A stretch of 64,000 bases of DNA, taken from sequence record OR885871; one strand, 5' to 3'. A program made the translations under genes and the position numbers. Below the pieces are notes generated by a model. It saw only the letters and a list, made by a program, of their open reading frames with translations. It was not told the origin of the DNA and ran no database searches. Within the stretch, counting starts at the first letter, position 1; the number at the start of each line of letters is the position of its first letter. The stretch is from Escherichia phage vB_EcoM_JN03. Positions 1 to 64,000 of the stretch are shown in pieces.

Positions 1-156
1 CTCTAACATTGGCGAAGCAAAAAGATCTTGAGGTCTTTGGAATTGCATTATGGGATGGTTCGTCTACTGGGACGCAAGACATGATCAAGCGCATGAAGAA
101 AGCGGGAATAAATGTCAATATCACTCTCATGGGCAAACCCAAAACCAAACGATTGT

Positions 157-164
157 TATAAATA
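157..164 (+). promoter_or_regulatory. T4-type late promoter candidate (TATAAATA)
   Basis: Exact TATAAATA octamer about 28 nt upstream of the ATG at 192; same spacing as the minus-strand late promoter at 51348-51355. Confidence 0.4.
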
Positions 165-191
165 AATTTGCCACCCATGAGGAGTTATACC

Positions 192-362
192 ATGTTACAA
201 ATACTGTTGGTGCTTTGTGTCGCATTTACCATGTACTTCATGGCGCGCATCTGTTTTATTACTTTAGATGACATGAAGGGTATCCCACGTGACCCCAAAT
301 TCATCTTTCTGAAGAAGTTTGCCAAAAAGTTCTCAGAAAACTTTATTTATCATCTACCATGA
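192..362 (+). CDS. small hydrophobic (membrane) protein, 56 aa
   Basis: ATG at 192 with GAGGAG 7 nt upstream; hydrophobic N-terminus MLQILLVLCVAFTMYF; the longer TTG-initiated ORF in the track lacks an RBS. Confidence 0.4.
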   Translation: MLQILLVLCVAFTMYFMARICFITLDDMKGIPRDPKFIFLKKFAKKFSENFIYHLP

Positions 363-392
363 TTAAATACCCCCAAAATTGGGGGTATTTTT

Positions 393-1121
393 ATGAACGC
401 ACAAATCTACGATGTCCTTTCCTCTGGTAACGCATTTAGCAATCCGCTTCCGTCCCTCTCCGGTCCCTCACAGGATTTAATCACCAGTGGTAGTACCAAT
501 ATACCATTGATAACTGCCAACGCGACTCCGGAAATGCAGGTGGCTATGTCAGCAGGTGGATTAACACCAGATAAACTTACAGCAGCCACAAACATGTATA
601 GCTCTGCCAACACGGGGATAACGACACTGAACACATATGGCGACCAGAGCATAAATGAAGCGTATTCAAGAATTGGGACTTCCGTTTCATATAAATCAGG
701 TTTGAAAAGTATATCACGGGAACCAAACAATTGTGACCTGATCAACAAAGCATTCGGTGTTATTCAGGATCTAGGCCGCCAATGGTTAAACGCTATGGAA
801 GGCGCTCTCCAGACTGTGACTAACAAGATATCGGAATTGTATGACATGATTATGGAAGGTGCCTCAGAAGGGATGGCAAAACTACAGCAATTGGCTGCTG
901 AAGTAACAGGACATATCAATGAGGCAATAACCGCCGTCAATGGAGTTATAAATGATATCACCGATGGGATAGCTGCAGAACTTGCTCATATTGAAAGTAT
1001 GATCAAAGAATGTCTAAACTTCTCTTTTGCGAATGTTCTTGGAGAATGGGCCAAAGATCTCTGTGCTGGAGGCGTTATTGATAAAATAGGGACTCCAGAA
1101 TTAAAAGAGTCCCTGAAATAA
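393..1121 (+). CDS. hypothetical protein, 242 aa
   Basis: Long ORF, ATG with GGGGGT RBS embedded in an upstream hairpin; no recognisable motifs. Confidence 0.55.
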   Translation: MNAQIYDVLSSGNAFSNPLPSLSGPSQDLITSGSTNIPLITANATPEMQVAMSAGGLTPDKLTAATNMYSSANTGITTLNTYGDQSINEAYSRIGTSVSYKSGLKSISREPNNCDLINKAFGVIQDLGRQWLNAMEGALQTVTNKISELYDMIMEGASEGMAKLQQLAAEVTGHINEAITAVNGVINDITDGIAAELAHIESMIKECLNFSFANVLGEWAKDLCAGGVIDKIGTPELKESLK

Positions 1122-1742
1122 TCAATGTCTAGCGGGGAGAACTCCCACTGGTTCGATACCTTCCATCACCAGGGAGTTCACCCCAACATCACTCATTCGA
1201 ATCCATACTTTACCGCCTGGTCTTATTTCATAGATGTTCATTTCATTACCCACAGCAGATCCATTAACGAAAACACCCTGAGTGGCAATTCGGATCGGAG
1301 ATTTGGTGTTATTAACTATCTGAAATGATATTGCAACGTCTCTGGTGATTTCTACGTCCCTTGCTTGAGTATTCCTTCTGAGTTTGTCAAAGAAAGAAGG
1401 GTTGAAAGTCGCTATGATGCTATTATTCTGAGAGTAATAAATACTTGCGGATAGATATGGGATCTTTCCTTCGTCACCTTTCCTCAATAGGGGAATCGTG
1501 GTTTTCCAGTATGGTCTCAGTGACTGGTTGTTATCATCAAAACAACCAACAGCTTGAAGAGTCTGGAAGTTCTGAAAATCAGATACTACTTGATTCAGAA
1601 TATTTTTATTGCATTTATCAATGTCGGCTGAGATGTTAACAGGTATGGTTCTGATTTCAGGATCCCAGAGGTCGGTTACAGAAATGACGGACGTGACAAA
1701 GATACGGCAACTTGTGAGTGCAAGCACCATTATCATCGTCAT
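1122..1742 (-). CDS. putative lipoprotein, about 207 aa
   Basis: Minus-strand ORF; internal ATG gives MTMIMVLALTSC with a lipobox-like LTSC cysteine; no competing plus-strand ORF over 70 aa; RBS weak. Confidence 0.45.
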   Translation of the reverse strand: MTMIMVLALTSCRIFVTSVISVTDLWDPEIRTIPVNISADIDKCNKNILNQVVSDFQNFQTLQAVGCFDDNNQSLRPYWKTTIPLLRKGDEGKIPYLSASIYYSQNNSIIATFNPSFFDKLRRNTQARDVEITRDVAISFQIVNNTKSPIRIATQGVFVNGSAVGNEMNIYEIRPGGKVWIRMSDVGVNSLVMEGIEPVGVLPARH

Positions 1743-1805
1743 GATCCATTTTCTGAATCCGCGTGTCAGGAACACTAAAACGTTCTCCACAGCAAAGGTG
1801 CTAAC

Positions 1806-2303
1806 ATGACAGGTGTACAATTCAAAAACGAAAATCCTAATTTCGCGGCTTCCGATAAATGGCGCTTAACTATCGGAGACCTGATATTGCTTACTCGTTC
1901 AATACATGACTTCAGTATTCCTGGAGTGTATTCTGAAGGTATCGAGGGTCCATCCCCTGGCGATGTGCTCAACTCCATACCTTCAGAACGTCTCACGTAT
2001 GACCCCATCGTATTTACGTTCGTTATCGATGAGAGTTGGTACAACTGGGAACAGATTTACAATTGGATTGCGTCTAATGCTGGATCTGATTTAGCTGTTA
2101 GCCGCGACATCACCATCGACCTTCTTGATAACATGAATCGACCTATTGGTCTACAATTGTTGTTGGAAGAAGCCCGTCCCACAGCTTTGGATAACGTATT
2201 GGTGGATGTGGATGCTGCGGTTCCCCAACTGGTCACGACTGTTACGTTCAAATATTTGAAACTGACTCCGACTCGCGTCACCCGCGAAATTGATAAACAA
2301 TAA
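1806..2303 (+). CDS. hypothetical protein, 165 aa
   Basis: ATG with AAAGGTG RBS; sits upstream of the uvsY-like/uvsW block. Confidence 0.55.
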   Translation: MTGVQFKNENPNFAASDKWRLTIGDLILLTRSIHDFSIPGVYSEGIEGPSPGDVLNSIPSERLTYDPIVFTFVIDESWYNWEQIYNWIASNAGSDLAVSRDITIDLLDNMNRPIGLQLLLEEARPTALDNVLVDVDAAVPQLVTTVTFKYLKLTPTRVTREIDKQ

Positions 2304-2341
2304 GTTATAATACAGAGAGTTGAAACAGCAGGGAATAAATC

Positions 2342-2797
2342 ATGAGCGAAACAAAACTTGAAACGATGAAAACCGAAGATATAATGGCAGAATTGGAACC
2401 TCTTATTTCGGTAAATCCTGAAGACATGAACTTGGACCAAATGTCATTGAAAATTGGTCGTTCGTGGATGACTGTGCAACGCCATTATATTCGTGAAGGA
2501 AGATATCTGGAGTATCTAACTGGCAAATTCCGCCAAATAGATCTCTATTTACGCCGATTTTATGCAGGGGAATTGCCGCCCAACGTTTATGTTGAACGCC
2601 CATTAAAAGTTCGACCCCTGAAATCTGATATAGATGTATGGGTAAAAGCAGATGATGATTATATCGAATTGTCTAGCATGCTTCAAGAGCAGAAAGCCAA
2701 AGTCAAGTTCATCGAAAGTTGCTTAGATCGTTTGAACAAACTCGGATATGAAGTGAAGAATGCTATTGATTGGCGAAAATATTTGGATGGGATGTAA
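2342..2797 (+). CDS. putative recombination mediator (UvsY-like)
   Basis: 151-aa protein whose C-terminal half loosely matches the T4 UvsY pattern as recalled from memory; positioned two genes upstream of uvsW, as in T4. Confidence 0.4.
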   Translation: MSETKLETMKTEDIMAELEPLISVNPEDMNLDQMSLKIGRSWMTVQRHYIREGRYLEYLTGKFRQIDLYLRRFYAGELPPNVYVERPLKVRPLKSDIDVWVKADDDYIELSSMLQEQKAKVKFIESCLDRLNKLGYEVKNAIDWRKYLDGM

Positions 2798-3543
2798 TGG
2801 TTTCTCTACAGGCTTTGCGCAAACTTAATGACTTTGAAAATCGTCATCATACATTTCAGCAATATTCCTTGCCGTTTAAGGAACTGACTTGCGTAACTAC
2901 CGAAAATGGTCGTCACTATGTTTCTCCCACTGGAGTCAAACTGACTTCAGTGACGACCATGTTAGGGCGTACTGGTGACCACACATGGTTAGAAGCCTGG
3001 CGGGACAAGTTGGGGCATGAAGCTGCTGATATAGAAACGCATCGTTGCGCAGACCGTGGGGAAAAACTTCATTTGGCTTGTGAGTTGTATCTCAAAAACA
3101 GACCAATGAAAGAAGTTCTGGAAGCTGCAGGGGAATACGTGTTTATGTTCAAACAGGTTTTCCCCTACCTTAACAAAATGAGCAAGATATATGCACAAGA
3201 GATTCCATTATATAGCGAAGTCCTGGGTCTTGCTGGTCGTGTTGACCTCATCGGGGTTTACGAAGGAATTCCAAGCATAATCGATTTCAAAACATCCAAC
3301 ACCCTAAAAACTCGAAGCATGATAGAAGATTATAGTATTCAATTGTGTCTATACTCAGTCATGTTTCAACAAATGTTTAATGTCAAGATAGAGCGTTTAA
3401 TCAATATTATATCCAACGAAAATGCCCTTGTTCCCACCATAATCGAATTCGATCGCAAAGACGTTATTTCTAAAATGTTTGACCGTGTCCGTCTGTATCA
3501 CAAAATGGACAAAGAACAGAAAGGAATCTGGGCGGATCGCTAA
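2797..3543 (+). CDS. PD-(D/E)xK-type nuclease-like protein
   Basis: TAATG overlap with the upstream gene; motifs GRVDLIGV and IIDFKTS resemble D...(D/E)xK nuclease signatures. Confidence 0.4.
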   Translation: MVSLQALRKLNDFENRHHTFQQYSLPFKELTCVTTENGRHYVSPTGVKLTSVTTMLGRTGDHTWLEAWRDKLGHEAADIETHRCADRGEKLHLACELYLKNRPMKEVLEAAGEYVFMFKQVFPYLNKMSKIYAQEIPLYSEVLGLAGRVDLIGVYEGIPSIIDFKTSNTLKTRSMIEDYSIQLCLYSVMFQQMFNVKIERLINIISNENALVPTIIEFDRKDVISKMFDRVRLYHKMDKEQKGIWADR

Positions 3544-3572
3544 ATACTCCATAATATTGGGGGAAATTAGTG

Positions 3573-5072
3573 ATGTCTGAGATCCAAATAGTCAAAGTGA
3601 ACGAAGTTAGAATGCGGATCCTTGCCGAGGATTATATCCGTGAAGAACTCAACGATTACTTCAAATTTGAAGATCCTAATTTCCAACCGAATCCGTTCAG
3701 TAAATGGGACGGCGTAGTGCGGTTGTTCACAAAGAGTTCTGGGCTTATCGACATCGGCCTGTTATTTGAGGTGTTCAAATTCTGTAAGATGAACGGTTAC
3801 ACCATCAAATTAGATCCGGCCTTAAAATATATTCAAGATATTCCGGATGAAGAAATTCATGCGTTCATCGATACATTGAATGCGGTGTACCGAGACGAAA
3901 ACAAACAATATCAAAAAGCGATTGTCCGCGATTATCAATTTGATTCTGTTGCCACAGCAATACGCCAAAGCAGATGTGTCCTCGAAGCTGCCACGAGTGC
4001 TGGCAAATCCTTTATTTTGTACATCATGGCGCGTTACTACAGGCAACGCAGAGATGCCCTCGAAAGTAATCTGAGGACGTTAATCGTTGTACCATCCATT
4101 CATTTGGTGACTCAGTTGTATGACAACTTCGAAGAATATAGCCACGGGACAGAATGGAAACCATTGATGAATGTCCAGACAATATACGAAGGGGCAACGA
4201 AAGAGATTTTCAAACCCATAGTTATTTCAACTTGGCAAGGTATCCAGAACCAACCCAAAGAGTGGTTCCATCAATTTGGAGATATCGTCGTCGACGAAGT
4301 ACATACATCAAAATCAGATAAATTGTCTTACATCTTGAATAACTGTATTAACGCTGATCAACGTTTGGGAGTAACCGGAACCCTGGCGAATACAAAGGTC
4401 GCAGGGTTACAAGTCGTTGCTCACTTTGGCGCATATCATAAAATTATTACAGCGCGCGATTTAATCGATCTAGGATTTGCGGCGGACATCAATGTTAATA
4501 TGATTGAAGTCATACATCCTATGGCAGACTGTATTGAAATGCACGGTGCTGAGTATCAAAAGGAAATAGAATTCCTCATTGCTAACGAACGCCGCAATGA
4601 ATTGATAGCTCGAATGGCTCTATCTTTGAAAGGGAACGTCGCAGTAATGTTCGAACGTATCGATGCACACATGATGTTGGTTTATGAAATGCTATCGGCA
4701 GTCAAGAAAAACGTATTCGTCATCAACGGGGAAGTCAAGACAGAAGTTCGTAAACAGATTCAGGCTGCTATGGAAGAAGGGGAAGATATAACACTGTTAG
4801 CATCATATGGCACTATGCAACAGGGCGTATCTATCAAAAAACTCCATCATCTGATTTTGGCCCATCCCAGCAAATCTTATATCCGTGTTATACAGACATT
4901 GGGGCGTTTGATGCGTCAGCATTCCTCTAAGGATGTTGCGCGAATCTGGGACCTGGTAGACAACCTGCGCTACAACGGTTCTTACAACCATGCTCTCAGG
5001 CATTCTCATGAGAGATATAAATTTTATCTTATGGAGCGCCACCCTGTTAAAATGAAAAAAGTGGCGCTCTAA
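3573..5072 (+). CDS. uvsW: UvsW-like SF2 DNA helicase
   Basis: Walker A ATSAGKS, DEVH-type box VVDEVHT, C-terminal HPSKSYIRVIQTLGRLMR; blocks recalled from T4 UvsW (VISTWQGIQNQPKEW, ARIWDLVDN) are present. Confidence 0.85.
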   Translation: MSEIQIVKVNEVRMRILAEDYIREELNDYFKFEDPNFQPNPFSKWDGVVRLFTKSSGLIDIGLLFEVFKFCKMNGYTIKLDPALKYIQDIPDEEIHAFIDTLNAVYRDENKQYQKAIVRDYQFDSVATAIRQSRCVLEAATSAGKSFILYIMARYYRQRRDALESNLRTLIVVPSIHLVTQLYDNFEEYSHGTEWKPLMNVQTIYEGATKEIFKPIVISTWQGIQNQPKEWFHQFGDIVVDEVHTSKSDKLSYILNNCINADQRLGVTGTLANTKVAGLQVVAHFGAYHKIITARDLIDLGFAADINVNMIEVIHPMADCIEMHGAEYQKEIEFLIANERRNELIARMALSLKGNVAVMFERIDAHMMLVYEMLSAVKKNVFVINGEVKTEVRKQIQAAMEEGEDITLLASYGTMQQGVSIKKLHHLILAHPSKSYIRVIQTLGRLMRQHSSKDVARIWDLVDNLRYNGSYNHALRHSHERYKFYLMERHPVKMKKVAL

Positions 5073-5077
5073 CTATT

Positions 5078-5443
5078 TCAAAGATCTTGGTTCACATAGG
5101 CGGGGGTTGCCTCGCCTTCTTTGTTGGAACCAAATAAACAGTCGATCGTGCCAATACATTGTTGTAGCACTTTCGGCTCAAGAATCTGAGAAAACAATTC
5201 TTCATTAGATGCCAGCAATGGAACAACTTTCACTTCCCGCGCCTGGCCTTGTTGAATAATGCCAACATACAGACCTTTGTTATTTGGGAGTAATGGTATC
5301 ACCATCATCGGTGTCACAACAAACCCCGATGTACAGAAAAGGCTTTGTAAATAAACGCCTTTTAATGACGAACGTTGTTCTGATATGGAAAGAATTGCTT
5401 CTTGGTCTTCCCCTACTGCGTATAAACCAACAAATTGCTTCAT
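5078..5443 (-). CDS. hypothetical protein, 121 aa
   Basis: Minus-strand ORF convergent with uvsW; ATG start with weak GAGAAA RBS. Confidence 0.4.
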   Translation of the reverse strand: MKQFVGLYAVGEDQEAILSISEQRSSLKGVYLQSLFCTSGFVVTPMMVIPLLPNNKGLYVGIIQQGQAREVKVVPLLASNEELFSQILEPKVLQQCIGTIDCLFGSNKEGEATPAYVNQDL

Positions 5444-5781
5444 ATGTATTTCTCGCGTGTTAGCAAACTTGGCTACATAATAATGTCATGCTCTGTTTAG
5501 ACCAAATAAAATATTTTACTTGTTGAATAAAAATCGCTTTCTTGTTGAACAATCCGTGCGTAATATACGAGTTGTGAGCTTTGCGAGCAACGAGTATTAT
5601 CACGAGCGAAGCGAGTAGACTGATAAAGAAAGGTTTTATTAAAACAGAATATTATAAATGCCGTCAGGCATTTATTTATCGCGCGTAGGGCAATTTATCA
5701 CTTGTTCTATAACTACAAACACGCGATACTAATTTGCGTCAAATATGACTTGAACCCCACTATATTTTGAGGATACAACTA

Positions 5782-6450
5782 ATGCAAGAGATCACTCTCT
5801 CCGAACGCACTTTACAACTGCTGGCTAACTTTGAAACCATCTGCCCCTCTATCGTTCTGGCACCTGGTAAAAAGTTGCGCACTGTTAACGATTCCAGTAC
5901 AGTTATCGCTATTGCCGACATTGACGAAGACTTCCCGTTCGAATTCCCGATTCTGGATCTGACCAAATTGCTGGCAATCCAGCGTCTGCCGAGTTTTAAA
6001 GGCGGTAAAATTGAAATGTCGGAAGACCACATTTTGCTGAAAGGTGAAAACTCCCAACTGCAATTCTGGCGTTCCGCTAAAGAACTGACTGTCGTTCCAG
6101 CAGACAGCATCGATCTTCCGTCTGTAGAATTTGAAGCAACAGTCACTCCTGAAAAAATGAAAGAGCTGACTCGCGCCTGTTCTACTCTGGGCCACAAAAC
6201 TGTACGCCTGGTGGCCAGCGGCGGTAAAACTCGTCTGGTGGGCACGACCACTACTATCGACAATTCCAACGATTACACTGTTGAGTTGGGTGAAACAACT
6301 CTGGGTGATTTTGCTATGCCTGTTGATGTGGTCAACCTGAAAATGATCGAAGGCAACTACGTGATCCGCGCCTGTGCCGAAATGCAACTGGTTAACTTCC
6401 AATCCGCAGACGGCACCATCAACTATTACGTCGGCATGCAGCTGGATTAA
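5782..6450 (+). CDS. 45: DNA polymerase sliding clamp (gp45-like)
   Basis: About 222 aa, GAGGA RBS, highly biased codon usage; loose similarity to T4 gp45 and immediately upstream of clamp-loader genes. Confidence 0.75.
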   Translation: MQEITLSERTLQLLANFETICPSIVLAPGKKLRTVNDSSTVIAIADIDEDFPFEFPILDLTKLLAIQRLPSFKGGKIEMSEDHILLKGENSQLQFWRSAKELTVVPADSIDLPSVEFEATVTPEKMKELTRACSTLGHKTVRLVASGGKTRLVGTTTTIDNSNDYTVELGETTLGDFAMPVDVVNLKMIEGNYVIRACAEMQLVNFQSADGTINYYVGMQLD

Positions 6451-6480
6451 TCAATAACGATTCGGCGCTTTATTATCGGT

Positions 6481-6505
6481 GGCGGGGGTTTCCCCGCCCT
6501 TTGAA
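6481..6505 (+). terminator. weak hairpin/attenuator between gp45 and gp44
   Basis: GGCGGGG-gttt-CCCCGCC stem-loop followed by a short T run. Confidence 0.35.
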
Positions 6506-6528
6506 ACGTTTTATCTAAAGAGGCTGCA

Positions 6529-7518
6529 ATGTCTAACATCACTATCGTCACAGATCAATACGCGTGGGAAAACAAATATCGTCCTGACAATCTGGATGAG
6601 ATCGTCCTCCCTTCAGACGTCCGTGCAAAAATCCATGGCTATGTTACATCAGGCAATGGAAACATCCCCTCAATGCTGTTCTATTCCCCTCAGCCTGGCA
6701 CGGGCAAGACTACTTCTGCTCTGGCTGTGTGCAACGAAATCGGTTGTATCAAACCGTTGATGATCAATGCGTCACTGGATAACAGCATTGATGTCATCCG
6801 TGACCGTGTTATTCAATACGCAACTGGCGTCAGTGTTTTCGGTGGCCGCAAAGTCGTTATCCTCGATGAAGTTGAGCGACTTTCCATGGCGGCGCAGGAA
6901 TCCCTGAAAGGCATCGTAGAGAAAGTCTCCAAAAACTGCTCCTTCATCCTGACGACTAATGCGAAACAGCGCGTTAACGAACCTCTGCGTTCCCGCTGTC
7001 GTGAAATTGATTTTATCTGGTCCGAAAAGGAAGCAGATGAAGTTAAACTCCAATTCATGCGTCGTTGCGCAACTATCCTGACAGAGGAAGGTATTCCGTA
7101 TGAAGCTGGTGTAATTGCTTCCATTGTGAAAGCATATTTCCCAGATAATCGCAAAATTATGGGAACTCTTCAGGATAATGCCACCACGTTTGGTAAAATC
7201 GATGAACGCGCTCTGGCACAGGTTAAAGCAGGGGAATTCCAAGCGCTGGTTGATTTCCTGAAAACCAATGATTGGGCTGGGATGAAGCAGTGGGTGACCG
7301 ACAACCAAAACTACATCACTGAAGATTTTTATTCCCGTTTCTTCCATTTCTGCGTTCCCCAGAACAAGGAAAAGACTCCTTTGATTCAAAAAGAGTCAAT
7401 CCCTGATCTGGTATGTGTCTGTGGTCAGTCTCAGATTGAACATCGTTCCGTCGGCGACGTCTGGTTACACGGCGTTTACTTCTTGACTAACGTCATGCTC
7501 AACATCAAATGGAAGTAA
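6529..7518 (+). CDS. 44: clamp loader large subunit (gp44-like AAA+ ATPase)
   Basis: Walker A PQPGTGKTT, Walker B ILDEVE, SRC-like arginine motif; AAAGAGG RBS. Confidence 0.9.
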   Translation: MSNITIVTDQYAWENKYRPDNLDEIVLPSDVRAKIHGYVTSGNGNIPSMLFYSPQPGTGKTTSALAVCNEIGCIKPLMINASLDNSIDVIRDRVIQYATGVSVFGGRKVVILDEVERLSMAAQESLKGIVEKVSKNCSFILTTNAKQRVNEPLRSRCREIDFIWSEKEADEVKLQFMRRCATILTEEGIPYEAGVIASIVKAYFPDNRKIMGTLQDNATTFGKIDERALAQVKAGEFQALVDFLKTNDWAGMKQWVTDNQNYITEDFYSRFFHFCVPQNKEKTPLIQKESIPDLVCVCGQSQIEHRSVGDVWLHGVYFLTNVMLNIKWK

Positions 7519-7522
7519 TATT

Positions 7523-7945
7523 ATGGCCGCTCCGTCACTGTTCGATTACCTCGGTGCGTTGAATAGCACCAAAGAGAATCTGTTGATGACCGAAGACCCC
7601 GAAATCAGAAAGGCATTTGATCCTTTCATGACTCGGCGCGGCCTTGCTCAGAGTAAAGACACGCTTGTGGTTGCTGAACAAATGAACCGCTTCCATGCCA
7701 TTACTCCTTGGATGCAATGGAACCTGGCGTTTCATAGCATTCCGGCAAAACGTCGCTATGACAAGTGGTCTAAGAAGGGAGCTATGGATCCTGATGTAAA
7801 ATTGATTTCTGAGTATTATTACATCAGTCCTGAAAAGGCTTCAGAATATGTTCGATTCCTGCCGAAAGAAGTCCTGGCTGAAATCAAGGCGAAGGTCGAA
7901 CGTTCCAACAGCAACGAAAAAGCCAAACCGCGCAAGGCTAAGTAA
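7523..7945 (+). CDS. 62: clamp loader small subunit (gp62-like)
   Basis: Follows gp44 with a 4-nt gap; IPAKRRYDKWSKK resembles the T4 gp62 segment as recalled. Confidence 0.65.
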   Translation: MAAPSLFDYLGALNSTKENLLMTEDPEIRKAFDPFMTRRGLAQSKDTLVVAEQMNRFHAITPWMQWNLAFHSIPAKRRYDKWSKKGAMDPDVKLISEYYYISPEKASEYVRFLPKEVLAEIKAKVERSNSNEKAKPRKAK

Positions 7946-7974
7946 TTCAAATAATTGTTAAAGGGGTATGAGTC

Positions 7975-8439
7975 ATGGCGCGTAATACGCTGGACATCTT
8001 AAAACTTTCAGCTGTCAACGATGAGGCCAGCATTGTTGACTGTATGGTTGAAGTTCAATTGAACCAAGACAAACCAGGGATTTTCCTGGGTATCAAGGAA
8101 ACGCTGAGTCGGATAGGGGTTAACACTCGTCAAGAGCCTAACACCTTGTATCAAACGTGCCATATTCTGCATAAATTTGGCAGATATCACATCGTGCATT
8201 TCAAGCATTTGTTCATGCTAGATGGGCACTACAACGGCTTTACGCGTGAAGATGTCCTGCGTATGAATCGGATTATACGGCTTCTGGAGCAATGGAATAT
8301 GGTTAAGATCTTGCATCCGGAACAAATAACCGAAGTGGCTGACATGTCTCGGATCAAAGTTGTAAAACATGACCAAGTTTCTGAGTGGAAATTGGTTCCA
8401 AAATACACCATTCGCCCAAGTCGGGCAAAAAGCGAATAA
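7975..8439 (+). CDS. regA: translational repressor RegA
   Basis: ETLSRIGV...LYQTCHILHKFGRYHIVHFKHLFMLDGH...WKLVPKYTI matches the T4 RegA pattern; conserved position after gp62. Confidence 0.8.
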   Translation: MARNTLDILKLSAVNDEASIVDCMVEVQLNQDKPGIFLGIKETLSRIGVNTRQEPNTLYQTCHILHKFGRYHIVHFKHLFMLDGHYNGFTREDVLRMNRIIRLLEQWNMVKILHPEQITEVADMSRIKVVKHDQVSEWKLVPKYTIRPSRAKSE

Positions 8440-8455
8440 CTGGAGTCGCTATATT

Positions 8456-9319
8456 ATGACAACTACATTTAATAAAAACGTGAGATTGAATTTGGCTTTT
8501 GGTAATGCGGCTGGAGATATTACAGCCCCTGACTTCGGTAAAATTCGCAATCAGGCCAAACTGGTTCTGGAAGAGACCCGCGAATTACTGGAAGCGGCTT
8601 ATTTCGATCATGACATCAAACTTGAGCTGGTGGCAACTCCAAAAGAAGACACCGATGATGTTGATATGGATAAAATCCTGAAAGCCATCATGGACGCTCA
8701 GGGTGATATCACAACTGTTAATGACGGCGTGGCCCATATCGCTGGGTTTAATGGTGATGAATGTTTACAACGCGTGTTTGCCTCTAACATGAGCAAATTT
8801 ATTCGCTCAGAAGATGAAGTCGGTCCGGCACTGGAATATTATTATTCACGCGGTTTCCCAGATGGCCAGTTACGCGTTGAAGGTGAATTCCCTCAGGCAT
8901 GCATCAAAGTGAATGAGACTGTGATGTGGAATGGCAAAGAATATCCGAAAGGAAAATTCCTGAAAAACATGGCTGTGTTCAAAGAGCCTGATTTCTCTGA
9001 TATGCTGACGAATACCCCTTCCCGTCAGATCAATGACATCGTTGCCAGCATGGCAATTGAAGAAGGTCAGGTATTTATTGATGATCTGAACGGCGTGGCG
9101 TTGGTATCTCCAAAAACGTTGGAAGTAATTCTTTCTATGGCAGTTGAAAAATCTTCTCGACCCGTAGATGTTAACGGCCAAATTGAAAGTTATGTGCCAG
9201 CGTATATCATTAACGATACCAATATGCCTAAGCTGTGTGGGGTGTGGGGTGCTAATGTTCGTGTATACGCGTGCGCACCTGTTCAAAACACTGTGACACA
9301 CCTCTCTCGCTTCGATTAA
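8456..9319 (+). CDS. MazG-like all-alpha NTP pyrophosphohydrolase domain protein (N-terminal) with unknown C-terminal domain
   Basis: N-terminal AKLVLEETRELLEAAYFDHD and NMSKFIRSE resemble MazG/HisE EExxE/D motifs; 287 aa. Confidence 0.35.
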   Translation: MTTTFNKNVRLNLAFGNAAGDITAPDFGKIRNQAKLVLEETRELLEAAYFDHDIKLELVATPKEDTDDVDMDKILKAIMDAQGDITTVNDGVAHIAGFNGDECLQRVFASNMSKFIRSEDEVGPALEYYYSRGFPDGQLRVEGEFPQACIKVNETVMWNGKEYPKGKFLKNMAVFKEPDFSDMLTNTPSRQINDIVASMAIEEGQVFIDDLNGVALVSPKTLEVILSMAVEKSSRPVDVNGQIESYVPAYIINDTNMPKLCGVWGANVRVYACAPVQNTVTHLSRFD

Positions 9320-9342
9320 TATAATCCGTTATTCACTAAACA

Positions 9343-9369
9343 ACAGAGGCTATAATGGCCTCTGTTTTT
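9343..9369 (+). terminator. rho-independent terminator
   Basis: ACAGAGGC-tataatg-GCCTCTGT hairpin followed by TTTTTG. Confidence 0.6.
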
Positions 9370-9388
9370 GTATTCTAGAGAGGATACC

Positions 9389-10612
9389 ATGAAAGATAAA
9401 CCATATGACATCCCATATTGCGGTGTCCGTGAAACCAAAATCAAATCAGCCCATCCTATGTTAAGTTCATTCCACCGCCAGCTGGCATATGAATGGATGA
9501 GGGATCGTTATGCGATACATGTCAAGAAGGACGTGCAATGCCTTCCAGCGCCATGGACGGATAATCCGGTATTACGCCAAGTCAAGTTTTGTAACGTGCG
9601 GAGAGAGCACGATAGGCAGTCTCGAAATTTGATCAATAATATCATCCTCGATCAGGATCTCACGCTATCTGACAAAATGTTCAACTGTGTATTGTTCCGC
9701 ATGTACAACATGTGGGAACCTATACAGGCTTTGGGTGGTCCATGGACGATCGAAGAATTCGGAAACATAAATCTTGAATGGTGTCGAGATGTTCTTCAGG
9801 AATTCGAATCTAAAGGTGGCAAAGTTTTCACCAATGCGTTTAATACAGGCGGTCTGAAACAATGCCTGGCTTTCCCTGAACTAGTTGTCAACCACAAGGA
9901 GCAACGCTTTGGCGGCATGAAAGTAAAAGTCCATCGGGTTGGCGGTGTTATAGATGAAATGGATTACAAGGTTGCCAAGAAGCTGGCCGAAGATAATCCT
10001 GGTGAATACAAAATAGAAGGCTGGGAACCATACATGCCGATGCGAGTCATCCGCTCTTTGAAGGCATTCGTCAACAAACACCCTCATTACTTTGATCGCC
10101 TCAGGGAATTTAGCCGTCCCGACTCTGTTTACCAGGCGATGTATGACGACATTGAGGGGCTTGGACCATTCTTGGCATACCAGATTTGGGTTGATTTTAC
10201 ATACATCGATGAATATCCATTCAGTGAAAACCACTTCACTATCGCTGGTCCAGGTTGCCGTGCTGGTATCGATCTGTTATTTTTGGACAAGGACGGCATG
10301 ACGCATGAAGAATGCATATTCTGGGTTCGTGATCATCAAGATCAATTGTTCGCTCAGTATGGGTATAAACGTAATGAATTTTGGTCGGCAGAAGAACCGG
10401 AAGATCGTTGCATGAATGTTATGCAGCTGGAGAACATGTTCTGTGAACTTCAGAAATATACCCGCTGCGTTGAGGCGGTGATGCGCGGGGAGAAACCTCG
10501 AGGAAAGGTGGGGTATGACGGGAATGGCAGTGCGTATAAGCAACGTTGTGATGAAGTCGTCCTCAAACGTGGTTCCGTGAATCTTTTAGAACGTTTGAAG
10601 AAACCTGAATAA
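9389..10612 (+). CDS. hypothetical enzyme-sized protein, 407 aa (candidate nucleotide/base-modification enzyme)
   Basis: ATG with GAGAGGA RBS; no P-loop; no family recognisable by eye; occupies the position where T4 has DNA polymerase. Confidence 0.55.
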   Translation: MKDKPYDIPYCGVRETKIKSAHPMLSSFHRQLAYEWMRDRYAIHVKKDVQCLPAPWTDNPVLRQVKFCNVRREHDRQSRNLINNIILDQDLTLSDKMFNCVLFRMYNMWEPIQALGGPWTIEEFGNINLEWCRDVLQEFESKGGKVFTNAFNTGGLKQCLAFPELVVNHKEQRFGGMKVKVHRVGGVIDEMDYKVAKKLAEDNPGEYKIEGWEPYMPMRVIRSLKAFVNKHPHYFDRLREFSRPDSVYQAMYDDIEGLGPFLAYQIWVDFTYIDEYPFSENHFTIAGPGCRAGIDLLFLDKDGMTHEECIFWVRDHQDQLFAQYGYKRNEFWSAEEPEDRCMNVMQLENMFCELQKYTRCVEAVMRGEKPRGKVGYDGNGSAYKQRCDEVVLKRGSVNLLERLKKPE

Positions 10613-10727
10613 AGATTCCCTTTACTTCATTCTTCAATAACTCTTTTCAACGTATTATTGACCTCACTTAAACGAAGCGCCCTGGCAAACGGGGCGCACA
10701 TTTGAACTGAAACAGGAAGACTATACC

Positions 10728-12746
10728 ATGGCAGAATTCAAACCCTTCGCAACGGCAGTTAATAACAACGTGCTGGCGATGTCCGCAACTGGTCTGTTCA
10801 TGACCAATATCGATAAAGATGCTCTTTGGGATCTGTATCTGGAATCTTTCCCTGCTGGTACCAACCCGCTCTACCGTGAGCGTACCGAGCACGACTGTAC
10901 CTGCTGTAAACAATTCATCCGTAACATCGGCGGTGTGGTCACCATCGACTCCGACCTGAACGTGATTTCCATCTGGGACAACATTGATCTGGGTAATGAA
11001 TATGACGTGGTGGCTGCGGCGCTGTCGGCGTATGTCAAACAACACGCAATCGTCGATGTTTATTTTAACGATTCTGCCAAAGTCGGCCTGTCTCACAATC
11101 ACGAATCTGGTGAAGATGGCAAAATCCGTACTTATAATCATTTCCATACCCAATTACTTGGTAGCTATGTTCTGCGTCCGGACGCAATCGCTTCGAAAAA
11201 AGGTGAAATCCGCCAGGCTATTGAATTGTTTGAACGCGGTCTGCGTGAAATTACTCTGGAATCAGCTGAAATCGTTCTGGAACTGATTGACCAGAATTCT
11301 CTGTATCGCGGCGCAGAACACAAAGCAGCAGTGAAGGGATTTGTTGAAACCAAAAAGGCATATGAACAAGTCCCCGAATCAGCCCGTTCTCTTTGGGCAT
11401 GGCATACTGGATACCGTTCAAACAATCATGTTCCACACGGCATCCGTAACACAGTTATCGGCACTCTGCTGACAGATATCAGCGAAGGCGTGGAACTGGA
11501 AAAGGCTGTTAAATCGTTTGAATCCAAAGTTGCTCCGGCGAACTACAAACGTCCGACAGCGCTGGTTTCAAAATCCATGATCGAAAACGCTCAGAAAGAA
11601 GTTATTGCTCTGGGTTTGGAAGACTCACTGGCGCGTCGTTATGCGGTTTATGATGATCTGACAATCAACAACGTTCTGTTCGCAGATCTGGCTGCTCAGA
11701 AAGCGATGGATCCGTTTGCACAGCTGGCCGCCGAAGTGAAAACTCCGACCAAGTCCCTGGAAAAAGTTGAAGAGATCAGCGTTGATGATTTCCTGAGCAA
11801 TGTTCTGCCAAAAGCGCATTCAATGGAAGTGCTTGTAGAGAATTCTCATACTAGCAACCTGATGTCCCTGGTTGCTCCGGCGAACCCAGATGCGCCTAAC
11901 TTGTTCAAGTGGAACAACGGTTTCTCCTGGTCTTACAATGGTGAAGTGGCCGATTCCATTAAAGAACGTGTAAAGGCTGCTGGCGGTAAAGTTGACGGGT
12001 ATCTGCGCGTTTCCTTGGCGTGGCACAATAACGACGACCTCGATCTGCATATGTTCAACAACATGGAGCACGTTTACTTCCGCGATCGCCGCTCTATGAC
12101 AGGTGCCCATCTGGATATCGATATGAACGGTATGGATGGTATTGATCCAAACCGCGCTCCGGTGGAAAATATCATCTTTACAGATGAAAGCAAGCTGCGC
12201 GATGGTGAATACCGTTTCGAAATCCACAACTACAATCAACGTGAAAAAATCGACGAAGGGTTTGAAGTAGAAGTAGAATACAAAGGCGCAACGCATCGTT
12301 TCAGCCATCCTGGCCTGAAAGATCAGGGGCGTATCACTGCAGTCATCCTGACTGTTAAAGACAAACAAGTTGTTGGCATTAAGTCCGAACTGGCTAATGT
12401 TGATAAGTCTAAAGAAGTTTGGGGTATCAAGACTGCGACCTTCCAGAAAGTACAGCTGGTCCTGAACTCACCAAACCATTGGGATGGCGAGCAGACAGGC
12501 AACAAGCACGTGTTCTTCATCCTGGAAGGTTGTGCTAATCCTGAAGGTACTCGTGGTTTCTACAACGAATATCTGAAGCCAGAACTGGATAAACATCGTA
12601 AGGTTTTTGAAATGTTGGGTAGTAAAATGAAAGTCCAGCCGAATGAAAACCAACTGTCCGGTCTGGGATTCTCGACGACGCAACGCAACCACGTGTTCGT
12701 CAAAGTGTCCGGCGCGTTTAACCGTACTGTAAAAGTCATTTTCTAA
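10728..12746 (+). CDS. large hypothetical protein, 672 aa, codon-optimised
   Basis: AGGAAG RBS; strongly host-optimal codons; Cys cluster HDCTCCKQF; acidic segments WHNNDDLDLH and HLDIDMNGMDGID; no Walker motifs. Confidence 0.7.
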   Translation: MAEFKPFATAVNNNVLAMSATGLFMTNIDKDALWDLYLESFPAGTNPLYRERTEHDCTCCKQFIRNIGGVVTIDSDLNVISIWDNIDLGNEYDVVAAALSAYVKQHAIVDVYFNDSAKVGLSHNHESGEDGKIRTYNHFHTQLLGSYVLRPDAIASKKGEIRQAIELFERGLREITLESAEIVLELIDQNSLYRGAEHKAAVKGFVETKKAYEQVPESARSLWAWHTGYRSNNHVPHGIRNTVIGTLLTDISEGVELEKAVKSFESKVAPANYKRPTALVSKSMIENAQKEVIALGLEDSLARRYAVYDDLTINNVLFADLAAQKAMDPFAQLAAEVKTPTKSLEKVEEISVDDFLSNVLPKAHSMEVLVENSHTSNLMSLVAPANPDAPNLFKWNNGFSWSYNGEVADSIKERVKAAGGKVDGYLRVSLAWHNNDDLDLHMFNNMEHVYFRDRRSMTGAHLDIDMNGMDGIDPNRAPVENIIFTDESKLRDGEYRFEIHNYNQREKIDEGFEVEVEYKGATHRFSHPGLKDQGRITAVILTVKDKQVVGIKSELANVDKSKEVWGIKTATFQKVQLVLNSPNHWDGEQTGNKHVFFILEGCANPEGTRGFYNEYLKPELDKHRKVFEMLGSKMKVQPNENQLSGLGFSTTQRNHVFVKVSGAFNRTVKVIF

Positions 12747-12784
12747 TTGATTTTGACCACAAATTCGTAATAAGGAACAATGAA

Positions 12785-13156
12785 ATGTTTGATCAAGCAA
12801 CCCGTTTAAAACTGCGTTTCAACTCTAACAAAGGTCTGCTGTCTGTTGAGCAGGTTTGGGATCTGAACCTGAATGCCCTAAACGAACTGGCGAAAGACCT
12901 CAGCCGTCAGGTGAAGGAAGCCGCCAGCGATGAAGAAGATTTCATCGGCGTGAAAAGCGCAGTCGACTCTCAGTTACAACTGCGTTTCGATATCGTGAAA
13001 GCTATCATCGGTGTTAAACTGAAAGAACGTGACGAAAGCGCAACCGCCGCCGAACGTAAAGCGAATAACCAGGCGATCATGGAACTGATCCAGCGTAAGA
13101 AACAGCAGGAACTGGAAGGTCTCTCTGTTGAAGAACTGGAAAAACTCCTGAAATAA
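12785..13156 (+). CDS. hypothetical protein, 123 aa, charged and probably helical
   Basis: AAGGAA RBS; followed by the terminator at 13180. Confidence 0.55.
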   Translation: MFDQATRLKLRFNSNKGLLSVEQVWDLNLNALNELAKDLSRQVKEAASDEEDFIGVKSAVDSQLQLRFDIVKAIIGVKLKERDESATAAERKANNQAIMELIQRKKQQELEGLSVEELEKLLK

Positions 13157-13179
13157 TCTGTCGGCTCCGGCCTGAGCAA

Positions 13180-13205
13180 CCCCGCCGTGTGCGGGGTTTC
13201 TTTTG
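13180..13205 (+). terminator. rho-independent terminator
   Basis: CCCCGC-cgtgt-GCGGGG hairpin followed by TTTCTTTTGG. Confidence 0.6.
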
Positions 13206-13215
13206 GACAAAGAAT

Positions 13216-13452
13216 ATGAAACAAATTACTAAGACAGTACAAATCACCCAATATCAAACGGATGACGGCAGAGTGTTCGATACTCTTGGTCAGGCCGAAC
13301 ATTATGAGAAGATGAAGTCCGGTATTCGCAAGGTATGCCCTTCTTGTGATGGCAAAGGTCGCGACTCTCCGTCTGGCGACGGGCGTGATATGACGACTTG
13401 TCATTATTGTGGTGGTAAAGGCTGGGTAGAAAAGAAAGAGATATGGGGTTAA
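13216..13452 (+). CDS. small zinc-ribbon protein (CxxC...CxxC), 78 aa
   Basis: CPSCDGKG and CHYCGGKG motifs (DnaJ-type CxxCxGxG zinc finger). Confidence 0.5.
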   Translation: MKQITKTVQITQYQTDDGRVFDTLGQAEHYEKMKSGIRKVCPSCDGKGRDSPSGDGRDMTTCHYCGGKGWVEKKEIWG

Positions 13453-13862
13453 TGAAACCTGTCATCTGTGATTACTGCGGCCTTCCTGCCAAATACGTCA
13501 GTGGTGATGTACTCTACCCTCATCGCCCAGATCTACACAAACTGAAGTTCTGGGTATGCTCGCCATGCGACGCTCGTGTGGGTTGCCATACCCATGGGGA
13601 TGGTAGACAACCTCTGGGAAGGATGGCGAATGCCGCTCTCCGTGCTGCTAAGCAGGAAGCTCATAGGTCGTATGACCCTATCTGGAAAAGTGGGCAGAGG
13701 AGCAGGAGTGATGCTTACAGCTGGCTGGCTCATAATCTGGGGATCAAGAAGCGCGATTGCCATATCGGCTTGTTCGATATCGATATGTGCCGTAAAGTAG
13801 TCGCTGTGTGTAATCAACTAGAGGTGTCAAACGATGTCAAAGGAAATACAAGAATCTTTTGA
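13452..13862 (+). CDS. Cys-rich zinc-binding protein, 136 aa
   Basis: TAATG coupling to the upstream gene; CDYCG...CSPCD cysteine pairs. Confidence 0.5.
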   Translation: MKPVICDYCGLPAKYVSGDVLYPHRPDLHKLKFWVCSPCDARVGCHTHGDGRQPLGRMANAALRAAKQEAHRSYDPIWKSGQRSRSDAYSWLAHNLGIKKRDCHIGLFDIDMCRKVVAVCNQLEVSNDVKGNTRIF

Positions 13863-14085
13863 AAAGTTATCTCAGGTAATGACCGACTGCAACCGCCGAA
13901 ATTATTGCGATGAAGCGTATACGCAATTGAAAACCGTCGTCGAATCTGAGTTGAATAACCTTTCAACTTTTAAAGATATTCAGACCGAAGTGCTATATCT
14001 GTCGGATGAAGATTTAAGGCGTTGTCCCCGCAAGATTTACCAATTACTGGATCGTTTGGTGAAAGTGGGGGTGGATAATGGGTAA
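13834..14085 (+). CDS. hypothetical protein, 83 aa
   Basis: GAGGTG RBS 7 nt upstream. Confidence 0.45.
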   Translation: MSKEIQESFEKLSQVMTDCNRRNYCDEAYTQLKTVVESELNNLSTFKDIQTEVLYLSDEDLRRCPRKIYQLLDRLVKVGVDNG

Positions 14086-14803
14086 TCGTGAAGGGATTAA
14101 ACTCACACAAGAACTTCTGAAGTCACATATTGCTGAAGTGATTTATGAAGACCGTGAAGTCGGTGGCCATCGTGTCATTACATGCCACTTCAAGATGGAC
14201 AATGGCTTCGTCGTCTGGGGGAAGAATAGTTCAACTTCTATCGACCCAGCCAACTTTGATGAAGAGTTGGGTAAGAAACTGGCCTATGAAAAGACCTTCT
14301 CCCAGCTGTGGGAACTGGAAGCATATCGCGCGATGGTAGAAAGGCAGATTATCGATGTGTCCGTCAAAGATGCTAAGATCAACATTGATGAATATGTGTC
14401 AGAAAGGGAAGCGATACATGAGATGGGTGGTTCTGAATTCCTTAAGGGTAAAGGACAATCCGTCGTGTTTCGTCATCCCAAGGATCCAAGTCGGGGATTT
14501 CGAGTTGAATTTGTTCGCACCGATAATGAACGTTATAACGAACGGCGTAATGGTGAAGCAAGATCTTTGGTGGAAGCGTATCTTCGCTCATTCATGACTT
14601 CTGAAGAACTAAATTCTGAACTTGTCTTGCGTTTGGCGAAAACGTGTAATGCTGCTTCAGGGGATTATCCGTGGTGTGACCTGTCAGAAGACAAACGCCA
14701 AGCAGCTTGTGATCGTGTTAAGAAATTCTTGTTAGATCCGAAAGCCCAACCTGGTGATTCCGTGGGGGCGCTGTATAGAGCCATCGTGGTGTCCTACTTG
14801 TGA
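14078..14803 (+). CDS. hypothetical protein, 241 aa
   Basis: GGGGGTGG RBS; overlaps the upstream stop. Confidence 0.55.
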   Translation: MGNREGIKLTQELLKSHIAEVIYEDREVGGHRVITCHFKMDNGFVVWGKNSSTSIDPANFDEELGKKLAYEKTFSQLWELEAYRAMVERQIIDVSVKDAKINIDEYVSEREAIHEMGGSEFLKGKGQSVVFRHPKDPSRGFRVEFVRTDNERYNERRNGEARSLVEAYLRSFMTSEELNSELVLRLAKTCNAASGDYPWCDLSEDKRQAACDRVKKFLLDPKAQPGDSVGALYRAIVVSYL

Positions 14804-14848
14804 TTTTCAAAAGTCTTTCAAAATCAATAACGTCCGGCAAATTGCTGG

Positions 14849-14877
14849 GCGTTTCAATTAACAAGCCAAGGTATAAT
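14849..14877 (+). promoter_or_regulatory. sigma70-type early promoter candidate
   Basis: GTTTCA -35-like element and perfect TATAAT, about 25 nt upstream of the ATG at 14903. Confidence 0.4.
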
Positions 14878-14902
14878 GGTCTAATTGTAAAGCGAGGAAA
14901 TC

Positions 14903-15097
14903 ATGTCCGTAAAAATGAAAATTGATATGACCAAACCATTTTTGCGTTCAGGAGTTGACTCTCTTGACTCACAGTTTAAACCCAGCGAAGTTTTAATCCA
15001 ACAGATTGAGACTAATCGCGAATTCATAGAACACATGCTGGTGAAGCCGGAAGGTGAAGCCGTCCATACCACTAAAGAAGGTAATAACGATGATTGA
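14903..15097 (+). CDS. small protein, 64 aa, translationally coupled to the vWA gene
   Basis: GAGGAA RBS; stop overlaps the vWA ATG by 8 nt. Confidence 0.45.
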   Translation: MSVKMKIDMTKPFLRSGVDSLDSQFKPSEVLIQQIETNREFIEHMLVKPEGEAVHTTKEGNNDD

Positions 15098-17306
15098 ATC
15101 ATTAACATTTAAGAATGCGGTTGCGACCGTCGCGCCGTCTAACCATGTAATCGTTGTGGATATCTCCGGTTCCATGTATCGTTCACTTCCAGAAGTCCGT
15201 AAGCATCTGAAGGAGAACCTGCCTTCCCTGGTGAAACCGGAAGATACTGTGAGCATCCTTTACTTTTCATCTCGCGGTGATTTCGGAACGGTATTTGCCG
15301 GACGTCAGATTAACAGTGCAACTGACCTCAGTGAGATCAATAATCTAATTGACCGTTTCCTGAAGCCTTCTGGTTGTACTGGTTTTGTTGAGCCGCTGAA
15401 ACTGGCTGCGGAAACTGCCATTAGCCTGAATAAACCTGGTTATGTTAACAACCTGGCATTCATGACCGACGGGTATGACAACTGCTGGCGTTCTAATGAA
15501 ATCCTGGATGCCGCTGAAGTACTGCCCAAAGCGTTTGATAACATTACCTTCATCGAATACGGTTGGTATTGTAATCGCGAACTGCTGGGGCTAATGGCAG
15601 AACGTTCTGGTGCGACCCACGTATTCGCCGAAGGACAGAATGAATATCAGACCGAATTGGAAAACGTGCTGAAAACTTCTTCACCGAAAGTTGTAGTCGA
15701 TGTTCCTCTGGTTTATACCCATGCCATTTATGTTGAAAATGGCGTGGCGACTGTTTTAGCTGTGCATCCTGATGAAGAGCACCCTATTGGCCACGTCAGC
15801 ATCCCTGAAAGCGTTTCTCAGCTGTGGGTTGTAAACCCCAACATGATCGACCAGCTGGATAATCTGGCAGACATCCAAGCGGCATACGTGCTGGCATTTT
15901 ACGGCGTGTATACCATGGACGCAGATTTGGTTTGGGCTGCGCTGAAGAAAACGGGAGATGTTCGTTTCATCAAACAATACAGCAACTGTTTCACCAAGCA
16001 GGACTATTCCAACATCAAAGTCGATCTGACCCAGGCTATCGTGGATGAAACTCTGCGCGGCGTAGATGGCATCGATTACAATATGGTTCCGGCTGAAGAC
16101 GCCACCACCATTGTTGATGTTCTGACGTATTTGGCTGAAGCAGATGTCTCTATCGTCACCAAGCATCCGCTATTCTCTTACAAGAGCATTGGGCGCGGTA
16201 CTATACAAAAAGTTGACGACACCGAAGACAAGTTGGCCGAAGAGATTGCGAATGCGACTTCTAAAGAAGAGCGTAAAGCCCTGGCGCTCAAACTGGCCGA
16301 GCACGAAGATTGGACGCCGGAATTCAATCCAGCAGATGATAAAGGGATTGTCCCGATCAGCAATTTGGTCTATAATTCAGAACGTCCTAACATCAGTGTG
16401 CAGACAGTTCAACACGGAACGGTTATTGTGCCTGAGTTTGTACAGAAGAAATATGAACTTCCTGAAGAGCTGGGAACCTGGCGTTATCGCAATTACACCA
16501 TTGTCAAGGATGGTATCATCAACCTGAAAACAATGCCTATCACTGCAGATTCTCCGATTGTTCGGGCTAAGGTGGCACAGGATTTGACTGCCATGGGTGT
16601 TCATGTGTTTGGTGGGCCGGAAGTCTTCATTGTAAATCTGGAAAGTGTCCCAATGGTTAACCGCGCCATGACAAAGAATATCAGTGCTGCTGAATTCTTT
16701 GCAGACAATGTGCGCCGTGAAGCATTGAAGGCAAAGCAAAAAGTTCTGAAATTCTACCGTGATGAACTGGTTGGCAAAGGCAACGCTACTGGTCTGGCTT
16801 CAAAATATGGCAAAGAAGCGGCTGATTTCCTGTCAGCAAACGGCATTCGCGACTATGGATTTTCACCGAAGACTTCTTCTGTAGAATCAACCGATGTCTA
16901 TATGAGTCGTGAATTGAATGTGAAAATCAAAGGCGCATCTTCACTGCCGAGCATCGCGTCTGTTATCAAAAAACAGACGGACGGTAAAAAACTGAATGTC
17001 GCTGATCAGCTGATCGCTAATGCCCTGGCCGAATACAATGCGTTTGTTAAATCGCCGATGATCACCAGCGTACCGGAAGAGACTCAGAAAAAGCTGATCG
17101 AAAGTTGGATTGGTGATGCAGCAAAAGCAGCTATCAACGAAGTTCGATCTCTGAACAAAACGCTGTCCAAGGTAGTTTATGGGATTGTTGCAGGCCATGG
17201 TTGGTTTACCGACCTGGATTTGGAAGAATCCACTATGGATGTGGAAGTTGATGGGGTGAAATACACTGTCACTGCCGAACTGGCTGAAAAAGAAGTCAAA
17301 ATCTAA
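15090..17306 (+). CDS. von Willebrand factor A (vWA) domain protein with MIDAS motif, 738 aa
   Basis: N-terminal VVVDISGSM (DxSxS MIDAS) followed by T and D motifs typical of vWA folds; long C-terminal region of unknown function; optimised codons. Confidence 0.75.
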   Translation: MIESLTFKNAVATVAPSNHVIVVDISGSMYRSLPEVRKHLKENLPSLVKPEDTVSILYFSSRGDFGTVFAGRQINSATDLSEINNLIDRFLKPSGCTGFVEPLKLAAETAISLNKPGYVNNLAFMTDGYDNCWRSNEILDAAEVLPKAFDNITFIEYGWYCNRELLGLMAERSGATHVFAEGQNEYQTELENVLKTSSPKVVVDVPLVYTHAIYVENGVATVLAVHPDEEHPIGHVSIPESVSQLWVVNPNMIDQLDNLADIQAAYVLAFYGVYTMDADLVWAALKKTGDVRFIKQYSNCFTKQDYSNIKVDLTQAIVDETLRGVDGIDYNMVPAEDATTIVDVLTYLAEADVSIVTKHPLFSYKSIGRGTIQKVDDTEDKLAEEIANATSKEERKALALKLAEHEDWTPEFNPADDKGIVPISNLVYNSERPNISVQTVQHGTVIVPEFVQKKYELPEELGTWRYRNYTIVKDGIINLKTMPITADSPIVRAKVAQDLTAMGVHVFGGPEVFIVNLESVPMVNRAMTKNISAAEFFADNVRREALKAKQKVLKFYRDELVGKGNATGLASKYGKEAADFLSANGIRDYGFSPKTSSVESTDVYMSRELNVKIKGASSLPSIASVIKKQTDGKKLNVADQLIANALAEYNAFVKSPMITSVPEETQKKLIESWIGDAAKAAINEVRSLNKTLSKVVYGIVAGHGWFTDLDLEESTMDVEVDGVKYTVTAELAEKEVKI

Positions 17307-17314
17307 ATTCAACT

Positions 17315-17339
17315 GGCGGGGAAACCCGCCTTCATTTTG
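17315..17339 (+). terminator. rho-independent terminator
   Basis: GGCGGG-gaaa-CCCGCC hairpin followed by TTCATTTTG. Confidence 0.6.
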
Positions 17340-17343
17340 AGAT

Positions 17344-17661
17344 ATGCTTATGTCAAACAAACCAACTTATGTTGAAGTAATGCGTGTTCTGGCTCAGTAC
17401 GCTTGTGACAACCTGAACATGGAAACTTGGCGCAACGGGGATCACAAGGACAAGTTTGATAACATTGATGATAATATCGATGCTTTAGCGCCGTTACGGG
17501 TTAAGAATGATCTCGGCGGTGACGATCTTGACATGATTGAGCTGGTCATGGAAATCGAAGAAGAGTACGATGTAGAAATTAGTGACGAGTGGGTGGGTAA
17601 ACATGGAGATGATCCTACCCTCGGAGAGTTAGCTGAACTCGTCGTTGCCCTGCGCAAGTAA
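17344..17661 (+). CDS. acyl-carrier-protein-like protein lacking the phosphopantetheine-attachment serine
   Basis: DLGGDDLDMIELVMEIEEEYDVEISDE aligns with the ACP core [27 protein letters not shown], but the DSL serine is replaced by Asp. Confidence 0.6.
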   Translation: MLMSNKPTYVEVMRVLAQYACDNLNMETWRNGDHKDKFDNIDDNIDALAPLRVKNDLGGDDLDMIELVMEIEEEYDVEISDEWVGKHGDDPTLGELAELVVALRK

Positions 17662-17667
17662 CTGAAG

Positions 17668-17696
17668 ATCCCCAACGTTTGTTGGGGATTTTTACT
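17668..17696 (+). terminator. terminator hairpin (repeat A, copy 1)
   Basis: ATCCCCAAC-gttt-GTTGGGGAT 9-bp stem followed by TTTTTACTTTT. Confidence 0.6.
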
Positions 17697-17704
17697 TTTA
17701 GGGG

Positions 17705-17733
17705 TTTACTTCTATAAGGCAAATGCGTATTAT
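17705..17733 (+). promoter_or_regulatory. T4-type early promoter (GTTTAC -35, 17-bp spacer, TATTAT -10)
   Basis: GTTTACT at 17704-17710, 17-nt spacer, TATTAT; copy 1 of a repeated cassette. Confidence 0.55.
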
Positions 17734-17782
17734 TGAATTCATCGGGCGGGGCGTTCCCGTTCATTGAAAGAAGGTATATATT

Positions 17783-18013
17783 ATGTCTGCTGTATCACGC
17801 GTTGTTGACCTCACCCCATTTTGCCTGAACAATATTGCTAACCCTAAATTGGTATTGTTTAAAGATCCCTCTAATTTCTGCTGGCTGGCAAGTTGTGATA
17901 CCCACAACGGACGTCGTGCTGTTTGGGAGTTTCCCGCAACTGATGAAGGTAGAATTTCCGCTATAAGAAAATTAGAACTGGAAAATTCAAGCCGAGAAAT
18001 TAAACAGGCATAA
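17783..18013 (+). CDS. small protein, 76 aa
   Basis: AAGGT RBS; bracketed by repeated terminator-promoter cassettes. Confidence 0.45.
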   Translation: MSAVSRVVDLTPFCLNNIANPKLVLFKDPSNFCWLASCDTHNGRRAVWEFPATDEGRISAIRKLELENSSREIKQA

Positions 18014-18023
18014 CTTTTATTAA

Positions 18024-18088
18024 ATCCCAACAAACGTTGGGGATTTTTACTTTTAGGGGTTTACTTCTATAAGGCAAATGCGTATTAT
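18024..18088 (+). repeat. repeat A copy 2: terminator hairpin plus early promoter cassette
   Basis: About 65 bp nearly identical to 17668-17733; stem 18024-18044 with loop gttt flipped to aaac; TTTACT 18060-18065, TATTAT 18083-18088. Confidence 0.6.
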
Positions 18089-18139
18089 TCAATAACTGGC
18101 GAACGATGGGTTCACCAGGTTGAAAGGTAAGATTATATC

Positions 18140-18379
18140 ATGAAGAACAAAATGGTAGAAACTTCAGTGGAGATTGATCGTAATTGGGGCTTGCTCCGCG
18201 CTAAAGGGTTCCGTCGTGTGTATGCGACCAAAGAAGTATATGCCCAGCGCCGCGATGTTATCATCAGCAAGAAGGGAAAAGATTGGGTTGCCGAAGAAGT
18301 CGATGTCGAAACAGGCGTCGTCGGAAAGGTGAAAGCCAAGGCCGCGATCCTCTTCGCTCTTCTGAAGCACATCAGTTAA
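18140..18379 (+). CDS. small basic protein, 79 aa
   Basis: AAAGGTAAG RBS; own promoter from repeat A copy 2. Confidence 0.45.
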   Translation: MKNKMVETSVEIDRNWGLLRAKGFRRVYATKEVYAQRRDVIISKKGKDWVAEEVDVETGVVGKVKAKAAILFALLKHIS

Positions 18380-18399
18380 TTCTATAACTTAGGGTGGGG

Positions 18400-18438
18400 T
18401 ATGATTACCCCGCCTATTTGAAATGCAGGAACTATACC
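18400..18438 (+). repeat. repeat B copy 1: hairpin plus conserved translation-initiation region
   Basis: GGGGTA-tgat-TACCCC hairpin then CCGCCTATTTGAAATGCAGGAACTA immediately before the ATG; a second copy lies at 18958-18998. Confidence 0.5.
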
Positions 18439-18945
18439 ATGACCGATCAACAAATTCAAGATTTATTTTACCTCGTCCATGATAAGTCCCATATTATGCG
18501 CCCTGGCACTGTTTCTCCTGTCGTCCGTGATCTGGTGCAAGAATTACGCGAACCGCAGATGACCACACTTTATCGTGGGTTGCCTAAAGAGGACGTTGTG
18601 CGTTTAGAGATGATGTTTGAACGAGGCGACATGTTCCAGACATGGGATTCTTGTCTTAGCTTCAGTGAATTGAAGCATGTGGCCAAAAAATTTTCTAAAT
18701 CGTATGGAACCAGAGCTGTTGCTCGCATTTGTTACAAACATCGAAACGGACTCCCAGAGGGGCTTAATGTCTTTGGTTCTCTAGAAAAATTTGTGAACAA
18801 AGACGATGAATCAGAAATGGATATGCTGGACTTGGCGTCCATGGAGAAAGAATGGATATTCTGCCAGCCTCGCGTCTTCCCAGTTTCAAGAAAAATGGCA
18901 ACAGATGGGACGATGGTTTTTACCGTATCACTTATTACTCTATAA
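18439..18945 (+). CDS. hypothetical protein, 168 aa
   Basis: ATG preceded by AGGAA within repeat B; N-terminus MTDQ shared with the next gene. Confidence 0.5.
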   Translation: MTDQQIQDLFYLVHDKSHIMRPGTVSPVVRDLVQELREPQMTTLYRGLPKEDVVRLEMMFERGDMFQTWDSCLSFSELKHVAKKFSKSYGTRAVARICYKHRNGLPEGLNVFGSLEKFVNKDDESEMDMLDLASMEKEWIFCQPRVFPVSRKMATDGTMVFTVSLITL

Positions 18946-18957
18946 ACCCACGGCGGG

Positions 18958-18998
18958 GTATCTTTGCCCCGCCTATTTGAAATGCAGGAACTAATATC
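18958..18998 (+). repeat. repeat B copy 2
   Basis: GGCGGGG-tatcttt-CCCCGCC hairpin then CTATTTGAAATGCAGGAACTA before the ATG at 18999. Confidence 0.5.
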
Positions 18999-19277
18999 AT
19001 GACAGATCAAAGAAGTATTGCTCGTTCGGAAATCAAAGATATTATACAGAGCAAAACCAACGAAACTCATGCTCAATCCAGAATGCTATCTCGATTTGTT
19101 GAAATTAAGTTTGACATTGAAGAGAATAACAATCGGAGAGCGCTGGAGGGAATGTTGGCGATTATCTTGGGCCATGTCACCAATTCAGCATACGACATGG
19201 ATGATTTAACTCGTTTGTTGAACGCCCAGAATAACGTTGGGACTTCTGTTCGCGAATTGCTGTTTAAGTCCGAATGA
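18999..19277 (+). CDS. hypothetical protein, 92 aa
   Basis: Starts MTDQ like the upstream paralogous 5' end; RBS lies within repeat B. Confidence 0.45.
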   Translation: MTDQRSIARSEIKDIIQSKTNETHAQSRMLSRFVEIKFDIEENNNRRALEGMLAIILGHVTNSAYDMDDLTRLLNAQNNVGTSVRELLFKSE

Positions 19278-19314
19278 ACTAACTAAGGGATAACCCTATA
19301 TCCCGAGGTGTGTC

Positions 19315-19764
19315 ATGTTCCTTACATCCTTTATTGACTGGATGAATATCATAAATGGTCTGAGGATCCCTGTTGGGAACCTCGGGCTTTCTCGTTCTTC
19401 TATGCCGCAAATCGATGCCGACAAACAAGAAGATTTTCACAAATATCTTGAAGACAACGGCGTGTCCATAGATGCTGCGCAAGTACCCATCAAAATGCTT
19501 CGTCTTACCCAGAACGAAATCAATAAAATGAAGGTCTGGAAGATTATGAAGCAGATCAGAAATAAGAAGCCCATGGGTCGAGTTTGGGTGTCTTCTGACA
19601 ATTACGTTGTTGACGGGTCTCACCGATTTGTCGCTGCGTTGAACATGGACGGCAAACAGCGCATGAAGGTCTACAAAGTTGATTTGCCAGCGATGGAATT
19701 TGTTAAACTCGCTAAACAGTTTCAGGGTGTGCGATACAGAACGGTCAGCGATACCCGTTTCTGA
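19315..19764 (+). CDS. ParB/Srx-fold (ParB-like nuclease domain) protein
   Basis: LRLTQNEINKM...VVDGSHRFVAA resembles the ParB N-terminal DGxHR motif. Confidence 0.5.
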   Translation: MFLTSFIDWMNIINGLRIPVGNLGLSRSSMPQIDADKQEDFHKYLEDNGVSIDAAQVPIKMLRLTQNEINKMKVWKIMKQIRNKKPMGRVWVSSDNYVVDGSHRFVAALNMDGKQRMKVYKVDLPAMEFVKLAKQFQGVRYRTVSDTRF

Positions 19765-19843
19765 ATACGATAGTTTATTGAAACCCTTTACTCAACATGG
19801 TGACATCCCTATCATTTTATCCAATGAAATAAGGAGAATCACC

Positions 19844-20533
19844 ATGAAACGTTTAATCATCGGGGTTGTGCTGGCTGGTCTGGCACTTCCTGCCACCGCC
19901 AAGCTGAACTCCACAGGTGAAAAACTGTGGTCTGATCTTTCCTACTGTGCTGGGTTCTCCCAAGCTGTTGCTATAGACAAAACTGGTTCCATAGAGAACT
20001 TTGCTGAACTCTGGGCCACAGGTAACGTCACAGATGCCGTTGTAAACGCTGGTATTGAGTTTAATCGATATAAGCAAGGCGCGTTCAACCTGAAAGGATA
20101 TATGAACGACGAAGCATTTAACCGAGGAGGCATGGAGGCGAGCGATCTTATTATGACTGGTCGTATGGACACACAAGGACGAATGACCGTAAGACAGTGC
20201 CGTTCTCTCCCTTCTCCAGCATTACAAAAAGGTGTGCAGGTTGGCCGACGTCAGCTGGACCTCATCAATGATGGAAACCAATGTATCCGAGTATTTGAAT
20301 ATAGCGCTGATCAAGAATCTGATCGAAGACTGAAAAAGGAATGGCGGACTCGCGCCCTTGGCCTGAGAGCATGGCTGGTGGAAAATGATCATTATTATGA
20401 AGACCGTGTTCAGAATGGTTTGAAAGATCTTTCCACTAATTTGTCTGTCAATCTTGATGATCCCAGGCTTGCCCGTGAACTCAAGCAAACAAGAATTGAC
20501 TGTGATAATATGATGAAGGAGAACGAAAGATGA
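19844..20533 (+). CDS. secreted/periplasmic protein with signal peptide, 229 aa
   Basis: AAGGAG RBS; N-terminus MKRLIIGVVLAGLALPATA is a classic signal peptide. Confidence 0.55.
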   Translation: MKRLIIGVVLAGLALPATAKLNSTGEKLWSDLSYCAGFSQAVAIDKTGSIENFAELWATGNVTDAVVNAGIEFNRYKQGAFNLKGYMNDEAFNRGGMEASDLIMTGRMDTQGRMTVRQCRSLPSPALQKGVQVGRRQLDLINDGNQCIRVFEYSADQESDRRLKKEWRTRALGLRAWLVENDHYYEDRVQNGLKDLSTNLSVNLDDPRLARELKQTRIDCDNMMKENER

Positions 20534-20850
20534 AAATCAAAATCTTATTGTTATTCCTGTACACTTTCATGTCTTCCCAAGTATTGGCAGCTCCGGCCAG
20601 TAAGTTGAATATTTGTGCTGCTTGGTTGTCTACATATCAACAATTCCATCCGGATGATAAGGATACATCAATCCTTTTATCTGATTATGAAGGTGAATTG
20701 AAACGCCTTGATCTCTATAGTGTGGACCAGATAGAGAATGCGCTTGATTTACCCATGATGGAATCTGCTGCAGACAACAGCAAACAGACTATTAAAGATT
20801 TGACCATGTGCCGTGAAATTGCAACTAATTTCGTTGGAAATCAAAGATAG
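20530..20850 (+). CDS. small secreted protein with signal peptide, 106 aa
   Basis: ATGA overlap with the upstream gene, GAAGGAG RBS; N-terminus MKIKILLLFLYTFMSSQVLA. Confidence 0.5.
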   Translation: MKIKILLLFLYTFMSSQVLAAPASKLNICAAWLSTYQQFHPDDKDTSILLSDYEGELKRLDLYSVDQIENALDLPMMESAADNSKQTIKDLTMCREIATNFVGNQR

Positions 20851-20899
20851 TTTCAGGTTAAAATTTTATTCCCCATTGAACTGAAAGGTGTATTTCGTG

Positions 20900-21691
20900 A
20901 TGATCATTACCAAAAAGATCGCTGAGGCGATCGTTGAAAAGAATAAAATGTTCGCACCTAGCAAAGCAAAGGTTATTCTGATCCATGATGATGGTCGCGT
21001 GGTCTTCGCTGAAAAATTTGAGCAAGGGTGCGCTTTCTGGTTTGCAGACACTATGCGTGAAAGCAAGCTACAGGGCATCATTTACAAATTAACTCTGGTT
21101 GCCAAGCGCAACGATCAGGGTGACTGGGTTACGGTTTGTGATTTCAGCTCCAAGGTTGATACTCGACCAAAATCTCGCCAAGAGAGAATTCTGGAAGCTC
21201 AGGAAAAACTTGTTGCTGCTCGTACTTCACCAGTCATTAAGCCAGCAGTCATCTCCCCTTCTATTGATCTGCCGCCTGTCAGCCAAAAGGCTGTTGAGCA
21301 ATATGCAGAAAAACGAAAAGAAGAACCCGTGAAGTCTCCAGTTGAGAATAAAGAAGAATCTGAATTTATTTCAATCAGGCAGTTATGTCCGCAAGAAAGA
21401 CGATTTTCTTCACCAAATGATTTATTCGTGTCTTTCCGGTCTAATGGGAAGATTATATTGTGCAAAACCCTACGGGAACAATTGCAGTGGACTAACATCA
21501 ATATGATGGTGAGTCGGAACTTCAAACGATTCGCAATCGGTGAAGGTAAAGATTATCCTGTTAATAAGAGCGGAACATATGCAAATCGTCATATGTGCGA
21601 CAAATTGTCTTTCCCAAACGATTCCGGAACCATCCGCGTTCGTTTAGAATGGGATGAAAGTTTGAACATGTATGTCGGTGATATAAAATAA
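20900..21691 (+). CDS. hypothetical protein, 263 aa
   Basis: ATG with AAAGGTG RBS; no recognisable motifs. Confidence 0.5.
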   Translation: MIITKKIAEAIVEKNKMFAPSKAKVILIHDDGRVVFAEKFEQGCAFWFADTMRESKLQGIIYKLTLVAKRNDQGDWVTVCDFSSKVDTRPKSRQERILEAQEKLVAARTSPVIKPAVISPSIDLPPVSQKAVEQYAEKRKEEPVKSPVENKEESEFISIRQLCPQERRFSSPNDLFVSFRSNGKIILCKTLREQLQWTNINMMVSRNFKRFAIGEGKDYPVNKSGTYANRHMCDKLSFPNDSGTIRVRLEWDESLNMYVGDIK

Positions 21692-21704
21692 TTCAATAAC
21701 ATTA

Positions 21705-21735
21705 GGGCGGTTATTATTAAACCGCCTTTTATTTG
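21705..21735 (+). terminator. rho-independent terminator
   Basis: GGCGGT-loop-ACCGCC hairpin followed by TTTTATTTG. Confidence 0.55.
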
Positions 21736-21748
21736 AGAGATCTATATT

Positions 21749-22417
21749 ATGAACAACAAGAGCCGTATTATCATCGGGGCTGACCAGGGTAATTTATATT
21801 TTGAAAGATCTGGTGTTGTCGCCCACGCTATCCTTCCCACTGGAATTTCCGTTTATTGTGTGGAACATCCTGACCCTGCAGTTAAACGTCTTTGCTATGT
21901 CTCCCGTGAAAATGGACTAATTGTATTGCCAGAAGGCGCGATTATGCGCGCTCGTTTTTGGCCGATCGATTTTAATTCCATGAGCAATAGGGAGATCGAC
22001 GCCCGTTTCTTCGTACATAATATGAACCGGACTCTGAAAAATGAAACTCAGAGAGTTGTTCATTTCGACAATGAAACTCATGGAGTGACGTTAGAATTCA
22101 GAACTCGTGGTGAAGCTCTTCAGGTGAAGAAATCAAGCTGGAAAACTGAAGGGACGTTCACATATGATTATGCGTTAATCGACAAATTGTGTAATCAGTT
22201 TCGCATTAGCCTGACTGCCAACGACGATTTAGGTCAGTATGTTGTATGGACAGCCCGTTCACCACATATGAACGGTATCATGATGGAGAGTGAAACTCGT
22301 AATCGCGCTGTGCTCCAACTGCTGCTGTTAGACGCGTATTCTCGCAACCCGTTGGAATATCTGTCTCGGGAACAGATTGATAACGCGCTTTCTCATTGTA
22401 ACCGTCTGGAGGTGTAA
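21749..22417 (+). CDS. hypothetical protein, 222 aa
   Basis: Long ORF with ATG start; first gene of an overlapping/coupled operon. Confidence 0.5.
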   Translation: MNNKSRIIIGADQGNLYFERSGVVAHAILPTGISVYCVEHPDPAVKRLCYVSRENGLIVLPEGAIMRARFWPIDFNSMSNREIDARFFVHNMNRTLKNETQRVVHFDNETHGVTLEFRTRGEALQVKKSSWKTEGTFTYDYALIDKLCNQFRISLTANDDLGQYVVWTARSPHMNGIMMESETRNRAVLQLLLLDAYSRNPLEYLSREQIDNALSHCNRLEV

Positions 22418-22418
22418 T

Positions 22419-22706
22419 ATGTCCGGCGTATGGTGTGATGTATTGTTGGTAAGATTTTCAAACGGGATGGATAATCAGATCATTTCATTCTTTTATCCTG
22501 TTCCCTTTTCTTCTATGGGTCTGACTGTCAAGCGCGTTCTTGACATAGAAGAAAAACTCAACACGATGCCGTATATGGCGCGACCACACGTGCTGGGTTG
22601 TGAACTGTTAAACGAAATGATGATTGACGAGAATCTTGTTGAAACAATTATCACGCGTGAACAGATGAAAACCATACTGTCTCAGGGAGAACCCCATGTC
22701 GAATAA
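22419..22706 (+). CDS. hypothetical protein, 95 aa
   Basis: GGAGGTG RBS; overlaps the next gene by 11 nt. Confidence 0.4.
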   Translation: MSGVWCDVLLVRFSNGMDNQIISFFYPVPFSSMGLTVKRVLDIEEKLNTMPYMARPHVLGCELLNEMMIDENLVETIITREQMKTILSQGEPHVE

Positions 22707-23016
22707 ACCGTTTGAACTTAAATTTCGCGTTTGGCATATTCCCCAGGTTCCTGGGATCGCTTTTCATGTTGAGGTTCCAACATTTGAAGAAGCGCAGCGC
22801 CTGAAGAATACTCTGGCTGATTACGACCTGTTTCAGTATAACAATAACATCAAGCCGGATTATTGTAATGCTTCCGGCGTTCAAATATACCAACATGATC
22901 TGACTGAAGAAGATCTAAATGATATGGGTCTGGATGATCGTTGGGTTGATATCGAAGATATTGACGAACTCAACGATTATTTTGATCATCTGCGTAGCAC
23001 AGGGTGGGAAATATGA
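22696..23016 (+). CDS. hypothetical acidic protein, 106 aa
   Basis: AGGGAG RBS; ATGA overlap with the downstream membrane-protein gene. Confidence 0.45.
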   Translation: MSNKPFELKFRVWHIPQVPGIAFHVEVPTFEEAQRLKNTLADYDLFQYNNNIKPDYCNASGVQIYQHDLTEEDLNDMGLDDRWVDIEDIDELNDYFDHLRSTGWEI

Positions 23017-23222
23017 TCGGGTTAATCCGTTATCTGTTCATATTCGTAATTTCAACATTCATTTTATTTTTCTTTTTCAAATACTTGAAAGAGACTAAAA
23101 TCTACCGAAGTAAACGTTGGCGTAAACGGGTGAGGGTAACTTTCCTGCTGCTGATTTCTTCGGTTACAATAACTGCACTCACATTGGGTGCTTATATTTA
23201 CATTTTTGAAGGAGTACATTGA
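23013..23222 (+). CDS. small two-helix membrane protein (NfeD-like partner candidate), 69 aa
   Basis: Two hydrophobic segments separated by a basic loop (RSKRWRKRVR); TGATG coupling to the SPFH gene. Confidence 0.5.
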   Translation: MIGLIRYLFIFVISTFILFFFFKYLKETKIYRSKRWRKRVRVTFLLLISSVTITALTLGAYIYIFEGVH

Positions 23223-24013
23223 TGTTCAAGAAACTGGTATTTGGCGCAATTATGGTCCTAGCAGCAAGCATTCTTTCGGGCTGCGGCGGTGTTATCGATG
23301 AAGGAAACGTCGGTGTTCGAACCCAATGGGGTGAAGTGGACATGAACCCTGTAACCGCAGGTATCTACACCAGTTTCGTTTCAAGTGTAGATGTCTATAC
23401 GACTAAAGAAGCCGTCGTGAGTCTGACGAAAATGACGCCAAAGGCCAAAGACAACCTGACCTTGGAAGATCTGGATGTGGATGTTTATTACACACCGAAC
23501 GTCGCAAAGGTTCCGTGGTTCCATACCAAATTTGCAGGTCAGAGCGCTGAACTCGGTGACGGCACGATAGCGGTGGGATTCAACCTGGTTAAAACCGCCG
23601 CAGCATCCTCAACGATGGACGCCGTTTCCTCTTTGGATTCTATGACAATTCACACCCAACGGGCTGAGTTAGAAAAGATGATCAAGGAACGCACCCAGCA
23701 GCAATTGGAAACTGCTGCGCCTGGCATGTTCACAATCACACGTGTGTTGGTGAAAAAGGCGCTGACAGATCCTTCGATTGAGCAATCTATCCGTGATAAT
23801 GTCATGGCCGACAAACGTTTGGATACAGCAAGAAAGAACGTTGAAATTCGCGACCAAGAAGCCAGGGCGAATCAGAAACTGACGACATCTCTGACACCTG
23901 AATATTTACAACACGAATATAACATGGTGTTGCAATCTTGCGCCAACAGCGGGAAATGTACTCTGATTGTTGATGGTTCTGGCTCAAGTAAAATGCTAAA
24001 CGTCGGCAAATAA
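23222..24013 (+). CDS. SPFH/Band-7 (stomatin/prohibitin-like) lipoprotein
   Basis: Signal peptide with lipobox LSGCGG, then GNVGVRTQWGEV and a coiled region typical of the SPFH family. Confidence 0.6.
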   Translation: MFKKLVFGAIMVLAASILSGCGGVIDEGNVGVRTQWGEVDMNPVTAGIYTSFVSSVDVYTTKEAVVSLTKMTPKAKDNLTLEDLDVDVYYTPNVAKVPWFHTKFAGQSAELGDGTIAVGFNLVKTAAASSTMDAVSSLDSMTIHTQRAELEKMIKERTQQQLETAAPGMFTITRVLVKKALTDPSIEQSIRDNVMADKRLDTARKNVEIRDQEARANQKLTTSLTPEYLQHEYNMVLQSCANSGKCTLIVDGSGSSKMLNVGK

Positions 24014-24096
24014 ACGCTTTATTCAATAGTATTTGTTAGGTAAGCTGTAGTCCTCTTGTAGTGAAACATCGTAAACAACCAACTGGAGTAATCCGA

Positions 24097-24375
24097 ATGA
24101 ACCGTACTGATTTTATCGCCCACATCGCCCAAACCCAGGGTATGACCAAAGGCGAAGCAGAGAAGATCGTGGCATCCTTTATCAACGGCGTGAAAACTGC
24201 AGTCGCAGCTGGCCAATCTGTCCAATTCGTAGGCTTCGGCGCGTTCGAAGTTAAACATCAGGAAGCGCGCACTGGCCGCAACCCGCTGAACGGACAACAG
24301 ATCCAGATCGAAGCGAAAAATGTAGTTAAATTCAAAGTCGGTGAAGGTCTGAAAGCTGCTGCCAACGGCCAGTAA
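24097..24375 (+). CDS. HU/IHF-family DNA-binding protein
   Basis: MNRTDFIAHIAQ...FVGFGAFEVKHQEARTGRNPLNGQQIQIEAKNVVKFKVGEGLK matches the HU fold including the GRNP arm motif; GGAG RBS. Confidence 0.8.
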   Translation: MNRTDFIAHIAQTQGMTKGEAEKIVASFINGVKTAVAAGQSVQFVGFGAFEVKHQEARTGRNPLNGQQIQIEAKNVVKFKVGEGLKAAANGQ

Positions 24376-24424
24376 TCACATCCAGAGCGGTCGCGCCTAG
24401 CACAGCGTGTTAGGCTAAAAGAGA

Positions 24425-24453
24425 AAGCCGAGGTTAATGCCTCGGCTTTTTCG
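24425..24453 (+). terminator. rho-independent terminator
   Basis: AAGCCGAGG-ttaatg-CCTCGGCTT hairpin followed by TTTTCG. Confidence 0.6.
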
Positions 24454-24500
24454 TTGTTGGGATTCGGGTAAACTATAACAGAATCCAAAGGAGGAACAAC

Positions 24501-26222
24501 GTGACAGCATTTAATCAACACCGAAAGGCGATTGACGCCATAGGCCGTAAGGTTCCTATGGAAGAAATACAACGCCTTGCCAAAGATGAATTCCCATATG
24601 ACAAAGCGAACCCAGGCCAGATGGAATGCATCGTCGAAGCCATAGATGCGCTTATCAACAAAAAGGTTAAACATGTCATCATTGAAGCTCCGACAGGCGT
24701 CGGTAAATCTTTGATTGGCACTACCATTCATAAAGTGATTCGTCATCTGGTTTTACAGGCTGATCCTTATGGGCAATTTCGCACTTCTATCAGCACCCCG
24801 ACCAAAGGTCTGCAAGATCAGTATGCTGCTGAAAAAGCAGTATCGATCGATATCCTGAAAGGCAAGAAGAATTATCGTTGCCACGTACATCCAGATGTGT
24901 ATTACAATGCTGTCCAATGCCGTATAGCATGCCGTGACGGGCATTGTAGCAAACGCCGCTGTCCTTATGTACAGGCGCGTAATTTGTGGACGGATATTTC
25001 ATCATTGCGTTGTACTAATGCTGCCATGATGATCGAAATGTGTACAACAATCTGCATGAAGCCCGAAAACCGTTCCGATATGCTGATCCTTGACGAGTGC
25101 CATAAAATGCCCTCTACGCTCCTAGAGCACACGATCATGGAATACAATACAAAGGCCGTGGAGGGGCTGCGTTCTATCCCTGAGGGCAAGGAGATCGTCT
25201 CTACCATTGGTGATATCGTAGAACGCACCAAGGACTATGTCCTGGGCAAGTTATATTCTTTGTCTGGTGAACTACATTCAATGTTTGAAGACCTCCATCT
25301 CAAAGTAGAAAATTTGTTGGAAGTCCTTGAAGAATTGGTCGAAGATGATCGCTTGAGTGAAAGCCAAGTGATGAAACTCGCAGACATTATAGATGTCTTG
25401 CATAACTTGAGTGATTATTGCGGTATTATGTCACAAACCCAAGCAAGTACATTTATTGTGCAAGAAAAGGGGGAAGATTTTATCCGGTTTAAACCTGTTA
25501 TGCCTTCTGATGTAAGTGAATTCGGGTTATTCCGAAAAGCCGATTATCACGTTCATATGTCAGCAACGATCTGTGGTATAGATTCTTATGCTCGTTCATT
25601 GGGTATTCGACAGGGGGATTATCATTCCATTCAGATCGGCAACCCTATCCCAATTGAAAACAGAAAAGTCAACTATATGCCCATAGTGAAGATGACTAAC
25701 AATATGGGCGACTATGAAATGAAAAGGTTGACGGAATATATTGATGAAATAATCGCGTTCCACCCAGGTCAGTCCGGCATTATCCATACAGTGAGTTATG
25801 ATCGCGCCTTGGCAATACAAAAATTTAGTAAATATCAGAATTTTATCCATGTTCCGCGCACCCGAAAGGCGTTGATGGATATTATGGAAAATGCTTTTAG
25901 AACAAAGTCCCCATGTGTCATTGCCAGTCCGGCTATGGAAGAAGGTTATGATTTCAAAGGGGATTACAGCCGTTTCCAAATACTGATCAAAGTCCCTTAT
26001 GATTATCTGGGTGATCCACTGATAGCACATATCAATTCAGTGGATCCGTCGGCATACTTCCGCAACGCAGTACTGCGCATTGTTCAAATGTGTGGGCGTT
26101 CGGTCAGGGGTGTTGATGACTGGGCTGCGACATACATCATTGATTCATCCTTTGAATCTCTTATGATGCGCAACCCAGAATTCTTCCCAACCTGGTTCAC
26201 CGATGCAGTGTTTGAGGTTTAA
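24501..26222 (+). CDS. DinG/XPD-like SF2 helicase with Fe-S cluster cysteines
   Basis: GTG start with AAAGGAGG RBS; Walker A APTGVGKS, DECH box LILDECH, and four cysteines between them (CHVH...CRIACRDGHCSKRRCPY) typical of Rad3/XPD/DinG. Confidence 0.7.
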   Translation: MTAFNQHRKAIDAIGRKVPMEEIQRLAKDEFPYDKANPGQMECIVEAIDALINKKVKHVIIEAPTGVGKSLIGTTIHKVIRHLVLQADPYGQFRTSISTPTKGLQDQYAAEKAVSIDILKGKKNYRCHVHPDVYYNAVQCRIACRDGHCSKRRCPYVQARNLWTDISSLRCTNAAMMIEMCTTICMKPENRSDMLILDECHKMPSTLLEHTIMEYNTKAVEGLRSIPEGKEIVSTIGDIVERTKDYVLGKLYSLSGELHSMFEDLHLKVENLLEVLEELVEDDRLSESQVMKLADIIDVLHNLSDYCGIMSQTQASTFIVQEKGEDFIRFKPVMPSDVSEFGLFRKADYHVHMSATICGIDSYARSLGIRQGDYHSIQIGNPIPIENRKVNYMPIVKMTNNMGDYEMKRLTEYIDEIIAFHPGQSGIIHTVSYDRALAIQKFSKYQNFIHVPRTRKALMDIMENAFRTKSPCVIASPAMEEGYDFKGDYSRFQILIKVPYDYLGDPLIAHINSVDPSAYFRNAVLRIVQMCGRSVRGVDDWAATYIIDSSFESLMMRNPEFFPTWFTDAVFEV

Positions 26223-26986
26223 TAACCCGCAATAAACGATAAATGGCACTTGATATTTGGTTCAAGTGTCGTTATCGTGATAATCATATTGTCCACATCT
26301 TGGCTGAAAGATATATTTGCGATCGGTTTGGTTTGAACATGATTATACAGGCTATAAATCAGATCTTCACCACGATAACCGATTTTGCCATCAGTGTCCT
26401 GCCAATGACCGAGGGTAGACTCTCGAGCGTGTACTCGGAATTCGACCATATGAAACAATGCTTTTGGGATGGTCTTCAGTATGCTGGTCCCAACAACCGG
26501 AATATCAATAGAAGAGTCGTTGGAGTTTCCTTCATAAACAGATTCCCAACCAAATATTGGATCACCTCCTGCCACAGGAGTTCTTTTCCAGTATTGGAAT
26601 TCTGGGTTGCCCGAAGCGTTCTTTTGTAGGAGGATTACTTCACCGCCTTCAAAATTGGAAGTGTCTATATCGTCCCTTGCTAATAAATCTGCCGGAGAAC
26701 CAATAAATTTCCAAGTTTCGCGATCTAAAATAGACTTATAATAATCGGTGAATACGTTGCTGTCGTTAGCTGCATTGATTGCGTCTTTAAGACCTTCACC
26801 TGTGACCATCTCATTAAGTTTTAGCCACATGTTTTTGACAGCTGACGCAGCTGCGACTTGACCTTCAGTCCCACCCGCCGTGTAGTCATAAATGATGTCC
26901 AGCTTTTGTATGGAATCATTTATAGACAAGAGCAAACGCTCAATTTCTGGGGCGGTCAGACTGAAACGATATGCGCGTTCTGACAT
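26219..26986 (-). CDS. hypothetical protein, 255 aa
   Basis: Minus-strand ORF with GAGGAA RBS; convergent with the DinG-like gene; TATAAGTA near-late-promoter upstream. Confidence 0.55.
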   Translation of the reverse strand: MSERAYRFSLTAPEIERLLLSINDSIQKLDIIYDYTAGGTEGQVAAASAVKNMWLKLNEMVTGEGLKDAINAANDSNVFTDYYKSILDRETWKFIGSPADLLARDDIDTSNFEGGEVILLQKNASGNPEFQYWKRTPVAGGDPIFGWESVYEGNSNDSSIDIPVVGTSILKTIPKALFHMVEFRVHARESTLGHWQDTDGKIGYRGEDLIYSLYNHVQTKPIANISFSQDVDNMIITITTLEPNIKCHLSFIAGY

Positions 26987-27028
26987 GATTCGTTCCTCAT
27001 CGATAAAACCAGTTTGGGATACTTATAC

Positions 27029-27556
27029 ATGATTGAAATATACACTGACGGGGCATCGTCCCCTCAGAAGACACGAGCCGCTGGTTGGGCATTTGCCATC
27101 AGTCCAATCACTGGAGAGCAATGGAAAGTGTTTTATGGGTATTTACCCCCGCCGTCAACGAACAATATAGCTGAGTTACTCGGGGTTATAAACGCAATGA
27201 AGATCCTATGGAAATTCTCTAATTGCGGTGAACGCTGCATTCCCCCAGCCCGCATCATATCCGACAGCCAATATGTTATCAATAGCGTTTTGGAGTGGCG
27301 TCGTAAATGGGAATATGAAGGAATGCCGCCTAAGAACACAGAACTTCTGCTCGAGTTGTTCGATTATTATGACAAAGTTTGTTCAATTTGTGAACTTGAA
27401 TTAAAATGGGTGAAAGGTCATGCAGGAACGATGGGCAACGAAATTGCGGATCAGTGGAGCGTTAGAGCCAAAGAAGATAGTTCAATGGTTCTTGAAAATA
27501 ACCGTTTCTCGGTCAAGAAAGTCGTTGGTTCTTTCAATGAATTCATTGGTATTTGA
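27029..27556 (+). CDS. RNase H (type 1)
   Basis: IYTDGAS, TNNIAEL, IISDSQYVIN and KWVKGHAGTMGNEIADQ match RNase HI catalytic motifs. Confidence 0.8.
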   Translation: MIEIYTDGASSPQKTRAAGWAFAISPITGEQWKVFYGYLPPPSTNNIAELLGVINAMKILWKFSNCGERCIPPARIISDSQYVINSVLEWRRKWEYEGMPPKNTELLLELFDYYDKVCSICELELKWVKGHAGTMGNEIADQWSVRAKEDSSMVLENNRFSVKKVVGSFNEFIGI

Positions 27557-27567
27557 GGATTATCACG

Positions 27568-28359
27568 ATGGGTATGAATTTTGTAGACAGGGGTGATAAC
27601 GTCACCAAATATTTCACAGACGAAGATAATGACCGTGTTGTTGGAATATTGAGAGATTGGATTCCGGCTCGCAAAAAGGCTTTGGCCGAAGGAACACCCC
27701 TACCAAGAATCCCCAATTATGTGGCCATGAATGTTCAGATGATTATTAAGAACATGAGTATGCGCTACAACTATCGTGATTATCCATACCGCGAAGACAT
27801 GGTCAGTGAGGCCGTTGTCAACATCCTTCGTTACCTCCATACATTTGACGTCAGTCATATCGGCAAGAAAGGAAAAATCAATTTCTTCTCTTGGGTAACG
27901 ATGTGCGCCGACCGTTCATTCGCCAAGAAACTCACCAGTGAAGAAGAACACAATTATATCAAGTTGCGTTCATTTGAAGAAGCAGGTGGTTTCGCTGCAT
28001 TATCAGATGACCCAGACTTCCAGCAACAGACATTCGTAGACAGCACTGGTATAACAATGGACTTCCGTGAGCGTATCGGAAATTTTGAAACTAAGAAAGA
28101 AGCCCAGCGCGAAAAGGAACGCCAAAAGCAAATCGCCATCAAAGAAGAGGAAAAGAATAAGAAAATTCCTCGCGGTATACTTCAATGTCTCACAAAGAGT
28201 GAAAATACCATTACCGCCGACGCCGAAGATAATTCAGACTATGACTTCGGCTCTACTCAATTCAATCTGGAAGACGAAATATGTTCTATGGAACCAGATT
28301 GGGAAGAAGCAAAGAAACGAGCATTAGAACGGGAGCAACAAAATAATGGCGATTGCTAA
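27568..28359 (+). CDS. 55: late-promoter sigma factor (gp55-like) with extended charged C-terminus
   Basis: N-terminal about 150 aa resembles T4 gp55 as recalled (NYVAMNVQMII...AVVNILRYLHTFD...FFSWVTMCADRSFAKK); TATAAATA motifs upstream of minus-strand structural genes are consistent. Confidence 0.6.
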   Translation: MGMNFVDRGDNVTKYFTDEDNDRVVGILRDWIPARKKALAEGTPLPRIPNYVAMNVQMIIKNMSMRYNYRDYPYREDMVSEAVVNILRYLHTFDVSHIGKKGKINFFSWVTMCADRSFAKKLTSEEEHNYIKLRSFEEAGGFAALSDDPDFQQQTFVDSTGITMDFRERIGNFETKKEAQREKERQKQIAIKEEEKNKKIPRGILQCLTKSENTITADAEDNSDYDFGSTQFNLEDEICSMEPDWEEAKKRALEREQQNNGDC

Positions 28360-29461
28360 AATTGGCGATTTACATATCGGGAGCCGTAATGGTTCCCGTT
28401 ACGTTCGAGAATTCATAAAGAATTATCTCATCAATTATTTTATTCCAGAATTGGTTGACGCCGATATTAAAGAAGTGTGGCAATTTGGTGATACGTTTGA
28501 TGTTCGCAAATTCATGTATGGTCGTGATAAAGATTGGTTGAAAGATGAATTGACGCCAGCGCTGCGCAAAGCAGGTATTAAATGGAATGGCATCGTAGGC
28601 AACCATGATATCACGTTAGAAGAGTCCAATCGCATTAACTGGCCTTCTTATCTTAATGAATTGGCACCAGATGTTTATCATTATTACAGTGAACCAACTG
28701 AAGTAATGATTGAAGGTGTCAAGACCCTCCTACTGCCGTGGATTAACAAAGAGAACTATGATGCGTCCATTAAAGCGATACAAGATACAGACGCCAAGTA
28801 CTGTTTTGCGCATCTGGAGTTGGCAGGGTTCAAAATGTACCAGTCCTCTGTATGTGATAAAGGTCAGATCGACTTGGCGCTCCTTTCGAAATTCGAGCGC
28901 GTGGATACCGGACATTTCCATACCCGTTCGATGGAAGGTAACATTCAGTATATTGGGACTCCTTATCATCTTACCTGGGAAGACCACAAAGACGGGACGA
29001 ACCGAGGATTCTATGTAGACGACATGAATGGCGGGGAATTGTTTATCCCCAACAACGAACAACAAACGTTGTTCCGGTTCGTGGAATACGACTACACACA
29101 AATGTCTTCTGATACTGAAGGTAATTGGATCGACCCCGATTGGTTAAACAATGTTTTGGGCATTGAAGGGCAAATCGTTAAGGTGATTGTACAGAACCGT
29201 GACAATGCCAAGCATTATGAAAAGTTCTGTGACGCATTGAAGCGCTGTAAATGCATCGATTACAACTTCATCGATCGGACGATTACTGTTGCTTCCGAGA
29301 AGGTAGAAGTCACTGAAGAGATGGTGGCCACTGATGCTGTGGAAGTCCTGAAGAAAGATATCCGCGCCGCCAATAATATCCAGCGCCCTGAAAATGTTTG
29401 CAAATTAGCAGAACAATTCTATAATGCTGCCCAACAACGCCTGAACACATTGGATGCATAA
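28346..29461 (+). CDS. 47: Mre11/SbcD-like recombination nuclease (gp47-like)
   Basis: Phosphoesterase motifs GDLH, GDTFD, GNHD and GHFH in the canonical order. Confidence 0.85.
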   Translation: MAIAKIGDLHIGSRNGSRYVREFIKNYLINYFIPELVDADIKEVWQFGDTFDVRKFMYGRDKDWLKDELTPALRKAGIKWNGIVGNHDITLEESNRINWPSYLNELAPDVYHYYSEPTEVMIEGVKTLLLPWINKENYDASIKAIQDTDAKYCFAHLELAGFKMYQSSVCDKGQIDLALLSKFERVDTGHFHTRSMEGNIQYIGTPYHLTWEDHKDGTNRGFYVDDMNGGELFIPNNEQQTLFRFVEYDYTQMSSDTEGNWIDPDWLNNVLGIEGQIVKVIVQNRDNAKHYEKFCDALKRCKCIDYNFIDRTITVASEKVEVTEEMVATDAVEVLKKDIRAANNIQRPENVCKLAEQFYNAAQQRLNTLDA

Positions 29462-29463
29462 TA

Positions 29464-31797
29464 ATGAGCAATGTAGACCTATTATCAAAATTTGGTTCGC
29501 TGTTGAAAGAAGCGGACACTCCTGTTTCTGTTGAAGCACCATTTGAAATCCGTGGGGAAATTACCCACAAACTGACTTTCCATCGCGGTCGCGCTAAAAA
29601 CTTCCGTTCCATCGGTAATGAATTCATGGAAATTGATTACCAACGCAATTCGGCAACCTTGGTTACATCCGATGACAATGGGGCGGGCAAATCTACAATG
29701 CTTGTTTGGCTGTTGTTCTTCGTTCTGTATAATGACACATACAGCAAGAAAGAAAAGAAAGCCGGATTAGTCAATTCCCAAAACAAAAAGGAATGCGTGG
29801 GTGAAGTTGAGTTCTCTACTCGCGGAAGTGAATGGAAAGTCCGTCGTGGTATCAAACCTGATTTCGTAGAAGTCTATCAGATGGTAGACGGTGAGTGGAA
29901 GAAGGTCGTGAATGATGCGGCCAAAGCCGACATGAACAAATATATCGTGAACCTGATTGGCGTAGACCAGAAGATGTTTGAGAACTCCCTGGTTCTGGGC
30001 AAAGAGAAGTTCATCCCATTCACGGAAATGTACACTGCCGACCGTCGCGCTATGGTAGAGACAATCTGGGATTTGGGGTTCTTCAGTCTGATGAATGAAG
30101 ATGTAAAAGCATCTATCAAGACAGTAACGAATGAACTCACGACGGTCACCAATGATTACGCCTTTCATGATGTGAATCTAAAAGGCCAGCAAGCGCAGTT
30201 GGAACAGATCAATAATTCCAATGCGATGATCCAGCAACAATCTGCGGATATTCTTGTCCAAGAGAAGGAACGTCTGAATAGCCTGAATTCAGATATCGGC
30301 GCAGTGCAGGAACAACTGACAGAGTCCCGTGCTCAAGACTCTAAATTGGAATCAGAATTATCAGATGTTCGAAATAGACTGAATGCCGAAATGAAAGGGG
30401 ATATCGATGCCATCAATGAAGAGTATGCGGCCAAAATCCAAGCGGTTCAGGATGAGGCTGATACCAAGGCTGAAGACTATGAGCGTATCGAGGTGTCTGA
30501 TGGCGAACGTTCATTACAAGAAATTCGGGAGAGAATGGCGGTAGTCGCGGAACGTAAAAATGATCTGGTCAGCCAACGGAATGCTAACCTGGATGAACTG
30601 AACAAAGCATTAGCGCGGCGTCAGCAGGGTGAGAACTTCCGTATCAAATTCGTAACAGAAATGGAAGGACATGAATCTGCCATCAAACGTTTCCACGATA
30701 TGGGCACTTGCCCTACGTGTACGCAATTAGTGTCGGACGATACCAAATCACGCATTGAAAGTCAATATTATCCACAAATCAGTGAACTGACTGACAAGAT
30801 TCTTCAGGTTGATACAGCCCTAGAAGAAGTGAATTCCCTGATTGAGAATTACAATGTCAGAGATTCAGAATTATCTTCTCAGATTTCGGTTATTGACAAA
30901 GAACTGGATGCTTTGCGCAATGAAATCCGAGAAGCGGAATCAGCGATCGCTACATTAAAACGCGACATCCAAGGATTCTATGATGTCGCTGCTGTTGAGA
31001 AAACATCTTTACAGCGGGAACAACAGTCCAAAATTAACGACGTCCTCAAGGCCGTAGACACCCGTTACGAAGATATCACGACGTCAATCCGTCAAGCGCG
31101 TGAGCAGCTCTCTAAGAGTATCAACGACACGGCTGATAAACTCACCAGCCTGAAATCACGCCGTGCCCCTCTGGAGGCATCCATTGCCGATTTAGAGCGT
31201 AAATTGGCGGTTAAGCCGACACCAACTGACGCCCTGGAAGGAGAGATCGCTCGCATCACGGCATTAATGGAAGATCTGAATGCGCGGCGCGTAGAGTTGG
31301 ATGAGAAATTGCAAGACCTGAACCATCTTCTGTTCTTCCTAAAAGATGATCAGACCAAGGCTCGAATTATCAGCCTGTATTTGCCTTTCCTCAATAGTAA
31401 AATAAACGAGTATCTTGAAGCACTCAATATGTTCTTGGATATTGCTGTTGATGATACATTTGAAATCACCATGAGCGCTGCAGGTCGTAAAGGGCAAAGC
31501 ATCTTCTCGTTATCTACTGGTCAGCGTAGTCGCCTGAACCTGGCTGTGACATTAGCTTTACGAGATGTTGCAAACCTCAAGGCGTCGGTGCAATGTAACC
31601 TGTTTGTGCTAGATGAAATCCTTGAGAACATGAGCGAGCGCGGCGTACAAGAATCGGTTGAGATGCTGAAGCATAAATTTGGCGGGAACAATCTGTTCGT
31701 TATCAGTCAACGCGAGCAGGAATTCCAAGAGTATTTCCAACACAACATCCGTTATGGTCTGCGTAATGGCATGACTGAAGTGATTAAGAAGGATTGA
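29464..31797 (+). CDS. 46: Rad50/SbcC-like ATPase (gp46-like)
   Basis: N-terminal Walker A DDNGAGKST, long coiled-coil middle with a CPTC zinc hook, C-terminal signature LSTGQRSRL and Walker B LFVLDE. Confidence 0.85.
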   Translation: MSNVDLLSKFGSLLKEADTPVSVEAPFEIRGEITHKLTFHRGRAKNFRSIGNEFMEIDYQRNSATLVTSDDNGAGKSTMLVWLLFFVLYNDTYSKKEKKAGLVNSQNKKECVGEVEFSTRGSEWKVRRGIKPDFVEVYQMVDGEWKKVVNDAAKADMNKYIVNLIGVDQKMFENSLVLGKEKFIPFTEMYTADRRAMVETIWDLGFFSLMNEDVKASIKTVTNELTTVTNDYAFHDVNLKGQQAQLEQINNSNAMIQQQSADILVQEKERLNSLNSDIGAVQEQLTESRAQDSKLESELSDVRNRLNAEMKGDIDAINEEYAAKIQAVQDEADTKAEDYERIEVSDGERSLQEIRERMAVVAERKNDLVSQRNANLDELNKALARRQQGENFRIKFVTEMEGHESAIKRFHDMGTCPTCTQLVSDDTKSRIESQYYPQISELTDKILQVDTALEEVNSLIENYNVRDSELSSQISVIDKELDALRNEIREAESAIATLKRDIQGFYDVAAVEKTSLQREQQSKINDVLKAVDTRYEDITTSIRQAREQLSKSINDTADKLTSLKSRRAPLEASIADLERKLAVKPTPTDALEGEIARITALMEDLNARRVELDEKLQDLNHLLFFLKDDQTKARIISLYLPFLNSKINEYLEALNMFLDIAVDDTFEITMSAAGRKGQSIFSLSTGQRSRLNLAVTLALRDVANLKASVQCNLFVLDEILENMSERGVQESVEMLKHKFGGNNLFVISQREQEFQEYFQHNIRYGLRNGMTEVIKKD

Positions 31798-31799
31798 AC

Positions 31800-31973
31800 A
31801 TGAACTGGGATCATCTGTGGTTGGCTATCAGTGTCTTTATGTTCTTTGATGCGTTGTTGGGAACGTACGAGATGAGTAGGGAGTCCAGAGTCGGGGTGAT
31901 GGTTTGTTGTTCCCTTATCGGCGTGGTATCCCTTTATTTCGCTATTGGGTTTGCCGCAGAGATCTTCAAATGA
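31800..31973 (+). CDS. small membrane protein, about 57 aa (absent from the ORF track)
   Basis: ATG 3 nt after the gp46 stop with AAGAAGGA RBS; hydrophobic MNWDHLWLAISVFMFF...GVMVCCSLIGVVSLYFAIGF; stop overlaps the next ATG (ATGA). Confidence 0.35.
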   Translation: MNWDHLWLAISVFMFFDALLGTYEMSRESRVGVMVCCSLIGVVSLYFAIGFAAEIFK

Positions 31974-32299
31974 AAGTTGTCCACTTCAAGAAGGAACCAT
32001 ACGACGTCTACATTGGCCGTCCTGGCAAATGGGGAAACCCGTTCGAGGTCAAAGACCACGGGCGGGGAAACTGTATTGAGTTGTTTGAAGACGACTTGTA
32101 TGTGCGCCTGATTGAAGGGGATATCACCGAAGATGAACTCCTTGAATTAGATGGAAAGACCTTGGGATGCTGGTGTAAGCCGCGCCCATGTCATGGAGAT
32201 GTTTATGTCAAAGTGATCGGTCGTATTAAACTATTCCGTAAGTTGGGTAAATCTTTTACTGAATATTTGAGACAAACATATGTCAGAAGAGAAAGATGA
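31970..32299 (+). CDS. DUF4326-like protein
   Basis: GRPGKWGNPF near the N-terminus and GCWCKPRPCHGDV match what I recall as the DUF4326 signature. Confidence 0.45.
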   Translation: MKVVHFKKEPYDVYIGRPGKWGNPFEVKDHGRGNCIELFEDDLYVRLIEGDITEDELLELDGKTLGCWCKPRPCHGDVYVKVIGRIKLFRKLGKSFTEYLRQTYVRRER

Positions 32300-32564
32300 A
32301 ATTCAGATTGCTTGTGATATCGCTGTCGAGTTATGGAATCAGCGAAACAAACATTATCAGGTGACGTTGACCCCAAAGCGTTATCTAGAGCAAGGTGGCT
32401 TAATAGTCGTTGATGCCGTGTTAGGTTTCAACAAATATACTGACATGCAAATCTTGGACGGGGATTTCACTATTGCTTCCAATACAGCTTGGGATGATCC
32501 TATGGAATTTGTCTACGGTTGGTTGGAATGCATAGAGGAATCATACCATCTGATCTACGAATAA
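32280..32564 (+). CDS. hypothetical protein, 94 aa
   Basis: ATG start overlapping the upstream gene; terminator follows. Confidence 0.45.
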   Translation: MSEEKDEIQIACDIAVELWNQRNKHYQVTLTPKRYLEQGGLIVVDAVLGFNKYTDMQILDGDFTIASNTAWDDPMEFVYGWLECIEESYHLIYE

Positions 32565-32566
32565 GG

Positions 32567-32600
32567 TGAAGGGCACTAAATATCACGTGCCCTTTATCTT
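32567..32600 (+). terminator. rho-independent terminator
   Basis: GGGCAC-loop-GTGCCC hairpin followed by TTTATCTTTT. Confidence 0.6.
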
Positions 32601-32661
32601 TTAACCCTGTCAGGAGGCTCCAGCGAGCTGCAAGTCGACAAACCACATAAGGAACGCCATC

Positions 32662-33276
32662 ATGACGATGACAACGTTGAAGGCCATGGCCTTGTCCGTG
32701 ACCTTTACCATTGCCAGCGGGAATGTGCACGCTTCCCAAAATACAAGTCAATGTGTTTATGATTTCTCTGAGCAACAACTTAATACGCTGGCAACTGCCT
32801 ATCACATAGGCAAGACGCAAGACCTTGGTTATACTCTGGCCGCCATATCTTGGCGAGAGAGCCGCGCTGGTGAAGATGTAGTGTCAATGCGATACGGTCT
32901 CAAGGCGGCCAACATGGGAGCCTTTCAGAACAAGGTGAAGACAGTTGGTGATCGCGAGGGTTGTAAGAATCGCAAGTGCTATGCCAATGTCGCCATCAAG
33001 TTGTTGACCGACCAAGAATATGCCGCGCAAGCCGCCCTCGATGAGATGCAGTTCTGGCTGACCTATCACAAGCAGAATGTACGCAAGTCTCTTTCCTCTT
33101 ACAATGCTGGCTTCGCCCGTAATCCCGCATCGAACGCCTATGCCGCCGACGTCGTGAAGAAAGCTAAATATCTTCAGAAATGTGTGTCCTTCAAAGGGCG
33201 TTCCATCTCTGAGGTGGATCCTCAGGTGATCGCCATGAACAAGCGCACGATAGAGAAACTGAAGAGGACAAGATAA
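32662..33276 (+). CDS. secreted lytic transglycosylase-like protein (SLT motifs)
   Basis: Signal peptide MTMTTLKAMALSVTFTIASGNVHA; family-1 LT-like motifs ES (ISWRESRAGE), GxxQ (MGAFQ) and YNAG; elevated GC and different codon preference from neighbours. Confidence 0.55.
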   Translation: MTMTTLKAMALSVTFTIASGNVHASQNTSQCVYDFSEQQLNTLATAYHIGKTQDLGYTLAAISWRESRAGEDVVSMRYGLKAANMGAFQNKVKTVGDREGCKNRKCYANVAIKLLTDQEYAAQAALDEMQFWLTYHKQNVRKSLSSYNAGFARNPASNAYAADVVKKAKYLQKCVSFKGRSISEVDPQVIAMNKRTIEKLKRTR

Positions 33277-33914
33277 TGAACATCACTCCATCCCAGACCG
33301 GATATGAACATATCTTGGTCTTCATTGCCCTACAGGGTGCGAAGGAAGGCATCATCGTATCCGAGTATTCAGGTACGGTTCGCCTTGCTGACTACGTCGC
33401 GCCGGAGGCATTCATTAAGAAGTGCATTGATGCATGGTGCCTCTATGCCCTCGGCACGTATCCTGCTCCTCCTGATGGCGAGCTGTTGTTTACCGTACCG
33501 ACTCCGGCTGCTGGCGATACAGACGCGATCTTTGCCGATATGCTGGCCAAGGGGTATCTGGTGTATGACATAACTCACGATGTCTATTCCTTCACCTCCC
33601 TGAACACTGTGTTTGGGTTCACCATAACCTCTGAAGCCAACATCCCTGACTGGGGTATCTTGGCCTGGGGTGTTGACGGCCTGGGCGCAACCTACGCAAC
33701 GTCTGATGTTGGTCCTGTTCTGATTGATGAGGGTGTAACCATGGAGCAGTACCTTGCTCAGTTCCCCCAACACAACATCACGGGTAGCGATATCATTTTG
33801 GTCCAGCCTGGCGCTGTTGCCCTCCCCCGCCTCGTGGACGGATGGAAGCCTCAGCTGAAGGACATCATTGCAGGGATCAGGTCCCATATTCCTGTGGTGA
33901 ACCCAACACCGTAA
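33276..33914 (+). CDS. hypothetical protein, 212 aa (GC-rich islet)
   Basis: TAATG coupling to the transglycosylase gene; shares its GC-rich composition. Confidence 0.5.
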   Translation: MNITPSQTGYEHILVFIALQGAKEGIIVSEYSGTVRLADYVAPEAFIKKCIDAWCLYALGTYPAPPDGELLFTVPTPAAGDTDAIFADMLAKGYLVYDITHDVYSFTSLNTVFGFTITSEANIPDWGILAWGVDGLGATYATSDVGPVLIDEGVTMEQYLAQFPQHNITGSDIILVQPGAVALPRLVDGWKPQLKDIIAGIRSHIPVVNPTP

Positions 33915-33928
33915 AATAATTCAATAAA

Positions 33929-33972
33929 AGGGGCTTTCGCCCCTTTACTTCTTCAATATCCTTCCCTATACT
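33929..33972 (+). promoter_or_regulatory. terminator hairpin fused to early promoter (CTTTAC, N17, TATACT)
   Basis: AGGGGC-tttc-GCCCCT hairpin then TTTACT 33944-33949, 17-nt spacer, TATACT 33967-33972. Confidence 0.55.
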
Positions 33973-34020
33973 TCATTCCATAAGCAGTACGACACCAACT
34001 TGAAACGAAGGAACTATATT

Positions 34021-34380
34021 ATGGCTATCACCACAAAAACTGAATTGAACGCGATCCTGAAAGAAGCTGGCTTCGGTAGTATCAAACGCCAGGGCAAGGT
34101 TTTACGCGATGGCGGTAAAATCGTAAAGGGTATCATGTTGGGAAGTACTGGCCCGTTGAGCATCAGCTCCCCTCAGTATGACAATCTTCGTAAACTGGCG
34201 CGTGAACTTCTCCAAGAAGACCTCCATATCACGACGCAAGAAACCAATTATGTGGTTTTGGAATGCAACAAATTCATCGTCAGCCTTTACATCTGCAGCA
34301 CCCGCTCATATCCGGTGTCTGAAGGTTATGACCCAATGTATCTGACCCATTATGCTCAGGTTACTGTCAAAGTAAAATAA
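34021..34380 (+). CDS. hypothetical protein, 119 aa
   Basis: GAAGGAA RBS; terminator-like hairpin downstream. Confidence 0.45.
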   Translation: MAITTKTELNAILKEAGFGSIKRQGKVLRDGGKIVKGIMLGSTGPLSISSPQYDNLRKLARELLQEDLHITTQETNYVVLECNKFIVSLYICSTRSYPVSEGYDPMYLTHYAQVTVKVK

Positions 34381-34464
34381 TCAAATTCAACGGGGGGCTT
34401 CGGCTCCTCTTTTGTTTTCGCTAATTAAGGAAAACCGCACCGATTTATTATCAGGAGAATTACA

Positions 34465-36852
34465 ATGGCCATCCCATCTTTCTTGAACTTTCTTGAAGAG
34501 TCTAAACAATTAGACGAAGCGTTTAACTCATCCCCGTATGAATTGACATTCGGCAAGAAGAACGCTGGTGACATTTTCTTCACATTTGTTGATGAAGACG
34601 AAAAAGAATTCCGTATTCAATTCTATACCCCACAAGGTCTAGGCAAGAATGTTCGCCAAGTCTTTATCGGTCAGAAGCGTGGTTCCACATATCCCGATGC
34701 CATCGGTCGTTTCAAGAATCCAATGCGTGTTATCGCATCCATGATTGAAGCAACAAAGCAATTCATGGCGACGCCTTTGGGGAAAACCATTGACGGCTTT
34801 GCAATTAACTTCTCCAAGAAAGCATTGGAGCGTGGTGTTACCCTCCTGCCGAAGATTATCCGTCAGTCCGGCCTGAAGCAAAAGCTCAATGTCATGGACC
34901 TGACGTATACCCCTATCCCTGATCGTGCATTCGTATGGGTTGTGCGTAAAGGCAAGGATCCTGCTCAGGTATTCGATGGTCCGAAAATGAAAGGTGTCAC
35001 ATGGGATGATCCGGACAAAGTCGGTGACGTCCCGGTTCAGAACAATACTCCGGATGTGGGAGTTGTGGCTGGTTCTTCTGAAATCGAAGTCAACCGCGAT
35101 GACAACGGTTGGAAACTCACCAAAGCTAGTCGTACTCAGCCTATGCTGGTCTGGTCTGGTAAAGAACGTGGGCGGACTATTACCGCCAATATCGCACCTC
35201 ACGCGGATATACCTGGGGTGTATGCTGGTAGTATCATGAACGAGAAACGGATCCGCGCTCAATCTCCAGACGCTATTGTACGCCAACTGGGATTACCGCA
35301 GATCCCTGTGAATATTCTGAATGATTTCACCAAGCAGTCGTCCATCTTCTGGAAAGAGATGACGGGGGATTCTGGAAAAATAGACATGCAGAATTTGCCA
35401 AAAACAGGATCTGTGGATGACTTACGAAATCAGGGTTATATTGCTCGCCTTCTGGGGATTGTAGACACATATGCTCCACAACAGGTCGGTATGTATGCAG
35501 GTGAAAAACTAACACGAATCGGCGCGGGCAAATATCGTACTTCGGGTGGTCTGGACATTCAGGTTTATTTCTGGGGAATTGTCAACGGAAAACTTTCTGT
35601 AGAAGTAGTATCAGATTTGTCTGGTCATGACCAACTTATGCTGGAAGGAGATGTGAAAAACGCCGCTTATGAAATAGTGGGCGCAATCTCCCGTGCAGCC
35701 GATTCTCAATTTGCTGGAGAAGTAGAATGCCGTGTGGTTCCGATCAATGGTGCCCCATATCCGATTCAAAAAATTTCCCGTTCTCAGGGATATTCTTACG
35801 TTGATTGTGGTTCTTTCACATTGAAGATCGCTGACGCTCTGCTGAATCGGTTTACCTTGGGCAAGGCGGTCAAACTTGATCTGATGAAAGAGTTTCCTCG
35901 TACAACATTCAAAGTCCGCTATGATTGGCGTGGAAAAGATACTCTGTTGGTTCAATCTTCCGACGAGCGTACTATCTTTGGTGAAATCAACACCAATTCC
36001 AGTGAAAATGCAGTGATCACTGCAAACATCAAAGTGCCAAGCAATGCTAAATTTTTTGGTGAAACCGTTCATGGCTTCTCTGTAGCGTGGGATTTCCAGT
36101 TCCCTGCTGGTAGCAAGTTGCAAGCCGCAAGATTCGTTACCAACGTAACTTACGATTTTGATCGAAACAAAGCCAACATCACCACCATGTTGGCTGAAAA
36201 TGGTCGAAATGTAGTAGACAGCAATGGATATGATATTTCGTTGTCTGTCAAATCAGTGCAAGATGCATTGGATGAGATTTCTCGACGCCTGAAAGACGCG
36301 GCTTCGCAACTGAGCCACCTCAGTTCATCAAACTATAACCCTAACAATCTATTCCTGAATGACATCACTGTCAGTAAATTTGGCGCAATTATGTTCCAAG
36401 ACAAAGATTTGGCACAGTCCAGGAACCGCACGGCAGTCATTGATGCTCTGGCTCGGGCTAAAGATCAGGCTGCTGGAGGTAAGAATGCAGGTGATCTGGC
36501 CACCTATGCCGAATCCATTCGTGACAGCGCTCCTAATGGACGAGATCTGGATTGGCAGGTATACACAGCCAGTAATGGTACAGTTCTGAATGTTGCTTGG
36601 GATATCACTTTCCGTCGCAATACGACCGAAGGAGCATATCGTGAATTCAAGGATCAGATCAACCGTGCCAACCAATACCTGCAAACGGTATACAACGACG
36701 CGAAATCTAAAGGCTATAATCCTACCGTGCCAAATCTCATGACTCTTGAACGCGCTCGCCAATCCGACGAATGGGCTATGAGTAATGGCGATAGTGCATA
36801 CAGTGAATATGAACAATCGCTGGGCGGTAATCTTCAGATTAGTCTGAAATAA
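34465..36852 (+). CDS. large hypothetical protein, 795 aa
   Basis: AGGAGA RBS; contains LGLPQIPVNILNDF, echoed at the C-terminus of the next-but-one protein. Confidence 0.65.
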   Translation: MAIPSFLNFLEESKQLDEAFNSSPYELTFGKKNAGDIFFTFVDEDEKEFRIQFYTPQGLGKNVRQVFIGQKRGSTYPDAIGRFKNPMRVIASMIEATKQFMATPLGKTIDGFAINFSKKALERGVTLLPKIIRQSGLKQKLNVMDLTYTPIPDRAFVWVVRKGKDPAQVFDGPKMKGVTWDDPDKVGDVPVQNNTPDVGVVAGSSEIEVNRDDNGWKLTKASRTQPMLVWSGKERGRTITANIAPHADIPGVYAGSIMNEKRIRAQSPDAIVRQLGLPQIPVNILNDFTKQSSIFWKEMTGDSGKIDMQNLPKTGSVDDLRNQGYIARLLGIVDTYAPQQVGMYAGEKLTRIGAGKYRTSGGLDIQVYFWGIVNGKLSVEVVSDLSGHDQLMLEGDVKNAAYEIVGAISRAADSQFAGEVECRVVPINGAPYPIQKISRSQGYSYVDCGSFTLKIADALLNRFTLGKAVKLDLMKEFPRTTFKVRYDWRGKDTLLVQSSDERTIFGEINTNSSENAVITANIKVPSNAKFFGETVHGFSVAWDFQFPAGSKLQAARFVTNVTYDFDRNKANITTMLAENGRNVVDSNGYDISLSVKSVQDALDEISRRLKDAASQLSHLSSSNYNPNNLFLNDITVSKFGAIMFQDKDLAQSRNRTAVIDALARAKDQAAGGKNAGDLATYAESIRDSAPNGRDLDWQVYTASNGTVLNVAWDITFRRNTTEGAYREFKDQINRANQYLQTVYNDAKSKGYNPTVPNLMTLERARQSDEWAMSNGDSAYSEYEQSLGGNLQISLK

Positions 36853-36903
36853 GTCATAGCCCCTTCGGGGGCTAAATACATCAAAATCCTTAGGAGATCC
36901 ACG

Positions 36904-37449
36904 ATGAAACCGTTTATCGAATATTTTAAAGAACAAGCTCAACAACCGCAAACACATGGCGGCATACAAGGCAAAAGTGTAACCATCACCAAACAGGCCG
37001 ACGGAACCCAATGGTGTACTGGTGCCACCGTAACCCAGATCACTCCAGATAATCAGGCCGACATCTATAATCTGGAATTGACTAATGGCAACACCATCAA
37101 AGTGAAGCTAACTCCAGACCAGACCCACGGCATTACCCAAGGCCAAGAAGTCGTTGCCGTCCATGATGGGTTTGAATTCTTCTTCGGCAAGTCGGCTGAC
37201 AAAGGTCAGGTTACTGAAACGGAAGGCTGGCGTTTCGTCGGTGACCGTGGCGCTCATATTCTGATGTATGACGCAAAAGTTGGCGGTGCCTCCACTATCC
37301 TTCGCAGTCCAACAGATCGAACCAAATTTGTTGGTGGTCTCATCAACGGCAGAAAAATTTTGGGTAATTCCCCAGAAGAACTGGCGGCAAAATTAGGTCT
37401 TCCAAAAATTCCTGATAATTTATTAAAATCATTTTTTGGTAAAAAGTGA
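36904..37449 (+). CDS. hypothetical protein, 181 aa
   Basis: AGGAGA RBS; C-terminal LGLPKIPDNLLKSF motif. Confidence 0.5.
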   Translation: MKPFIEYFKEQAQQPQTHGGIQGKSVTITKQADGTQWCTGATVTQITPDNQADIYNLELTNGNTIKVKLTPDQTHGITQGQEVVAVHDGFEFFFGKSADKGQVTETEGWRFVGDRGAHILMYDAKVGGASTILRSPTDRTKFVGGLINGRKILGNSPEELAAKLGLPKIPDNLLKSFFGKK

Positions 37450-37504
37450 TTACAAAATACAATCCCCCTAAATACAGGGGGATTTTCTTTTAGGGGTAAA
37501 TATC

Positions 37505-37858
37505 ATGGTCAATGCGAGTATATTCATCAACCGTGGACTGCTTGCTATAGCCCACTCTCATGCCCTCCACTTCGTTACAACGTCCTATGCCAAGCACAAG
37601 GCGCTCGGGGAGTTCTACGGGGAACTGGAGGACTTGCTGGACACCTTTACGGAAGCGTATATTGGTGCGGGAGGTATATACATTCCAGGATTCGAGAACA
37701 TCAAATTGTACAATCCTGAACCGATATCGTATATCAACAGCGTGGTCATCGACGTTAATGGGATCTACAATCAGTGTGATAGTCATCTTCAAAATACGCT
37801 TGACGAAATCAAGACTCTGTGCTATCAAACGATTTACAAACTGAAGCAATTGTCTTAA
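37505..37858 (+). CDS. hypothetical protein, 117 aa
   Basis: ATG after a terminator-like hairpin with AGGGGT RBS. Confidence 0.45.
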   Translation: MVNASIFINRGLLAIAHSHALHFVTTSYAKHKALGEFYGELEDLLDTFTEAYIGAGGIYIPGFENIKLYNPEPISYINSVVIDVNGIYNQCDSHLQNTLDEIKTLCYQTIYKLKQLS

Positions 37859-37921
37859 CTCAATAGAACATCCTTCAGGTTATAATTTTGCCCATTCGTC
37901 ATCAATAGGATACAGATAACA

Positions 37922-38539
37922 ATGGGCAAAATATTCATACCTTCGCATTCAGAAGGTTGTCAAATCGCTGCAAAATTTCTACACAAACAAATGAATTGTG
38001 GTGCTGTGTTCGTAGAACCAAATTCATTCGATAATCGTGAATCCCCTGACGCCATCGGGTTCAGACCTGGGGGTTGTTCTATATTAATGGAAGTTAAAGT
38101 CTCCCGCGCCGACTTCCTGACAGACAAAAAGAAACCTCATCGCATGAATCCTTCCATAGGCATGGGAGCATATCGTTTCTATGTTTGCCCAGCAGATGTT
38201 ATTAAAATTGAAGACCTCCCTCCCAAATGGGGTTTGTTGTACTTCACCCCTAGAAAATCTTTGAAGCCCGTTCACGTTCCGAATATGCAATATTCCTCTT
38301 TGTCTTCACCGGAACATTATGCATCATATTTGTCTAAATCTTTGGGCAAAAGAAGACATACAGATATCCCTCCTTATCTATTAGGGTACAAACAGATGCT
38401 GGAAGAATTCGCCCACTTTGAACGCAATCAGGTTGCGGAACAAAATATTCTGTATGGGGCTTGGCGACAGCTTTGCATAGCTCAAAGTCGCGGGGTGGAT
38501 TATAATGTGACAGAAGTGTTCCAGAGGCCAAATATCTAA
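37922..38539 (+). CDS. PD-(D/E)xK-like nuclease-fold protein (tentative)
   Basis: SPDAIGF...ILMEVKV spacing resembles a PD...ExK catalytic core; TAATG coupling to the primase gene. Confidence 0.35.
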   Translation: MGKIFIPSHSEGCQIAAKFLHKQMNCGAVFVEPNSFDNRESPDAIGFRPGGCSILMEVKVSRADFLTDKKKPHRMNPSIGMGAYRFYVCPADVIKIEDLPPKWGLLYFTPRKSLKPVHVPNMQYSSLSSPEHYASYLSKSLGKRRHTDIPPYLLGYKQMLEEFAHFERNQVAEQNILYGAWRQLCIAQSRGVDYNVTEVFQRPNI

Positions 38540-39603
38540 TGAAATTCTTGGACGAACAATACATCAATTTTCTCGCCCCCCGACTTGATAAATTCAGTTG
38601 GGAACGTGTTGGCGCTGTCGCCAAATTTCGTTGCCCATTATGTGGGGATTCTAAGAAGAGTGCCAACAAGCGTCGTGGTCACTTCTTTTATGATCGTGAT
38701 GACGATGTGTTTCGTTTCAAGTGCCACAACTGTAATGAAATGAGCGGTTGGGCGTTTGAATTCTGGTTGAAGAAGTTTGACGAGCGTCTGTATAATGAAT
38801 ACAACCTTGAAAAATTCAGGATCATGGGGGATACCAGTTCCCGCCCGTTACAAAAACTCAAACCACTACAGCGCCTGACCCAGACAGCACGTATCGGTTC
38901 TCAGGTCGCCAAACGGGATGAAGAGCACCTTGGGAATATGATACGCCTTGATCTTCTTGACCGTGATCATATCGCCCGTCGTTATGTTGAAGGCAGGGGT
39001 ATGCCGGAGAGCACGTTATCTTTGTTGTATTACAGCAGGAATTTTCGTCAAGATCTTCTGAGTTTCGAAACGGATGTTGAGAAGCAGAAGAAGATACCCG
39101 AAGATGAGCGGCTGGTAATCCCATTCTGGACCCAAGACGGGCGCATGAAGATAGTTCAGGGGCGCGCATTCGGCGATAACCTTCCTGATGGGGTATTACG
39201 GTATGCCACTGTCAAGCCTAAGAACGAAGATACTAAGATCTACGGGGAAGAGCGCATCATTTGGAACAAAACAAAGTTGGTAGTAGAAGGTCCAATTGAT
39301 AGCTTGTTTCTACCCAATTGTCTTGCGACTGCCGATGCCGACTTATTAAGTGCTAAGGGAGACATCTATATCCCCGATAACCAATACAGGAACAAACAAG
39401 TTTGTGACGGTATACAGAAGATGATAGACAGCGGAGTCAAAGTCGTTCTGTTTCCACCGGAAATACCGTGGAAGGATATCAATGATATGGTTCACCCCGA
39501 TAAGGGAAATATCCCGATACGTGATCTGCTTCAGATCATAGCCAAGAACGTATATCAGGGACTGTCGGCGTCCTTACGATTTTCTGACTTGAGGAAGATA
39601 TGA
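38539..39603 (+). CDS. 61: DNA primase (gp61-like)
   Basis: N-terminal zinc ribbon CPLCGD...CHNC followed by a Toprim-like region (EGPIDSLFL, DAD); size matches T4 gp61. Confidence 0.7.
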   Translation: MKFLDEQYINFLAPRLDKFSWERVGAVAKFRCPLCGDSKKSANKRRGHFFYDRDDDVFRFKCHNCNEMSGWAFEFWLKKFDERLYNEYNLEKFRIMGDTSSRPLQKLKPLQRLTQTARIGSQVAKRDEEHLGNMIRLDLLDRDHIARRYVEGRGMPESTLSLLYYSRNFRQDLLSFETDVEKQKKIPEDERLVIPFWTQDGRMKIVQGRAFGDNLPDGVLRYATVKPKNEDTKIYGEERIIWNKTKLVVEGPIDSLFLPNCLATADADLLSAKGDIYIPDNQYRNKQVCDGIQKMIDSGVKVVLFPPEIPWKDINDMVHPDKGNIPIRDLLQIIAKNVYQGLSASLRFSDLRKI

Positions 39604-39809
39604 TGGATTTGAAAGAACTGAATAGTATGGACGATGAAGAGATTCTTCGCGGGTATATGCAAGCCCGTGAAGGATATGTCCTATCTGGCTTAGAATCTAA
39701 GAGTTTCATCCATGGTTGGAGGAATGGAATGGTGGACTTCGGCGGTTGTCCTATCACTGAAGAACAAATGGATTTGGCTCGCCAGTATTTGAAAAAGAAG
39801 CCGACCTAA
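39600..39809 (+). CDS. small protein, 69 aa
   Basis: ATGA overlap with the primase stop. Confidence 0.4.
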   Translation: MMDLKELNSMDDEEILRGYMQAREGYVLSGLESKSFIHGWRNGMVDFGGCPITEEQMDLARQYLKKKPT

Positions 39810-39837
39810 AACTTTTTAACTCAAAAACCTTCTCTCT

Positions 39838-39865
39838 AGGCCTCATTCTACGAGGCCTTTTAAAA
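39838..39865 (+). terminator. rho-independent terminator
   Basis: AGGCCTC-loop-GAGGCCT hairpin followed by TTTTAAAA. Confidence 0.6.
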
Positions 39866-39902
39866 TACTTCAAAAATAATTTAAAAATTTATTGAAAAAG
39901 AC

Positions 39903-39931
39903 TTTACTCTTCAATAATCATGCACTATTAT
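39903..39931 (+). promoter_or_regulatory. T4-type early promoter (CTTTAC, N17, TATTAT)
   Basis: TTTACT 39903-39908, 17-nt spacer, TATTAT 39926-39931, about 80 nt upstream of the codon-optimised gene at 40009. Confidence 0.55.
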
Positions 39932-40008
39932 AGTTCACATAGGGCGGTACACAACACCCCGCCGAATGAAAAGTGAAACGACCCAACTACATTATGAGGA
40001 ATTACATC

Positions 40009-40497
40009 ATGGCTACTACCAAAACTCTGATCACCAACGGCACCATCTCTTTTGAACTGAACACCGAAGTTGCAAAAGTTGAAATGTTCCGCATCGCTCA
40101 GGCAGCTGGCTTCACTGGTGGCAAAACTTCCTTCATGAATCTGCTGAACGGCAAAGTGAAAGCGACCAACGGCTTCACCCTGGTAGAGCAGGTTGTCGTA
40201 GACAAAGCCGTGGTTGCCAAGACTGCTGACAAGGTTGGCATGCTGAAAGACCTGGGCCATGACATCCACGTTGTCGAAGCGAACACCGAAACTTACGGCA
40301 CCATCGTAGTCGGTAAAGGTCGCATTCAGCTGAACCCGCTGAACAACGGAACCTTCTCCGTGATGGTATTCCCGAAAAAGGGTTATGACAACAGCGATAT
40401 CGTGAAAGCCGCTGGCGGTGAAGCGAAATCCCAGTATGTCAAAATGGGTAAACTGAGCGCCGACGCAGTAGAAACTCTGGTGAACAAACTGGCTTAA
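40009..40497 (+). CDS. abundant-type hypothetical protein, 162 aa (strongly optimised codons)
   Basis: GAGGAA RBS 7 nt upstream; own early promoter; codon usage like gp32 and gp45; no recognisable domain. Confidence 0.6.
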   Translation: MATTKTLITNGTISFELNTEVAKVEMFRIAQAAGFTGGKTSFMNLLNGKVKATNGFTLVEQVVVDKAVVAKTADKVGMLKDLGHDIHVVEANTETYGTIVVGKGRIQLNPLNNGTFSVMVFPKKGYDNSDIVKAAGGEAKSQYVKMGKLSADAVETLVNKLA

Positions 40498-40547
40498 CCG
40501 CAAGGGGGAAACCTCCCCCTTTCAAAGTTTTGGTAGGAGAATGAGAC

Positions 40548-40736
40548 ATGAGTAGAGCAATTATCCAAGCCTCTCCTGGCGCTCTATGGGTTGCCGACCG
40601 AATTCCCAACGCGCACTTTCCTCAGTTCCAAGAGGAACTGGAACAAGCGATGTTGAAAATATTTGAAAAATATGGGTATGATTCCGAAGTTAGGACTTCC
40701 TTCAAAGAAATCATGCCTATCGTCGTAGTCAGATAA
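40548..40736 (+). CDS. small protein, 62 aa
   Basis: AGGAGA RBS; preceded by a GGGGG-aaacct-CCCCC hairpin. Confidence 0.4.
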   Translation: MSRAIIQASPGALWVADRIPNAHFPQFQEELEQAMLKIFEKYGYDSEVRTSFKEIMPIVVVR

Positions 40737-40805
40737 TCGACACTAAATCCTCAAGTTCGACTTTCACTTTAAATACCTTCGCATACATTGCGGAGGTATT
40801 TTCTT

Positions 40806-41600
40806 ATGGCCATTCTAAAACTTGGCAACCGAGGTTCTGAAGTCAAAGCACTTCAACAAAGCCTCAACAAAATCGGTTTCTCCCTTACAGCCGATGGCAT
40901 ATTTGGTAAGGCAACAGAGAATGCTGTCAAATCCGTTCAGGCAGGTGCTGGATTGGTTATTGATGGTATTGCTGGGCCAAAGACCTTCTATGCTATCCGC
41001 AACGCTGGAGACGCTCATCAGGAACATCTGACCGAAGCGGACTTGGTTGACGCAGCACGTGAACTTGGTGTTGAGCTGGCCAGTATGAAAGCTGTGAATC
41101 AGGTAGAATCCCGTGGCACAGGTTTTACCAAAACTGGCAAGATCAAAACTCTGTTTGAGCGCCACATCATGTACAAAAAGGTGACGGCCAAATTCGGGCA
41201 AGCAAGAGCCAATGCTCTGTACCAACTCTACCCAACATTGGTTAACCCCAATTCTGGCGGGTATATCGGCGGAGACGCGGAGTTGGAACGCCTTCAGGGT
41301 GCAATCGCCCTTGACGAGGACTGCGCTTACGAGAGTGCTTCCTACGGCCTATTCCAGATCATGGGGTTCAACTGCCAAATCTGTGGCTATTCAAATGCCA
41401 AAGAGATGTTCACTGATTTCCTGACTGGTGAACGCGCTCATCTTCTGGCATTTGTGAAATTCATCAAAGCTGACGCCAATATGTGGAAAGCCCTGAAGAA
41501 TAAGAATTGGGCCGAGTTTGCTCGTCGGTACAATGGTCCGGCATATGCGAAAAACCAGTATGATACTAAACTGGCGGCAGCATACAAGAGTTTCTGCTAA
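40806..41600 (+). CDS. endolysin: peptidoglycan-binding domain plus muramidase-like catalytic domain
   Basis: N-terminal PG_binding_1-like LKLGNRGSEVKALQQSLNKIGF...DGIFGKATENAVKSVQ; C-terminal domain with GLFQIMGFN resembles DUF3380/GH108-type muramidases. Confidence 0.7.
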   Translation: MAILKLGNRGSEVKALQQSLNKIGFSLTADGIFGKATENAVKSVQAGAGLVIDGIAGPKTFYAIRNAGDAHQEHLTEADLVDAARELGVELASMKAVNQVESRGTGFTKTGKIKTLFERHIMYKKVTAKFGQARANALYQLYPTLVNPNSGGYIGGDAELERLQGAIALDEDCAYESASYGLFQIMGFNCQICGYSNAKEMFTDFLTGERAHLLAFVKFIKADANMWKALKNKNWAEFARRYNGPAYAKNQYDTKLAAAYKSFC

Positions 41601-41606
41601 TTCTCA

Positions 41607-41631
41607 AGGCCGGAAACGGCCTTTTTCTTTA
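41607..41631 (+). terminator. rho-independent terminator
   Basis: AGGCCG-gaaa-CGGCCT hairpin followed by TTTTTCTTT. Confidence 0.65.
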
Positions 41632-41707
41632 TCTGATATACAGGTATGCTGGGCGTGTCGCTTAATTAAAGGTGTCGACAACCCCTGTAGATATAGGAAG
41701 GTTCAAC

Positions 41708-42547
41708 ATGCAATCTGCGTCTAAAGTTGTATCCATGAAGCCAGCGAAGACAAAATCTGCTCGTAAGAAAGACACCATCCAGAAGGAAGAAGACTGGATG
41801 AAGTTTTCCAAAGGCGATTTCAAAATTGCTCCGTTCAATGGCCTCTCAGAAAATCAGAACCTCGCATATCAATCCGCACTCAATGAACATCTCACTATCG
41901 CTATCGGTCCGGCAGGTACAGGCAAATCCTATTGTGGTGCATCTGCTGCAGCAAAACATCTGATTGACAAAACCATCAACAAGATTATCATCACGCGTTC
42001 TCCCCTTCCAACTGGCACCACAGCAGGGTTCCGGCCTGGTGACACATATGAAAAGCTGATGCCTTATTTGATGCCGCTCATACAGACATTCAAAAAGGTT
42101 CTCAAAACAGATACGGGTTCCGACGGTTTCTTCAACTATCTGTGGGAGAAACGCATCATAGAAATTCAAGACCTTGAAACTGTAAAGGGGATGACTTTCG
42201 ATGATTGTTTCCTGATTATCGAAGAAGCGCAGGAATGCGATATGGAGCAGCTGAAAAACTTGTTGACTCGTGCTTCAGATTCTTCGTACATCTTCGTGAA
42301 TGGAGATATCAAACAGTCTAACAAGCGATTGCGTGATAGTGCGTTACAGACGTATGTAGATTCCTTTAAAGACTTCAACAATAAGCTGGAAACAGGTTCC
42401 TTGCAAATTGACGGTGTAGAAATCGGAGATGAATATCCAGAGTGGGTTCAACCATTCAGCATCATCGAATTCGATAAGTCTGATCGTAATGGTCGCGGCA
42501 ACTTCACCCGCCTGATGTTAGAAATTAACGACCTGTACAACATTTAA
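41708..42547 (+). CDS. phoH: PhoH-like ATPase
   Basis: Walker A GPAGTGKS, ITRSP motif and DE box (IIEEAQE) in PhoH order; AGGAAGG RBS. Confidence 0.8.
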   Translation: MQSASKVVSMKPAKTKSARKKDTIQKEEDWMKFSKGDFKIAPFNGLSENQNLAYQSALNEHLTIAIGPAGTGKSYCGASAAAKHLIDKTINKIIITRSPLPTGTTAGFRPGDTYEKLMPYLMPLIQTFKKVLKTDTGSDGFFNYLWEKRIIEIQDLETVKGMTFDDCFLIIEEAQECDMEQLKNLLTRASDSSYIFVNGDIKQSNKRLRDSALQTYVDSFKDFNNKLETGSLQIDGVEIGDEYPEWVQPFSIIEFDKSDRNGRGNFTRLMLEINDLYNI

Positions 42548-42629
42548 GTAACTCACCAACTTCCCCGCCGCCTTCAATCCACGAGGGCGGCGTATAATAA
42601 AACCTGCGTAAACAAACCCGAGGAACACC

Positions 42630-44906
42630 ATGATTAACGTTATTAAACGTGACGGATCTTCTGTCCCCTTTGATATTGAAAGACCCCACACTGTTCTGGA
42701 ACGCGCATGCGACGGATTGACGGGCGTCTCAATGTCAGAAGTGATTGCTGCATCGAAGATTCAGTTCACCGACAACATGAGAACAGATCGCATTCAGGAT
42801 ATCATTATCCAAGCTGCGGCCACCTTAATTTCTGTTGATAAACCCAATTATCAATATGTTGCTGCCCGCCTGAAGTCGTATGACCTGCGAAAGGTTGTCT
42901 ATGGTCAATACAAGCCACCTCATTTGCTGGATATCTTTGCAAAGAACACCAAGCTGGGTGTTTATGACCGCGAATTCCTCGAACTTTACTCTAAAGAAGA
43001 ATTCGAAGAACTTAACACAGTCATCAACCACAAACGCGACAAGAATTTCACTTGGGCAGCAATGGGCCAGCTGACTCAAAAATATCTTTTGCGTGATCGT
43101 TCTTCTGACAGCAAAGTGTATTATGAAACCCCTCAAGTCATGTACATGGCAATCGCTATGGCATTATTCTCAGCGTGGGATAAAGAAAGCAGACTGACAA
43201 TGGTGAAGAAGTTCTATGAATACGCCAGTACAGGCAAATTCAGTCTTCCAACACCTATTATGTCCGGCGTCCGCACCCCGACCCGACAGTTCAGCTCTTG
43301 TGTATTGATCAAAACTGGTGATACATTGGACTCAATTAATGCCACTGCGAAAAGCATCGTGGATTATGTTTCCAAACGTGCTGGCATCGGATTCGATGTT
43401 GGGGCAATTCGTGGCATCGGTAGCCCTATCCGTAAAGGGGAAATGGTCCATACAGGTCTGGTTCCATTCATCAAGTATTTGACTGGTGCCCTGAAGTCTT
43501 GCTCTCAAGGCGGTATCCGTGGTGGATCGGCAACATGCTATGTTCCCATCTGGCATTATCAATTTGATGATGTCGTTGTTCTCAAAAACAACCGTGGATT
43601 GGAAGAGAACCGTGAACGCCGTATCGACTATGGGATTCAGATTAACCGCGTCATGTTCGAGCGCCTGGTGAACAAACAGCCTCTATACCTGTTTGATCCA
43701 AAAGACAACCGCGAAATGTATGAAGCATTTTTCGCAGACGTCAATAAATTCCGCGAAATGTACGACAATATGATCAAGGCCGCCGACGCCGGATTATGTC
43801 GTTCCAAAAAGCTGCAAGCTGAAGAAGTGTTCCAAATGCTACTAGACCAGCGTTCTGACACTGGACGGATCTACATCGCATTCGTTGATCACATGAACGA
43901 GTATAGTCCGTTCAATTTGGACACGATTTATAGCTCTAATCTGTGTTTAGAAATCGCGCTTCCGACTCGTGAGTTCCAACAGTATGATGATGAAGATGGT
44001 CGCATTGCCCTGTGTACACTCGCATCATTTAACCTGACGGCATTTGAAGATCCAACAGAAATGGAAGATGTTGCTTTCGTTCTGGTTTCAGCTTTGGATA
44101 TGTTGTTGGAATATCAGGACTATCCAGCTCGCCAAGCCCGTTTGGCCGTAGAAGAATATCGTCCTCTGGGTATCGGTATCGTCAACGTCGCACATTTCCT
44201 GGCCAAGAATTTCACGGGTTATGGATCGCCTATCGGATTAGAACTTCTAGACAAGTGGATGGCGCATCTTCATTTCTACTTGGTCAAAGCGTCCAACCGT
44301 CTGGCCATGCGTTTCGGATCTTGTAAGAAATCAACTATCCATGATTCCGGATTTGTAACAGCCGACCTTCAGCCTCTCCCGCTGGACATCCTACCCAATG
44401 GCAAAAAGCCTGTTGGGCAAGCCTATGGTCTTGACTGGGAAGGTCTTAAGCAGAACCTATCCGAGTATGGGATCCGTAACGCCACGTTGTTAGCCGTAGC
44501 ACCAACTGAAAGCTCCTCTCAGGTGCTGAACGCAACGAACGGTATAGAGCCACCAAAAGGTCTCATCAGCATCAAAGGCAGCAAGGACGGCGTCTATAAA
44601 CAGATCGTTCCGGATGTAGAAGCCCTTGGTCCTCTATATGACCTGAAATGGAATCTGGATTGTATTGAATACCTGAAGACGGCTGCGGTCATACAACGTT
44701 GGGTAGATCAATCTATCAGTACCAACACATGGTATGACCCAGAGAAATATCCAGAAGGCAAGATCCCGCGCTCTCTTATGATGCAGGATATTCTGTCTTT
44801 CTACATGTGGGGTGGTAAAACTCTGTATTACAACACCAACAAAGACTCCAAGGAAGATGAAGAGTTGAAACAAGTTGAAGAAATTTGTGATACCTGTGTT
44901 GTTTGA
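42630..44906 (+). CDS. nrdA: ribonucleotide reductase class Ia large subunit
   Basis: N-terminal ATP-cone (VIKRDGS...), catalytic Cys/Asn/Glu blocks (SNLCLEI, PTESSS) and a C-terminal CxxC tail. Confidence 0.9.
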   Translation: MINVIKRDGSSVPFDIERPHTVLERACDGLTGVSMSEVIAASKIQFTDNMRTDRIQDIIIQAAATLISVDKPNYQYVAARLKSYDLRKVVYGQYKPPHLLDIFAKNTKLGVYDREFLELYSKEEFEELNTVINHKRDKNFTWAAMGQLTQKYLLRDRSSDSKVYYETPQVMYMAIAMALFSAWDKESRLTMVKKFYEYASTGKFSLPTPIMSGVRTPTRQFSSCVLIKTGDTLDSINATAKSIVDYVSKRAGIGFDVGAIRGIGSPIRKGEMVHTGLVPFIKYLTGALKSCSQGGIRGGSATCYVPIWHYQFDDVVVLKNNRGLEENRERRIDYGIQINRVMFERLVNKQPLYLFDPKDNREMYEAFFADVNKFREMYDNMIKAADAGLCRSKKLQAEEVFQMLLDQRSDTGRIYIAFVDHMNEYSPFNLDTIYSSNLCLEIALPTREFQQYDDEDGRIALCTLASFNLTAFEDPTEMEDVAFVLVSALDMLLEYQDYPARQARLAVEEYRPLGIGIVNVAHFLAKNFTGYGSPIGLELLDKWMAHLHFYLVKASNRLAMRFGSCKKSTIHDSGFVTADLQPLPLDILPNGKKPVGQAYGLDWEGLKQNLSEYGIRNATLLAVAPTESSSQVLNATNGIEPPKGLISIKGSKDGVYKQIVPDVEALGPLYDLKWNLDCIEYLKTAAVIQRWVDQSISTNTWYDPEKYPEGKIPRSLMMQDILSFYMWGGKTLYYNTNKDSKEDEELKQVEEICDTCVV

Positions 44907-44926
44907 TTAGGTCTATACAACACAAA

Positions 44927-44952
44927 CGTTTAATATCAGGGGTGATTCGTCA
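44927..44952 (+). terminator. hairpin/attenuator between nrdA and nrdB
   Basis: AGGGGTGA-ttcg-TCACCCCT hairpin; weak T tract. Confidence 0.4.
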
Positions 44953-44976
44953 CCCCTTATTCATCAGGAAAGAAAC

Positions 44977-46080
44977 ATGAACGAACAAAAGAAATTTTCA
45001 GTATTTGACCCATCTTCAGATAATACAGGTTTGCCGTTCTTTGGCGACCCTGTGAGCATTCAGCGCTATGACAAAGTCGCATGGCCTTTTGTACAGAAAT
45101 GGTATGAAAAAGGTCTTAGTCAATTCTGGCGTCCGGAAGAAGTAGACGTGACCAAAGACAAAGCCGACTTCGCCACCCTGACTGAAGCCGAGAAGCACAT
45201 CTACTTCTCCAACCTGAAACGTCAGGTCATGTTGGACTCTATTCAGGGTGCCGCCCCCGACGAGGCGTTTAAGGTGTGGACTTCAACGCCTGAAATACAG
45301 TTCGCTGTACAGGAATGGTGTCGACAGGAATCTATTCACTCCCTGTCGTACACGCACATCCTGCGCAATACGGTGAACGACCCTGGTATCGTGTTTGACC
45401 ACCTCTTGGACGTTGCCGAAATCGTAGACTGTGCCAAGCAGATCAGCACCTACTACGACGACATGATCACGTACAGCGGCATGCGTATGGCTGGACGCGC
45501 GTTCACCCGTGAAGACATCATGAACGCCAAGCGTGCATTCTGGCGTGCTCTGTTTGCTGCTAACTCCCTCGAAGGCGTCCGTTTCTATGTTTCATTTGCG
45601 TGTTCTTGGGCTTTCATGCAATTCCTCAACAAAATGGAAGGCAACGCTAAAATCATTCGTCAGATTGCTCGTGATGAGCAAGATCACCTCATCCTGACCC
45701 AGACTTTCCTGAACCGTCTGCCACTGATGGACCCTGATTTTGCCATTATTAGAGAAGAACTGCGCGGCGAAATGACCCAGATGTATGTCGACGTTGTCAA
45801 CCAAGAAAAAGAATGGGCGAATTATCTGTTCAAAGACGGCTCAATGCTGGGACTGAATGCCAATATCCTTCATCAAATGGTGGACTGGTTGGCAACACAC
45901 CGTATGGGAGCCATTGGCCACCCATATCCAGGACAAGCCCGTAAAGACAATCCGGTGCCATGGATAAATGAGTGGCTAGATAATAAAACAATGCAATATG
46001 CATTACAGGAAGCGGAAGCCCCTGATTATCTGACTGGTGTCCTTACTGGATCAGTCTCCGACGGTCTGAAATTTGCCTAA
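44977..46080 (+). CDS. nrdB: ribonucleotide reductase small subunit
   Basis: Di-iron carboxylate ligand pattern (ExxH twice) and a tyrosyl radical region; size 367 aa. Confidence 0.85.
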   Translation: MNEQKKFSVFDPSSDNTGLPFFGDPVSIQRYDKVAWPFVQKWYEKGLSQFWRPEEVDVTKDKADFATLTEAEKHIYFSNLKRQVMLDSIQGAAPDEAFKVWTSTPEIQFAVQEWCRQESIHSLSYTHILRNTVNDPGIVFDHLLDVAEIVDCAKQISTYYDDMITYSGMRMAGRAFTREDIMNAKRAFWRALFAANSLEGVRFYVSFACSWAFMQFLNKMEGNAKIIRQIARDEQDHLILTQTFLNRLPLMDPDFAIIREELRGEMTQMYVDVVNQEKEWANYLFKDGSMLGLNANILHQMVDWLATHRMGAIGHPYPGQARKDNPVPWINEWLDNKTMQYALQEAEAPDYLTGVLTGSVSDGLKFA

Positions 46081-46089
46081 AGGTGAGAA

Positions 46090-46314
46090 ATGATTACGAT
46101 TTATTCCAAACAAGGTTGTGCGCAATGTTTACAAGCTGAAAACATCTGTCGCATTCGCGGTATTGAACACCAAATTCTGAAGCTAGACAAAGACTACAAG
46201 CTGGAAGAATTACAGAAAATCACTGGTAAGCAACGCATGTCTATGCCCGTGATTGTTCTGGCTGACCAAACCGTGACCGACGTTACTGGACTCGCCGCAA
46301 GTTTGAAACGCTGA
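46090..46314 (+). CDS. glutaredoxin/NrdH-like redoxin
   Basis: 74 aa with CAQC active-site motif directly after nrdB. Confidence 0.55.
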   Translation: MITIYSKQGCAQCLQAENICRIRGIEHQILKLDKDYKLEELQKITGKQRMSMPVIVLADQTVTDVTGLAASLKR

Positions 46315-46323
46315 TCTTTCAAA

Positions 46324-46368
46324 GCCCCTAACCCAGGGGCTTTACTTTTCAAAAACCTGGTTTATAGT
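46324..46368 (+). promoter_or_regulatory. terminator hairpin fused to early promoter (CTTTAC, N16, TATAGT)
   Basis: GCCCCT-aaccc-AGGGGC hairpin then TTTACT 46341-46346 and TATAGT 46363-46368. Confidence 0.5.
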
Positions 46369-46416
46369 ATTCTAGGTCACGGCAACAACGCCACATTTGA
46401 CCAGAAGGACTATATC

Positions 46417-46803
46417 ATGTATCTGAACACACCAGCCGTATTAGAAGCCACCATCTCTTTCCCTATCCAAGGCCTGGCGAAGTCCAGAGCGTTCCTTAAA
46501 CAAGTCCCCTTTGCGTTTAACGTCCACGGGGAGAGATACCCGCGCTCTATCCTGCGTGCCCTGCGTGATGCCCTGCGTAACGGGGCGGCGCTGACCAAGG
46601 AAGAGTTGCGATCTAAAGAAGTGCACATGATCGACCCGGAACTGTTATCTGAAGAACCAGAACTGTACCAAGATTTCCAAAACGACGCCCGTAAAGCTCA
46701 GCTGATGTACGAGAACGACCAGCTGATGTTCAAGAAGGGCGATGACGCTCTGTACGTGGTAGACAAGGGCACAAACCTGCCTCTGGTACTCTTCATCAAG
46801 TAA
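46417..46803 (+). CDS. hypothetical protein, 128 aa
   Basis: GAAGGA RBS. Confidence 0.5.
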   Translation: MYLNTPAVLEATISFPIQGLAKSRAFLKQVPFAFNVHGERYPRSILRALRDALRNGAALTKEELRSKEVHMIDPELLSEEPELYQDFQNDARKAQLMYENDQLMFKKGDDALYVVDKGTNLPLVLFIK

Positions 46804-46811
46804 CCCGACCA

Positions 46812-46857
46812 GCCCCTCATCGAGGGGCTTTACTTCTATAAATCCTGCGCTTATACT
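46812..46857 (+). promoter_or_regulatory. terminator hairpin fused to early promoter (CTTTAC, N17, TATACT)
   Basis: GCCCCTC-atc-GAGGGGC hairpin then TTTACT 46829-46834, 17-nt spacer, TATACT 46852-46857. Confidence 0.55.
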
Positions 46858-46907
46858 TCCCAGTAATTCATTGGCCAACGCCACAAATTGAAAGCGGGTA
46901 CTACATC

Positions 46908-56167: not shown

Positions 56168-56872
56168 ATGGCTAAGAACGCTATGGGTGAAGAAGACCCG
56201 TTGTTGCTTCCCGCCGAGATGGACGCCCCAGAACTGGTCAAGCGTTACATCCGCAAATATCGTCAACATTTTGGGCCGGAAGCGAAGCGTAATATCCGTC
56301 GTTCTCATGTGTGGTTTATGGAGCGCGTATCGAAAGATGCGAACTTATCTCCGAATCACATGATGAAAGCATTCGCTGAAAATAAACGTCCTGTTCAGGG
56401 TGTGCGTTATATTGTTGGTCGCATGTATTATTTCAAATATGATGCGCTGACTAAAGATGAACTCCCGTATTGGGATATGTATCCTCTGGTGTTCTTCTTC
56501 AATTTTGTGAAGGGGGATGGGGTGAAATTCGGTGAACGTGGTGTAACCTATCTTTATGGCCTAAACCTCCATTATTTACCGCCTAAACTCAGATTGTTGG
56601 TATTTGAAGATCTCATTAAATTGAGAAATGAACGGGCATATCGTTCTAAAACACGTTTGAGACTTACCTGGGATGCGCTAAAGCGGTTTGCGAATCACCC
56701 TTTGTACAATCATTGTGTGAAATTATACCGTGCAGATCAATTTCGTTCACAACTTTATGAAATTGAACCGCAATATTGGGAGGTCGTTTTGTTTATGCGT
56801 ACTGCTCGATTCCAGAAACAGAGTCAGATGTCTGTTTGGAAGGACGCACGTCGTAAACACAAAAATGGTTAG
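56168..56872 (+). CDS. hypothetical protein, 234 aa
   Basis: AAGGAG RBS 8 nt upstream; no family recognised; hairpin downstream. Confidence 0.55.
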   Translation: MAKNAMGEEDPLLLPAEMDAPELVKRYIRKYRQHFGPEAKRNIRRSHVWFMERVSKDANLSPNHMMKAFAENKRPVQGVRYIVGRMYYFKYDALTKDELPYWDMYPLVFFFNFVKGDGVKFGERGVTYLYGLNLHYLPPKLRLLVFEDLIKLRNERAYRSKTRLRLTWDALKRFANHPLYNHCVKLYRADQFRSQLYEIEPQYWEVVLFMRTARFQKQSQMSVWKDARRKHKNG

Positions 56873-56933
56873 TTCTAAAAGCCGTTCTACGTGATAATTC
56901 GCGAACGGCTTTCTATAAACATGAGGTTATGAT

Positions 56934-57680
56934 ATGTCACAGCTACATCGTATTTTTGGTATTGAATTCAGTTCTAATTGCGTTCGCTATGATCGCACCC
57001 ATAAAGATTCGGGTGGTAAAACCGGATATGAACTCGGTAGCCAGTTGGGATATTCCAAGGAACAATTGTTTAATCAGCACAGGCTGAATGAAACGGATCT
57101 TCTTAAGGTTATGGGTATTGAACTTGATTCCGAAGCCAGCTTGGATCTGGGCGACGAAATTCGTTTTGGCAAACCAGAAGCATTGGAATTCATTGAAGAC
57201 TTCGTTTCTGGTTATACCCAGGCCGCTACGAACCGCCGCGCTGCTAATGATGCAGTGGGTAAATTCTACTTTGCGGCGAAATATCTTGCCGACAAACGTA
57301 TACAGATGGAAGCGGAATTCAGTAAAGAAAATCTGAAAGCGGTTTTCGGCGAAGAAGGCGATTTCCGTTTAATGCCAGAATCTGGCACTGATTCAGCTCG
57401 TGATTTCTTTGAAAAACCATTTGTGGTCAAAGGCTGTAAAATTCTTACCGACGAAGACCACGCTTTCGCAATCCATACTGAAGTCGTTTACAATGAAGAG
57501 AATTGCCTTGTTATTTCCAGATTGTTCAACAGTCTGTCATATACAGCGTATTCTTTGATTGAACGTTGTATGGAAGAAGAGCATCGTCAGGTAGTGGTGA
57601 ACAAAATTCGCTTACATGTTGAGCAGAATTTTAACGGGTTTGGTTGTGAATCCGGCGAAATTCCTAATTTCTATCTGTAG
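56934..57680 (+). CDS. hypothetical protein, 248 aa
   Basis: ATG start after a hairpin. Confidence 0.5.
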   Translation: MSQLHRIFGIEFSSNCVRYDRTHKDSGGKTGYELGSQLGYSKEQLFNQHRLNETDLLKVMGIELDSEASLDLGDEIRFGKPEALEFIEDFVSGYTQAATNRRAANDAVGKFYFAAKYLADKRIQMEAEFSKENLKAVFGEEGDFRLMPESGTDSARDFFEKPFVVKGCKILTDEDHAFAIHTEVVYNEENCLVISRLFNSLSYTAYSLIERCMEEEHRQVVVNKIRLHVEQNFNGFGCESGEIPNFYL

Positions 57681-57697
57681 CACAAGCAGGGGGCTGT

Positions 57698-57985
57698 ATG
57701 AAGAAATATGTTCGCCTGAACACGGTACTGGAATCTGTAATCGAATATTTCATAATGCAGCACCTGAGAGCAGAAAATGATCATGTGAGCGATGCTTTGA
57801 CTTATGACCACCGGATAGTGGTTCATTCCGTCGAAATAGTGGACGACGAATTGTTGATTGCTAACATAGAACATGCTCTCTGGGATGAAGTGTTAGATCA
57901 GTATGTTCAACCGAAGTTCACACAGATCGAGTTGTCTGCCATGTGGCCACCTGAAACAGTTTTCAATATTGATATACAAAGTTAA
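57698..57985 (+). CDS. hypothetical protein, 95 aa
   Basis: ATG start. Confidence 0.4.
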   Translation: MKKYVRLNTVLESVIEYFIMQHLRAENDHVSDALTYDHRIVVHSVEIVDDELLIANIEHALWDEVLDQYVQPKFTQIELSAMWPPETVFNIDIQS

Positions 57986-58062
57986 TATTCACGCCAGTCC
58001 GCGCTGATACAGCGTTCCGTTGTCTAACACAGAAGTGTTAACCAACTTTTCAATAAAAAGTG

Positions 58063-58091
58063 GTTTACATCTTCTAAAAAGGCAGTATATT
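58063..58091 (+). promoter_or_regulatory. T4-type early promoter (GTTTAC, N17, TATATT)
   Basis: GTTTAC 58063-58068, 17-nt spacer, TATATT 58086-58091, about 70 nt upstream of the ATG at 58159. Confidence 0.5.
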
Positions 58092-58158
58092 AATGTTCCA
58101 GACGCACAGTTGAACATTAGACTGCCAAAGAAGGTTACTACACAAAAGGGTTTTTATT

Positions 58159-59118
58159 ATGTCCTATATTCTTCATATCGAGTCCGGCCTGAAATTTGAA
58201 ATTGATGGTAAAACCGCTGCTGATCTTCAAGCAGAAATCAAAGGTGCAGACCTTATCATTGGCAATGTAACATTACGCCGTATGATGGAAGGCGTCCTCC
58301 AGTCAGCCAACGGCTTTGAACTCATTGAAGGTCTGAGCCAGGAAGAGAAAGAAGAAACTCTCGAAGCTCTTGACCGCGCTGAAGCCGAAAAAGTTAAACC
58401 GACCGAAGATGCGGGGGTTAAACAGGGCGACGGTGAATCAAATCCGGTGATTGACGCCGAAGAAACGGTTGGGCAACCTGTCGGTGATCAAAATTCCCAG
58501 ACCGTCGAAGACGGTTCTCTTGAAGTCAACAAAGACGGTTCCATTTCCCTGGTAGTTGAAGGCGAAGAAGTTCTTGACGAAGAAGCGCAAGCCCGTGCTG
58601 AAGAAGTTCGCCGTCGCATGCTGGGCACAACCGTTGCTGAAGCAATCGCCGACGTTGAAAATCCGAAGGATGATCAGGCTTTAGCGAACGCGAAGGCGGT
58701 TCTGGCCAAGAAATCTTCTGAAATGCGCCCTGCATCTTCTACCGAAGAACGCAAGCGTCGTCATAACAAGCGTGAAGAAATGGTTGAAGCGGCTCGCGCA
58801 TCCAATTATGGTCCTATCCTGGCTGCGGTTGAATCGGGGGTTGTGCCTGGGGTTTATTTGAGCTATGTGAATCCGGATATGCGCTGGTTCCAGTTCCCTG
58901 TTACCGAATTGGCAGATGAAGCCAATCCACACGCCCGCACCAATACTTATGTTGATCTGGCGCCGATCGTTTCCGGCGGCTGGGGGTTCAGTCTGTATGT
59001 GAATGGTAAATCATTCACCAAACGCCAGAAAATCAAAGAAACTGATGCCGAATCTCTGGTGAAAGCAATCAATGAATGGTTACCACAGGCGTTGGCCGAA
59101 GCGAAAGCTGCTGCGTAA
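58159..59118 (+). CDS. acidic hypothetical protein, 319 aa, codon-optimised
   Basis: Own early promoter and downstream terminator; central region very rich in Glu/Asp. Confidence 0.55.
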   Translation: MSYILHIESGLKFEIDGKTAADLQAEIKGADLIIGNVTLRRMMEGVLQSANGFELIEGLSQEEKEETLEALDRAEAEKVKPTEDAGVKQGDGESNPVIDAEETVGQPVGDQNSQTVEDGSLEVNKDGSISLVVEGEEVLDEEAQARAEEVRRRMLGTTVAEAIADVENPKDDQALANAKAVLAKKSSEMRPASSTEERKRRHNKREEMVEAARASNYGPILAAVESGVVPGVYLSYVNPDMRWFQFPVTELADEANPHARTNTYVDLAPIVSGGWGFSLYVNGKSFTKRQKIKETDAESLVKAINEWLPQALAEAKAAA

Positions 59119-59145
59119 TTTAATTCAGAAGCGTTCAATAGATAA

Positions 59146-59175
59146 AGGGGCTGCTATAATAGCAGCTCCTTTTGT
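59146..59175 (+). terminator. rho-independent terminator
   Basis: AGGGGCTGCT-ataat-AGCAGCTCCT hairpin followed by TTTTGTTT. Confidence 0.6.
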
Positions 59176-59190
59176 TTATTGGAGCATGTC

Positions 59191-59853
59191 ATGTCTTATT
59201 CGCTCAAAGGGCTGTTGAAGCGCCCTGTGCATTTGTTTGTCAAACCACCTGCTGTAGAAGGGGAATATTCGGCACGAGGAGAGTTGTATTACATTAAAGG
59301 CTCCAATGGTAGTGGTAAGTCTACTGTGCCTTCTTATTTGGCGGAGAATGATCCTCAGGCGTATGTCGTAACCCATAACAGTAAGATCATGCTCACGGTT
59401 TGTCCATCTTACAATATTGTCTGTGTCGGTAAATATGACAAGTCTAAGTCCAAAGGGGTTGATTCTCTGAAGGATACTGAGCAGATGTTGTTCGCGTTGT
59501 CTATTGCTGACCAACCAGAATACCTGAAATATGATGTGATTTTTGAAGGCATCATTCCGTCTACATTATTGAGTTCTTGGATTCCCCGCCTGACACGCCC
59601 ACCACGTGAATTGGTCGTCCTCTTTATGGATACCCCTCTTGAAACCTGTATTGCCCGTGTTAAATCGCGTAACGGTGGCGCAGACTTCAATGAAAGTCTG
59701 GTGGTCGAGAAGTGGGAGAGAGTTCATGATCACCGTCAACGGCATAAAGGCTTGTTCCCTACCGTTCCCGCAGGTATGATGAAGTCCGATGGCCTGACTG
59801 TAGAGCAGGCTGTTTTTGCGTTTCTCAATCGTGATTTTGGGAGTATTGATTGA
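59191..59853 (+). CDS. P-loop kinase (candidate nucleotide or DNA-base kinase)
   Basis: Classical Walker A GSNGSGKST near the N-terminus; about 220 aa; first gene of the nucleotide-metabolism block. Confidence 0.6.
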   Translation: MSYSLKGLLKRPVHLFVKPPAVEGEYSARGELYYIKGSNGSGKSTVPSYLAENDPQAYVVTHNSKIMLTVCPSYNIVCVGKYDKSKSKGVDSLKDTEQMLFALSIADQPEYLKYDVIFEGIIPSTLLSSWIPRLTRPPRELVVLFMDTPLETCIARVKSRNGGADFNESLVVEKWERVHDHRQRHKGLFPTVPAGMMKSDGLTVEQAVFAFLNRDFGSID

Positions 59854-60893
59854 TGGAAATTTTTGCTCTAAATAATAATGACATGCTTAAGAAAGCTGTG
59901 TTGGCTATCCGTGAACACGGGATTGAGTCAGATCCTGGCAACGCAGAGATTAACACTGACGGCACTCGTTTTATTGATGGCGTGACGATTACGGTGGCTG
60001 ACCCTCGAGATCGTTGGTTATCTGTTGAAGGTCGTAATTCATCTGCGCTTGCTGCGATTGGTGAAACATTCTGGGTTCTGTCAGGCCGCAATGACATCCG
60101 TTTCCTTTCCCGAGTCCTCCCTCGTGCGGTCAACTTCTCGGATGATGGCGTAACGTGGCGTGGTGCTTACGGACCACGTCTGTACAACTATGGCCAGCTG
60201 GATAGTGTCATCAACCGTTTGCGCAATAACCCCAACACCCGTCAGGCGTATCTCACCATCTATGATCCAGCTCTGGACTCAGATGAAAGTTTGGCCGCGC
60301 ATAGTGAAACAGGAGAAGCCAAGACTAAAGACATGATCTGTAATCTGGCTTTATTGTTCAGTATAACAGAAGGGCGGTTGAACATCACGGTCATCAATCG
60401 AAGTCAGGATGTCCTCTGGGGTATGAGTTCAATCAACTTCATTGAATTCTCCATTTTGCAGGAAGTATTGGCGAAGGTGCTGAACGTGGAAGTCGGGAAT
60501 TATAAACTGTTCTCGAATAACCTTCACTATTATAACAACGAAGTCAGTCGGAAGCAACTCGGGAACATAACCAACAAGACCCGAACTTCTATTGGTATGT
60601 ACAATTCTTTGTTGGAATTCTCTTCGGAAAAGGTGAAATGTCAAGAAAACATCCAAAATCTGTTCCTCGGTGTACTTCATCGCTGTGACATTGGCAGTGA
60701 ATTTGGTAAAATCAGAGAGCATTTGAAGGAATATAACGCAGATACAGGTTTGATGATGGATATGTCATATTGTCTGTGGTGTCGCCTTAATGATACTAAA
60801 ATTGATAAACGTCGGATTGCTGATGATGGTCTTCGTAATGCGTTGTTGCAATCACCCGTTGACCGTAAACACATGTGGGGGTATGGGGAATGA
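59853..60893 (+). CDS. thymidylate-synthase-family pyrimidine hydroxymethylase (dUMP/dCMP hydroxymethylase-like)
   Basis: NPNTRQAYLTIYDP...C...RSQDVLWGM parallels T4 gp42 NPDSRRGIMIYTRP...C...RSNDVVFGF; an Asn lies near the base-specificity position (tentative). Confidence 0.7.
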   Translation: MEIFALNNNDMLKKAVLAIREHGIESDPGNAEINTDGTRFIDGVTITVADPRDRWLSVEGRNSSALAAIGETFWVLSGRNDIRFLSRVLPRAVNFSDDGVTWRGAYGPRLYNYGQLDSVINRLRNNPNTRQAYLTIYDPALDSDESLAAHSETGEAKTKDMICNLALLFSITEGRLNITVINRSQDVLWGMSSINFIEFSILQEVLAKVLNVEVGNYKLFSNNLHYYNNEVSRKQLGNITNKTRTSIGMYNSLLEFSSEKVKCQENIQNLFLGVLHRCDIGSEFGKIREHLKEYNADTGLMMDMSYCLWCRLNDTKIDKRRIADDGLRNALLQSPVDRKHMWGYGE

Positions 60894-61459
60894 AATACCC
60901 TAATCTAGAATTTTTTACGGGGCGCAAGCGCTCCGGCAAGGACTTCTGTTTGGAGTCCCTCATCAGCTTTCACCATTTACAGGGTGATATGGACATCCAG
61001 CGCTTATCTTTCTCAGACGAGTTGCGTCGGGTGGCTCATTACATCTATCCTTGGTTGCCAGAGGAAGTAGAGGACGACATCAAGGACTTGCCATATGTTC
61101 ACCCAGATAACCCCAAGGGATTAACCCCAAGGCAGATCTGGCTTCATCTCGGCAGCGATACGGGCTTGCGTTACGTACAACCAGACCTGTTTCTGTCATT
61201 CTTTAAACGATATCAACTTCCTTTGGTGGAACAGAACCCACACGTTCATTATATCGTGAGTGATTTGCGCACCCCTCAGGAATATGAATGGGCGCTGAGC
61301 ACTAAATGTCCCATCACCCGCATTTCAAAGGCGGATCGCGGTGGTATCATAGAGGATGACATTGAGGCTTTCATTGATAAGATGGAAGTTGATTATGAAT
61401 TTGTCAATCCGTTTGAAGGTTGGCAACCGTTCGTCAAATTTTATAGGGATCGGAAATGA
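60890..61459 (+). CDS. 1: deoxynucleoside monophosphate kinase (gp1-like)
   Basis: Unusual P-loop FFTGRKRSGKD matches T4 gp1 FLSGVKRSGKD; ATGA coupling to the hydroxymethylase. Confidence 0.7.
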   Translation: MKYPNLEFFTGRKRSGKDFCLESLISFHHLQGDMDIQRLSFSDELRRVAHYIYPWLPEEVEDDIKDLPYVHPDNPKGLTPRQIWLHLGSDTGLRYVQPDLFLSFFKRYQLPLVEQNPHVHYIVSDLRTPQEYEWALSTKCPITRISKADRGGIIEDDIEAFIDKMEVDYEFVNPFEGWQPFVKFYRDRK

Positions 61460-62001
61460 TCACAGCAGAGCATATTAAAAGTCTGCTCGAACTTCAAAAG
61501 GCCACCAACGTGGCCTATTTTGGGGAAGAGTGGAAGAAGCGCTGGACCGAAGTGGCGATAGCAAACTCCATCTATCGTGAGTGGGCAGAGTTTCTAGACG
61601 AAACAACCATAGACTGGAAGATCTATGGGGGTGGTAAGCATTGGCGACAAGTGGATGCCATATACGAGTTGGTGGACGTTGTTCACTTCATGCTCTGTGC
61701 TGTCCTGCAGGAGGAAGACAAACCACACGATATTCCAGAAATGGTGAGATTCGTTCAGGCGCAGCCAATTCAAACCCCTCACGACCTCAGGAAAGTGACT
61801 GAACTGTTCACGTATTTCATGTCACACCCTCTTCGGAATGTTTTGGCTACCTTCTTGGCAGCGGCTTGCGGATATTTGGGGCTGGATGCTGAGACCTACA
61901 TGCTGGCCCACAAGCGCAAGAACGATCGCAATCGTCTACGTGCTGCTGGCGGTGCGAACTATGATAAGTCCGCGGAAACCCCTTTGACTCTGGAGTTCTA
62001 A
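61456..62001 (+). CDS. all-alpha nucleotide pyrophosphatase candidate (gp56/dimeric-dUTPase-like)
   Basis: Position and size match T4 dCTPase; acidic helical segments (WAEFLDETTIDW...VDVVHFMLCAVLQEED); assignment tentative. Confidence 0.4.
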   Translation: MITAEHIKSLLELQKATNVAYFGEEWKKRWTEVAIANSIYREWAEFLDETTIDWKIYGGGKHWRQVDAIYELVDVVHFMLCAVLQEEDKPHDIPEMVRFVQAQPIQTPHDLRKVTELFTYFMSHPLRNVLATFLAAACGYLGLDAETYMLAHKRKNDRNRLRAAGGANYDKSAETPLTLEF

Positions 62002-62531
62002 TGTTTACAGTCGTCGTATCATATTACGCGGAACACGCCCCGCAAATGGCACAGAACTTTGCTGAGTTTATTAAACCTGGCAGACATGTCGTTATCGCGA
62101 CCAAATTCAACAAAGAACCAGATGGTGCGGCTACTGTAACGCAACATATTACAACACCAGAGCCGGAAACACTTTTTAAACGCATTGAAGATTTTGCTTT
62201 TGGCGGGGAAGAAATTCCAGAGTCATTACAGCATATCTATTTTGAAGATGCGATATATTATGTTCATGCTATTCCAAAGGATGTTACAACTGAACAAATG
62301 ATGTATATCCTGAATATCGCATTGAATGTTTCTTGTGTCAACAGGGCACAGCACAATCGTCTGCGTAATATGTATTTAACAGAACGCGGGGGTTCCGAAA
62401 TTAACGATGAAAAACTCCCGTCAATAATGGCGATTCATGAAGCAATCAATATATTGTCCAAGAAAGTCTTGGGCACCGATTTATTAATTACGATCAACAA
62501 GCAAGAGGAAACGAAATGGCCGATTCATTGA
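62001..62531 (+). CDS. hypothetical protein, 176 aa
   Basis: TAATG coupling to the upstream gene. Confidence 0.45.
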   Translation: MFTVVVSYYAEHAPQMAQNFAEFIKPGRHVVIATKFNKEPDGAATVTQHITTPEPETLFKRIEDFAFGGEEIPESLQHIYFEDAIYYVHAIPKDVTTEQMMYILNIALNVSCVNRAQHNRLRNMYLTERGGSEINDEKLPSIMAIHEAINILSKKVLGTDLLITINKQEETKWPIH

Positions 62532-63601
62532 TGGCTCGCATGCTCAAGACAGCAAAGAAACTGGACCCGAATGCCGAAGTGCTGTCAAAGACCGATGCGC
62601 TGAAGCCTGACATTATTTGCAGTACGGGTATTCCTATTCTGAATTTGGCCTGGTCCGGTCGTATTGATGGTGGTCTGATATCAGGCATCAAACAGTTGGT
62701 GGGGGATTCTCGTACATTCAAAACCATGTTTGGGCTGGTGGATGTTAAGGCTTACATGGATAAGTTTCCTGATGCAATTTGTATCTTCGCGGATTCAGAA
62801 GGCGGTGCGAATGAAAACTACTGGACATCTATGGGTATTGACATGGACCGTGTCTTGTATCTGCCGATTGAAAACGTTGAAAAGACGAAGATCAAGCTGA
62901 CACAGCTTCTGAACGATGCACAGAAAGGTGACAAGATCATCGTATTCATTGACTCAATCAGCCAGTTGCCGTCTACCAAAGAAGTTGATGATGCCATCGC
63001 GGGCAAAGACACGCAAGATATGACCCGCGCTCGCGCTCTCAATAGTTTTTGGCGTGTTATCACCCCGTTGGTCACTGAAAAGAAATTCGTTTTGGTATGG
63101 ATCAACTCGTACTATGATGAAATCGGGAACCAATACGCCGAGCCGAACATCAAAGGCGGTAAACAGGGGTTCCTGTCTTCTAACCAATTGTGGTTCATCA
63201 CGCGTTCTCAAGTTAAAGAAGACAAAGACCTTTTGGGATGGCAGTTTACAGTCAACATTATGAAAGGCCGCTTTGTCCGTGAAAAAGCCAAGTTCCCTGT
63301 CACTGTGTTGTATGAAGGCGGTATTGACCGTTGGTCCGGTATGTTAGAAATTGCGCGCATGCTGGGGTATGTGGATTTGGTGAGTGGTTCTTGGTATCAA
63401 CGCACTGCCAAAGGCGGGTTTGATCCAGAAAAAGAAAAGAAATATCGTAAGGCAGAGCTGGGGGATGACTTCTGGTATCCGCTGCTGGAAAACCCAGACT
63501 TTGTTGACGATGTGAACAACATGTTCGGTATCTCTCAGAGTTCGGTTATGCCTGCAGATATGCTGGAGCGCCTCGATAATGTCATCAAAACAACCGAGTA
63601 A
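62516..63601 (+). CDS. uvsX: RecA-like recombinase UvsX
   Basis: Walker A GDSRTFKT, DAICIFADSE and IIVFIDSISQL blocks, DMTRARAL and GIDRWSGMLE parallel T4 UvsX. Confidence 0.85.
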   Translation: MADSLMARMLKTAKKLDPNAEVLSKTDALKPDIICSTGIPILNLAWSGRIDGGLISGIKQLVGDSRTFKTMFGLVDVKAYMDKFPDAICIFADSEGGANENYWTSMGIDMDRVLYLPIENVEKTKIKLTQLLNDAQKGDKIIVFIDSISQLPSTKEVDDAIAGKDTQDMTRARALNSFWRVITPLVTEKKFVLVWINSYYDEIGNQYAEPNIKGGKQGFLSSNQLWFITRSQVKEDKDLLGWQFTVNIMKGRFVREKAKFPVTVLYEGGIDRWSGMLEIARMLGYVDLVSGSWYQRTAKGGFDPEKEKKYRKAELGDDFWYPLLENPDFVDDVNNMFGISQSSVMPADMLERLDNVIKTTE

Positions 63602-63908
63602 TATTGCAGGGGGAGGAGACTCCCCCGTTAATTACAAAATCATCGACCCTGGTTCTGATCAGTTAGCAATAATCGAAATAACGGAAGGCAAATTCCGTGG
63701 CGTTCAATTTCGTATAGGGAAAGTGGGTGTCCATTTAGATAATGGAGAGCCTCGGTTATCCTTTACAACAGATATATTGAAGAAACCATGGCGTTTGTTA
63801 TTTGTTAATTTGAAAGAAAATGACTTGTTCACTGTGGTGTCTGGGGATATCTTAGTTGATCTGATACAGCAAAATGCTCAGGATTACAACAAAATTTTGG
63901 TGGGGTAG
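63579..63908 (+). CDS. hypothetical protein, 109 aa
   Basis: ATG overlapping the uvsX 3' end. Confidence 0.4.
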   Translation: MSSKQPSNIAGGGDSPVNYKIIDPGSDQLAIIEITEGKFRGVQFRIGKVGVHLDNGEPRLSFTTDILKKPWRLLFVNLKENDLFTVVSGDILVDLIQQNAQDYNKILVG

Positions 63909-64000
63909 TTGCCAATGTTACTCGAATCTGTCGTGCTTTCCCAATTAATCTATAACGAAGAATATCAAAGAAAGATCCAGCCGTATTTGAAAGCCGATTA

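Follow-up and report, generated by a model that had tools for sequence, protein, structure and literature searches.

Proteins of the ParB/Srx fold are described in current work as binders of CTP, ATP or GTP, and orphan members of this ParB-CTPase fold can consist of a minimal ParB N-domain in which a Box I-like element accompanies the GxxR P-motif; many of them lack Box III (PMC12704722). In phages, the DdrB-like ParB domains (PF18763) share the superfamily fold, have no ParA partner and occur both solo and in giant multi-domain proteins encoded near virion genes, and P1 DdrB itself is packaged in the head (PMC5512222). The T4 proteins Alt and IPI-III are likewise carried in the particle without being structural and are released with the DNA. 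Among exported phage proteins, λ Rz and Rz1 are encoded by two adjacent or overlapping genes and have N-terminal hydrophobic export signals, T4 Spackle (gp61.3) is a periplasmic superinfection-exclusion protein made with a cleavable signal peptide, and T4 RI has a periplasmic domain held by an uncleaved SAR anchor.

The locus considered here lies on a stretch of 64,000 nucleotides (hereafter, the window) from Escherichia phage vB_EcoM_JN03 (sequence record OR885871), which belongs to Kuttervirus (Ackermannviridae) and is 100% identical to Salmonella phage SPTD1. It consists of a gene for a 149-aa ParB-like protein followed by two genes, referred to as A and B, whose products have N-terminal signal peptides. 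The interval is, in our view, best explained as two functionally independent units, 19315-19764 and 19787-20850, the first of which would encode a virion-borne ParB-fold effector and the second a separate pair of periplasmic proteins that are not spanins; to this explanation as a whole, we assign a probability of roughly 0.55. The underlying observation is real, though largely known already, and specialists will not be surprised by it, most of the pieces being in the literature.

Layout of the locus and its two proposed units

The features to which the text refers are the following:

19315..19764, + strand: ParB-like gene, encoding 149 aa (17.3 kDa, basic, pI 9.9) with a ParB/Srx (ParB-CTPase) fold
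19393..19413, + strand: R-x-x-M-P-Q-I motif, residues 27-33 of the ParB-like protein, family-specific and N-terminal
19498..19518, + strand: LRLTQNE, residues 62-68, Box I/C-motif-like, with invariant Gln66
19612..19626, + strand: DGSHR, residues 100-104, Box II/GxxR phosphate-binding P-motif of the ParB fold
19787..19815, + strand: σ70-like promoter candidate, TTTACT-N17-TATCAT, 28 nt upstream of gene A
19844..20533, + strand: gene A, encoding 229 aa, a signal peptide and a 210-aa mature protein predicted to be periplasmic
20530..20850, + strand: gene B, encoding 106 aa, a signal peptide and an 86-aa mature protein, acidic (pI 4.5)
21704..21728, + strand: terminator-like hairpin, a 9-bp stem followed by a T-run, the first strong one downstream

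The three open reading frames, the DGSHR motif and the two signal peptides reported in the first-pass annotation all lie exactly at 19315-20850, and the coupling that it proposed for the last two genes takes the form of an ATGA overlap of the B start and the A stop at 20530-20533. The start of gene A was taken as the ATG behind an AGGAG ribosome-binding site, the mechanically delimited open reading frame beginning earlier, at a TTG. All three genes are kept in about 270-420 phage records. Gene A appears to be under purifying selection, because identity to its orthologs in Dickeya phages is higher for the protein (86%) than for the DNA (75%).

The pattern TTTACT-N17-TATNAT, to which the promoter candidate conforms, occurs four times in the window compared with 0.04 expected, and the intergenic region that contains the candidate is near-identical in Kuttervirus, Limestonevirus, and Agtrevirus, whereas the adjoining coding DNA is only about 75% identical. 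These sequence features suggest that 19787..19815 acts as a promoter, and its timing, judged by consensus scan only, would be early. On the + strand between 20850 and 21704, there is no terminator-like site except weak internal hairpins, and the transcription unit probably comprises A, B and a gene for a 267-aa protein and ends at the hairpin at 21704..21728. Literature searches turned up no usable Kuttervirus transcriptome or essentiality datasets. The ATGA coupling of A and B is retained even in Erwinia phage Bue1, and the neighbours of the pair are early and replication genes, the endolysin gene not being adjacent.

The first-pass annotation had described the ParB-like gene and the two exported genes in one entry, and the order ParB-like, A, B is indeed kept from Kuttervirus to Erwinia phage Bue1, as a single functional module in which a ParB-like effector acts with the exported proteins would lead one to expect. 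Such a module seems extremely improbable, however, for several reasons: (i) the products have different destinations, the virion or cytoplasm for the ParB-like protein and the periplasm for A and B; (ii) a 79-nt spacer with the conserved promoter candidate separates the two units, which would give the pair a promoter of its own; and (iii) synteny breaks in Vibrio phage GR28A, Pseudomonas phage Cygsa01 and Aeromonas phage CC2, where the ParB-like gene occurs without the pair. The linkage is confined to the Ackermannviridae that infect Enterobacterales, and the synteny breaks largely refute the idea of one module.

Fold, motifs and relatives of the ParB-like protein

The AF2 model of the 149-aa protein has a pLDDT of 82, and the top 40 Foldseek matches obtained with it all belong to one superfamily, ParB/Srx. 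Its alpha/beta N-domain superimposes on solved ParB-N or sulfiredoxin structures, the best structural matches being orphan ParB-CTPase-fold NTP binders (PMC12704722), sulfiredoxin, SerK, and SbnI. The ParB/Srx-type fold proposed earlier is thus borne out by structure prediction and fold search, and not by the ParBc HMM search that had been suggested as a check, as Pfam ParBc (PF02195) matches neither the 149-aa protein nor any of 21 close relatives at E<=1. None of the Pfam or NCBIfam models matches the protein, the nearest Pfam model being PF08857 (ParBc_2, "putative ParB-like nuclease"), with sub-threshold matches in 13 of 73 relatives, and PHROG 1033 ("ParB-like partition protein") matches it only at E=0.0016. 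The NCBIfam and PADLOC libraries gave no relevant match for any of the three genes. PDB sequence searches, run with single sequences and three profiles, found nothing significant; the returns were noise, e.g., von Willebrand factor, apart from an alignment of the DGHHRW motif to PDB 1vk1 at E=0.6.

Seven residues (R27, P31, Q32, Q66, D100, G101, and H103) are invariant across relatives of 28-48% identity. In the N-terminal R-x-x-M-P-Q-I motif, around which the confidence of the model is only about 70, R27, P31 and Q32 are invariant among 73 distant homologs and M30 is at least 90% conserved. LRLTQNE stands before a helix, and this position, together with the fold match, suggests that it is equivalent to ParB Box I; Gln66 within it is 98% conserved in an alignment of 165 domains. 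VVDGSHRF, the stretch that had first drawn attention to the gene, corresponds to residues 98-105. Its D100, G101, H103 and R104 show little or no change among 21 close and 73 distant homologs, R104 being at least 90% conserved in the distant set, and the family consensus at the DGSHR position is DGHHR. An ENLQR-like Box III motif was not found after Box II, and the annotated neighbours of the gene include no ParA partner. A canonical partition ParB (ParABS) can be rejected, the protein being an N-domain only, without the HTH and C-terminal dimerisation domains. The minimal N-domain, the P-motif and the Box I-like element are shared with the orphan ParBs, from which the 149-aa family differs in the extra conserved N-terminal R-x-x-MPQ and in its apparent virion delivery.

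The protein is the stand-alone form of a ParB-like domain for which we recovered 4,870 cluster representatives at E<=1e-3, many of them inside phage "polyvalent" proteins of 800-2,400 aa. Its fusion partners include Portal_Mu with GNAT and Zeta toxin, Zeta toxin/AAA_33, AAA ATPase and MuF-like modules, head-protease-like and head-morphogenesis PHROGs, a cytidyltransferase PHROG and, in one case, a fragment of Acb1, and in Ralstonia phage RPZH6 a copy of the domain is C-terminal in a "DarB-like antirestriction protein" encoded among virion genes. This occurrence, both solo and fused, fits the theme of phage polyvalent proteins (PMC5512222) and is shared with the DdrB-like ParB domains. Unlike these similarities of fold and context, sequence provides no detectable relationship between P1 DdrB and the 149-aa family: no match came from hhalign or from a second-generation HMM based on 165 domains, P1 DdrB did not match phrog_2859 and PF18763 reached one of 21 close relatives at E=0.073 and none of 73 at E<=0.01. 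The missing profile matches speak against membership of the DdrB-like ParB family (PF18763) by sequence.

Virion presence and possible action of the ParB-like protein

As with P1 DdrB, the 149-aa protein has been found in virions. Sajous1 gp192, which is 100% identical to it, was represented by 11 spectra in purified virions (PMC10892097 Table 6), and its LIMEstone1 ortholog, a 17.3-kDa protein, was identified in the virion proteome by 5 peptides with 35.6% coverage (PMC3296691 Table 2). All LIMEstone1 structural proteins of unknown function are said to have ViI counterparts (PMC3296691), and the orthologs in phages XF4 and rabagast carry the GenBank label "structural protein". Since the Sajous1 virion sample also held clearly non-structural proteins, e.g., RegB with 31 spectra (PMC10892097), presence in mass spectrometry alone is no proof of specific packaging. 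The position of the gene in the early/middle region, with no recognised late promoter, likewise counts against a virion role; the window shows no enrichment of TATAAATA, the late promoter of T4 type, and none lies near the three genes.

The first-pass annotation missed the presence of the 149-aa protein in particles, which would place any action that it has at DNA entry; its most likely role is that of an early effector that binds NTP and is co-injected with the DNA. In our proposal, Ackermannviridae particles carry a small basic ParB/Srx-fold protein that appears to keep the nucleotide-binding elements of the fold (the Gln of Box I and the GxxR P-motif) and that is delivered into the cell together with the genome. 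During the opening minutes of infection, it would then be an NTP-binding or NTP-hydrolysing effector, possibly working on DNA ends or nicks, and it may either shield or prime the incoming genome or disturb nucleotide-dependent responses of the host. The protein would in this respect resemble Alt and IPI-III, being a non-structural, particle-carried protein of a T4-related myovirus that is presumed to be released with the DNA, although the folds are unrelated. Its N-terminus shows neither an evident T4-type capsid-targeting sequence nor an (L/I)xE cleavage site. An Alt-like ADP-ribosyltransferase (ART) module is encoded two genes upstream.

The first-pass annotation had associated the protein with nuclease activity, for which we found no support either here or in the literature, the conserved residues being the NTP-binding Box I Gln and GxxR P-motif. 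It is nevertheless conceivable, if unlikely, that a ParB-like nuclease is made in the infected cell and directed against host or competitor DNA, its detection in virions being due to contamination. Nicking or DNase activity has been reported for the ParB/Srx-fold proteins Osa, ParB-methylase and GmrS (summarised in PMC5512222), and the basic pI of 9.9, the sub-threshold PF08857 matches to a "putative ParB-like nuclease" and the other non-structural proteins of the Sajous1 preparation (PMC10892097) are compatible with such a role. Contamination, however, sits poorly with three independent virion proteomes that list the protein or its orthologs, at the above coverage in LIMEstone1 (PMC3296691; PMC10892097), or with the repeated fusion of the domain to portal, MuF-like and DarB-like virion-delivery modules; moreover, it is the NTP-binding residues that are conserved, with no separate nuclease motif, and the fold is now regarded as an NTP-binding switch or enzyme (PMC12704722). 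Our preference is for the co-injected NTP-binding effector, which would place this virion-delivered protein in a ParB-fold clade that is very large (about 4,900 representatives) and uncharacterised and, at 149 aa, make it a small tractable model for ParB-fold domains at DNA entry, available in easily grown phages such as CBA120 and Det7.

The exported pair

The N-terminal signal peptides claimed for both downstream proteins are clearly of the Sec type, as predicted from sequence features and homologs. Both have a +2 n-region and a hydrophobic core of 12-15 residues, with Kyte-Doolittle 15-residue means of 2.3 (A) and 1.9 (B). In A, the signal peptide spans residues 1-19 (nt 19844-19900), with predicted cleavage at ATA|KL, and in B, it spans residues 1-20 (nt 20530-20589), with predicted cleavage at VLA|AP; the residues at -3/-1 are small in both, and neither protein of the window has a lipobox or a second hydrophobic segment. 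Residue -1 is Ala in 18/18 homologs of A and 25/25 homologs of B, and in A the -3/-1 pair is A/A in 17 of the 18 and +1 is K. The signal-peptide region of B is variable, ranging from 17 to 29 aa, with a conservation of 0.59 compared with 0.83 for the mature part. On these features, A and B both conform to Sec export with predicted cleavage by signal peptidase I, and N-termini of this kind occur in only four plausible genes of the 64-kb window, the two besides A and B encoding a membrane protein of 69 aa and a lipoprotein of 263 aa. In Agtrevirus MK-13 (MAGC) and 3/25 representatives, the B signal peptide contains a lipobox-like (I/M)AGC or SSC, so that some orthologs may be lipoproteins.

The mature proteins contain four invariant Cys in A (35, 119, 147, and 220) and two in B (29 and 94), and both are absent from the cited virion proteomes (PMC10892097, PMC3296691). 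The AF2 model of mature A has a pLDDT of 35.6, a value too low to yield fold evidence for A. We propose that Sec exports A and B, that signal peptidase I removes their signal peptides and that the mature proteins form disulfide bonds and are soluble in the periplasm, where they probably act as a complex.

Several sources present the pair as a two-component spanin, in which A would be the inner-membrane i-spanin and B the outer-membrane o-spanin, fusing the membranes at lysis. Records such as those of rabagast, moki and dinky use the labels "i-spanin", "putative lipoprotein" or "Rz-like spanin", as do RefSeq and PMC10892097 Table 5, and the family of B, PHROG 3843, is itself labelled "Rz-like spanin". 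Overlapping genes do resemble the overlapped spanin architecture, the C-terminal half of A is predicted to be helical (in a low-confidence model), the LIMEstone1 record mentions a coiled coil, the MAGC of the MK-13 B protein is lipobox-like and the phage family has no other known spanin (PMC6509533). A spanin role is nonetheless very unlikely on the following considerations: (i) B of the window has no lipobox, its first Cys (residue 29) coming 9 residues after the AxA site, and a lipobox is absent in 22 of 25 B representatives, whereas the SPase-I Ala at -1 is invariant; (ii) the conserved AxA|K site in A predicts cleavage, by which A would lose the only hydrophobic segment that it has, and its four invariant Cys together with the abundance of Gly and Pro in its N-terminal half point to a globular protein; (iii) hhalign against λ Rz and Rz1 finds no similarity, and there is no embedded lipoprotein ORF; and (iv) the genes lie among early and replication genes behind the σ70-like promoter candidate, and, judged by gene order, the endolysin is about 20 kb away. 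CPT annotators, who report no spanins for a Vi01-like phage (PMC6509533), kept both genes hypothetical in Matapan, Madison, and May. The likeness to λ Rz/Rz1 in gene arrangement and export signals is thus set against a B protein with no SPase-II lipobox Cys, which speaks against an o-spanin, an A protein with an SPase-I site and a locus with neither homology to spanins nor a place in a lysis cassette. A and B would appear not to be spanins, the database label being unsupported by sequence. These labels are spreading via RefSeq and pharokka to hundreds of therapeutic-candidate phages of Salmonella, E. coli, and Klebsiella, and if they are unsupported, the true outer-membrane disruption system of the Ackermannviridae, as well as the holin, is still to be found.

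As non-spanin periplasmic proteins, A and B would be produced from an early stage of infection and alter the envelope of the infected cell, which we hold weakly; the effect might be exclusion of superinfecting phage, as with T4 Spackle, or an adjustment of lysis timing. An early periplasmic role in exclusion or lysis control is our best guess, again weakly held. Superinfection exclusion, raised in the first-pass annotation, is a reasonable hypothesis, although no homology of A or B to characterised exclusion proteins was found. Spackle resembles B in its signal peptide, which is cleavable and about 20 aa long, in a mature part of 75-86 aa, in having a Cys 7-9 residues after the cleavage site and another 12-16 residues from the C-terminus, and in a gene embedded among replication genes; B differs in being always accompanied by its larger partner A. 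In hhalign, B and Spackle align over the signal peptide only, and a PDB profile search with B finds no Spackle, so that the likeness is one of architecture, and B is not assigned to a Spackle-like family.

Alternatively, instead of excluding phage, the pair could be an antiholin-like sensor that sets the timing of lysis, much as the periplasmic domain of T4 RI does. These T4-like phages have rIIA/rIIB and no identified holin or antiholin (PMC6509533; PMC10892097), A and B are small, predicted periplasmic and disulfide-bonded, and the pair belongs to the core genome of the family (PMC10892097 Table 5). We judge such a sensor to be improbable, as (i) PHROG, Pfam and NCBIfam return only the proteins' own families, direct comparisons having covered T4 Spackle and λ Rz/Rz1; (ii) no solved-structure sequence matches B; (iii) no partner holin is known; and (iv) A and B have classic cleavable signal peptides in place of the uncleaved SAR anchor of RI. 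Two bolder readings, which we consider doubtful, would make A and B an unrecognised Ackermannviridae envelope module and the ParB-fold protein an injected NTP-sensing or NTP-hydrolysing counter-defence effector; the module could then be a new superinfection-exclusion complex or a non-canonical device for lysis or lysis control.

The N- and C-terminal domains of A and the B protein do not appear to be paralogous Cys-bracketed domains, hhalign probabilities being <2%. A corresponds to PHROG 4260, a second profile, phrog_22078 (126 positions), matches its residues 1-129, and its ortholog in Erwinia phage Bue1 consists of the N-terminal domain only.

The ParB-like gene and the exported pair as separate units

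All three open reading frames described in the first-pass annotation at 19315-20850 were found, as was the coupling of the last two, which rests on an ATGA start/stop overlap. The features of the locus are as follows:

19315-19764, plus strand: ParB-like gene, 149 aa
Spacer 5' of gene A, plus strand: candidate σ70-like promoter TTTACT-N17-TATCAT (sequence pattern)
19844-20533, plus strand: gene A, 229 aa, starting at the ATG after a strong AGGAG
20530-20850, plus strand: gene B, 106 aa, in ATGA overlap with the gene A stop
21704, plus strand: next good terminator, 3' of the 267-aa gene that follows gene B

Nucleotide comparison of positions 18900-21000 returned 274 matching phage records, with 100% identity to Salmonella phage SPTD1 and 92-99% identity to many Kuttervirus genomes (Ackermannviridae, about 157 kb). 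The locus belongs to a T4-like replication/early region, in which the three genes are preceded by those for a clamp loader, regA, MazG, a vWA protein, ACP and an Alt-like ART, and followed by those for a P22 gp17-like exclusion protein, a lipoprotein, a helicase, RNase H and the late sigma factor.

Four copies of the promoter-like pattern lie in the window, where 0.04 would be expected, and the spacer between the ParB-like gene and gene A is almost invariant between genera with coding DNA only about 75% identical; together with the terminator at 21704, this points to a predicted independent transcription unit from gene A onward, probably early or middle. Three phages have the ParB-like gene but lack the exported pair: Vibrio phage GR28A, in which it follows the gene for the gp2 DNA-end protector, Pseudomonas phage Cygsa01 and Aeromonas phage CC2. 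Its adjacency to A and B in Kuttervirus is therefore synteny and not a functional module. The earlier observation is confirmed, and its interpretation holds in part. Databases and papers already contained the ParB-fold assignment of the 149-aa protein and its association with virions; our analysis places this protein in a polyvalent-protein domain family, separates the two units and finds the spanin annotation of the pair unsupported.

Fold, family and virion association of the 149-aa protein

The ParB/Srx-type motif reported earlier was borne out, although by structure prediction rather than by the proposed HMM search, since no model in Pfam, NCBIfam or PADLOC matches the 149-aa protein. An AlphaFold2 model built with 21 homologs as input was confident (pLDDT 82, pTM 0.76), the best 40 Foldseek matches all belonged to the ParB/Srx superfamily, and a BFVD search returned many phage 'ParB/Sulfiredoxin domain' proteins. 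Among PHROGs, the protein aligned to positions 316-467 of the 740-position profile phrog_2859 (unknown function) and marginally matched 'ParB-like partition protein'. In the ParB fold, the DGxHR motif corresponds to Box II, the GxxR P-motif. Among relatives at only 28-48% identity, invariance holds for D100, G101 and H103 of this motif, for Q66 in the Box I-like LRLTQNE and for R27, P31 and Q32 in an N-terminal R-x-x-MPQ motif; R104 and M30 are nearly invariant. Because the HTH domain, the dimerisation domain and Box III are all absent, identity as a partition ParB is ruled out. Of the proposed nuclease domain, the fold stands (predicted structure, Foldseek) and nothing here supports the activity, which is possible by analogy with DNA-nicking ParB-fold proteins.

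A profile search across 1.84 billion representatives yielded 4,870 relatives with E<=1e-3, of which 2,275 also passed E<=1e-10. Single copies of the domain inside proteins of 800-2,400 aa account for many of these relatives. In those large relatives that could be annotated, the fusion partners were (i) a Mu-type portal with GNAT and Zeta toxin, (ii) Zeta toxin or AAA_33 kinases, (iii) an AAA ATPase, (iv) head-protease-like and head-morphogenesis (MuF-like) PHROGs and (v) a cytidyltransferase PHROG; in Ralstonia phage RPZH6, the domain forms the C-terminal end of a 1,232-aa 'DarB-like antirestriction protein' encoded among virion genes. These fusions fit the concept of 'polyvalent proteins' set out by Iyer et al. 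(PMC5512222), where ParB/Srx is a hub domain, solo or fused in phages, with head-packaged P1 DdrB as the prototype. Sequence membership in the P1 DdrB clade itself found no support: P1 DdrB was neither detected by the family HMMs nor matched to phrog_2859, and the Pfam ddrB-ParB model matched essentially none of the relatives. Pfam ParBc_2 gave sub-threshold matches in 13 of 73. In one metagenomic relative (P0194), the ParB-like domain comes directly after a stretch (residues 1-51) matched by the C-terminus of Pfam Acb1, an anti-CBASS phosphodiesterase (32.4 bits against a 27-bit cut-off), a single and possibly truncated example of fusion to a known counter-defence enzyme.

The 149-aa protein is 100% identical to Sajous1 gp192, which published proteomics place in the phage particle, in a virion preparation that also held obvious non-structural proteins (PMC10892097). 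Its LIMEstone1 ortholog, flagged in RefSeq as 'confirmed structural protein', has a computed mass of 17.30 kDa, matching the 17.31-kDa 'unknown structural protein' identified by 5 unique peptides at 35.6% coverage (PMC3296691, Table 2); every unknown structural protein of LIMEstone1 has a structural counterpart in ViI (PMC3296691). On the basis of this proteomics of orthologs, the 149-aa protein is therefore read as a virion-borne, probably co-injected, putative NTP-binding effector. According to a recent survey, the ParB fold binds CTP, ATP or GTP, and Box III is often missing in orphan proteins (PMC12704722). The large vWA-domain protein has also been reported in virions (LIMEstone1 ORF108, 6 peptides, PMC3296691; Sajous1 gp185, 1 spectrum, PMC10892097). 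Several non-structural proteins associated with the particle may therefore be encoded in this 'early' block. The vWA gene adjoins the upstream side of the ACP gene (17344-17661).

The exported pair and its spanin label

The signal peptides noted on both genes after the ParB-like gene are, by sequence, of textbook Sec/SPase-I type. Across 25 family B representatives, the signal peptide varies in sequence and length (17-29 aa) ahead of a strongly conserved mature part, with Ala at -1 in all 25 and Ala or Val at -3 in 22, while 17 of 18 family A representatives have the predicted site A-x-A|K. The mature proteins contain four (A) and two (B) invariant cysteines and no further hydrophobic segment, and soluble, disulfide-bonded periplasmic products would be expected. 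The pair is restricted to Ackermannviridae of Enterobacterales in homolog searches; distant Erwinia phage Bue1 keeps it ATGA-coupled, with A reduced to its N-terminal domain. The AlphaFold2 model of A was too low in confidence for use (pLDDT 36), and a test for internal paralogy among the exported-protein domains was negative.

UniRef, several GenBank records, RefSeq and PHROG 3843 name A 'i-spanin' and B 'putative lipoprotein' or 'Rz-like spanin', labels under which the published core genome also lists them (PMC10892097); Center for Phage Technology annotations keep both as hypothetical. PHROG 3843 is family B itself, its 106-position profile being matched end to end. The spanin identity is not borne out by its defining features: (i) B of the window has no lipobox, its first Cys lying 9 residues beyond the AxA site; (ii) cleavage at the conserved predicted site of A would take away its only anchor; (iii) neither protein resembles λ Rz or Rz1 in an alignment test; (iv) no embedded lipoprotein ORF was found at A/B, and the neighbours examined place the genes outside any lysis cassette. 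Lipobox-like motifs (LMAGC, LIAGC, ISSC) do occur in the B ortholog of Shigella phage MK-13 (Agtrevirus; L010, 1887-2201) and in 3 of the 25 representatives (P0078, P0091, P0102), inside the signal peptide and ahead of the conserved AxA site. Some lineages may thus have a lipid-anchored B, but the property is not a conserved one; Agtrevirus, unlike Kuttervirus, may be such a lineage, with B as a lipoprotein.

The architecture of protein B resembles that of T4 Spackle: a signal peptide comes ahead of about 80 mature residues, with a single Cys close to each terminus. Both genes lie among replication genes; a test of the exported proteins for Spackle homology was negative. Tentatively, A and B could form an early periplasmic complex altering the infected-cell envelope, which might either exclude superinfecting phage or control lysis timing.

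Repeats and neighbouring genes

Upstream, a 68-nt direct repeat (93% identical; 17671-17738 and 18026-18093) comprises a terminator-like hairpin (CCCAAC...GTTGGGG plus T-run) and, after it, a 29-nt σ70-like promoter that is identical in the two copies, TTTACTTCTATAAGGCAAATGCGTATTAT. A small ORF (76 and 79 aa) follows each copy, and the arrangement resembles a cassette boundary of early genes that has been reiterated. Another direct repeat, of 49 nt (86% identical; 18386-18434 and 18945-18993), combines a GC-rich hairpin (GGCGGGGTAT...CCCCGCC) with the leader TATTTGAAATGCAGGAACTA, and its copies sit directly upstream of the Alt-like ART gene and a 92-aa gene, whose products both begin MTDQ. These copies flank the ART gene, in whose slot Sajous1 has a denV-like glycosylase, and may explain why the slot varies among Kutterviruses. 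The 183-aa ART protein (18394-18945) lacks a Pfam match; its similarity is to the ART module at the C-terminus of PHROG 832, 'RNA polymerase ADP-ribosylase' (Alt-like, E=1e-16). Encoded two genes before the ParB-like gene, it is a further solo example of a polyvalent-protein hub domain, and its translation probably starts at the ATG near 18439 rather than at the GTG at 18394.

The same gene block encodes a 106-aa cytoplasmic protein (22696-23016) annotated 'superinfection exclusion protein', P22 gp17-like according to PMC6509533 and with 0 matches in Pfam, NCBIfam and PADLOC. Convincing envelope-targeted products in the 64-kb window are only A, B, a 69-aa protein (23013-23222) that combines a single TM segment at its N-terminus with a very basic tail, and a 263-aa lipoprotein (23222-24013) with a classic LSGC lipobox, the start of whose gene the 69-aa gene overlaps; the lipoprotein has been named an SPFH/band-7 lipoprotein and recorded in virions with 3 spectra (PMC10892097).

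Follow-up and report, generated by a model that had tools for sequence, protein, structure and literature searches.

A gene for a small hairpin membrane protein is paired with an SPFH lipoprotein gene in Kutterviruses: a candidate phage-specific envelope module

Introduction

What does a lytic phage gain from a membrane scaffold of the SPFH (Band 7) type? Genes of this kind have appeared in phage genome papers since 2006, when SPFH ORFs were reported in T4-like phages (PMC1524935), and a 2026 paper still described their purpose as unclear (PMC13239085). The SPFH gene of Kutterviruses has carried an SPFH/Band 7 annotation since 2011. In the initial annotation of the locus studied here, the presence of such a gene in a lytic phage was regarded as unusual. 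This was overstated, as phages and giant viruses commonly have SPFH genes and the fold is widespread in BFVD. While annotation of the scaffold gene is already known, its phage-specific hairpin partner, encoded directly upstream, appears not to have been described previously. Many cryo-EM structures of SPFH cages (HflK/C, stomatin, prohibitin, erlin, flotillin) have appeared since 2022, judging by release dates, and their clients are mostly unclear despite these structures. The module could be used to study the effect of an SPFH assembly on a bacterial membrane and the reason for its presence in phages.

Results

Gene layout of the locus

The window (the whole 64,000-nucleotide stretch of Escherichia phage vB_EcoM_JN03, record OR885871, that was analysed) comes from a Kuttervirus, i.e., from the CBA120/ViI group of Salmonella and E. 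coli phages. Positions 22419-24013 were said to hold four overlapping genes, and both the ORF list and the sequence bear this out: four plus-strand genes overlap in series there, and RefSeq CBA120 has identical gene calls (orf129, orf127, orf127A and orf126). They belong to a tightly packed block of five genes, with the following features.

21704..21728, + strand: terminator-like hairpin with a 9-bp stem and a T-run (consensus scan only)
21749..22417, + strand: 222-aa gene, homologue of CBA120 orf130, phrog_5426
22419..22706, + strand: 95-aa gene, Pfam DUF7425 (E 1.4e-51), orf129 homologue; the series of four overlapping genes starts here
22696..23016, + strand: gene for a 106-aa acidic soluble protein, Pfam GP17 (E 1e-49), phrog_1510, orf127 homologue
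23013..23222, + strand: 69-aa gene, orf127A homologue, phrog_11680; ATGA overlap with the 106-aa gene
23210-23214, + strand: AGGAG Shine-Dalgarno sequence within the 3' end of the 69-aa gene, 7 nt upstream of the SPFH ATG
23222..24013, + strand: 263-aa gene, orf126 homologue, PHROG 200; TGATG overlap with the 69-aa gene

The terminator-like hairpin, located after the preceding gene and before the block, is the probable upstream limit of the transcription unit. The 222-aa gene heads the block and stops 1 nt short of the 95-aa gene; it is missing from divergent loci and therefore lies outside the conserved module. The 95-aa and 106-aa genes overlap by 11 nt. The 69-aa gene encodes a two-helix membrane protein, as first annotated, and the TGATG overlap, in which its stop and the start of the 263-aa gene have one base in common, is likewise present. 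Combined with the AGGAG sequence, this overlap suggests translational coupling of the hairpin and SPFH genes.

The Pfam name GP17 stands for "superinfection exclusion gene product 17" of P22, a label that the 106-aa protein would inherit by sequence similarity. We could not trace a mechanism behind the P22 gp17 label in the literature, and it was left out of the evidence.

Neighbours of the block encode an RNA-polymerase ADP-ribosylase, an HU-like protein, a helicase, an RNase H and a late sigma factor. Judging from these neighbours only, the hairpin-SPFH module would be expressed with the early/middle-type replication and host-takeover genes amid which it lies. The late-promoter motif TATAAATA had no copy within 20 kb of the block, which is a weak test, given 3 copies per 64 kb versus about 2 expected. 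No Kuttervirus transcriptome or transcript timing was found in the literature. Membership of the block in a defence system was rejected, since PADLOC returned 0 defence-system matches among the five block proteins.

The 263-aa protein has an SPFH domain and a predicted lipid anchor

Within the 263-aa gene, the following features were identified.

23222..23284, + strand: signal peptide and lipobox LSGC, with Cys21 at 23282-23284
23291..23845, + strand: SPFH (Band_7) alpha/beta domain, Pfam residues 24-208; model pLDDT mostly >90
23771..23947, + strand: two helices at the C-terminal end (residues 184-223 and 226-242), counterparts of SPFH cage wall helices
23939..23959, + strand: conserved Cys pair C240-x5-C246, immediately preceding the hydrophobic tail strand TLIV

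An HMM search matched residues 24-208 of the protein to Pfam Band_7 (PF01145) with an E value of 1.2e-12 and 48.6 bits against a cut-off of 23.6, and fold comparison agreed, confirming the SPFH/Band-7 domain of the initial annotation. PF01145 was present in 57/57 full-length homologues, the 209-aa fragment P0049 alone being without a match, and PHROG 200 ("lipoprotein") was matched at 1.7e-57. NCBIfam SPFH-family models (HflK/HflC equivalogs) gave no match at E <= 1. A PDB sequence search, with the single protein and with a profile, gave no match either; only fold comparison links the protein to solved structures. The AlphaFold model, a single-chain prediction with a mean pLDDT of 86.5, has strands at residues 21-92 and 170-182 followed by helices at 184-223 and 226-242. 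In a Foldseek comparison, prohibitin, erlin, HflK/C, stomatin, QmcA and flotillin were all matched at a probability of 1.00. The matches to prohibitin 8rrh, erlin 9vvj, stomatin 9oh9 and QmcA-YbbJ 8z5g covered 230-250 columns with E values of 1e-13 to 1e-8, the same range as for HflK/C (9cz2, 7vhq, 7wi3), and the model superposed at 2.5-2.7 A on mouse stomatin SPFH crystal structures. Based on the model and on analogy with these cages, the 263-aa protein most likely assembles into a ring or cage via its C-terminal helices, the first of which has an 11-residue insertion in some relatives.

The N-terminus of the protein, MFKKLVFGAIMVLAASILSGC, starts with an n-region containing 2 Lys; an h-region of 14 residues and the lipobox L-S-G-C with Cys21 follow. 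In a pattern test, this lipoprotein signal, MFKK-LVFGAIMVLAASI-LSGC, matched the lipobox [LVI][ASTVI][GAS]C. By the same pattern the lipobox is kept in 46/58 homologues, and in 79/104 full-length cluster representatives of the wider family, which upholds the earlier designation as a lipoprotein. Lipidation is predicted at Cys21, which would become residue 1 of the mature protein. The anchor is a variant of the SPFH form directly N-terminal to the domain, with the lipobox Cys21 instead of a helix or hairpin. The C-x5-C pair was found in 41/46 close lipobox-type homologues and in 0/10 membrane-helix-anchored ones, and is rare in the wider family; C240 and C246 could form a periplasmic disulfide. 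Together, the signal peptide, the lipobox and the conserved C-terminal Cys pair argue for export of the SPFH domain. In distant homologues, basic residues precede an N-terminal helix, which would place their SPFH domain outside the cytoplasm.

In E. coli, HflK/HflC form an SPFH cage around FtsH, with their SPFH domains on the periplasmic side. The phage protein could mimic them, forming a periplasm-facing ring that encloses or competes for host FtsH (or another inner-membrane protease) and so changes how membrane proteins of host or phage are turned over during infection, with the hairpin as adaptor or decoy substrate. The predicted periplasmic orientation, the same as that of HflK/C, and the fold match to the FtsH-HflK/C complexes 7wi3 and 9cz2 are in line with such mimicry. 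Moreover, in the phage lineage L004/L005, where the module follows rIIB, a Bax1-I (PF01027) gene lies about 3 kb downstream; YccA, an E. coli protein associated with FtsH, belongs to the Bax1-I family. However, this YccA-like neighbour is limited to one lineage, and the block has a single SPFH gene and no K/C pair. Foldseek scores for HflK/C were no better than those for prohibitin, erlin and stomatin, and the searches described above gave no NCBIfam HflK/HflC match and no PDB sequence match even by profile. We consider HflK/C mimicry unlikely.

The sorting residues of the lipoprotein are Gly at +2 and Gly at +3, with no Asp. Position +2 of the 46 lipobox-type homologues is occupied by G (33), F (8), M (3), V (1) or D (1), and Thr or Ser is frequent there in the wider family. 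Under the canonical +2 rule for E. coli, lipoproteins go to the outer membrane unless Asp occupies +2 (PMC4623201). On the other hand, the first beta-strand of the predicted model begins 2-3 residues after Cys21, leaving no disordered tether, and three E. coli lipoproteins were re-routed to the inner membrane by linker deletion (bioRxiv 10.1101/2021.01.05.425367), although long linkers are likewise missing from about half of outer-membrane lipoproteins. Thus, the missing tether and the inner-membrane partner indirectly favour retention at the inner membrane, whereas the canonical rule favours the outer membrane. An SPFH lipoprotein in the outer membrane would be apart from the inner-membrane hairpin.

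The 69-aa protein is a two-helix hairpin

The 69-aa protein consists of TM1, a loop with 10 K/R, TM2 and an 11-aa tail with Glu and His. Based on the positive-inside rule, the loop is predicted to be cytoplasmic and both termini periplasmic. A homology search with this protein returned three close relatives only, and a profile of the distant partners reached an E value of only 0.011 against it, albeit as the top score among 725 six-frame segments. Sequence homology to the distant partners is thus marginal, and for these reasons we delimited the hairpin family by position and architecture and not by sequence.

The gene pair had been likened to NfeD-stomatin operons. The E. coli pair of this kind, QmcA-YbbJ, faces the cytoplasm. 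As regards gene arrangement the comparison stands, since the two phage genes are adjacent and co-oriented, and QmcA-YbbJ (8z5g) was among the fold matches (rank 25). If the phage pair were a true homologue of these operons, the hairpin would represent a minimal form of NfeD, bound to the SPFH protein as YbbJ is to QmcA. However, the partner is a different one: Pfam NfeD gave no match to the 69-aa protein at E <= 1, and its residues are taken up by two helices, a loop and the tail, with no space for the NfeD OB-fold. On these grounds an NfeD identity was rejected. The compartment also disagrees, with the phage SPFH domain predicted to be exported and that of QmcA cytoplasmic, and the nearest bacterial homologues stand alone, without a conserved neighbour. 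Such a homology is, in our estimation, extremely improbable.

Class II holins have two helices and a similar small size. The 69-aa protein could accordingly be viewed as a holin or antiholin that is sequestered by the SPFH ring until lysis, as SPFH cages do sequester membrane proteins; the position of the module after rIIB in L004/L005 would suit this idea. However, the charge of the hairpin lies in the basic inter-helix loop, and its C-terminal tail measures 0-11 residues across the partners, so that there is no charged cytoplasmic tail. In addition, no endolysin gene adjoins the module, which is situated within the replication/host-takeover region, and phages with natural deletions of it are viable (see below). 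A lysis-timing device is very unlikely. The pair also differs from a two-component (Rz/Rz1-like) spanin, whose inner-membrane subunit has a long coiled coil in the periplasm and whose outer-membrane lipoprotein is small and rich in proline, as the hairpin would show <=11 residues to the periplasm and the lipoprotein is a 242-residue SPFH protein.

The hairpin gene accompanies SPFH genes in phages and not in bacteria

We compared 18 divergent lipoprotein-type loci, namely, the window and 17 phage contigs, in which identity between the SPFH proteins fell as low as 35%. At 17 of these loci a two-helix ORF of 55-69 aa immediately preceded the SPFH gene, its end no more than about 30 nt from the SPFH start; at the other locus, the hairpin ORF lay 208 nt upstream. 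The inter-helix loop was basic in all 18 hairpin ORFs, and 16 of them had an acidic residue just after TM2. By chance, about 0.009 two-helix ORFs per locus would be expected to end in a given 110-nt window, compared to the 17/18 observed, a comparison that is no literal probability because the 18 loci are related. The pairing is not due to chance, and the two genes form a conserved unit. In some contigs the hairpin ORF, although real, was skipped by gene callers.

In bacterial homologue loci, the hairpin was absent from 78 of the 79 classified, including 27/27 of the lipobox type. It was also missing at the helix-anchored loci L031-L033, two of which (L031 and L032) have bacterial housekeeping genes as neighbours, and at the helix-anchored phage locus L029. 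Bacterial homologues had no conserved neighbours, the same neighbour family occurring in at most 11 loci. Since the closest bacterial homologues are stand-alone, the hairpin was not inherited together with the SPFH gene. The hairpin partner follows phage origin, not anchor type. The presence of the hairpin in all lipobox-type phage loci and its absence from the four helix-anchored ones (L029, L031-L033) had raised the idea of a transmembrane helix supplied in trans to lipobox-type members; this idea was refuted by the 27 lipobox-type bacterial homologues that have no hairpin ORF.

T5 Llp, Cor and T4 Imm are phage exclusion factors, and by analogy with them the two proteins could be independent envelope factors, co-inherited and both serving exclusion, with the hairpin acting on its own at the inner membrane, as T4 Imm does. 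The lack of Asp at +2 (Gly here; G/T/S/F family-wide) is consistent with this, as it would direct the lipoprotein to the outer membrane by the canonical rule (PMC4623201). So is the prophage HflK/C-like protein PM0222 of P. multocida, a putative relative, which occurs in outer-membrane vesicles and signals via TLR1/2 (PMC9872710). However, even very divergent phages keep the two genes overlapping at stop and start or <=30 nt apart, which suggests stoichiometric co-production over mere co-inheritance. The lipid anchor without a tether after it also argues against independence, as do the helix-anchored relatives, which must be inner-membrane proteins. Separate action of the two proteins appears improbable.

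Natural deletions and expression

In the Kutterviruses GG32 and BRM 13314, a single deletion joins hairpin codon 17 to SPFH codon 198 and adjoins an inserted LysM-like gene. The same partial match was obtained for SeHz-1. Both genes have thus been lost in viable Kutterviruses, i.e., the hairpin-SPFH pair is dispensable for plaque formation. A close homologue of the SPFH protein is expressed: Sajous1 gp200 was detected with 3 spectra in CsCl-purified phage, where it was possibly debris according to the authors (PMC10892097).

Discussion

No literature on the function of the module or on CBA120 orf126 was found. Our preferred reading, with moderate confidence, is that the hairpin and the SPFH lipoprotein constitute a phage-specific, dispensable envelope module that excludes superinfecting phage or protects the membrane, these roles being our best guess. 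The lipoprotein signal peptide would export the 263-aa product, leaving it with a lipid anchor at Cys21; exported and anchored in this way, the SPFH domain would lie flat on the periplasmic face of a membrane. The two C-terminal helices would drive oligomerisation, giving a ring- or dome-shaped fence around a patch of membrane, as in HflK/C, stomatin, prohibitin, erlin and QmcA. Translated just ahead on the shared mRNA, the 69-aa hairpin would reside in the inner membrane, with its basic loop in the cytoplasm and few residues in the periplasm. It may sit in or under the SPFH assembly as a phage-specific client or adaptor, which would put the assembly on the inner membrane. Given the early/middle-type gene setting and the fact that plaque formation does not need it, the module would condition the envelope of the infected cell rather than serve replication, assembly or lysis.

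A more far-reaching proposal, possible but on the unlikely side, is that of an unrecognised phage device in which a lipid-anchored periplasmic SPFH cage, assembled on the inner membrane around the hairpin and possibly with a disulfide ring at its crown, encloses an inner-membrane component of the host. Candidate targets would be FtsH, a protein involved in DNA entry or a defence effector. If this is true, rival phages would be excluded or a membrane-acting defence blunted, and it would be the first function assigned to any phage SPFH gene. If the module is merely a marginal fitness factor, the outcome is better annotation and a small ORF recognised as real. The system is tractable, with two non-essential genes, a phage-specific partner, easily grown Salmonella and E. 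coli phages and natural deletions in the GG32 lineage.

T4 Imm and Sp and P22 SieA are envelope proteins that block the entry of superinfecting phage DNA. They resemble the preferred envelope module in being small, phage-encoded and non-essential for growth; the likeness is purely a functional analogy, with no sequence or fold relationship. Other phage SPFH proteins (PHROG 200; T4-like 44RR, Aeh1 and RB43; Schitoviridae GIB1; Burkholderia CSP3 orf75) are often lipoproteins as well, and the text of the papers on the 44RR/Aeh1/RB43, GIB1 and CSP3 genes makes no mention of a conserved small partner. QmcA-YbbJ (8z5g) and the archaeal stomatin-NfeD operons likewise combine an SPFH gene with a gene for a small membrane protein, and the SPFH fold is similar. 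In contrast to QmcA-YbbJ, the phage partner lacks the NfeD OB domain, the phage SPFH protein is apparently exported and not cytoplasmic, and the pairing arose in phages, as the bacterial homologues of the subfamily are without it.

HflK/HflC (7vhq, 7wi3, 9cz2) share with the phage protein the SPFH domain, the long wall helices and the short C-terminal tail, with a fold match of about 245-260 columns, and the predicted location on the periplasmic side of the membrane. They differ in having an N-terminal transmembrane helix where the phage protein has a putative lipid anchor, and in forming a K/C pair, whereas the phage has one gene, with shorter wall helices (40 + 17 residues in the model) and no sequence-level match to HflK/HflC models. 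The nearest cellular relatives come from Beta- and Gammaproteobacteria (Methyloversatilis, Rhizobacter, Zoogloea and Steroidobacteraceae, among others), where the SPFH protein stands alone. Although these differ from the phage module in lacking an upstream hairpin at 78/79 loci, in having no conserved neighbours and, for the 10 helix-anchored homologues checked, in never carrying the C-x5-C pair, they are 33-43% identical to the phage protein over the full length, have the GNVGV, TPKAxDNL and TDPSIEQSI motifs in common with it and possess, immediately ahead of the SPFH domain, either an N-terminal helix or a lipobox.

The module lies in a conserved block of overlapping genes

In a nucleotide search, the 2.4 kb around the module showed 98-99% identity to about 120 genomes of Kuttervirus, a genus of Ackermannviridae comprising CBA120/ViI-like phages that infect Salmonella and E. 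coli. The closest was Salmonella phage S117 (99.3%). Kuttervirus sequence of 98-99% identity was also present in MN871475.1 ("Pseudomonas phage Pa-sanjiao") and OR844945.1 ("Enterococcus phage Efm 3-10", 7,937 bp), which are probably mislabelled or contaminated records. The initial annotation had described four overlapping genes (22419-24013), with TGATG as the last junction, and gene calls and the sequence confirmed this layout, with all four on the plus strand. A fifth gene precedes them:

21704-21728, terminator-like hairpin 5' of the five-gene block
21749-22417, + strand, fifth gene, phrog_5426 match, ending 1 nt before the 22419 gene
22419-22706, + strand, DUF7425 gene, first of the four overlapping genes
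22696-23016, + strand, Pfam GP17 gene, second overlapping gene
23013-23222, + strand, 69-aa protein gene, phrog_11680 match, third overlapping gene
23222-24013, + strand, 263-aa protein gene, Band_7 and PHROG 200 "lipoprotein", last overlapping gene

AGGAG lies 7 nt 5' of the ATG in the junction between the 69-aa and 263-aa genes. The RefSeq CBA120 counterparts of the block are orf130, orf129, orf127 ("superinfection exclusion"), orf127A and orf126 ("lipoprotein"), flanked 5' by an RNA-polymerase ADP-ribosylase and an acyl carrier protein and 3' by an HU-like DNA-binding protein, helicase, RNase H, late sigma factor and gp46/47-like nuclease. A perfect 10-bp-stem hairpin (AAAGCCGAGG...CCTCGGCTTT) at 24424-24449, 3' of the HU-like gene, is a possible bidirectional terminator closing the transcription unit. 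The GP17 product labelled "superinfection exclusion" is an acidic, soluble 106-aa protein devoid of membrane segments; its name comes from P22 gene 17, for which no mechanism behind "superinfection exclusion" could be traced in accessible papers. Further upstream, two genes joined by an ATGA overlap (19679-20533 and 20530-20850) encode products with N-terminal signal-peptide-like sequences (internal MKRLIIGVVLAGLALPATA... and MKIKILLLFLYTFMSSQVLAAP...), and exported proteins seem to be overrepresented in this region. The CBA120 counterpart of the second is named "Rz-like spanin" in RefSeq, although the product does not look like a spanin.

The 263-aa protein belongs to a divergent SPFH subfamily

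The SPFH (stomatin/prohibitin/HflK-type) domain proposed initially was recovered by profile search, the Pfam Band_7 score (48.6 bits) exceeding the gathering threshold (23.6). The lipoprotein assignment also held at the level of sequence pattern: the N-terminus (MFKKLVFGAIMVLAASILSGC) reads as the classic signal peptide of a lipoprotein (Cys21), and a lipobox occurs in 46 of 58 homologues found among 5.8 billion proteins. Most of the others carry an N-terminal hydrophobic helix, and PF01145 is present in all 57 full-length homologues.

In an AlphaFold model based on 35 of these homologues (mean pLDDT 86.5), the beta-rich SPFH domain starts at Cys21 itself and is followed by helices of 40 and 17 residues and a disordered tail. 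Foldseek aligned 230-250 columns of the model to cage subunits of prohibitin, erlin, HflK/C, stomatin, QmcA and flotillin, and the predicted SPFH core superposed on mouse stomatin crystal structures at 2.5-2.7 A. One rival reading is an FtsH-directed mimic of HflK/C; an NCBIfam search gave no HflK/HflC-type match. Since PDB searches with the sequence or a profile gave no match either, the protein represents a divergent subfamily within the SPFH superfamily, comprising 127 clusters (50% clustering) at E <= 1e-30 and 567 at E <= 1e-10. C240 and C246 are kept in 41 of the 46 close lipobox-type homologues, which would fit an exported protein bearing a disulfide; the pair is missing from helix-anchored homologues and confined to one subclade of the wider family. 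In some relatives the long helix is interrupted by an 11-residue insertion, as would be expected of a helical wall changing height while its register stays intact.

The SPFH annotation is not new. It was published for PhiSH19 in 2011 (PMC3220722) and Sajous1 in 2024 (PMC10892097), was noted for T4-like phages in 2006 (PMC1524935) and in other phage papers, and stands in GenBank and UniRef names. SPFH folds are common across viral proteomes.

A hairpin membrane protein accompanies the phage lipoproteins

The 69-aa protein is a helical hairpin with 10 Lys/Arg in the connecting loop. By the positive-inside rule, this loop would be cytoplasmic, and the N-terminus and 11-residue C-terminal tail periplasmic. 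The parallel with NfeD-stomatin operons drawn initially does not extend to an NfeD identity of the partner: a Pfam search gave no NfeD match and the protein has no space for an OB-fold, so that a true NfeD-type operon is contradicted.

Sequence search yielded only three close relatives. The position is nevertheless conserved: 17 of 18 lipoprotein-type loci have a 55-69-aa two-helix ORF that ends no more than ~30 nt from the SPFH start and in many cases overlaps it (background, ~0.009 such ends per 110-nt window in the compared loci); in the remaining locus the ORF lies 208 nt 5'. These loci are the window and 17 non-redundant phage contigs (a Burkholderia-associated 111-kb contig, metagenomic phage contigs and IMG/VR) whose SPFH proteins are no more than 35-53% identical to the window's. 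In all 18 ORFs, the N-terminus is short and has one basic residue, and the loop is net positive; W-x-x-R is frequent before TM2, and an acidic residue directly follows TM2 in 16. A profile lacking the Kuttervirus sequence ranked the window's ORF first of 725 six-frame segments, but with an E value of 0.011.

Gene callers overlooked the hairpin ORF in two contigs of T4-like metagenomic phage, whose stored predictions omit a 57-aa two-helix ORF (L004:5831-6004; L005:2544-2717); annotation probably misses such small partners more widely. There, the pair lies directly 3' of an rIIB homologue (L004:4862-5827; equivalent in L005). About 3 kb 3' of the pair is a Bax1-I (PF01027) membrane protein (L004:9578-10270; equivalent in L005). 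E. coli YccA belongs to this family, and the arrangement, present in this one lineage only, may connect the module to FtsH or to membrane stress.

The upstream ORF was missing in a helix-anchored phage homologue (L029) and in helix-anchored loci L031-L033, of which L031 and L032 have bacterial housekeeping neighbours. On the 7-kb contig L033, a gene with an AcrVA2-like Pfam match (1268-2413) lies divergently 5' of the SPFH homologue. Scanning bacterial genomes, one per species, gave 80 SPFH loci (Beta- and Gammaproteobacteria, 33-43% identity), which had no conserved neighbours. Among the 79 classified (52 helix-anchored, 27 lipobox-type), a single helix-anchored locus had an upstream two-helix ORF, probably by chance. 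Our first reading, that lipobox-type members need a helix in trans, was dropped because the 27 lipobox-type bacterial loci lack the ORF. As 78 of 79 bacterial loci lack it, lipobox-type included, the partner follows phage origin and not anchor type. The pairing arose in phages, upon a cellular SPFH gene that stands alone.

Membrane location

By the canonical E. coli rule, a lipoprotein without Asp at +2 goes to the outer membrane (PMC4623201). The window's protein has Gly at +2, the close family (46 lipobox-type) G 33, F 8, M 3, V 1 and D 1, and the wider family mostly G, T and S. Gly and Phe at this position could reportedly keep a reporter lipoprotein in the inner membrane (Seydel et al., 1999). 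Against outer-membrane sorting, the folded domain in the AlphaFold model starts 2-3 residues past the lipid anchor, and three E. coli lipoproteins are diverted to the inner membrane when their disordered linker is deleted (bioRxiv 10.1101/2021.01.05.425367). Helix-anchored SPFH relatives must be inner-membrane proteins. A rival explanation places the lipoprotein in the outer membrane, acting independently of the hairpin; a P. multocida prophage protein described as HflK/C-like was reported from outer-membrane vesicles (PMC9872710). With at most 11 periplasmic residues on the hairpin partner, contact is possible only if the SPFH domain sits on the inner membrane.

Natural deletions and proposed function

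In a Kuttervirus lineage with Salmonella phage GG32 and BRM 13314, one deletion joins the small gene at codon 17 to the SPFH gene at codon 198, keeping the reading frame. A 102-aa LysM-like gene (MISKYIVKPGDTLSSIALKLYG...) occupies the small gene's old start site, followed by an 83-aa relic of 17 hairpin-gene codons and the last 66 SPFH codons, a layout found at L114:2145-2701 in GG32 and again in L115 (BRM 13314). SeHz-1 shows the same partial match. The shortened genomes SenALZ1 (MZ375358, 118,558 bp) and selz (OL964747, 122,191 bp) retain a C-terminal SPFH fragment only, and the gene is split in "bering". In the 209-aa homologue P0049, an orf131-type N-terminus precedes the SPFH C-terminus, implying a larger deletion that took out the whole five-gene block. 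Deletion carriers are viable and propagated, and the module thus serves an accessory function. Three spectra of a close homologue, Sajous1 gp200, were obtained from CsCl-purified phage, possibly as debris according to the authors (PMC10892097); they are consistent with expression and membrane association and prove neither.

The best-supported picture is a lipid-anchored, exported SPFH oligomer that would lie on the periplasmic side of a membrane, probably the inner one, the co-produced hairpin protein being its putative phage-specific client or adaptor. A lysis-timing device is contradicted by the tested features. In the searchable literature, we found no report of a conserved phage-restricted hairpin partner, of export combined with a conserved Cys pair or of natural deletion of the unit. 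We tentatively favor, at fairly low probability, a role in superinfection exclusion or membrane protection, because the module is dispensable, has early/middle-type neighbors and invites an analogy with small phage envelope proteins known to keep out incoming DNA, such as SieA (PMC10883804).

Follow-up and report, generated by a model that had tools for sequence, protein, structure and literature searches.

An HU-family DNA-binding protein and an XPD/DinG-type helicase encoded by adjacent Kuttervirus genes: a probable architectural protein and a candidate Dda-like accessory helicase

Two groups of proteins are the closest described relatives of the phage HU-family protein considered here, the bacterial HU proteins (E. 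coli HupA/HupB and Bacillus HBsu) and TF1 of phage SPO1. The phage protein resembles bacterial HU in fold, in length (92 versus 90-92 aa), in pI (about 9.8 in both), in a G46-F47-G48-x-F50 core and in an R58-x-G60-R61-N62-P63 arm tip, with an identity of about 40% to E. coli HU and to B. subtilis HBsu. Unlike bacterial HU, it forms a clade of its own, carries Q55 for R55 and V77 for P77, and is encoded in a lytic phage by a gene with its own promoter-like element and terminator. With TF1 it has in common that both are HU homologues of phages whose thymine is replaced or modified via 5-hmdU, and that both are probably abundant. The two differ at residue 61 (F61 in TF1, R61 in the phage HU) and at the C-terminus, where TF1 has an extension of 7-9 residues and the phage HU has none. 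Their identity is 37%, a value that agrees with a tblastn search of the SPO1 genome.

The neighbouring helicase has its best sequence and fold matches in E. coli DinG and YoaA and in archaeal XPD. It shares with these proteins an HD1 domain carrying a four-cysteine insertion, an arch-like insertion, an HD2 domain with Helicase_C_2 and the CPY/CPF motif at the last ligand, yet identity to them is just 14-16%. The putative Fe-S module of the phage protein spans 28 residues, compared with 86 in DinG (C120 to C205), and the second ligand in the phage family is C140, not the residue aligned with DinG C194. Unlike DinG, YoaA and XPD, the phage helicase has no N-terminal extension and is missed by the Pfam DEAD_2 profile. 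Outside PHROGs, its strongest profile match is the CRISPR type IV-associated DinG (PADLOC PDLC01439; 169 bits, E 3.7e-50), a model of 575 positions, with the match running over residues 24-553. The solved CasDinG structures are just 11% identical to the helicase and have a vestigial Fe-S domain (PMC10450177), whereas the window helicase retains all four cysteines. No cas or csf genes and no CRISPR array are annotated near the gene, and the setting that marks type IV CasDinG, a type IV cas operon with an array, is not seen here. For function, the proposed counterpart is Dda, the SF1B 5'-3' accessory helicase of T4, whose role the phage helicase may take; the two are unrelated in superfamily and fold, and the analogy is drawn only from the absence of Dda and from gene context, the helicase being part of a T4-like replication and recombination set with gp41, gp59-like, UvsW, UvsX, gp32 and gp46/47.

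The window, that is, the whole 64-kb stretch of Escherichia phage vB_EcoM_JN03 DNA that was analysed, is from a Kuttervirus (Ackermannviridae) genome, to which Salmonella phages SM5, SenASZ3 and moki are 98-99% identical. The interval 24097-26222 singled out in the initial annotation proved exact, running from the ATG start codon of the HU gene (24097) to the stop codon of the helicase gene (26222). The two genes are genuine and have been annotated before: hundreds of GenBank records assign them to the well-known families to which they recognisably belong. Some of these records label the HU gene 'transcription factor 1'. We agree that neither gene is known from the T4 gene set. A literature search found no functional work on the HU or the helicase of Ackermannviridae, and an Rfam scan of the window returned no RNA family. 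What is new here is the codon bias of HU, the limits of the HU-helicase adjacency, the older neighbours of the helicase, and the presence of UvsW and gp41 without Dda. The reading that we favour, with a probability of roughly 0.6, is that the two genes are independent, HU being an abundant architectural protein and the helicase a Dda-like 5'-3' accessory helicase.

The HU gene and its signals lie on the plus strand as follows.

24018-24052, plus strand: promoter-like element upstream of the HU gene, TTTATTCAATA-N12-TAAGCT (conservation; promoter function presumed)
24085-24088, plus strand: ribosome-binding site GGAG of the HU gene (sequence; conserved in the alignment)
24097-24375, plus strand: HU-family DNA-binding protein, 92 aa (Pfam, PDB, AF2/Foldseek, conserved residues)
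24424-24451, plus strand: intrinsic terminator after the HU gene, stem AAAGCCGAGG/CCTCGGCTTT then T5 (fold, covariation)

Assignment of the protein to the HU/IHF family, as originally proposed, was borne out by a full-length match to Pfam PF00216 (Bac_DNA_binding; E 7.7e-30, 103.4 bits against a cut-off of 22.4, residues 1-90 across 90 profile positions) and by an HU-like AF2 fold. PHROG 379 (E 3.9e-37) and the HU chains of the PDB (E down to 1.3e-19) were matched as well. The AF2 model, a monomer with a pLDDT of 95.9, has helices at residues 3-14 and 18-37 and strands at 42-81, giving the helical body and beta-ribbon arm with an R-x-G-R-N-P tip that mark the HU/IHF family. Foldseek comparison of this model with HU and IHF gave TM-scores of 0.8-0.89, those for the HU-DNA and IHF-DNA structures being 0.87-0.89. 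Residues F47, G48, F50, R58, G60, N62 and P63 are invariant in 35 sequences, and the arm (R58-G60-R61-N62-P63) is intact, its tip including the intercalating proline. The protein has the canonical HU fold and presumably dimerises, and its beta-arms bear that proline. It is 100% identical to CBA120 orf125 and to many other Kuttervirus genes. Its NCBIfam equivalog scores are highest for IHF-alpha (76 bits, cut-off 111) and reach 67 bits for HU-alpha and HU-beta (cut-offs 162 and 157); judged by these scores, it is a member of the family and an orthologue of none of the host subunits. The phage HU proteins form a lineage-specific clade, with 58-100% identity inside and less than 48% to all others, so the gene was not copied recently from the host; a late capture of hupA or hupB was rejected, since identity is just 40% and the phage clade is distinct.

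The promoter-like block before HU is almost invariant in 8 phages, even where the upstream gene differs. The pattern TCAATA-N11-13-TAnnnT was found six times in the window against 2.07 expected, and four of the six sites lie 56-95 nt upstream of plus-strand genes, HU and gp32 among them. As a promoter class, TTTATT-N17-TAAGCT was seen at the HU gene only and is unique in the window. A scan for sigma-70 and T4-late consensus sequences gave no promoter near the HU or helicase gene, and TATAAATA has just 3 occurrences in the window, none near either gene. Downstream, the HU-helicase intergenic region folds with z = -5.6, and the terminator stem is kept across 11 phages, with both-sided (compensatory) changes in 4 pairs; the pattern scan gave this hairpin in complementary-strand form only. 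The earlier claim that the HU gene has its own ribosome-binding site and terminator stood up (GGAG at 24085-24088, hairpin at 24424-24451), and with the promoter-like element the gene would form a short transcription unit.

Codon usage sets the HU gene apart. Its fraction of optimal codons is 0.744, ranking first among 75 window ORFs (mean 0.49, sd 0.08) and above the sliding clamp (second) and gp32 (fifth). Its GC content (51.3% versus 44.7%) could partly reflect an alanine- and glycine-rich composition, and codon bias is an indirect proxy. Since this is the most host-optimal codon usage in the 64-kb window, the protein is inferred to be made in large amounts, and the gene is probably very highly expressed. 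HU would act as an abundant, non-specific DNA-bending architectural protein, probably on phage DNA inside the cell as this replicates, recombines or undergoes late transcription, and not in the virion. HU and the helicase are both absent from the virion mass-spectrometry table of Kuttervirus Sajous1, in which their ParB-like and SPFH neighbours are present (PMC10892097). A virion DNA-condensing role for HU is unsupported, given its absence from this proteome, in which mass spectrometry can miss small proteins.

The helicase gene and its landmarks are also on the plus strand.

24488-24494, plus strand: ribosome-binding site AAGGAGG of the helicase gene (sequence; GGAG invariant in the alignment)
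24501-26222, plus strand: XPD/DinG-type SF2 helicase, 573 aa, GTG start (profiles, AF2, Foldseek)
24687-24710, plus strand: Walker A APTGVGKS, residues 63-70 (G66, G68 and K69 invariant in 66 and 118 homologues)
24879-24962, plus strand: compact module C127-x12-C140-x8-C149-x4-C154, putative 4Fe-4S site (cysteine conservation)
25092-25103, plus strand: motif II DECH, residues 198-201 (D198, E199 and H201 invariant; C200 in 86% of homologues)
25113-25535, plus strand: helical, arch-like insertion separating motifs II and III, residues about 205-345 (model; presumed boundaries)

All 11 aligned phages begin the gene with GTG, and the protein is 100% identical to the 'DNA helicase' of SenASZ3. A conserved block upstream of the gene, GGGTAAACTATA, was considered as a repeated promoter motif but has no further copy in the window. 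The protein matches phrog_2488 (E 1.7e-265) and Pfam Helicase_C_2 (PF13307; 46 bits against a cut-off of 25.3), and Pfam DEAD_2 (PF06733) gave no match in the window helicase and matched 1 of 120 listed homologues. For the AF2 model (pLDDT 91.3), the top Foldseek match was DinG 6fwr (1.4e-25), followed by XPD (4e-24) and CasDinG; the best 38 PDB structural matches were all DinG, XPD or CasDinG chains, with TM-scores of at most 0.68. A profile search of PDB sequences placed only DinG, XPD, FANCJ and CHL1 at the top. The SF2 motor motifs Q, I (GxGKS/T), II (DExH), III and VI (QxxGRxxR) are all present; F31, Q40, G66, G68, K69, D198, E199, H201, T356, Q529, G532, R533 and R536 are invariant, and S354 and A355 of motif III (SAT) are at least 90% conserved. 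With these motor motifs, the four-cysteine insertion and the best Foldseek matches to DinG and XPD, the Rad3/XPD/DinG-type assignment of the initial annotation is confirmed.

That annotation had counted four cysteines between Walker A and the DECH box. There are eight, so the count was wrong, but the conserved quartet is sound: C127, C140, C149 and C154, which lie in HD1 between motifs Ia and II, are shared by all 118 aligned homologues, the most distant having 31% identity. The other four (C144, C171, C181 and C185) vary among homologues. The quartet is therefore a family-wide feature and no chance pattern. In DinG, the residues aligned with C149 and C154 are the cluster ligands C199 and C205, and archaeal and other cellular relatives have four cysteines too, with insertions of up to about 60 residues. 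On this conservation, the four-cysteine module most likely binds a 4Fe-4S cluster. The arch-like insertion, of about 140 residues, contains long helices at 256-280 and 287-312 between the DECH box and the HMSAT strand, and the helicase model, which shows the family's four-domain fold, aligns as a whole with DinG and XPD. The enzyme is an SF2B helicase of the XPD/DinG superfamily that retains every motor motif and an arch-like insertion, and its four-cysteine module is unusually compact. Its NCBIfam equivalog scores are 57.7 bits for DinG and 54.3 bits for YoaA, against cut-offs of 598 and 680 bits. With scores so far below these cut-offs and with DEAD_2 missed, the substrate and polarity of DinG are not simply transferable to this helicase. 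Two minus-strand ORFs in the helicase region (24258-24746 and 25596-26030) were dismissed as shadow ORFs, conserved solely because the helicase is conserved.

The relation between the two genes was surveyed in 78 viral helicase loci representing 25 helicase lineages. HU adjoins the helicase in 22 of 22 enterobacterial Ackermannviridae loci and in none of the 56 more distant ones. The gap between the genes is 128-151 nt in all 22 loci, where helicase identity is at least 62%; the other 56 loci have no HU within 10 kb of the helicase. The adjacency is lineage-specific synteny and no evidence of a functional pair, and the idea of a conserved functional pair was rejected, since the genes adjoin in one lineage and are separated by a conserved terminator. 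The helicase has its older neighbours in a ParB/Srx-like gene and in genes for replication and recombination. A clamp loader gene is found near it in 7 of 25 lineages and gp47 in 5, and in 6 lineages a 777-aa ORF occupies the place where moki annotates a gp46-like recombination endonuclease subunit. Three more ORF families recur beside the helicase (in 6, 6 and 4 lineages), and from their N-terminal sequences alone they are read as gp41-like, sliding clamp and UvsX-like. In the window, the helicase has as neighbours HU, a structural gene, RNase H, gp55 and gp46/47. HU and the helicase would be two independent, conserved early or middle Kuttervirus genes.

The annotated helicases of the phage are UvsW-like, gp41-like and the XPD/DinG-type enzyme only. 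UvsW is the R-loop helicase of T4, and its orthologue lies in the window at 3570-5072 (E 1.6e-75 to T4 UvsW). A tblastn search of the complete moki genome gave no Dda (lowest E-value 0.47), though a very divergent SF1B helicase could escape both this search and the annotation. A Dda-like role of the helicase is suggested by the retention of UvsW and gp41, the absence of Dda, and the clamp, clamp-loader, gp41, UvsX and gp46/47 neighbours in many lineages. By family analogy, the enzyme would translocate 5'-3' on single-stranded DNA, and it would serve as a monomeric 5'-3' accessory helicase of replication and recombination, like Dda in T4.

Other readings start from the modified DNA of the phage. 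The premise that this DNA is modified holds: a 5-hmdU DNA kinase gene lies at 59179-59853 (E 2.6e-113), adjoining a thymidylate-synthase-like gene, and ViI-type phages carry 5-NeOmdU (PMC5889632). With a hypermodification pathway encoded by the phage (PMC5889632), HU could, like TF1, have evolved to prefer its own hypermodified phage DNA (5-NeOmdU or 5-hmdU type), so that it would selectively mark or organise phage DNA as TF1 does on SPO1 hmU-DNA. This analogy, raised in the initial annotation, agrees with the lineage-specific HU clade and with the 'transcription factor 1' label of some GenBank records. TF1 is abundant, and the probable high expression of HU fits its abundance. HU arms bind the minor groove and the thymidine modification sits in the major groove, so HU binding to modified DNA is plausible. 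The analogy nevertheless has no specific sequence basis: the phage HU is no closer to TF1 (37%) than to cellular HUs (40%), and where TF1 has F61 at its arm tip and extends further at the C-terminus, the phage protein has R61 and stops at residue 92. E. coli HU has the same net charge (+4) and pI (9.8), and adaptation of the charge of the phage protein to cationic DNA was rejected. The 5-hmdU DNA kinase list contains 45 Vibrio and 54 Pseudomonas phage records, yet each group has fewer than 8 records in the HU list, and the kinase-bearing Vibrio Ackermannviridae-like and Pseudomonas M6-type phages are mostly without HU. Conversely, many HU-bearing phages are missing from the kinase list, among them Ralstonia, Burkholderia and SPbeta-type phages, in which HU is common. 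There is also no HU within 20 kb of the PhiW-14 helicase. An association of HU with thymidine hypermodification is thus not supported by comparative genomics, a TF1-like preference for modified DNA is speculation, and we regard this reading as rather unlikely. A joint version is unlikely to a greater degree: HU would be a phage 'chromatin' protein for 5-NeOmdU-DNA, an abundant Gram-negative counterpart of TF1 that distinguishes phage from host DNA in replication and late transcription, and the helicase a compact-Fe-S replacement of Dda, acting at modified DNA ends together with gp46/47 and the ParB/Srx-like protein carried in the virion.

The helicase itself might belong to the thymidine-hypermodification or modified-DNA processing machinery, opening the duplex for the post-replicative kinase and transferases, or it might remove R-loops as DinG does. 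In PhiW-14, the orthologue gp70 (38% identical) is two genes away from the 5-hmdU DNA kinase gp72 (HMUDK_hel, E 5.8e-26); in a 106-162-kb metagenomic phage, the helicase is 3-6 kb from HMUD2, ADDT and HMUDK_hel genes, and at one more locus a kinase gene is found less than 10 kb away. Such linkage is confined to 3 of the 56 distant loci, however, the kinase is 33 kb from the helicase in the window, and the helicase family extends to phage groups that have no entry in the kinase list (Rhizobium, halovirus, Lak and Tenacibaculum phages). E. coli DinG is known to unwind R-loops (PMC2770101), but the R-loop role that had been suggested is weakened by the clear UvsW orthologue of the same phage (3570-5072, E 1.6e-75), the UvsW of T4 being its R-loop helicase. 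We hold both roles of the helicase to be improbable. Finally, HU could be a host-directed or counter-defence accessory gene ('moron') and no cofactor of replication or transcription, competing with host HU/IHF or shielding incoming DNA. The stretch that separates the helicase from the ancestral ParB-like gene is a variable insertion of about 4.7 kb, in which HU is accompanied by spanins, by a superinfection-exclusion-like gene (phrog_1510) and by an SPFH lipoprotein gene that is present in just 10 of 22 loci. In Serratia and Erwinia relatives, HU has diverged more rapidly than the helicase (48% versus 62-66% identity). Against this, HU keeps the same position in 22 of 22 loci, has no PADLOC match, and combines a codon bias of the core-replication type with a promoter-like element of the gp32 kind. 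We consider the accessory-gene explanation very improbable.

Were HU to prefer hypermodified DNA, it would be just the second case after TF1 and would show how a protein reads amine-decorated DNA. Kuttervirus phages are much used as biocontrol and therapy candidates, and their replication biology is inferred almost entirely from T4. If, as in the favoured reading of two independent genes, the helicase replaces Dda, this would be a clear non-homologous replacement inside a T4-like replisome, and mechanistic work would gain an XPD-type enzyme that is both small (573 aa) and compact.

The HU-like gene and the helicase gene that follows it were found at the coordinates of the initial annotation, which are correct to the base. 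The features discussed here are as follows.

24097-24375, plus strand: HU-like gene, 92 aa; Pfam Bac_DNA_binding, PHROG 379
8 nt upstream of the HU ATG, plus strand: ribosome-binding site GGAG, read from the sequence
24424-24451, plus strand: intrinsic terminator of the HU gene; second hairpin of the spacer, ending in T5
10634-10658, 21693-21717, 24023-24046 and 54018-54040, plus strand: TCAATA-N11-13-TAnnnT motif, upstream of genes, among them HU, gp32 and a 672-aa ORF with strong codon bias
24501-26222, plus strand: XPD/DinG-type helicase gene, GTG start; phrog_2488; DinG/XPD fold match
19315-19764, plus strand: ParB/Sulfiredoxin-like protein, 149 aa; conserved LDGSHRF motif; named ParB/Sulfiredoxin (Srx)-domain by UniRef
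59179-59853, plus strand: 5-hmdU DNA kinase (PF18748, E 2.6e-113)

A megablast search with window 23900-26400 matched 263 phage records, 255 of which cover at least 80% of the query, with Salmonella phages SM5 (99.0%), SeKF_19 and SenASZ3 at the top. Through the annotated record of Salmonella phage moki, the region is placed in Ackermannviridae, Cvivirinae, Kuttervirus. The moki gene order is SPFH lipoprotein, 'DNA-binding protein HU-beta', 'ATP-dependent helicase', a structural gene on the opposite strand, RNase H, a late sigma factor (gp55-like) and a gp47/gp46-like recombination nuclease. Hundreds of deposited records thus already contain and name both genes, and in some the HU gene is labelled 'transcription factor 1'.

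Assignment of the first protein to the HU/IHF family was borne out by an end-to-end match to Pfam Bac_DNA_binding (E 7.7e-30) and by an AlphaFold model from a 35-sequence alignment (pLDDT 95.9), which shows the classical two helices and beta-arm and gives TM-scores of 0.8-0.89 against HU-DNA and IHF-DNA structures. Across the alignment, F47, G48, F50, R58, G60, N62 and P63 do not vary. A sequence search of the PDB ranked Bacillus HU best (1.3e-19), followed by E. coli HU-alpha (1.5e-15) and TF1, the HU homologue of Bacillus phage SPO1 (3.9e-11); the protein scores below every NCBIfam equivalog cut-off. It shares ~40% identity with E. coli HU-alpha, HU-beta and HBsu, 37% with TF1 and ~30% with the IHF subunits; for TF1, tblastn on the SPO1 genome gave an agreeing value. 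Homologues in the phage clade are 58-100% identical, after which identity falls below 48%; the gene has thus long resided in this phage lineage and was not newly copied from a host. Foldseek ranks chain B of the integrative model ACP-DBH1 (9a4h) first against the HU model, and this phage also encodes an acyl carrier protein, whose gene is annotated in moki ~6 kb upstream of HU (locus L001, 5891-6202). A second 'histone family DNA-binding / putative histone-like protein' gene of 169 aa lies outside the window at moki 129459-129968 (locus L008, 26460-26969), and the HU-like protein may not be the sole nucleoid-type protein of this phage type.

The fraction of E. coli-type optimal codons was scored in 75 non-overlapping ORFs of the window, and the HU gene has the highest value, 0.744 (mean 0.49, sd 0.08), above the sliding clamp, the 672-aa protein and gp32; the helicase ranked 51 (0.464). 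The GC content of the HU gene (51.3% vs 44.7%) is within the top 5.5% of windows of the same size. Since protein identity is only 40%, this codon bias could not have been inherited from a donor gene, which points to selection for very high expression.

The HU gene was also said to have its own ribosome-binding site and terminator, and both were recovered. The 125-nt spacer 3' of the gene folds far more strongly than shuffled sequence (z = -5.6). Across 11 phages, including Serratia and Erwinia relatives, the terminator stem varies (GCCGAGG, GCCGGGG, GCCGGAG, CCCCGC, CCCCGG) with pairing retained, and four stem pairs show changes on both sides; the hairpin is a real intrinsic terminator. Upstream of HU, a block of ~45 nt (GCTTTATTCAATA-N12-TAAGCTGTAG...) is near-invariant, even where the upstream gene differs. 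The window has 6 copies of the TCAATA-N11-13-TAnnnT motif, where 2.07 would be expected and 1 of 100 shuffles reaches 6, and four of the six matches lie 56-95 nt upstream of plus-strand genes at 10728, 21749, 24097 (HU) and 54113 (gp32). On this modest evidence the motif may represent a candidate class of phage promoter; in its geometry, though not in its box, it resembles T4 middle promoters (MotA box plus -10).

The second protein had been described as a Rad3/XPD/DinG-type helicase, and both profile search and model agree. It falls in phrog_2488 (E 1.7e-265), has the same sequence as the 'DNA helicase' of SenASZ3 (100% identity), and matches Pfam Helicase_C_2, ResIII and DEAD, with no Pfam match to DEAD_2. 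A single-sequence PDB search placed DinG first (E 1.2e-4), and a 66-sequence profile retrieved Finegoldia DinG (2.9e-20), E. coli DinG (1.2e-17), archaeal XPD, Rad3/XPD, FANCJ and CHL1. The model (pLDDT 91.3, pTM 0.90) matches DinG 6fwr at E 1.4e-25; the first 38 places among its PDB matches go to DinG, XPD or CasDinG chains, with an Hna monomer at rank 39 and RecQ-family chains from 45 on. The ~140 residues that the model places between DECH and the HMSAT strand form a helical insertion (long helices 256-280 and 287-312), which corresponds to an arch domain. In PADLOC the helicase scores best against PDLC01439, a model for the DinG associated with type IV-A CRISPR systems (169 bits over nearly the full length), far above its match to canonical DinG; the comparison suggests a close relationship between one CasDinG-like group and the phage helicase family.

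All 11 phages compared share the GTG start codon; in the window AAGGAGG precedes it. Between the terminator and this ribosome-binding site, a block conserved across genera, TTGGGATTCGGGTAAACTATA (24453-24500, plus strand), can form a small hairpin ending beside GGAG and occurs only once in the window. Candidate roles are a promoter, a 5'-UTR structure or, given the RegB-like nuclease that the phage encodes, a site for RegB-type processing. At its 3' end the helicase gene overlaps, stop codon on stop codon (TTAA, 26219-26222), with a convergent gene for a 255-aa structural protein (26219-26986, minus strand), with no terminator between them.

Four cysteines had been counted between Walker A (63-70) and DECH (198-201). 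Eight are in fact present, and the careful alignment both preserved a quartet and showed which four count: C127, C140, C149 and C154 are each found in 118 of 118 homologues (identity down to 31%), against 35 for C144, 34 for C171, 67 for C181 and 57 for C185. C149 and C154 (C-x4-CPY) align with DinG ligands C199 and C205 (C-x5-CPF). Although C144 stands opposite DinG C194 in the pairwise alignment, it is not conserved, which makes C140 the most likely second ligand in the phage family. The quartet, spaced C-x12-C-x8-C-x4-C, is only 28 residues long. The nearest cellular relatives (fetched loci L090-L169; 24-30% identical) have four cysteines with insertions of up to ~60 residues, and are chromosomal genes in Nitrososphaeria, Nitrosopumilales (ammonia-oxidising Thaumarchaeota) and Methanobrevibacter; no close homologue was found in enterobacterial genomes.

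For the gene neighbourhood, 78 viral loci with helicase relatives were fetched with 10-kb flanks. HU lies directly upstream (gap 128-151 nt) in all 22 loci whose helicase is at least 62% identical, which are enterobacterial Ackermannviridae, and an adjacent upstream HU homologue occurs in 0 of the remaining 56. Exact protein look-up added three loci without adjacent HU, a Vibrio phage 1.244.A record and two metagenomic contigs. In these HU-less relatives the helicase neighbour is a ~150-aa protein whose window orthologue (44-48% identity) is the ParB/Srx-like protein, which has no Pfam match; in Vibrio and metagenomic relatives its gene lies next to the helicase or close by. The ParB/Srx-like protein is a possible partner of the helicase. 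In Kuttervirus a stretch of ~4.7 kb lies between the two genes, with spanin genes, small ORFs, a superinfection-exclusion-like gene (phrog_1510), the SPFH lipoprotein gene (present in only 10 of the 22 loci) and HU. This puts HU at the border of an insertion specific to the lineage, with a terminator between it and the helicase.

That the phage has modified DNA, the premise of the proposal that the HU-like protein recognises it, is right. Window 59179-60893 (plus strand) carries the 5-hmdU DNA kinase directly upstream of a divergent thymidylate-synthase-like gene and then a dUTPase-like gene, which is the thymidine-hypermodification pathway of ViI-type phages, and 5-(2-aminoethoxy)methyl-dU is present in such phages (PMC5889632, PMC8989533). 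The kinase is mislabelled 'terminase small subunit' in several GenBank and RefSeq records. HU does not track this pathway: kinase-positive phage records include 45 from Vibrio, 54 from Pseudomonas and 9 from Bordetella, and the 525 HU-positive records include fewer than 8 each from Vibrio and Pseudomonas, with 94 from Ralstonia, 48 from SPbeta/SPO1-type Bacillus phages and 13 from Burkholderia. In sequence comparison, the HU-like protein is without TF1's special residues and its charge is unchanged. For the helicase there is a weak hint of a link. The orthologue gp70 of PhiW-14 (L011, 19986-22967) lies two genes from gp72, a 5-hmdU DNA kinase (HMUDK_hel); metagenomic phage L005 (6001-13674) has HMUD2, ADDT and HMUDK_hel genes 3-6 kb from its orthologue, and that of metagenomic phage L062 is within a few kb of a hypermodification-type gene (HMUDK_hel, HMUD2 or ADDT). 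Of the 56 distant loci only 3 show such linkage, the window has 33 kb between kinase and helicase, and members of the family are also found in Rhizobium, halovirus, Lak, XacN1 and Tenacibaculum phages. A function on modified DNA is a guess, with no backing from comparative genomics.

No functional study of either protein was found in the literature. A 2025 review of DinG-like proteins is confined to bacterial subgroups, with phages entering only as defence targets, and a 2024 Ackermannviridae review mentions neither a helicase nor a DNA-binding protein. Among the conserved genes of Vi01-like phages, a proteogenomic study names a 'putative ATP-dependent helicase' and a 'putative DNA binding protein'; its mass spectrometry of CsCl-purified Sajous1 virions gave 11 spectra for a ParB N-terminal-domain protein and 3 for the SPFH lipoprotein, with HU and helicase both undetected (PMC10892097). 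Judging by gene order, this ParB protein is probably the one at 19315-19764. Interest is modest because both genes are uncharacterised members of known families. New here are the codon-usage evidence that HU is very highly expressed, conservation of its terminator and of a promoter-like element, a synteny restricted to one lineage, the predicted compact Fe-S module and the absence of Dda.

In the complete moki genome, UvsW-like, gp41-like and gp59-like genes are annotated and nothing is annotated as Dda; tblastn with T4 Dda returned only noise (best E 0.47). The window itself has an unambiguous UvsW orthologue (3570-5072, E 1.6e-75 to 2oca). All ORFs of the 78 loci were clustered and neighbour families counted over 25 helicase lineages: the ParB-like protein and clamp loader recur in 7 each, gp47 in 5, and a 777-aa ORF, where moki annotates a gp46-like recombination endonuclease subunit, in 6 (36 loci). 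Three more families, found in 6, 6 and 4 lineages, appear from their N-terminal sequences alone to be gp41-like, sliding clamp and UvsX-like. The recurrent neighbours are a replication and recombination module. Because Dda is absent and the context is of this kind, the simplest reading is that the SF2B helicase takes the role of a monomeric 5'-3' accessory helicase, as Dda would, and the very high expression predicted for HU fits a stoichiometric architectural protein.

Follow-up and report, generated by a model that had tools for sequence, protein, structure and literature searches.

The window analysed here, 64,000 nucleotides of Escherichia phage vB_EcoM_JN03 (OR885871), carries a gene for a late sigma factor of the gp55 family, which lies directly behind an RNase HI gene and runs into a gene for a gp47-like recombination protein. 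The genes of this neighbourhood are as follows:

24501–26222, helicase, upstream neighbour and first in the gene order
between the helicase and RNase HI genes, reverse strand, hypothetical gene
27029–27556, RNase HI, directly preceding the sigma gene
27568–28359, plus strand, late sigma factor gene, gp55 family, 263 aa and stop codon (open-reading frame, translation, PHROG 234)
28346–29461, plus strand, gp47, SbcD/Mre11-like (open-reading frame list; annotated in relatives as SbcD-like or recombination endonuclease subunit)
29464–31797, gp46/SbcC-like, after gp47

The list of open-reading frames and the translation place the limits of the 263-aa frame at ATG 27568 and at the stop codon 28357–28359 on the plus strand. 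A Shine-Dalgarno sequence, GAGGA, is found 8 nt upstream of this ATG, and the TTG at 27553, taken as the start in the mechanically produced list, overlaps the RNase H stop codon and has no Shine-Dalgarno signal. At the other end, the sigma gene and the gp47 gene share 14 nt. Both the gene and its assignment to the gp55 family are already present in public annotations. The product is in all likelihood a late sigma factor of the T4 gp55 type from a Vi1-like Kuttervirus (Ackermannviridae) phage, and it is built with a charged tether, an internal motif, and an acidic tail. Along the gene, all on the plus strand, its parts are:

27568–28083, aa 1–172, conserved core, a sigma-region-2-like domain plus helix-loop-helix (profile, AF2, Foldseek)
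28084–28167, aa 173–200, K/E/R/Q-rich linker, the distal part of one predicted long helix
28168–28194, aa 201–209, putative sliding-clamp-binding motif P-R-G-I-L-Q-C-L-T, internal (aligned with T4 PSLDFLYEAND)
28195–28278, aa 210–237, proximal acidic tail with the motif D-x-D-F-G-x-T-Q-F-x-L-E-(D/E) (alignments, AF2)
28279–28359, aa 238–263 and stop codon, hypervariable distal tail, whose final ~9 codons overlap the ribosome-binding site and start codon of gp47

A conserved gp55-type core

That this gene encodes a gp55-like late sigma factor, as a preliminary description had proposed, was borne out by a family profile, a structural profile search, and a structure comparison, all of which agree. 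The protein matches PHROG 234 ("late sigma transcription factor") with an E value of 1.6e-53, aa 12–207 aligning with profile positions 4–177 of 181, and T4 gp55 itself matches the same profile at 3.4e-69. A profile built from 44 homologues gave a single match in the PDB, T4 gp55 (7D7C/7D7D, 7d7c_F; E = 5.2e-7), with positions 19–177 aligned to T4 residues 11–159; phmmer with the single sequence against the PDB missed gp55 and returned nothing relevant, and the profile search alone found it. Searches of Pfam and NCBIfam returned no model matching the window protein, and T4 gp55, which was run against NCBIfam only, likewise had no match there. The AF2 model made from the same 44-homologue alignment is all-helical, with a mean pLDDT of 75.8 and core values mostly between 77 and 94, and its top Foldseek match in the PDB is again 7d7c_F (probability 1.00, TM(target) 0.70, 142 aligned columns), followed by region 2 of sigma-E. 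The protein thus belongs to the gp55 family and has its fold.

Past work documents 13 T4 gp55 residues as conserved or functionally important (PMC7892883, PMC2988020), and we checked these residues, which concern the −10-like element and the beta-prime clamp helices (N13, L54, R57, F86, H95, Y97, T99, E70, D74, E77, R114, Y10, and W23), in the window protein. Ten are identical or conservatively replaced (Y15, N21, W31, M63, R66, D77, E81, F93, W109, and T111 of the window protein), and three are altered, H95 to F107, E77 to V84, and R114 to E126. In the core, dN/dS values are 0.003–0.045.

The resemblance to T4 gp55 had been placed in roughly the first 150 residues. It is real, but it does not stop there: the profile alignment continues to window aa ~177 (T4 residue 159), and the alignment of gp55 homologues, carried out as had been proposed, gives a core of aa ~1–172 and shows that, once linker and motif are included, the 185 residues of T4 gp55 reach to window aa ~211.

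The charged linker and an internal hydrophobic motif

Behind the core the protein becomes markedly more charged, with 43% charged residues in aa 176–263 vs 28% in aa 1–175. The first part of this region is the linker, which includes KKEAQREKERQKQIAIKEEEKNKK (aa 176–199), the stretch cited in the preliminary description, and falls within a helix that AF2 predicts for aa 166–199 with a pLDDT of ~76–87; its dN/dS values are 0.08–0.17. In T4 gp55, the ordered part ends at residue 153 and is followed by a 21-residue linker, 154–174, and then by the sliding-clamp-binding motif, residues 175–185, PSLDFLYEAND (PMC7892883). Alignments were made of T4 with eight Ackermannviridae lineages and then of 43 homologues, and in both the T4 linker and motif map onto window aa ~173–211. 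The T4 motif falls on GILQCL, in which G203 is near-invariant across the 43 homologues, and relatives carry the versions KGILQYL, KGLAQYL, KGFALYL, NKLARLL, NGLAKLF, and KGLALFM. The PHROG 234 match ends at aa 207, at this putative motif, and the proteins of Vibrio phages BX-1 and D504, of Ralstonia phage RSP15, and of the metagenomic relatives P0045–P0048 reach their C-terminus 3–12 aa past it.

The same plan was seen in the wider family, which comprised 1925 representatives at E ≤ 1e-3. Inspection of the C-termini within the best 150 of these showed that they usually consist of a (Y/F)E-x-K anchor, a K/R/E-rich linker of ~15–35 aa, a hydrophobic motif, and 0–13 mostly acidic residues, the equivalent motifs elsewhere in the family being of the KG[LIV]xx[FL][LMIF] type. 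In the same phage group, the DNA polymerase has the C-terminus ...RRVNLLSMMGKKG* (VNLLSMMGKKG), and the T4 polymerase ends in ...SLDFLFG; the former resembles GILQCL, as would be expected if GILQCL were the form that the clamp-binding motif takes in this lineage. GILQCL is probably, on the basis of these alignments, the sliding-clamp-binding motif, and from them we infer that it would bind the clamp.

GILQCL is less aromatic and less acidic than SLDFLY of T4, which counts against the assignment. Clamp attachment sites may vary among T4 relatives (PMC2988020). The same work reported that the T4 gp55 linker tolerates both substitutions and insertions and that gp55-gp33 fusions in which the motif is internal still function.

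Because linker and motif correspond to those of T4, most of the charged extension would be the normal tether of the family. The suggestion that the extension could be an added clamp-interaction domain was therefore half right, because a clamp interaction is probably present in the C-terminal region, yet not as an added domain: T4 gp55 and most family members have a counterpart.

The acidic tail and its reading frame

The preliminary description had also put the charged extension at about 110 residues. The open-reading frame does run on and is charged, but since T4 aligns up to window aa ~211, the alignments indicate that the residues truly extra are aa 210–263, ~54 aa with a net charge of −11 to which nothing corresponds in T4 or the basal Ackermannviridae. 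This acidic tail behind the motif is the only unusual part of the protein. No family in PHROGs was matched by the C-terminal 113 aa, a word-index protein search with the 63-aa tail gave zero matches but missed the parent protein itself as well and so carries no information, and the tail motif does not occur a second time in the rest of the phage proteome.

The tail falls into two parts of very different constancy. In the proximal part, the DFGxTQFxLE(D/E) motif occupies aa 224–236 (aa 220–240 read DFGSTQFNLEDE) and lies in a region of predicted disorder, with an AF2 pLDDT below 50 for aa 212–239. The motif is kept in Kuttervirus, Agtrevirus, Limestonevirus, and Taipeivirus and in the distant metagenomic relatives P0033 and P0043, and is missing or degenerate in Miltonvirus; basal lineages have no acidic tail at all. 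In four of five computable comparisons, dN/dS for aa 212–237 was 0.09–0.15, the other, with Klebsiella phage KN2-1, giving 0.58. These pairwise values show that selection acts on frame 0 and that it is purifying in the proximal tail.

Of the distal part, at least three forms were seen: ICSMEPDWEE...NNGDC, IMDSPTLLAE...NNGDC, and a shorter one ending in ...TEGETE. They are separated by indels of 21 nt and 50 nt, the 50-nt deletion altering the terminal reading frame. Compared with the alternative allele, dN reaches ~1.1–1.3, and AF2 predicts a weak helix for aa 245–259 (pLDDT ~68). The spread of the forms is mosaic: Kuttervirus AR2819 has the form of Taipeivirus KN2-1, Agtrevirus P46FS4 carries that of the window, and Agtrevirus MK-13 and Limestonevirus have the short one. 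The ending NNGDC recurs because the last codons coincide with the Shine-Dalgarno sequence (GGGAG, 28331–28335) and the ATG (28346) of gp47, both of which lie inside the 3′ end of the sigma gene.

Among the best 150 of the 1925 family representatives, the 263 aa of the window protein are at the maximum length (median 202), and the sequences of the family indicate that an acidic tail behind the motif is an uncommon but recurrent architecture. Two other ideas about the tail were considered and dropped. TQFNLE was compared with the host beta-clamp motif (QL[SD]LF-like), and its Q and terminal hydrophobic positions are not conserved in homologues. A fusion with a formerly separate gene was sought in Ralstonia phage RSP15, where a 92-aa open-reading frame fills the gap between the sigma gene and gp47, and this frame is not similar to the tail.

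Any function of the acidic tail is one that we infer, and the reading that we put forward is that the proximal motif would most likely be an extra element for contacting proteins or modulating charge, by which clamp-dependent activation is tuned. Tentatively, and with a good deal of doubt, DFGxTQFxLE(D/E) could be a new second docking element, either one directed at a second clamp subunit or at another surface of the replisome or RNA polymerase, or one that acts as an acidic DNA mimic like sigma region 1.1. In this last version, where an autoinhibitory role is conceivable, it would keep basal transcription low for as long as the clamp motif next to it is free.

It is possible, though we think it rather unlikely, that the tail itself does nothing and is a translated spacer that followed the loss of an ancestral stop codon behind the clamp motif, tolerated because it is disordered. 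Tail length is near-continuous among relatives (0, 5, 14, 25, 34, 45, and 55 aa), distal indels occur that are not multiples of three, the distal part contains the gp47 translation signals, the AF2 model is disordered here, and basal lineages lack the tail, all of which would be expected of such a spacer. Against this stand the proximal 28 aa, conserved at a dN/dS of ~0.1 over genera whose proteins are 54–78% identical overall, and the apparently independent recurrence of acidic tails behind the motif in other gp55 lineages.

A more specific proposal, that DFGxTQFxLE(D/E) is a second or even the real clamp-binding motif, placing two arms of the protein on the trimeric clamp or replacing a weak gp33 arm, seems improbable to us. 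Clamp-binding motifs of the T4 type have been described as "hydrophobic and acidic" (PMC2988020). Limestonevirus and Agtrevirus MK-13 carry the tail motif just 6–8 aa before the C-terminus, other tailed lineages likewise have hydrophobic-acidic endings (...EELDFE in P0063 and ...LDIIFEED in P0089), and the C-terminus of the gp33-like protein, ...KSKKLI, is a poor motif. However, the F-x-L spacing departs from the adjacent hydrophobic residues of the family pattern, it is GILQCL that the C-terminus of this phage group's polymerase resembles, and Miltonvirus has the tail motif only in degenerate form or not at all. In addition, there is no pattern of compensation, because the tail-less Vibrio relatives share the same gp33 C-terminus. 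The contact or charge-modulating element proposed above remains our preferred reading of the proximal tail, though we give any specific tail function much less weight than the assignment of GILQCL.

The same DNA contains a second open frame, which had been noted as an 86-aa basic open-reading frame and is indeed present:

28067–28327, plus strand, +1 frame, 86-aa basic open-reading frame with a GTG start, judged not to be a gene (codon shuffle, relatives)

The stop-free run in this frame is 90 codons long and would encode a very basic peptide, but a real overlapping gene, whether translated from its own start or reached by programmed frameshifting, is very improbable here. Codon shuffles of the sigma gene gave an open stretch of 90 codons or more in the +1 or +2 frame in 11% of cases (P ~0.11), with a mean longest run of 65 codons; such long alternate-frame runs arise because T-containing stops are rare where coding is rich in GAA and AAG. 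Among relatives, the longest open run in the +1 frame measures 39–74 codons (74, 66, 69, 72, 54, 39, and 43), apart from two displaced runs of 92 whose ends lie elsewhere. The value of 74 is that of Kuttervirus AR2819, the other genera have 39–72 codons or the displaced 92, and neither the start nor the stop of the run is common to these relatives, even within Kuttervirus. The frame has no ATG start, its product matches no family in PHROGs, and synonymous change is not markedly lost, as dS over the overlap is 0.65 vs 0.92 in the core (compared with AR2819) and is not suppressed to near zero. The 86-aa frame is a by-product of base composition, and nothing points to another gene there.

The frame of the sigma gene itself is intact and conserved. 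In tblastn searches against phage genomes, the protein was 100% identical in more than 130 Kuttervirus genomes, nearly all of which annotate it as a late sigma factor, and at least 137 phage records had at least 99% identity to it; the reading frame is no sequencing accident, because the protein is identical in over 100 Kuttervirus records. The homologous frame is unbroken, at 201–264 aa, across all Ackermannviridae genera examined, being 242–264 aa long in Kuttervirus, Agtrevirus, Limestonevirus, Taipeivirus, and Miltonvirus and continuous also in many metagenomic relatives. The worry that a frameshift or misassembly has joined a ~175-aa sigma gene to downstream sequence, for which a length of 263 aa (185 aa in T4 gp55), at the family maximum, and the separate 92-aa frame behind the 201-aa sigma gene of RSP15 might speak, is refuted by the occurrence of the same protein in these independently sequenced genomes, by purifying selection on frame 0 in both linker and proximal tail, and by the lack of similarity between the RSP15 downstream frame and the tail.

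Late transcription and comparison with known systems

Two further genes of the window would belong to the apparatus in which this sigma factor acts:

5782–6450, plus strand, gp45-like sliding clamp, the presumed partner of the motif (PHROG 223, DNA polymerase processivity factor, E = 1.5e-65)
53525–53767, plus strand, gp33-like late transcription coactivator, 80 aa (PHROG 254, late promoter transcriptional regulator, E = 4.2e-23)

The gp45-like gene is annotated as a sliding clamp in phage heyday, and the gp33-like gene has its same annotation in many Kuttervirus records; both agree with the CBA120 genome paper (PMC3184105). The gp33-like protein ends in ...LKSKKLI, in which no obvious clamp motif is seen. 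The T4 late promoter, TATAAATA, occurs three times in the window where two matches are expected and is not enriched, and a crude k-mer hunt upstream of the genes gave no convincing late-promoter consensus. The late promoter of Vi1-like phages has been reported as unidentified (PMC3184105), and no definition of a late promoter for this sigma factor was found in the searchable literature. The lack of enrichment of TATAAATA, together with the replacement of H95 by F107, suggests a different late promoter and hence a promoter specificity that may differ from that of T4 gp55.

We propose that the core (aa 1–172), by homology to T4, would dock onto the beta-prime clamp helices of the host RNA polymerase and read a −10-like late promoter element. 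The long charged helix and linker of aa 173–200 would extend to G-I-L-Q-C-L (aa 201–209), which would plug into the DNA-loaded phage sliding clamp, the gp45 homologue, and the gp33-like coactivator would join, coupling late transcription to replication. The proximal tail motif would act on this assembly as the tuning element described above, and the distal tail would be poorly constrained, its sequence moulded by indels and by the gp47 translation-start signals that it overlaps.

To our knowledge, clamp-activated late transcription is known almost solely from T4. The window protein would offer a natural case in which a long charged helix carries the putative clamp motif inside the chain and a conserved acidic tail lies behind it, and no description of this domain map (linker, internal motif, acidic tail motif, and distal end shaped by gp47) was found in the searchable literature. 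If the tail is functional, it would be a new regulatory handle on the classic coupling of replication and transcription, and if it is a second docking element, the enterobacterial Ackermannviridae would wire replication-coupled late transcription unlike T4. The phage group of the window is widely applied against Salmonella and E. coli O157. If the tail has no role, what is left is a well-conserved and correctly annotated gene whose domains are now mapped more clearly and for which the suspicions of a frameshift and of an overlapping gene have been cleared away.

Compared with T4 gp55, the window protein has a common PHROG family, a sigma-region-2-like fold with a helix-loop-helix, and most of the residues of the promoter pocket and the beta-prime contacts, and in both proteins a linker leads to a short hydrophobic motif close to the C-terminus. 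Homologues of gp45 and gp33 are encoded by the two phages, and in both the sigma gene is near genes 47 and 46. The two proteins differ in that identity is only ~19%, and the window protein has ~8 more N-terminal residues, a linker of ~28 aa that is apparently helical (21 aa in T4), and a non-aromatic motif, GILQCL, where T4 has LDFLY. In addition, the motif is internal here and is followed by a 54-aa acidic tail, whereas in T4 only four residues follow it.

The basal Ackermannviridae (Vibrio phages BX-1 and D504 and Ralstonia phage RSP15) share with the window the order helicase, RNase H, sigma factor, gp47, gp46 and have the same core, basic linker, and G-L-x-x-h-h motif, but their proteins are 201–220 aa long, stop 5–8 aa past the motif, and lack the acidic tail. 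The metagenomic relatives P0059, P0063, P0089, P0093, P0161, and P0191 have the core, the basic linker, the hydrophobic motif, and behind it 26–55 mostly acidic residues, as in the window protein; their tail sequences are unrelated to it and lack the DFGxTQFxLE motif, and these tails appear to have arisen independently.

Variation at the end of the sigma gene

The distal tail of the sigma gene (28279-28359) and its junction with gp47 were compared with five related phage loci (L001, L002, L003, L004 and L005), and the alleles of both were mosaically distributed over Kuttervirus, Agtrevirus, Taipeivirus and Limestonevirus. This mosaic pattern across genera suggests, from sequence comparison, recombination or recurrent indels at the gp55/gp47 junction. 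Dickeya phage Kamild carries an inserted homing endonuclease gene between its RNase H and sigma genes; the last part of this insert overlaps the beginning of the sigma ORF.

L004:1773-2507 (Dickeya phage Kamild), homing endonuclease gene

Kuttervirus sequence of 99-100% identity was also found in records OR844944.1 and OR844942.1 ("Enterococcus phage Efm 3-10") and MN871475.1 ("Pseudomonas phage Pa-sanjiao"), which are probably mislabelled or contaminated.

In the metagenomic gp55-family representatives P0084, P0170, P0188 and P0192, the linker and motif are replaced by a different C-terminal extension. By eye, these extensions look like small DNA-binding domains, that of P0192 resembling a LuxR or sigma-4-like helix-turn-helix, and the four proteins may be natural two-domain gp55 relatives. 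Pfam matches on them were weak, with HTH_23 and GerE falling under their cut-offs; Sigma70_r2 exceeded its cut-off in P0188.

Promoters and repeated elements

The T4 late promoter TATAAATA was not enriched in the whole window (3 matches against 1.99 expected), and when the sequences upstream of genes in the window were screened crudely by k-mers, no clear late-promoter consensus emerged. An intergenic element, ggatttttacttttaggggtttactTCTATAAggcaaatgcgtattatt, is present in two near-identical copies upstream of small ORFs, and a similar sequence, ...ggggctttactTCTATAA, lies near 46835. Together, the copies and the similar sequence look like repeated promoter-type elements.

about 17686-17760, + strand, intergenic element ggatttttacttttaggggtttactTCTATAAggcaaatgcgtattatt
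about 18041-18115, + strand, intergenic element ggatttttacttttaggggtttactTCTATAAggcaaatgcgtattatt

C-terminal tips and comparison with clamp-binding motifs

Two uncharacterised ORFs may, judging by their sequences, encode additional sliding-clamp clients. Their C-termini closely resemble the end of the DNA polymerase of this phage group, ...VNLLSMMGKKG-stop.

36904-37449, + strand, uncharacterised ORF ending ...PDNLLKSFFGKK-stop
9389-10612, + strand, uncharacterised ORF ending ...SVNLLERLKKPE-stop

The gp33-like protein is shorter than T4 gp33 (80 aa versus 112 aa), and its C-terminus, unlike that of T4, does not carry an LDFLL clamp motif.

53525-53767, + strand, gp33-like protein ending ...ARLLKGELKSKKLI-stop

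The gp32-like SSB and RNase HI end in acidic-hydrophobic tips that are conserved across Ackermannviridae genera.

54113-55144, + strand, gp32-like SSB ending ...IDEFEQFLKQD-stop
27029-27556, + strand, RNase HI ending ...GSFNEFIGI-stop

These SSB and RNase HI tips look similar to clamp-binding motifs seen in other lineages of gp55, such as that of the family representative P0061 (...NFFEQFLNE-stop).
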